This document shows positions 1 through 64,000 of a stretch of DNA of 64,000 nt, in pieces (the stretch's first letter is position 1; each line of letters starts with the position of its first letter). The position numbers were made by a program, and so were the translations under genes. The notes below the pieces were generated by a model, which had not been told where the DNA came from, searched no databases, and was given only the letters and a program-made list of their open reading frames with translations. The stretch comes from Macrostomum lignano. Taxonomy: Eukaryota. The stretch covers positions 1 to 64,000 of the forward strand of contig NIVC01000227.1 in the NCBI GenBank assembly GCA_002269645.1, read 5' to 3'.

Positions 1-13752: not shown

Positions 13753-15360
13753 CCTGAAGCATCAGGGAGGGGCCTGAAGCATCAAGAAAATCCCACCCGA
13801 AGCATCAAGGAGATCCCACCCGAAACATCAAGGAGATCCCACTTGAAGCATTAAGGAGATCCCACCTGAAGCATCAAGGAGATCCCACCTGAAGCATCAA
13901 GGAGATCCCACTTGAAGCATCAAGGAGATCCCACCTGAAGCATTAAGATCCCACCTGAAGCATCAAGATCCCACCTGAAGCATCAAGCAGATCCCACCTG
14001 AAGCATCAAGGAGATCCCACCTGAAGCATCAAGGAGATCCCACCTGAAGCATCAAGATCCCACCTGAAGCATCAAGCAGATCCCACCTGAAGCATCAAGG
14101 AGATCCCACCTGAAGCATCAAGGAGATCCCACCTGAAGCATCAAGATCCCACCTGAAGCATCAAGCAGATCCCACCTGAAGCATCAAGGAGATCCCACCT
14201 GAAGCATCAAGATCCCACCTGAAGCATCAAGCAGATCCCACCTGAAGCATCAAGGAGATCCCACCTGAAGCATCAAGGAGATCCCACCTGAAGCATCAAG
14301 ATCCCACCTGAAGCATCAAGCAGATCCCACCTGAAGCATCAAGGAGATCCCACCTGAAGCATCAAGATCCCACCTGAAGCATCAAGCAGATCCCACCTGA
14401 AGCATCAAGGAGATCCCACCTGAAGCATCAAGGAGATCCCACCTGAAGCATCAAGATCCCACCTGAAGCATCAAGCAGATCCCACCTGAAGCATCAAGGA
14501 GATCCCACCTGAAGCATCAAGGAGATCCCACCTGAAGCATCAAGATCCCACCTGAAGCATCAAGCAGATCCCACCTGAAGCATCAAGGAGATCCCACCTG
14601 AAGCATCAAGGAGATCCCACCTGAAGCATCAAGATCCCACCTGAAGCATCAAGCAGATCCCACCTGAAGCATCAAGGAGATCCCACCTGAAGCATCAAGA
14701 TCCCACCTGAAGCATCAAGCAGATCCCACCTGAAGCATCAAGGAGATCCCACCTGAAGCATCAAGGAGATCCCACCTGAAGCATCAAGATCCCACCTGAA
14801 GCATCAAGCAGATCCCACCTGAAGCATCAAGGAGATCCCACCTGAAGCATCAAGGAGATCCCACCTGAAGCATCAAGATCCCACCTGAAGCATCAAGATC
14901 CCACCTGAAGCATCAAGATCCCACCTGAAGCATCAAGGAAGGGCCTGAAGCATCAGACAGGGGTCATCCAATAGCATCAGGGGGGGGCCATCCGATAGCA
15001 TCAGGGAGGGGCCATCCGATAGCATCAGGGAGGGGCCATCCGATAGCATCAGGGAGGGGTCATCCGATAGCATCAGGGAGGGGTCATCCGATAGCATCAG
15101 GGAGGGGTCATCCGATAGCATCAGGGAGGGGTCATCCGATAGCATCAGGGAGGCGCCATCCGATAGCATCAGGGAGGCGCCATCCGATAGCATCAGGGAG
15201 GGGTCATCCGATAGCATCAGGGAGGGGTCATCCGATAGCATCAGGGAGGGGTCATCCGATAGCATCAGGGAGGGGTCATCCGATAGCATCAGGGAGGGGT
15301 CATCCGATAGCATCAGGGAGGCGCCATCCGATAGCATCAGGGAGGCGCCATCCGATAGCG
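13753..15360. repeat. Two abutting minisatellites downstream of the BORCS6 stop codon
   Basis: 13753-14950: GAAGCATCAAGGAGATCCCACCT (23 bp) with 20-bp and GCA variants in higher-order order. 14951-15360: GATAGCATCAGGGAGGGGTCATCC (24 bp). Both share an AGCATCA core. Confidence 0.93.
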
Positions 15361-15366
15361 CACAGC

Positions 15367-17121
15367 TCAATGCAGAGAGGCCTCTAACCGATCAAGAACT
15401 CTCTTCACATTGTCAACATCGTGCTTGAGCTGGTGCACAGAGCTCATGGCGCTGGCCACTTCTTCGCACCTGGCCATCAGAGCGTACATATGCCGGATGG
15501 CAGTCTCCACAGTGTCGCAGGCGGAATCAACCGACTGTTTGTGCAGCCGCGAGTGCTGAGCAGTGATGCCGCAGGCGGCTTGAAGTCCGGCACGAAGCGA
15601 GGCGGTGAGGTGGATCAGCTGATCGGATAAACGCCTGGCGTGGGTCTCCAAGTCCGCGAGGGCGTGAGGATCGATCTCTGGGATATCGTCGGGGGTCACC
15701 TAATGGAAGGGAAGGTCACAGAAAGGTCAAATTTTAGCAAACCATTCATAAAAATATGCCTTCCGAGTCTTCTTATAATTTTTACAATACACGTTACAGC
15801 CTACTAAAAGTGGGCAGGTAGTGAACATGGCGTCTATACAATGAATGCCGTTTTAAAGGTAAACTTTTTTCAGTGTCAAAATTAAAAAGCCTCGTCTCAT
15901 CTACCTGTCTCACCCTATCTAATCTCTCTGTCTCACTTCATCTCATCTCCCTGTCTCACCAATCTTATCTCCCTGTTTGACTCCTCTAATCCCCCTGTCT
16001 CACCGCAACTCATCTCCCTGTTTGACCCCATCTTATCTCCCTATCTCACAGCATCTTATCTCTGTCTCACCGCATCTTATCCCTGTCTCACCGCATCTTA
16101 TCCCTGTCTCACCGCATCTTATCTCTGTCTCACCGCATCTTATCTCTGTCTCACCCTATCTAATCTCCCTGTCTCACCCTATCTAATCCTCCTGTCTCAA
16201 CCTATCTAATCCTCCTGTCTCAACCTATCTAATCCCCCTGTCTCACCCTATCTAATCCCCTGTCTCACCCTATCTAATCTCCCTGTCTCACCCTATATAA
16301 TCCCCCTGTCTCACCCTATCTAATCTCCCTGTCTCACCCTATATAATCCCCCTGTCTCACCCTATCTAATCTCCCTGTCTCACCCCATCTCATCTCCCTG
16401 TCTCACCAAATCTTATCTCTGTCTCACCGCATCTCATCTCTGTCTCACCCTATCTTATCTCCCTGTCTCACCCCATCTCATCTCCCTGTTTGACCCCGTA
16501 TCTCTGTCAGTCTGCCTCACACTCCACCTTTGTAACTTGCTTGCACATAGCATTTAATTTCGTTTAAAGTCTTTAGGATCTCTCATCAAAAACTTTCTGC
16601 TGTTGGTTCAAAAAAATTCAAACAGCCTACTCGCAGTAGCTTATCAAGTTTGGCAATGCAGAAAAAGGCAAAACAACAGGCAGCGCCCTACCCACCTGAG
16701 CCAGCAGTCCAATAGGATAGCTGGTGCTTCTGCTCACTCCCACGCCGGGTGCACCAGCCACCGCACTGCCACCTGCGCCATAATTTGATGACGAGGCCCA
16801 GCTGCTGATGGAGGAACCGCTGATTGAAGACTTCACCGCGCTTGCTGCACGAATCCTTGCTACAAAATCGTCTGCAACAAATTCTAATTGCTGCTTCTGT
16901 TGTTGCTGCTTTTGCAACTGCAATTGCTGTTGCTGCTCCTGCTGAGGAGAATCCTCATCTGGCAGACTCGGAGCCTGCGGCTGCTGAGAATCATCTGAGT
17001 TGGACCTGCACGGCTCAGTGGATTCGTCATCATCTTCATCATTTGGATTGCTCAAATTGTCTGTGAATTCCACCGGCTTGGATGGCTCTTCCGAATTTAA
17101 ACTTTCCCCATTGTCTGCCAT
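15367..17121 (-). CDS. BORCS6: BLOC-1-related complex subunit 6 (BORCS6/lyspersin), 2 exons
   Basis: Exon 1 17121-16696 is low-complexity acidic/polyQ and ends CAG|GT. Exon 2 15699-15367 follows TAG|. The C-terminal segment IPEIDPHALADLETHARRL...MYALMARCEEV...VKRVLDRLE matches the recalled BORCS6 conserved domain. Confidence 0.85.
15890..16510. repeat. 21-23 bp CT-rich minisatellite (TGTCTCACC core) in the BORCS6 intron
   Basis: Unit CCCTGTCTCACCCTATCTAATCT and variants. Confidence 0.9.
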
Positions 17122-17595
17122 GATACTTTCAAGTTTTAAAAAATTATTTGATGTGTTTAGAATAGCTTGTACATCAAAGTTAATTTTTTTTAAATTATTA
17201 CACTTCATTTGCAAAAGGCTAATACTAAAGCTAAAAAAATATACTTTCATTTCATGTAGCAGCTCAAAGTTCAGTTAAAGGCAGATTATTGTGCACACCC
17301 TGGCATACTTTAAATTGGCACTGTCACATAACTGGCAAGAAACATGCAAATATATATGCAACTGTTGTGTATATGGTATATCAACATATACAGAATATAT
17401 AGCAGCCTTAACCTTATTTATCATTAGTAATAATGAATAATAATTGATTACACCTGCCCCAATTGGGCTAGATGTGCAACTGACAGCTTAGCTGCAGCTA
17501 TTGCATGGCACATCTGACAGTAATATACAGAGCTCTGCTTAGTCTATGTACTACTAGGTTGCCAAACAGCCTCAATTATCCCAGTTAATGCTAGC

Positions 17596-17700
17596 ACCCA
17601 TTTTACAGCTGGGTAAACTGAAAAAAATGCAGAGGTAAGTGTCTTACTCAAGGATACAAATTGTTCATGTGGGATTAGAAATTGAACCTTTGACCTTCAA
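17596..17700 (+). mobile_element. Degenerate CORE-SINE/MIR-like or L2-tail fragment
   Basis: CCCATTTTACAGCTGGGTAAACTG...AGAGGTAAGTGTCTTACTCAAGGATACA...GAACC resembles the recalled MIR/L2 3' segment CCCATTTTACAGATGAGGAAACTG...AGAGGTTAAGTGACTTGCCCAAGGTCACA. Confidence 0.55.
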
Positions 17701-18729
17701 ATCATATGTTGACACTAACTACTAGGCACTAACTGTAGCCATAAACATTGCCATAATGCCATGCTTTGTACTACACTAATACACAAGTATATTATTGCTT
17801 ATCTTTTTATTTTCTCTACTCTAGCATACTTGACCAACTGCCTATATTATTTATATATTAATTAATTTATAAAATTTATTTTTTTAAACCTATTTAATTA
17901 AATATTATAAAAATCTAATAAAAATTGTGATAAATTATTGAACAAGTAGACTTATTAAGCCAAGAAAATAGATCCAATCAATAGAAAAAATTCTCTCAAT
18001 AAATTCTCATGTAATGTCTAATGATATTGAAATAATGTATGAATGCTACAAATATTACAAGTAAAATTGTATTTTGAAGTTAAAATAAAAACATTACCAA
18101 AAAACATGACTATAAATCCCTTCTGCTCTCCCAGACTTGCTACTCCTCAGTTTTTTTTGTTCAGAAGTCTCTGACTTTAGAACTTATAAGTACATTAGCG
18201 TATTTTCAAATTAGACCTAGCATATCAGGCCTATTGACTAATCGACAAAATATTAAATAATTAAGATTTTTTAAACAATATACTACTTTCCATCAAATCT
18301 GTTGTTTATAGACCCGACTAGTTATGCTATGCTAGTCTGTTCCAAATGATAAAAGTTTTGACGCACGTAGAAAAAATGAAATAATAACTTGATTACCCAC
18401 TTGACTTTATACCACGTTACAGGTACCTAATTACAATATAAATTCCTGGATTCTAAAGAAATCGAATGTAATAATTTTTTCTCGCAGTGTAAAACTACAG
18501 TAAGGTAAGTGTCACATGATAATTTAGAAAACTAAAAATCTTGCATACATACGGATGTACGACTTTTTAACATTTATATTTGACTGCAATAGTTAATAAA
18601 AAGTTAACAATTTTGTTTAAAATTGTTGCATTTGGTACATCACGATAACGGTGTCACGTGCGAACTACAACTAGCGCTAGCACCCGATGTAGAGGCCGCC
18701 TGCAGGTGGCAAGTACCCCACAGAGCAGC

Positions 18730-19030
18730 TGCTCACCGGTGGAACATACCATTAACAGTGCAAATCGTGTCGTTACGACAAATACTTGTGATGTCAATTC
18801 CAAGGAACCCCGAGACGTCACCCTTTTGTGCCAGCCGATTAGGCGGTAATTTGCAGTATTTGATGTTGTTATGAACTAAGAGTACCAACACTCCACCTTC
18901 TGAGCCAGAGGACCGATCTCGTCGCACCGTGTTGTAGCCAGCCTTAATATAGTCGGCATTTTATGGGTGACGCGAAGTTAGATTTTTTGGATACCACGGA
19001 GACTGAGTTGGATGGGGGATCAGATACATT
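18730..19030 (-). mobile_element. Degenerate non-LTR retrotransposon APE endonuclease fragment
   Basis: Translation GYNTVRRDRSSGSEGGVLVLLVHNNIKY fits the GY..RRDR...GGV..LV motif of LINE endonucleases. A disrupted GIQKI (QET-like) lies upstream. Stops and frameshifts are present. Confidence 0.6.
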
Positions 19031-20162
19031 TGAAACTCCAGGAGTTGACGCCTCCACCACCTTGTAGGCAGATCTCTTTAGATGGCGGCGGGCCACGTGA
19101 TCTGGGCCAAAGGGCTATACGACTGCCCCCTATCTGTTCAGGACGTCCTGCTGCTCACCTCCCAACTGGAAAAGTTACGCAAAATTTACGTTAAAATTAC
19201 GTTAAATATCAACAAAACTTTGGTAGAATATACGTAGATATTTTACGTAGATTTCACGTTGAAAGTGTCGCGTGAAAATGCTTTAAATCTACGTATCTGA
19301 TTTTACGAATTACGTATTATCTACGCAGAAGATTAACGTCCTAAAACAGCTTAACTAGCTCGTAATAGTAATATAATCGTCAGGTTCTAATTAGATTTTA
19401 AACCACAAACCATTGGTGCATATTTTTCTCACCACTTAACTTCTTCGGGCAAGTTCCAGCCACGCGCGTTCCGCCGCCTCCGCTTGCAGCCCACAAGGGC
19501 CCATTACATCCACAATATGGTGTATAACGTAACTTCTACATGGCATATTTTTTGTAGTCCATGTACATGGTTAAAATTTTCATTTATTTTTCCACGATTT
19601 TATGTAAAAATTGAATGCACATGTACATGTTACACAATCCAACGATTCTGCAAATGATCCACAGTTCTGCAAAGAAACCCTGCTCATGCCTTCTCTGAGT
19701 GCAGTAACCATGCATGCTGTCACCTCTATTGCGAGTTTGAGCTCACATTTATGATACCCCTATTTTTCATGAAAAACACGGTAGCTATCGGAATTAGCGA
19801 TAATTGAGCTCTGTTTACAGAAGCGCCGGGCGCTTGCATGTGAAATACACGCTCGTCCGATTCCAGGAACTAAAAGCATGGTAAACCTCCTCGTATTCCT
19901 GCCAAGCTTGCTGAGTTTCCATTTGCCTATCAAAACCTTGCTCACCGGGGATCTGCTCACATCCATCGAGGATGCATCGCTCAAACAAAAAAATCTGTCA
20001 GTCAAATATTTGCTTCTTGTGGAAGTCGCCCAGCATCTGGCAGATGCAATTTTTTCTGTAGTAAATAAAACCGCGAGTTCCCTACCACCTGTTTTTTCCT
20101 CACTGCATTTGTGCAGAAATCCCAGCTAGCAAAATCCAACTAATTGGTATAAACTGGCCACC

Positions 20163-21795
<1,633 letters not shown>

Positions 21796-21859
21796 GACGG
21801 GGGTAGGTGGGGAGTGGGCCAGGAGTGGGTCGGGAGTTAGTAAGGTTTTGGGTCGGGAG

Positions 21860-22740
21860 TGAGTCAGGAATGGCCCGGAACTGAATCAGGAATGGGTCGG
21901 CACTGAGTCAGGAATGGGTCGGCACTGAGTCAGGAATAGGTCGGGACTGGGTCAAAAAATGGGTCAGGACTGAGTCAGGAATGGGTCGGGACTAAGTCAG
22001 GAATGGGTCAGAACTGGTTTAGGAATGGGTCGGGACTGGGTCAGGAATGGGTCAGGACTGAGTCAGGAATGGGTCAAAACTGAGTCAGGAATGGGTCGGG
22101 ACTGGGTTAGGAATGGGTCGGGACTGAGTCAGGAATGGGTCGGGACTGGGTTAGGAATGGGTCGGGACTGAGTCAGGAATGGGTCGGGACTGAGTCAGGA
22201 ATGGGTCGGGACTAAGTCAGGAATGGGTCGGGACTGGGTCAGGACTGAGTCAGGAATGGATCGGGACTGGGTTAGGAATGAGTCAAGACTGAGTCAGGAA
22301 TGGGTCAGGACTGGGTTAGGAATGGGTCGGGACTGAGTCAGGAATGGGTCGGGACTGAGTCAGGAATGGGTCAGGACTGAGTCAGGAATGGGTCGGTACT
22401 GAGTCAGGAATGGGTCGATACTGAGTCAGGAATGGGTCAGGACTGAGTCAGGAATGGGTCGGTACCGAGTCAGGAATGGGTCGGTACTGAGTCAGGAATG
22501 GGTCGGTACTGAGTCAGGAATGGGTCGGGATTGAGTCAGGAATGGGTCGGTACTGAGTCAGGAATGGGTCGGTACTGAGTCAGGAATGGGTCGGGATTGA
22601 GTCAGGACTGGATCGGGACTGAGTCAGGAATGGCCCGAAACTGAATCAGGAATGGGTCGGTACTGAGTCAGGAATGGGTCAGGACTGAGTCAGGAATGGG
22701 TCAGGACTAATTCGGGAATGGGTCGGTACTGAGTCAGGAT
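21860..22740. repeat. 22-bp minisatellite between convergent 3' ends
   Basis: Unit GGGACTGAGTCAGGAATGGGTC; starts about 65 bp after the lectin-like gene stop codon. Confidence 0.93.
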
Positions 22741-23115
22741 CACGAGTTAAGTATAGGATCAAGATTGCTTAGTAAGCAATAAAGCAGAACACACATGCTT
22801 TAATTAGATGAGGTGTCAAACGCAGTTTTAATTTATTAATCAAGAGCTGATATCAAACTTAAACTAAATAAATGAAGGCGTGTACACGTATCTTCTATTG
22901 TTGTTTAGTTAAACATGTACGAGCATTAATAAAAAGATTAATTATTAAATATAGTAGTGACCAGAAATCCTTGGCAGTCAGTCCATTCAATGGCTTCTCT
23001 TTAGCAAGTGTTGCATACACAGACAGCTCTGTTCGTCTCGAAGTACATTGGAGTCCTGCAAATTTACGCATATATAATATTTTGTTAATGTTCTCAAATT
23101 AAAACAAGCCATTTT

Positions 23116-24660
23116 TCAAGGTGCAAATGTCCAGGCCTTCGTGTCCAGGTGCAAATCCTTCTGCATCAGGTTGGTCCACCTCTTAGCGATGAAACCGATC
23201 ACCTGGTCGTCATCCTTCGACTTCACCTGCATCATTTAAAGCGAGTCATTGCTTGTTTGACCTCCTGACCCATCATGCCAGATCTCTGACCCACCAAGAC
23301 CCACCAACCAGCTCTCTAACCCATCAACCAGATCCCTGACCCATCAACCAGATCTTGACCCATCAACCAGATCCCTGACCCATCAACCAGATCCCTGAAC
23401 CACCAACCAGATCCCTGATCCATCAACCAGATCCTGACCCATCAACCAGATCCCTGCTGACCCAACAACCAGATCCCTGACCCATCAACCAGATCCCTGA
23501 CCCACCAACCAGATCTCTAACCCATCAACCAGATCCTGACCCATCAACCAGATTCCTGACCCATCAACCAGATATCTTACCCACCAACCAGATCCCTGAC
23601 CCACCAACCAGATCCCTGACCCACCAACCAGATCCCTGACCCACCAACCAGATTCCTGACCCATCAACCAGATATCTTACCCACCAACCAGATCCCTGAC
23701 TCATCAATCTGATCACTGGCTTACCAATTTAAGAATACTGACCTACTAAGTTATTAATGTTGATCCAGAAACATGAAGATGATTCACCGAGAACGGGATT
23801 TCAGCCCCGGAGCATTGGCAGTTGCAATAGCGAGTCCCAGTCAGGTACAGCACGGTGTCGCCATCCTTGTCCTCGATGGCGTACTTCACCATGCAGCAGC
23901 TGTGAATCTGCCGCACCTTGCCGCGGCTTTGCGACCGGGCGGGGCCTCCACCGTGACCGTGTCGAAGCAGCACTGCAGTAGACGCTGCACTTCAGTGGCA
24001 CTGGCAGCGGTGGGGCCCGCTGACGTGGATCACCTCCTGACCATTGCAGTCTTCCACGGACATGTCGAATGCTCGCTGATTACCGCAGTACATGCGCTCG
24101 TAGTCTTCAAAGTCTGCGGCGCGTCGGTGAGGTGTCTTGAGTCAATGGGTCAATGTGGGACAATGTGAGTCAATTCGGGTCGATGAATCGAAATACATCG
24201 TTGGGTCGATCGGGTCAAAGTGAGTCAATGGGTCAAATTTAGTCAATCAGTCAAGATAGGTCACGGTGAGTCAATGAGTCGAGATGAGTCAGTGGTTCAA
24301 AGTGGGTCGATCGGGTTAAATTCAGTCAATGGATCAAGATGGTTCAATGGATCAAGGTGAGTCAATTGGTTAAAGTGAGTCAATGGGTCAACATGGGTCA
24401 ATAGGTCTCCCTCTTGTCTGAAGACTAGTAGTGCAGAGCACGAGCAAGTACTTACGCTCTTTAGCAGTGTAGATCTGCTGGCTTCTTGATCACGTATTTG
24501 TCTGTTTGCTCCACCCTTGTCAGAGTTTCCAGGTAATCGATTTTCTGGTTTATAGCATCACCTGATCGAGCGGCAGCAGGTACTGGAGACCGGGCGGGCA
24601 GCCGCTGTCATCGCTGGTTTTCGGCATCCAGACCACCGGCTGCTTCTCCTGCTCCTCCTG
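23116..24660 (-). pseudogene. Phospholipid scramblase pseudogene (tandem paralog of 26992-31995)
   Basis: Homologous segments WMPKTSDDSGCPPGLQYL, CGNQRAF, CCFDTVTVEAPPG, IEDKDGDTVLY and KRWTNLMQ. Premature TAA at about 24550, several frameshifts, and loss of the FTDADNFG segment. Exons approximately 24660-24456, 24113-23788 and 23226-23116. Confidence 0.85.
23260..23710. repeat. About 20-bp minisatellite in a scramblase pseudogene intron
   Basis: Unit ACCAGATCCCTGACCCATCA and variants. Confidence 0.9.
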
Positions 24661-24794
24661 AAGGTACTGCACCAGTACCAGTGCAAAATAGTACCAGTGC
24701 AGAAAAGGTGAAGGACACTTGCTAGCAACCTAATTTTGGATAGAAATGCAGAGCTAGATAAATTACTTAAGCCTACTCGAAACAAAGGACGCGC

Positions 24795-25170
24795 CACCTC
24801 AGAGGCGCCATCTTAGAGCGCCACCTTAGGAGCGCCACCTTAAGAGCGCCACTTTAGGAGCGCCATCTTAGAGCGCCATCTTAGGAGCGCCACCTTAGGA
24901 GCGCCACCTTAGGAGCGCCAGCACCAAGGGGCGCCAGCACCAAGGGGCGCCAGCACCAAGGGGCGCCAGCACCAAGGGGCGCCAGCACCAAGGGGCGCCA
25001 GCACCAAGGGGCGCCAGCACCAAGGGGCGCCAGCACCAAGGGGCGCCAGCACCAAGGGGCGCCAGCACCAAGGGGCGCCAGCACCAAGGGGCGCCAGCAC
25101 CAAGGGGCGCCAGCACCAAGGGGCGCCAGCACCAAGGGGCGCCAGCACCAAGGAGCGCCAGCACCAAGTT
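24795..25170. repeat. 16-bp GC-rich minisatellite
   Basis: Unit GGCGCCAGCACCAAGG, preceded by AGGAGCGCCACCTT variants. Confidence 0.92.
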
Positions 25171-25699
25171 GTGCACAGGGTCGACAAGCCTGCCGTGAAG
25201 GGAGCGCCATAATTTTTGTCAGCTCTTTGGAGTGAGGGGGGCGGCGGCCCTCCGCCACCGTGGCTACGCCCATGACTACGAGCTATGAAAAAACTGCTTC
25301 ATCTATTCCGATGAAGCAGCCAGACTCTTCATAGTCTTTCCCTAGCGGTGCAGCTGCGAAATGAATGGCAGGAAAGGAGATGCAATTAGAGCTGCAGTTG
25401 TCGCTTTTCTACCAAGCCGAAGCCCAGTGGGGTGCAGCGCGAACTAAAAATGAATTTAAAAATAGCTTTCTTCAGCCCAAAAAACGCTCACTGTCTGTCA
25501 GCCGTTGCAGCCTCTTCAAGGTTTATTATTCTCATCAAACGGTCAAGTATCCAAAGCTTTGAATTAATCTCTGTCTGCTTATTCAAGTCTCATTTTATTT
25601 TCAGCAGCAAATTGCGCACGCCGTCAACAGTATGTTTATTTTTAGCTGGCATTTTTGCTAACACGAGACAGTTGACCCCAACCAGTTTTATGGACTTAG

Positions 25700-25736
<37 letters not shown>

Positions 25737-25994
25737 CGCGACTGAAGTGGAAGCACGCAAAGCTGGATTTTCTTAGAAACCAGCTGAAAGTAGGTATGGA
25801 ACGGCATAGTTGTCGAGAAATCCGAAAAATCGGATTTTTATCGGCGGACGGTGAACCCGCATTCCATCTCTCGCGTCTCCTCTGTTCTCTCATCAATAAT
25901 CGTCTATTCTACTTGGCGTCATGACCGACTACTTGAAGTAGCTGAAATTGCATCCAGCTGGAGTTAGCGTTGTAGACGTGTGTCTTAGATGTTA

Positions 25995-26545
25995 GACAGC
26001 ATGTCTAACAGGGTGACAGCATGTCTAACAGGGTGACAACAGCATGTCTAACAGGGTGACAACAGCATGTCTAACAGGGTGACAACAGCATGTCTAACAG
26101 GGTGACAACAGCATGTCTAACAGGGTGACAACAGCATGTCTAACAGGGTGACAACAGCATGTCTAACAGGGTGACAACAGCATGTCTAACAGGGTGACAA
26201 CAGCATGTCTAACAGGGTGACAACAGCATGTCTAACAGGGTGACAAAAGCATGTCTAACAGGGTGACAACAGCATGTCTAACAGGGTGACAACAGCATGT
26301 CCAACAGGGTGACAACAGCATGTCTAACAGGGTGACAACAGCATGTCCAACAGGGTGACAACAGCATGTCTAACAGGGTGACAACAGCATGTCTAACAGG
26401 GTGACAACAGCATGTCTAACAGGGTGACAACAGCATGTCTAACAGGGTGACAACAGCATGTCTAACAGGGTGACAACAGCATGTCTAACAGGGTGACAAC
26501 AGCATGTCCAACAGGGAGACAACAGCATGTCTAGCAGGGTGACGA
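25995..26545. repeat. 23-bp minisatellite (TGTCTAACAG core)
   Basis: Unit GCATGTCTAACAGGGTGACAACA. Confidence 0.94.
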
Positions 26546-26991
26546 CCTCAGGGTGACGCCGTAGCCGAGAGGGCGTTGCGCCAGGGTGCCCTCAGCCTCA
26601 TGAGGTTATTATTAAAGTTATTATTATTAATTACTACTACTACTATTAAGTATTCATATTGTTCTTATAATTATAAATTCTCTGGGTCTGCAGCTTTCAG
26701 TGAAATTATCGAACTCAAAAATTACGCTGGTAGTTAGGAAAAAACCAATCAGCTGAACATTGAAAAAGCCAATAAAAAATTTCGATTTGCTCTAAAATTT
26801 TTGTAGCCACTTCTTTTTATTTCCGCGAACAGTCGAAAAATAACAATTATAACAGTTCAGAAGTTCCACTGATTTAGCATTGCAAAGGGTGTACATTGCT
26901 GATAAATAGGACAGTTCAATAAAACAAATCTGAGCTTAAAAGAATCAGGTGTAAGGTGTTTTGAGCAGTCAAATTTCAGTTGCTCAAGCAA

Positions 26992-29900
26992 TCAGCGCCG
27001 CCTGTTGTTGCCCGACCGCTCGAAGAACATGAAGTCCTGGGCAATGGGTGTGAACGGCGAGTTGTTGTAGCTGTCAGTTATTGTACACTAAAGGTTGACC
27101 CAAGCACTCGATCCAGGTTGACCCAAGCACTCGACTCAGGTTGACCCATGCACTCGACCCAAGTTGAACCAAGCACTCGACCCAGGTTGACCCAAGCACT
27201 CGATCCAGGTTGACCCAAGCACTCGACCCAAGTTGAACCAAGCACTCGACCCAAGTTTACCCAAGCACTCGACCCAAGTTGACCCAAGCACTCGACCCAA
27301 GTTGAACCAAGCACTCGACCCAGGTTGACCCAAGCACTCGATCCAGGTTGACCCAAGCACTCGACCCAAGTTGACCCAAGCACTCGACCCAAGTTTACCC
27401 AAGCACTCGACCCAAGTTGGCCCAAACACTCGACCCAAGTTGACCCAAACACTCGACCCAAGTTGAACCAAGCACTCGACCCAAGTTGACTCAAGCACTC
27501 GACCCAGATTGACCCAAGCACTCGACCCAAGTTGACCCAAGCACTCGACCCAGGTTGAGCCAAGCACTCAATCCAGGTTGACCCAAGCACTCGACCCAGG
27601 TTGATCCAAGCACTCGACCCAAGTTGACCCAAGCACTCGAACCAGGTTGAGCCAAGTACTCGACCCCAGGTTGACCCAAGCACTCGACCCAGGTTGACCC
27701 AAGCACTTGATCCAGGTTGACCCAAGCACTAGACCCAAGTTGAACCAAGCACTCGACCCAAGTTGACCCAAACACTCGACCCAAGTTGACCCAAGCACTC
27801 GACCCAAGTTGAACCAAGCACTCGACCCAAGTTGACTCAAGCACTCGACCCAGATTGACCCAAGCACTCGACCCAAGTTGACCCAAGCACTCGACCCAGG
27901 TTGAGCCAAGCACTCGACCCAGGTTGACCCAAGCACTCGACCCAGGTTGACCCAAGCACTCGACCCAGGTTGACCCAAGCACTCGACCCAGGTTGACCCA
28001 AGCACTCGACCCAGGTTGACCCAAGCACTCGACCCAGGTTGAGCCAAGCACTCGACCCAAGTTGACCCAAGCACTCGACCCAGGTTGATCCAAGCACTCG
28101 ACCCAAGTTGACCCAAGCACTCGAACCAGGTTGAGCCAAGTACTCGACCCCAGGTTGACCCAAGCACTCGACCCAGGTTGACCCAAGCACTTGATCCAGG
28201 TTGACCCAAGCACTAGACCCAAGTTGAACCAAGCACTCGACCCAAGTTGACCCAAACACTCGACCCAAGTTGACCCAAGCACTCGACCCAAGTTGAACCA
28301 AGCACTCGACCCAAGTTGACTCAAGCACTCGACCCAGATTGACCCAAGCACTCGACCCAAGTTGACCCAAGCACTCGACCCAGGTTGAGCCAAGCACTCG
28401 ACCCAGGTTGACCCAAGCACTCGACCCAGGTTGACCCAAGCACTCGACCCAGGTTGACCCAAGCACTCGACCCAGGTTGACCCAAGCACTCGACCCAAGT
28501 TGAACCAAGAACTCGACCCAAGTTGATCCAAGCATTCGACCCAGGTTGACCCAAGCACTCGACCCAAGTTGACGCAAGCACTCGACCCAAGTTGAACCAA
28601 GCACTCGACCCAGGTTGACCCAAGCATTTTTGCTCTCCAGAAATACTTTTTCCAACATTCTCACAACAAAATTGTGCGCGCAGCAGCCCGGAGAAAACAC
28701 GCAATTGCTTCATTTTAACATCAGAAGTCCGGAAGTTGAGACATTGGAAATTTGGTGCTAAAAGAAACTTAATCACTTTAAATATCGCTAATGCGTTTTG
28801 CACTCCCAAAGCTCAGACTCACAATCAGGAAGCAGGCTCCGATGATGGTGGCCTTGGCATCCAGGTGCAGATCCTTTGGGAATGTGATACCGAAGTTGTC
28901 CGCATCCGTGAAGTACTCCTGCAGCAGGTTGGACCACTGCTTGGACACGCGACCGATCTCGTGCTCCCTGTCCTTTGTCACTAGCTGTTTGAGATGCGAG
29001 TAAGTTTTATTGCCTGTTTAATATTATAACTTATCATTGATTGACCCACCTGCTCTAGTCTTCACCTACCATGCACCGGCACACGAGCTATAATCCTGAC
29101 CCACAAACCAGAATCCTGACCCACCAGTTAGACTCCTGACCCACCAATTAGACTCCTGACCCACAAATTAGACTCCTGACCCACCAATTTGAACCCTGAT
29201 GACCCACCGATTAGAATCCTGACCCACCAATTTGAATCCTGATGACCCACCGATTAGACTCCTGACACACCAATTAGACTCCTGACACACCAATTAGACT
29301 CCTGACACACCAATTAGACTCCTGCCTCACCGATTAGACTCCTGAGCCACCTATTAGAATCCTGACCCACCAATTAGAATCCTGACCCACCAACTTGAAT
29401 CCTGACCCACCGATTAGAATCCTGACCCACCAATTAGAATCCTGACCTATGAGCCCGAACGAATCACCCTGACTCACCTTGAACGGGATGTCATCCCCGG
29501 GGCAGTAGCACTTGCAGTAGCTCGGTCCGTCAATGTACAGCACGGTGTCGCCATCCTTGTCCTCGATTTTGTACTTGGCCTCGCAGCAGCCGTAGATCTG
29601 CTTCACCTTGCCGGCCACGCGGCCGGGCGGGGCCTCCACGGTGACCGTGTCGAAACAACACTTCGAGCAGGAGAAGCACTGGCCGTAGCACATGCACTTG
29701 TAGGGCCGGCTGATGTGGATCACCTCCTGGCCCGTGTTGTCCTCCACCGTCATCTCGAATGCGCGCTGGTTGCCGCAGCACTGGCGCTGGCAATTGTCAG
29801 AGTCTGCGGCGCGGTGGGGAGCCACGCTTAGTTAACTTTGGTGGAGCGCTTGGGTCAACTTGTGTCGAGTGCTTGGGTCAACCTGGATCGAGTGCTTGGG

Positions 29901-31995
29901 TCAACCTGGATCGAGTGCTTGGGTCAACTTGGGTCGAGTGCTTGGGTCAACCTGGGTCGAGTGCTTGGCTCAACCTGGATCGAGTGCTTGGGGTCGAGTG
30001 CTTGGGTCAACCTGGATCGAGTGCTTGGGTCAACTTGGGTCGAGTGCTTGGGTCAACCTGGATCGAGTGCTTAGGTCAACCTGGATCGAGTGCTTGGGTC
30101 AACCTGGATCGAGTGCTTGGGTCAACCTGGATCGAGTGCTTGGGTCAACCTGGATCGAGTGCTTGGGTCAACCTGGATCGAGTGCTTAGGTCAACCTGGG
30201 GTCGAGTGCTTGGGTCAACTTGTGTCGAGTGCTTGGGTCAACCTGGGTCGAGTGCTTGGGTCAACCTGGGTCGAGTGCTTGGGTCAACTTGTGTCGAGTG
30301 CTTGGGTCAACCTGGGTCGAGTGCTTGGGTCAACCTGGATCGAGTGCTTGGGTCAACCTGGATCGAGTGCTTGGGTCAACCTGGGTCGAGTGCTTGGGTC
30401 AACCTGGGTCGAGTGCTTGGCTCAACCTGGATCGAGTGCTTGGGGTCGAGTGCTTGGGTCAACCTGGATCGAGTGCTTGGGTCAACTTGGGTCGAGTGCT
30501 TGGGTCAACCTGGATCGAGTGCTTAGGTCAACCTGGATCGAGTGCTTGGGTCAACCTGGATCGAGTGCTTGGGTCAACCTGGATCGAGTGCTTGGGTCAA
30601 CCTGGGTCGAGTGCTTGGGTCAACCTGGATCGAGTGCTTAGGTCAACCTGGGTTAAGTGCTTGGGTCAACTTGGGTCGAGTGCTTGGGTCAACTTGGGTC
30701 GAGTGCTTGGGTCAACTTGGGTCGAGTGCTTGGGTCAACCTGGATCGAGTGCTTGGGTCAACCTGGATCGAGTGCTTGGGTCAACCTGGATCGAGTGCTT
30801 AGGTCAACCTGGGGTCGAGTGCTTGGGTCAACTTGTGTCGAGTGCTTGGGTCAACCTGGGTCGAGTGCTTGGGTCAACCTGGGTCGAGTGCTTGGGTCAA
30901 CTTGTGTCGAGTGCTTGGGTCAACCTGGGTCGAGTGCTTGGGTCAACCTGGATCGAGTGCTTGGGTCAACCTGGGTCGAGTGCTTGGGTCAACCTGGGTC
31001 GAGTGCTTGGGTCAACCTGGGTCGAGTGCTTGGCTCAACCTGGATCGAGTGCTTGGGGTCGAGTGCTTGGGTCAACCTGGATCGAGTGCTTGGGTCAACT
31101 TGGGTCGAGTGCTTGGGTCAACCTGGATCGAGTGCTTAGGTCAACCTGGATCGAGTGCTTGGGTCAACCTGGATCGAGTGCTTGGGTCAACCTGGATCGA
31201 GTGCTTGGGTCAACCTGGGTCGAGTGCTTGGGTCAACCTGGATCGAGTGCTTAGGTCAACCTGGGTTGAGTGCTTGGGTCAACTTGGGTCGAGTGCTTGG
31301 GTCAACTTGGGTCGAGTGCTTGGATCAACTTGGGTCGAGTGCTTGGGTCAACCTGGATCGAGTGCTTGGGTCAACCTGGATCGAGTGCTTGGGTCAACCT
31401 GGATCGAGTGCTTGGGTCAACCTGGGTCTAGTGCTTGGGTCAACCTGGATCGAGTGCTTAGGTCAACCTGGGTCGAGTGCTTGGGTCAACCTGGATCGAG
31501 TGCTTGGGTCAACTTGGGTCGAGTGCTTGGGTCAACCTGGATCGAGTGCTTGGGTCAACCTGGGCCGAGTGCTTGGGTCAACCTGGATCAAATTCTCGGG
31601 TGAGTCAGAGCTGAGGTCTAGCTAAAGCCCTGGCAACAACAAAAAAAGGTTGGCTTGAACACTTACGCTCCTTAGCATAGTAGATCTGCTGGCCCATGGA
31701 GTTCCTCACTACGTACTTGTTCTTCGTTTCCCAGCCAGTCACCACTGCAAATAGAGGGGAATGACAGGTATTGCGTTTTGCATGATTTATTAATGCTCGG
31801 TGGCGTTAGACTAATGCAGGTTAATGCCTACTCACTTTCAAAGAACTCCTTCTTCTGCTTGACCAGCACCTGGTCGAGCTGGGTCAGGTACTCGAGCCCG
31901 GGTGGGCAGTCGCTGCCGCCGCTGGGTTTCGGCATCCAGTTCTCCGGCTGCTGCTGCTGCTGCTGCATGAATGCGGGGTTGACTCGGCCAGCCAT
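26992..31995 (-). CDS. PLSCR: Phospholipid scramblase (PLSCR family), 5 exons, about 256 aa
   Basis: Exons 31995-31836, 31744-31667, 29803-29478, 28984-28823 and 27036-26992, phases consistent. Motifs WMPKP..CPPGLEYL, ETKNKY, RQCCG, EAPPG, FTDADNFGITFP and IGACFLIDFMFFE. Confidence 0.93.
27095..28626. repeat. 23-bp satellite in scramblase intron 4
   Basis: Unit GGTTGACCCAAGCACTCGACCCA on +. Confidence 0.96.
29095..29450. repeat. 20-bp minisatellite in scramblase intron 3
   Basis: Sense unit GTGGGTCAGGA(T/G)TCTAATTG. Confidence 0.9.
29848..31590. repeat. 23-bp satellite in scramblase intron 2, the reverse complement of the intron-4 array
   Basis: Unit TGGGTCGAGTGCTTGGGTCAACC on +. Confidence 0.96.
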
Positions 31996-32809
31996 ATAAT
32001 CAAGATTTAATTTTTAGGTTGAGTCCGCTAAGTCGCACTGTTTCTAGGTAAGCTCTGCTCTCTGCTCTGATGTCGCAGTGGATCGCAAGCTCTTATGAGC
32101 AGTCTCTCTCTCTCTCTCTCTATAACTATAGCTGTGCGCCAATGTGTGCGCTCTCACGGTTGCTTAGCAACCAAGCAAACTACACAATAGCGTTCGCGCG
32201 CCCCCAGCTTATGCCAGCTGAGTATTCTTTTTGTGGGCGTTGAACTGAAAAGGGTGCGGGCTGGCAGAGAACGGGAGGGAGAGAGACAGAGAATGAGATT
32301 GGAGAGGCGGCTGCGCGGGACCAGGGAGTTCGAGGGGGACAGCCATCTGGGGAGGAAACTCCCAGAGAAATAAGCCACGAGATTACAGCCCTATGGGGCC
32401 GCTCTGCCTCTTTAAAGCCTTTTTATTGAAAACTAACTAATTACAAGACTTTGAATGAAGATTTTTAAGACTAAACTTTTAGGAATTGATTAGTTTCCTC
32501 AATCCAGAATTTTCTGTTCTAGCAATCCATGGTGAGTGACGTCGCTAGCGCAGAAGGTCGCTGCTCTACCCTTGGGCTAAAAATAACTGTGAGGTTGAGT
32601 CTACGGCTGCAGACTGTGCTGCAAACCCGCAAAGTCTGAGAAAAAGCTCTATTGGAAGAGTCTGGCAGGAAAAAGGAAAAAGTAAAGAAGAGTGGCTTCA
32701 CTGGAAGACACTTCAAAGCCCGTCTCTAATTACCTTTGGCTAAATTTGGCTGGCAACATGGCCTACCATGGATACAGCCAACAATATGAAAAATTAAATT
32801 AATTATAGA

Positions 32810-33730
32810 GAACCAAGATAGAATTGCATTGACAATCAAGATAGAATCAGATAGTGAGTCAAGATAGAATTGGATAGTGAGTCAAGATAGAATTGGATAG
32901 AGAGTCAAGATAGGATTGGATAGAGAATCAAGATAGACTTGGATAGAGAATCAAGATAGAACTGGAAAGAGAATCAAGATAGATTTGGATAGACAATCAA
33001 GATAGATTTGGATAGAGAGTCAAGATAGGATTGGATAGAGAATCAAGATAGAATCGGATAGAGAGTCAAGATAGATTTGGATAGAGAGTCAAGATAGGAT
33101 TGGATAGAGAATCAAGATAGACTTGGATAGAGAATCAAGATAGAATTGGATAGAGAATCAAGATAGATTTGGATAGACAATCAAGATAGATTTGGATAGA
33201 GAGTCAAGATAGGATTGGATAGAGAATCAAGATAGAATCGGATAGAGAGTCAAGATAGGATTGGATAGAGAATCAAGATAGATTTGGATAGACAATCAAG
33301 ATAGATTTGGATAGAGAGTCAAGATAGGATTGGATAGAGAATCAAGATAGAATCGGATAGAGAGTCAAGATAGATTTGGATAGAGAGTCAAGATAGGATT
33401 GGATAGAGAATCAAGATAGAATCGGATAGAGAGTCAAGATAGATTTGGATAGAGAGTCAAGATAGGATTGGATAGAGAATCAAGATAGAATTGGATAGAG
33501 AATCAAGAAAGAGATAGTGAGAAATTGGATAGATAGAAAATCAAGATAGAATTGAATAGACAATCAAGATAGATTTGGATAGAGAGTCAAGATAGGATTG
33601 GATAGAGAGTCAAGATAGGATTGGATAGAGAATCAAGATAGAATTGGATAGAGAATCAAGATAGAATTGGATAGAGAATCAAGATAGAATTGGATAGAAA
33701 GTCAAGATAGAATTGGATAGAGAACAAAGA
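32810..33730. repeat. 23-bp purine-rich minisatellite
   Basis: Unit ATCAAGATAGAATTGGATAGAGA and variants. Confidence 0.93.
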
Positions 33731-33917
33731 TAGAGACGAATGCAGACTAAGGTGACTCAAATCAGTTCCAAAAAAAATCCGAATGTTGGGTTTCCAATCG
33801 GCAGCAAACCAATCCAGTTCATGAAGTTCGAATTTTTCACTTTCTATTTTCAAATTTACTTTCTCAACCAGGGCGGCATCTGCCATCTGTCCACCATCGT
33901 CTCTCAATCTAAAAGTC

Positions 33918-36127
33918 TCAGAACACCATGTCATGCGGCCGCTGGCCGCTCTTCAGCGAGAACAGACTGCTCAGGTAGCCCAGCATGAGCTTCTTGTCCG
34001 GTCGGCCCAGCTTCACCAAGGCCGACATCACCTGGCTGTCGACCGATTTCTGGTCCTCGCGACGCTCCTGGGCGAGCTGGTAGGCGGCCTCCGGGCGGGT
34101 GAACGGGTCCTGGGCTGCTGGACTGGCCTTCTGCTTGGACTGCTTCTTGGTCCTGTCAGCGGGTTTGAGAATGGGCTAGCTTTAAATGGTAGTTGAGGGC
34201 TGAGGATCGACATCGTGCCGCAAAACCAGTGCTGACGCCAATTCTGCCCATTCCACTGACTCTTGAGTAGGGATTGCAATCCCGGGATCCCGGACACTTT
34301 TTGGCCTAACGGAATCCCGGGATTAGGGGCTCGGGATCCCGGGATAGGAAACTTTTTTGATAAAGTGGGTGATATCCAGGAAATGTCAAAATGTTCGTAT
34401 TTTAAATACATTACACAAGTAACATTCGCGCGTTGTGATTATGAGTCATGATCGTGACGTGACTCTCGATTCTCGAATCGTGATACAATACAAATTATTC
34501 AATACAGACAATACATGCGAGTCTCAAACTTGTGTTGTGTTTGTGTATTGGACTGCCTGTGTTACTTGTGTAACTTGTGAGGTTGTGTAACTTGTGTTAT
34601 GTACATAAAAGCATTGAAAAATGACTGGGAGATAATTTTGATTGCATGCATTACGAGCTCGAAGTTACAAGTGTAGAAAATAACAAATCAAGAAAAAACC
34701 ATTGTATATTAGATAATAGATACTCGGTAATGCTGTCAAGTCGAGAAATATGAAATGTATTACACACTATTACTGCTTTAAAGGCGGGTTTTCTGGCTTT
34801 CTATCGGCAAAAATATTTAAAATGTCAATCCCGGGATTGGGTCCGGGATCCCGGGATTGGGTCATTGCTTCGTCCGGGATCCCGGGATCGTAGAACAGCC
34901 GGGATTTGCCATCCCTACTCCTGAGCACCCAGACACCGCTCACTCAGGGTGCACAGAGGTCCTGACTGTCTAATCATCAGGCATGTACACTCTCTGTGCC
35001 TTAGGGGGTTGGCCCTCAGGGCTGTGAATCGCGCGACAACCGCCACGAACCAACCTTCTAAAATAGGCATCGTTGAGCCGCTCCGGCAGCCGCAGGTCCC
35101 CCAGCTCCAGCCGAGTCCTGGTGGCGATCACGAAGCTCTGGCAGACGCGTCTCAGCGGGCAGCCATTGACCTTGAATGGCCCCGTGACCAGCAGCAGTCC
35201 GCTGGCCAGCTGTTTCAGGAACACCACCCGCTTGCCGCGGTGCCGGCCGGCCAGCAGGATCAGCACGCTGCCCGGCTGGATGGAGGCTCTGAGACGGCGC
35301 CGCTGCCGCGCGAAGGTCTTGACTGGACGGAGACGGCGCGGCTTCGAGGTAGGCTCGGTGGGCAGACTACGGGGCTGGCGGCGGCTGGCCACCTGAATGG
35401 GGATTGGGGAATGCCTAGATTTCTCTCCGTTATTGAAGGGGATTTTTGTCTTCTGGGGGGAGGGGATTTCACACATTGCTTAAGACTGGAGTTTTTAACT
35501 TTGTCTAAAGAGGGGAATTTCTCACTTTGTCTAGCAAGGGGCAAGGGGAATTTCTCACTTTGTCTAGAGAGGGGAATTTCTCACTTTGTCTAGAGAGGGG
35601 AATTTCTCACTTTGTCTAGAGAGGGGAATTTCTAATTTGTCTAGCAAGGGGCAAGGGGAATTACTCAATTTGTCTAGCAAGGGGCAAGGGGAATTTCTTA
35701 CTTTGTCTAGAGAGGGGAATTTCTCACTTTTTCTAGCAAGGGAAATTACTCACTTTGTCTAGAGTGTGGGCAATTTCTAGATTAGTCTATGGTAGAAAAT
35801 TTCTTCTCGCCTCCGGCCTACCTGCCGAGTCCCTCCATTCTTATCGCCGCCGATGGGCTTCTCAACCGTGGCCGGTCGCTGCTGAGCGGCGGTGCTGGGC
35901 GCTCCCTTCAGCTTCCTGGCCAGCTTGTTGGCCGCCGACTTCTTGGCCAGCCTGTACAGGGCTTTGCGTTGAAACACCCGAGCCCGACTGTGGAGCATCA
36001 CCCCGCTGTAGCTCAGCTGCTCATTGCGGATACGGCTGCGGCGACTGGGGGCCTGCGACGGCGGCGGCTGAGGTGCCTGACCGGCTGCAGCAGCTTTGGA
36101 GGCGGCCACGGGGGCAACTGCAGCTGT
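33918..36127 (-). CDS. RPL6: 60S ribosomal protein eL6-like coding exons (no ATG of their own; see fusion finding)
   Basis: Exons about 36127-35822, 35392-35055 and 34152-33918. Motifs RNEQL..GV..SR....[75 protein letters not shown] and [19 protein letters not shown]. The 5' boundary of the first exon is uncertain. Confidence 0.92.
34268..34917. mobile_element. Non-autonomous hAT-type DNA transposon (650 bp) in the last eL6 intron
   Basis: TIRs TAGGGATTGCAATCCCGG / CCGGGATTTGCCATCCCTA, subterminal CCCGGGATCCCGG repeats, and an 8-bp TSD CTCTTGAG (34260-34267) / CTCCTGAG (34918-34925) matching at 7 of 8 positions. Confidence 0.85.
35505..35780. repeat. About 26-bp minisatellite in an eL6 intron
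   Basis: Unit GGGGAATTTCTCACTTTGTCTAGAGA. Confidence 0.88.
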
Positions 36128-36179
36128 CTTTTCAATTGCAGGAAAATGTTAATTAGTGTTTCTTTGTCATGTGTATCAG

Positions 36180-36770
36180 CCCCTTCTCTACCTGTCCCAC
36201 CCTTCATCTACCTGTATCACCCCTTTATCTAACTGTCTCACCCTTTATCTACCTGTCCCATCCTTCATCTACCTGTCTCACCCTTTCATCTACCTGTCTC
36301 ACCCCTTCATCTACTTGTCTCACCCCTTCATCTATCTGTCTCACCCCTTCATCTACCTGTCTCACCCCTTCATCTACCTGTCTCACCCCTTCATCTACCT
36401 GTCTCACCCTTTCATCTACCTGTCTCACTCCTTCATCTCCCTGTCTCACCCTTTCATCTACCTGTCTCACCCTTTCATCTACCTGTCTCACCCTTTCATC
36501 TACCTGTCTCACCCCTTCATCTATCTGTCTCACCCCTTCATCTCCCTGTCTCACCCCTTCATCTACCGGTCTCATCCCTTCATCTATCTGTCTCACCCCT
36601 TCATATACCTGTCTCACCCATTCATATACCTGTCTCACCCATTCATATACCTGTCTCACCCATTCAACTACATGTCTCACCCCTTCATCTCTCTGTCGAA
36701 TCCCTTTATCTCCCTGTCTCACCCCTTCAACTAAATGCCTCACCCCATCCTACCTGTCTAATCTGTTCAT
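36180..36770. repeat. 21-bp CT-rich minisatellite (TGTCTCACC core) between the EF-hand and eL6 exons
   Basis: Unit ACCTGTCTCACCCCTTCATCT. Confidence 0.92.
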
Positions 36771-36838
36771 GTCGCAACTCTCAACCCACCACTAAATTGT
36801 CTCATAAGTGGTTATGTAAAAAAAATTGTTAATTTTAC

Positions 36839-38134
36839 CTGCACGACCTCCTCTTGCACAGGCGGCTTCACAGTCTCCACAGTGACCCGCGTCTCTTCCT
36901 GCTCCTTACGTCTCTTCGCAACTTTCACCGCACGTGCCGTCTTGCCAGACTGAAGCAAAATGCAAAAAACACATTTCTGCATAATGCTACTCATAGTAGG
37001 TGAAATCAAGTTTTTTCTTAACCTTTTTGCCTTTGCTCTGCTGCGACTTGTGCTTGGCAATGACGTCCTTCTTAGGCGGGAGGCCCAGCGCGTTGCAGTA
37101 TTCGTCGTAGGTGATGCGGCCGTTCTGATCAGCGTCGAACAGCATCAGCCACTTCTGCACGAACGTCTCTTGGTAGTTCATCTTGCGGCAGTAGCTGCGG
37201 TAGGGGGGTGTTAGACATGATGGTGTTACCTGTTAGACATGGTGGTGTCACCTGTTAGACATGGTGGTGTCACCTGTTAGACATGATGATATTATCCTGT
37301 TAGACATGATGGTGTCATCTGTTAGACTTGATAGCAACTTTTAGACACGATAGCACTTGTTAGACATGATAGCACCCGTTAGACTTGATAGAACTTGTTA
37401 GACACGATAGCACCTGTTAGACACGATAGCACCTGTTAGACAGGATAGCACCTGTTAGACACGATAGCACCTGTTAGACACGGTAGCACCTGTTAGACAC
37501 GATAGCACCTGTTAGACACGATAGCACCTGTTAGACAGGATAGCACCTGTTAGACACGATAGCACCTGTTAGACACGGTAGCACCTGTTAGACACGATAG
37601 CACCTGTTAGACACGGTAGCACCTGTTAGACACGATAGCACCTGTTAGACACGATAGCAACTGTTAGACACGATAGCACCTGTTAGACACGATAGCACCT
37701 GTTAGACACGATAGCACCTGTTAGACACGATAGCACCTGTTAGACACGGTAGCAACTGTTAGACACGATAGCACCTGTTAGACACGATAGCACCTGTTAG
37801 ACACGATAGTACCTGTTAGACATGATAGCAACTGTTAGACACGATAGCACCTGTTAGACACGATAGCACCTGTTAGACATTGGCACGCCCTGCAACTTGA
37901 AGCTACTTGGTTCAAAGGCTACCCAGAAGAACCCAGCCTCACCTTTGCAGCTCATCAACTGTGATTTCGCCAGAGTGGTCCGTATCGATCGACAGGAAGG
38001 CCTTGTGGAAATCCATGCCCTCATCCTAGATTGAAAAATGTGAATTGACAAAATCGTCATTCTTTCGAAATTTAATCTTCGTAGATTAATTAGAATCAAT
38101 CAATTAGATTAGTTGTTACCTGAGCTGACGCCAT
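36839..38134 (-). CDS. EF-hand pair protein resembling the N-terminal domain of flatworm tegumental allergen-like (TAL) proteins; 4 exons, no stop codon
   Basis: Exons 38134-38120 (MASAQ), 38025-37943, 37194-37023 and 36949-36839, phases 0/2/0. Two canonical loops, DTDHSGEITVDE and DADQNGRITYDE. TAL-like context KAFLSID...YC...KWLMLFD...EYCNALG. The last exon ends at a CAG|GTAAAA donor. Confidence 0.88.
37210..37880. repeat. 19-bp minisatellite in an EF-hand gene intron
   Basis: Sense unit GTGCTATCGTGTCTAACAG. Confidence 0.94.
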
Positions 38135-38564
38135 TTTAATTTGTCACTAAGAAGCACAATCTGCAACTTTGTTGCACAAAGCTATACCTTCTTTTAGTCT
38201 TGACGCAAAAAGCAGAATAAGTTGCTTTCCCCAAGTGGCTTCAGCTTCAAATATCCCCCCTCCGGGTCATTCCCACCCTTGGCACTGACCGAACGCTCTT
38301 CGTGCGCAAGGGTGTACACTGATTCCACTTTTCCTAACTACGTTAGGAATCTGGACTGGGAAGCAAGTTGTACAATATGCCAGTTTTAGAAGTCCTTGTA
38401 GCCTAGCTAGGGATGCTGAATCTAAAAAAGCAATAAGATCGCACTGGACGGGCAAGGGTTCTTTGTTTTCTTCCTTCAACGGAGCATCCAAGGAGGCCAT
38501 GGACACAAATCTGGTAGACCTCACTTTCTACCGAAGCTATCACTTCTGTTTAGCCGAATATTGG

Positions 38565-64000: not shown

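Follow-up and report, generated by a model that had tools for sequence, protein, structure and literature searches.

The ribosomal protein eL6 (RPL6) has its core at a solvent-exposed site on the 60S subunit, next to rRNA expansion segments; its C-terminus is essential for ribosome assembly and its N-terminal extension is variable and basic. One eL6 sequence in the present comparison (P0090, 408 aa) has a long Lys/Pro/Glu-rich N-terminus. To our knowledge, core ribosomal proteins almost never gain folded signalling domains, the textbook exceptions being the ubiquitin fusions UBA52 (ubiquitin-eL40), RPS27A (ubiquitin-eS31) and FAU (FUBI-eS30), from which the ubiquitin-fold domains are removed at a GG motif. 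A second relevant group is formed by the TAL/CaBP proteins (CsTAL3, PDB 5x2e; FhCaBP4, PDB 9voa; the Sm22.6 family), which include the IgE-binding TAL antigens. Here an EF-hand pair is joined to a dynein-light-chain-like domain at the C-terminus, and stand-alone relatives, including M. lignano PAA61473.1, have the same EF-hand plus Dynein_light architecture. Solved TAL modules (relatives of the 5x2e/9voa type) bind Ca2+ and change conformation, and in solved relatives of the EF module binding is confined to a single site of the pair, or occurs primarily there.

In the flatworm Macrostomum lignano these two kinds of protein appear to meet: the locus described here is probably a single, real seven-exon gene in which eL6 is preceded by a TAL-type EF-hand pair and a linker, and which represents the flatworm eL6 ortholog. 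It lies on the minus strand of the window, the 64,000-nt stretch analysed (contig NIVC01000227.1 of GCA_002269645.1, positions 1-64,000), to which all coordinates refer. Splicing and translation of positions 38134-33918 join seven exons into a 1260-nt ORF of 419 aa, running from MASAQ to HDMVF and a stop. The product is 100% identical to GenBank PAA87491.1 (Macrostomum lignano Mlig004334g2), so the fused ORF is not a chance construct. That gene model was built from RNA-seq transcripts, which in M. lignano are cut at experimentally mapped spliced leader (SL) and poly(A) peaks before ORFs are called, and the TBONE pipeline left the Mlig004334g2 transcript uncut between EF-hands and eL6 (PMC5730564). 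The locus, Mlig004334.g2, belongs to a duplicated pair of near-identical copies, g1 and g2; their coding sequences differ by 12 synonymous and 7 non-synonymous changes, and in g1 (L007) all 12 splice sites are kept, the donor and the AAG acceptor of intron 4 among them.

Exon 1 (38120-38134) carries the annotated start, ATG GCG TCA GCT CAG (MASAQ), ends at a phase-0 donor and is the same in g1. Homologs begin at the Met of MDFH, which in M. lignano is encoded in exon 2 (37943-38025; DEGMDFHKAF...), so that translation may in fact start at Met1 or at Met9. EF-hand 1 lies in exon 2, with its Ca2+ loop DTDHSGEITVDE at 37986-37951, and EF-hand 2 in exon 3 (37023-37194), with its loop DADQNGRITYDE at 37136-37101 followed by an LGLPP motif and the beginning of the basic linker, up to a phase-0 end. 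In a Pfam search of the 419-aa protein EF-hand_7 covers residues 11-68 and, at 46.7 bits, exceeds its cut-off of 30; it lies within a pair spanning residues ~9-75, for which AlphaFold predicts two helix-loop-helix units at pLDDT 82-87. When each 12-residue loop is scored for D at position 1, D/N/S at 3, D/N/S/T/G at 5, G at 6, I/L/V at 8 and E at 12, both M. lignano loops have six of six canonical positions, and judged by loop sequence alone, the putative Ca2+ binding by this pair is most likely. The loops are also canonical in other free-living species and degenerate in Neodermata.

The TAL-type character of the module, already proposed in the sequence-only reading, is supported by sequence comparison. 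It aligns over its full length with 5x2e (CsTAL3; E 6e-12) and 9voa (CaBP4; E 4e-11), shares with the TAL/CaBP proteins the KW..LFD and LGL.P motifs and an inter-EF spacing shorter than that of calmodulin, and has EF-hand plus Dynein_light proteins (e.g. P0210, P0300, P0240) as its closest stand-alone relatives. However, the C-terminal partner is eL6 rather than a dynein-light-chain-like domain, and the same Pfam search found no match to Dynein_light (PF01221) in the 419-aa protein, which is therefore not a TAL but only shares the TAL module. The two groups also differ at position 10 of the EF2 loop, which is Tyr or Phe in 13 of 13 fusion modules and Ile, Leu or Val in eight of eight TAL-type modules, and the EF module is interrupted by an intron at another position than in the M. 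lignano TAL paralog.

The two halves of the protein are connected by a linker of ~85 residues (~76-160), basic at its start, with disorder predicted by AlphaFold over residues 111-172. Exon 4 (36839-36949; 111 nt, 37 codons, phase 0-0) is a linker exon, SGKTARAVKVAKRRKEQEETRVTVETVKPPVQEEVVQ, without a stop, and in the closest relatives nothing corresponds to this stretch (an alignment gap in P0004/P0006). It ends GTGCAG/gtaaaa at 36839, in phase 0, and reading through the donor gives VKLTIFFT and a stop. Intron 4 (36128-36838; 711 nt, GT...AAG) is mostly 21-bp satellite (36172-36759, 28.2 copies) and contains no poly(A) signal of the AATAAA/ATTAAA type. Its AAG acceptor at 36128/36127 leads into the eL6 frame in exon 5 (35822-36127), which encodes the Ala/Pro-rich end of the linker and then the N-terminal region of eL6, and which contributes no start codon. 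The nearest in-frame stop upstream is the TAA at 36151-36149, and between it and RNEQL (R codon at 36028) there is no Met in the eL6 frame, so that this frame requires an upstream start. Two CAGs 4 and 10 nt downstream of the AAG (exon starts 36123 and 36117) open a short LQLPPW...SS frame instead, and other CAG acceptors in phase 0 give exon starts at 36076, 36067 and 36052. Since the AAG acceptor is weak and the frameshifting CAGs lie so close, the locus probably also yields some product of mis-splicing or of alternative splicing. The sequence-only reading had described a seven-exon, 1260-nt, 419-aa ORF through the AAG at 36128, a stopless exon 4 with a phase-0 donor at 36839, the lack of an ATG between a TAA at about 36150 and RNEQL, the 21-bp array separating the EF-hand and eL6 parts, phase-0 CAGs somewhat downstream of the AAG and a short alternative frame opened by GACAG/CTG; each of these was reproduced.

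The second half is eL6. Over residues ~160-419 the protein can be aligned from end to end with eL6 chains of solved vertebrate structures (E ~1e-60), all invariant core residues are present, and the N-terminal motifs (RN..L...SR..F..KA.Y and IGGDKNGG), at which alignments with PDB eL6 begin, match Lingula and zebrafish eL6 column for column. Exon 6 (35055-35392) encodes the core and exon 7 (33918-34152) the C-terminus, with the TGA stop at 33920-33918. Pfam Ribosomal_L6e (PF01159) begins at residue 304 (~35170) and extends to 419, covering the full profile (1-111) with 100.2 bits against a cut-off of 21.4; Ribosomal_L6e_N (PF03868) scores 18.9 bits, below its cut-off of 25. What sets the protein apart from canonical metazoan eL6 is the folded EF-hand pair in the N-terminal extension. 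No EF-less eL6 of M. lignano occurs among the best 120 matches of each of two ranked lists, in which every M. lignano match has the EF part, and a clear score gap separates the fusions in these best 120, all at 431 bits or more, from canonical eL6, at 332 bits or less. A separate canonical RPL6, the search for which had been suggested as a check, is thus missing from those matches, and the fusion is apparently the sole eL6 of the species as far as they extend.

Fusions of the same kind are found in other flatworms. Eight distinct intronless mRNA-like contigs of 1.1-1.4 kb from other samples contain a single ORF that starts with the EF-hands and continues to the end of eL6, with UTRs and with in-frame stops upstream of MDFH; they come from ~10 independent sequencing runs, and several were found independently in two to four runs each. 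An exhaustive HMMER search with cluster look-ups recovered proteins that combine EF-hand_7 with Ribosomal_L6e from six named species: Calicophoron (973 aa), Opisthorchis (1500 aa), Schistosoma haematobium (1286 aa, named '60S ribosomal protein L6, variant 2' in the database), Mesocestoides (1137 aa), Schistocephalus (1372 aa) and Sparganum (1562 aa). Comparison of the fused protein with flatworm sequences, another of the suggested checks, thus had a positive outcome. At 973-1562 aa the parasite proteins differ greatly from canonical eL6; their linkers measure ~700-1300 aa, and among the fusions as a whole the linker is poorly conserved and highly variable in length. Some genome annotations of Mesocestoides and Schistocephalus split the locus into one gene for EF-hands and linker and one for eL6. 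The fusion is limited to one phylum, with a range comprising trematodes, cestodes, M. lignano and several presumably free-living flatworm transcripts, and an EF-hand-only fragment suggests that a monogenean probably has it too. Among the listed matches, no EF-hands were found on the canonical eL6 of annelids, molluscs, brachiopods, nemerteans, rotifers, arthropods or vertebrates.

In a tree of eL6 cores, those of all the fusions group together as a single clade (bootstrap 62%), and inside it the Macrostomum group (100), Neodermata (98), Cestoda (100) and Trematoda (99) show a nesting that mirrors flatworm phylogeny; in the tree of the EF modules the deep nodes have bootstraps of 10-15%. A single origin of the fusion may be read from the core clade, at a bootstrap of just 62%. 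With a fusion common to flukes and tapeworms, a single core clade and no canonical eL6 among the listed M. lignano matches, the protein looks like the flatworm eL6 ortholog and not an extra copy, so the term 'paralog' used in the sequence-only reading is not supported. The claim that the protein had not been described stands in part: literature searches found no paper on an EF-hand-eL6 fusion, but the protein is already in GenBank and UniProt labelled as eL6, a presence that is due to automatic annotation. Collectively, the published transcript-based model, identical to the ORF proposed, and the homologous fused mRNAs in many taxa make it very likely that the join of EF-hands to eL6 is real.

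Chimeric models are frequent in draft genomes, and an unrelated entry in the match list (P0108) pairs thiolase domains with eL6, so a merger of two unrelated neighbours by gene prediction or assembly had to be considered. This has a vanishingly small chance of being correct, and is effectively refuted by the intronless homolog ORFs with their UTRs and upstream stops from ~10 independent runs, by the phylum-wide occurrence of the fusion, parasites included, and its presence in both M. lignano copies, and by the missing eL6 start. The strongest rival, overlooked in the sequence-only reading, is SL trans-splicing: two cistrons would share one transcription unit, a leader spliced at 36128/36127 would release a stand-alone eL6, and the fused ORF would be a minor product or precursor. 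The M. lignano leader (35 nt) ends in ATG, ~30% of genes undergo trans-splicing and 15% belong to operons, whose spacers are inflated by repeats. The locus resembles such operons in its downstream ORF without an ATG and in the satellite-filled intron before the 3' splice site; any acceptor in phase 0 necessarily shares the frame of the SL AUG, and some cestode annotations split the locus. As the leader ATG is in frame at 36127, a stand-alone isoform is mechanistically possible: exon 5 would read ATG/ACA GCT..., giving MTAAVAPV... and an eL6 of ~292 aa. However, the marks of an SL-resolved operon, an upstream stop with a poly(A) signal and a [T/C]TNCAG acceptor at the junction, are absent. Exon 4 lacks a stop, its GTAAAA donor is a good one that the second copy also keeps, and Conrad's rule, as quoted, has trans-splicing predominate only where there is no upstream cis donor. 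The read-through stop in the 711-nt intron is unaccompanied by a poly(A) signal, the AAG does not match the trans-acceptor motif, and the CTGCAG that does (exon start 36117) is out of frame. TBONE, which cuts at SL and poly(A) peaks, left the transcript whole (PMC5730564), and the ORF is unbroken in all eight independent homolog mRNAs and in the parasite proteins. Trans-splicing as the main route to eL6 is accordingly distinctly unlikely; an SL-started eL6 may still occur as a minor isoform.

The nearby acceptors raise a further alternative, in which CAG/CTG (36123) or CAG/TTG (36117) yields an EF-hand-only LQLPPW...SS product, a small Ca2+-binding protein or an NMD target, beside the fusion. 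Both CAGs fit the consensus better than the weak AAG just upstream, and the WormBase-derived model P0002 took the one at 36123. P0002 afterwards re-enters the eL6 frame, though, and is therefore a frameshift-patched prediction from an older assembly and not transcript evidence; in g1 the rival frame stops after five codons at a TAG, created downstream of the acceptor by a GTG>GTA change that is synonymous in the frame of the fusion, and the tail has no homolog. A bifunctional locus is thus a long shot: the short product would be at most a minor by-product, and the fusion would still be needed to make eL6. The other question is whether the EF-hands persist on the mature protein. By analogy with ubiquitin-eL40, ubiquitin-eS31 and FUBI-eS30, the fusion might be translated as one chain whose EF-hand pair and linker are then proteolysed, or do no more than chaperone eL6 within the same molecule while it is synthesised, imported and assembled, leaving mature ribosomes with ordinary eL6. 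The likeness is one of architecture only: a small globular N-terminal domain, a flexible linker and an in-frame core ribosomal protein, kept over a large clade. The weakly conserved linker of very variable length suits such a pro-domain, and a parasite eL6 of 1000-1500 aa seems awkward as a stoichiometric ribosomal protein. By contrast with the ubiquitin-type fusions, the domain is an EF-hand pair and not a ubiquitin fold, the alignment reveals nothing like the C-terminal GG of ubiquitin, or any other conserved cleavage motif, at the module-linker boundary, and none is recognisable in the long linker. Moreover, the conservation of canonical Ca2+ ligands in free-living species suggests selection on Ca2+ binding itself. 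We consider a pro-domain improbable in either its proteolytic or its chaperone form.

If the fusion is retained as one chain, its eL6 core would assemble into the 60S subunit as usual and the flexible linker would display the EF-hand pair at the ribosome surface. In free-living species the module would most likely bind Ca2+ and shift its conformation as the solved TAL modules do, and it is conceivable, as a tentative reading, that binding and shape change provide a Ca2+-dependent docking or regulatory handle on the ribosome or on free eL6. In Neodermata the loops would have degenerated while the linker grew to ~700-1300 residues, and the function conserved across the phylum may thus be protein docking rather than Ca2+ sensing; going by sequence, loop degeneration in the parasites argues against sensing as the conserved role. 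The broadest reading, that flatworm cytoplasmic ribosomes carry stoichiometric, phylum-wide eL6-tethered EF-hands which serve as a direct Ca2+ sensor in free-living species and make the parasite protein the largest eL6 and a TAL-like epitope and drug target, is more doubtful.

Several helminth annotations that split the gene or call its pieces 'EF hand, partial' would be corrected. An EF-hand pair fused to eL6 throughout a phylum would amount to a naturally occurring 'specialised ribosome' component with an obvious, testable input, Ca2+, in an animal group whose member M. lignano has established transgenesis and RNAi; if the reading is true, Ca2+ could govern where the free-living flatworm ribosome docks, how it is localised or how translation is controlled. 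The gene of schistosomes, liver flukes and tapeworms gives a protein of 1000-1500 aa with an N-terminus that resembles the IgE-binding TAL antigens, which bears on parasite-specific targeting and on the interpretation of TAL serology. A parasite tether of more than 1000 residues would make this by far the largest eL6 known, and an essential protein would then carry a TAL-like epitope and drug target specific to the parasites.

On the minus strand at 38134-33918, a single gene carries a single open reading frame in which an N-terminal EF-hand pair is continuous with ribosomal protein eL6. Joining of its seven exons (38134-38120, 38025-37943, 37194-37023, 36949-36839, 36127-35822, 35392-35055 and 34152-33918) reproduced exactly the 1260-nt frame, encoding 419 residues, that the sequence-only reading had proposed. 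The donors are all GT, and the acceptors comprise five CAG, one TAG (exon 2) and one AAG (exon 5). EF-hand_7 (residues 11-68) and Ribosomal_L6e (residues 304-419) both score far over their Pfam cut-offs, and the closest match to the sequence, which is eukaryotic, is Macrostomum lignano. Exon 4 has no stop codon and ends in phase 0. Two further features described earlier were found as claimed: an in-frame TAA precedes the eL6 part at 36151-36149, with no methionine codon from there to the RNEQL motif (arginine codon at 36028), and the 711 nt between exons 4 and 5 consist mostly of a 21-bp satellite (36172-36759). Exons 1 and 3 also end in phase 0, and the frame would survive skipping of exon 4. 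Whether Met1 or Met9 is the initiator is uncertain (38134-38120 versus 38010-38008), the former lying in an extra 15-nt first coding exon, encoding MASAQ, in M. lignano; in all homologous transcripts the start is the methionine of MDFH or lies four codons before it. A UniProt protein of 413 residues (A0A1I8IIW6; P0122) lacks VASRRQ, encoded at the start of exon 6 (about 35392-35375), and may reflect splicing to a CAG that lies 18 nt inside that exon, an in-frame alternative 3′ splice site.

Cluster look-up identified GenBank PAA87491.1 (BOX15_Mlig004334g2) as the same 419-residue product, identical at every position and entered in UniProt as A0A267GN94, ‘Large ribosomal subunit protein eL6’. 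The M. lignano gene models, rather than being predicted ab initio, derive from StringTie/TACO RNA-seq assemblies together with a mapped de novo transcriptome, from which TBONE cut transcripts at experimentally mapped spliced leader (SL) and poly(A) peaks before TransDecoder called open reading frames (PMC5730564). The public model takes the AAG acceptor and was left uncut between its EF-hand and eL6 parts, and the proposed junction of the EF-hand and eL6 exons through that acceptor therefore equals a transcript-based model. The gene, Mlig004334, does not appear in the supplements of PMC5816591.

A route to stand-alone eL6 that the sequence-only reading had not considered is SL trans-splicing at 36128/36127. 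Around 30% of M. lignano genes are trans-spliced and 15% lie in operons, whose spacers are inflated by repeats, and joining of the SL (sequence CGGTCTCTTACTGCGAAGACTCAATTTATTGCATG) to this site would give ATG/ACA GCT..., in frame, and eL6 alone. However, exon 4 has a conserved cis donor and no stop codon, no AATAAA/ATTAAA-type signal is present in the 711-nt interval, and the AAG acceptor departs from the motif of trans-acceptors, [T/C]TNCAG, while the matching CTGCAG is out of frame. Moreover, the transcript was left whole by an annotation that cuts at SL and poly(A) peaks, and homologous mRNAs are continuous. Trans-splicing is thus very unlikely to be the main route to eL6, although a stand-alone protein made in this way is possible as a minor isoform. 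Initiation at an ATG within the 21-bp repeat, with a phase-1 junction to CAG/TT at 36118, was rejected, since the public model, the paralogous copy and all homologues start at the EF-hand. It is also plausible that splicing occasionally reaches the CAGs lying 4 and 10 nt beyond the AAG acceptor, which shift the reading into a short ‘LQLPPW’ frame.

The fused gene, g2, has a near-identical copy, g1, at a second locus (L007) that is collinear with it across exons and introns. All 12 splice sites are kept in g1, including the AAG acceptor (...attgaaaag), and its coding sequence is separated from that of g2 by 12 synonymous and seven non-synonymous changes, giving a protein (PAA72884.1) that differs from the g2 product at seven residues. 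Two of the three substitutions directly after the acceptor are silent in the fusion frame, and one of these, GTG to GTA, converts TGG to TAG in the ‘LQLPPW’ frame. At L007 the adjoining genes share the strand of the eL6 gene and encode a PX-domain protein kinase (upstream side) and a scramblase (downstream side). Intron 6 of g2 holds a MITE-like insertion of about 670 bp (34260-34925) with terminal inverted repeats (34260-34295 versus 34841-34925) rich in CCCGGGATCCCGG; because L007 lacks the entire 34200-35032 stretch, the insertion is younger than the duplication. Private satellites punctuate the gene (32805-33734, 35482-35789, 36172-36759, 37209-37880 and 38563-40497), with intronic arrays of 19 bp (intron 2, about 30 copies), 21 bp (intron 4, 28 copies) and 26 bp (intron 5), a 46/23-bp array of about 1.9 kb just upstream and a 23-bp array of 41 copies just downstream. 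They occur in the paralogous copy too, in differing copy numbers.

The fusion extends well beyond M. lignano. A search of 5.8 billion proteins recovered eight further clusters with EF-hand and L6e domains (346-369 residues). The underlying contigs, found in Logan assemblies of SRA/ENA runs and among JGI samples, are assigned to flatworms solely by the eL6-core tree. These contigs (1.1-1.4 kb) have no introns and bear 5′ and 3′ UTRs; in each, in-frame stops precede the MDFH start, and a single unbroken frame then runs to the normal eL6 terminus (...H.M.F and stop); several were found independently in two to four runs. Judged from their sequence, they are mature mRNAs and not polycistronic precursors. 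When a profile built from just the EF module (A3) was run exhaustively with HMMER against 1.84 billion representatives, it additionally returned long proteins with the module at residues ~3-70, which cluster look-ups and Pfam identified as annotated eL6 of parasitic flatworms: Calicophoron daubneyi (973 aa), Opisthorchis felineus (1500 aa), O. viverrini (partial, named ‘EF hand’), Schistosoma haematobium (1286 aa, ‘60S ribosomal protein L6, variant 2’), S. curassoni (three models of 1098-1300 aa, of which the 1226-aa model, on inspection, has no EF-hand N-terminus), S. turkestanicum (1339 aa), Mesocestoides corti (1137 aa), Schistocephalus solidus (1372 aa), Sparganum proliferum (1562 aa) and the monogenean Protopolystoma (a 133-aa fragment, EF-hand only). 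All five parasite proteins scanned with Pfam (Calicophoron, O. felineus, S. haematobium, Mesocestoides and Schistocephalus) have EF-hand_7 at the N-terminus and Ribosomal_L6e at the C-terminus, separated by 700-1300 low-complexity residues, and it is a linker of roughly this length that brings fluke and tapeworm eL6 to 973-1562 residues (P0279, P0284, P0297, P0327, P0328, P0286). Alternative annotations of the Mesocestoides and Schistocephalus genomes break the gene in two, ‘EF-hand + linker’ and ‘eL6’. Comparison of these predicted proteins and transcripts shows a phylum-wide fusion, conserved across flatworms.

The eL6 half lacks nothing and can be aligned from end to end with solved eL6 chains; its AlphaFold model is of low confidence, as expected of a ribosomal protein without rRNA. 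A neighbour-joining tree of eL6 cores unites every fusion protein in one clade, weakly supported (bootstrap 62%), with inner nodes that match flatworm phylogeny (Macrostomum group 100, Neodermata 98, Cestoda 100, Trematoda 99), and the canonical eL6 of annelids, molluscs, a brachiopod, a nemertean, a rotifer, a beetle and a fish falls outside it. The gene had been taken for a paralog of eL6. Because every M. lignano eL6 among the matches listed carries the EF-hand part and none of them is canonical, we conclude that it is probably the flatworm eL6 ortholog and no extra paralog.

The assignment of the EF module to the tegument-allergen-like (TAL) type held: it aligns full-length with the EF-domain structures of CsTAL3 (5x2e) and FhCaBP4 (9voa), and its closest stand-alone relatives are EF-hand + Dynein_light proteins, several from M. 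lignano. The eL6 fusion shares the module with these proteins but is not itself a TAL because it has no Dynein_light domain. Since a neighbour-joining tree of the module parts fusions from TALs with a bootstrap of only 10-15%, position 10 of the EF2 loop was used as the separating character; it is Tyr/Phe in 13/13 fusion modules and Ile/Leu/Val in 8/8 TAL-type modules, which fits a single origin of the fusion, the module tree itself being poorly supported. An intron position common to fusion and TAL would point to exon shuffling; the intron within the module (FVE/KWL versus ELQ/SYC) is at a position not common to the M. lignano TAL paralog, a difference that argues neither for nor against shuffling. 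The EF-hand + Dynein_light fusion was described in a 2025 paper as ‘found only in trematodes’; free-living M. lignano encodes such proteins at L013 (NIVC01002030.1) and as P0210, P0300 and P0333.

M. lignano and nearly all free-living sequences keep both Ca2+ loops fully canonical, whereas in flukes and tapeworms the position-12 Glu is lost from nine of the ten loops examined, with other ligands also gone in most. AlphaFold models the EF pair confidently (pLDDT 82-87) and the linker as disordered over residues 111-172, and TAL modules of known structure undergo a conformational change and bind Ca2+. The eL6 half would take its normal solvent-side place, with the linker presenting the EF pair at the surface of the 60S subunit. 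The module of free-living species is a predicted Ca2+ binder and might, tentatively, provide a handle for docking or regulation that depends on Ca2+. Ub-eL40, Ub-eS31 and FUBI-eS30 are fusions of the same kind, a core ribosomal protein with an N-terminal globular domain, but a pro-domain role by analogy with them, with cleavage or chaperoning, seems unlikely. The degenerate loops and giant linkers of the parasites suggest that the conserved role would be docking rather than Ca2+ sensing.

In the literature that was searched, no paper connects flatworm eL6 with an EF-hand, the one apparent match being coincidental, and none was found for ‘Macrostomum + RPL6’, the gene ID Mlig004334 or the run accessions of the homologous transcripts; the fusion is publicly present as automatic annotation alone, sometimes divided into two genes. 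The sequences are already public and the function is one that we infer, but the feature is real and conserved, can be tested in a transgenic model and is relevant to parasites.
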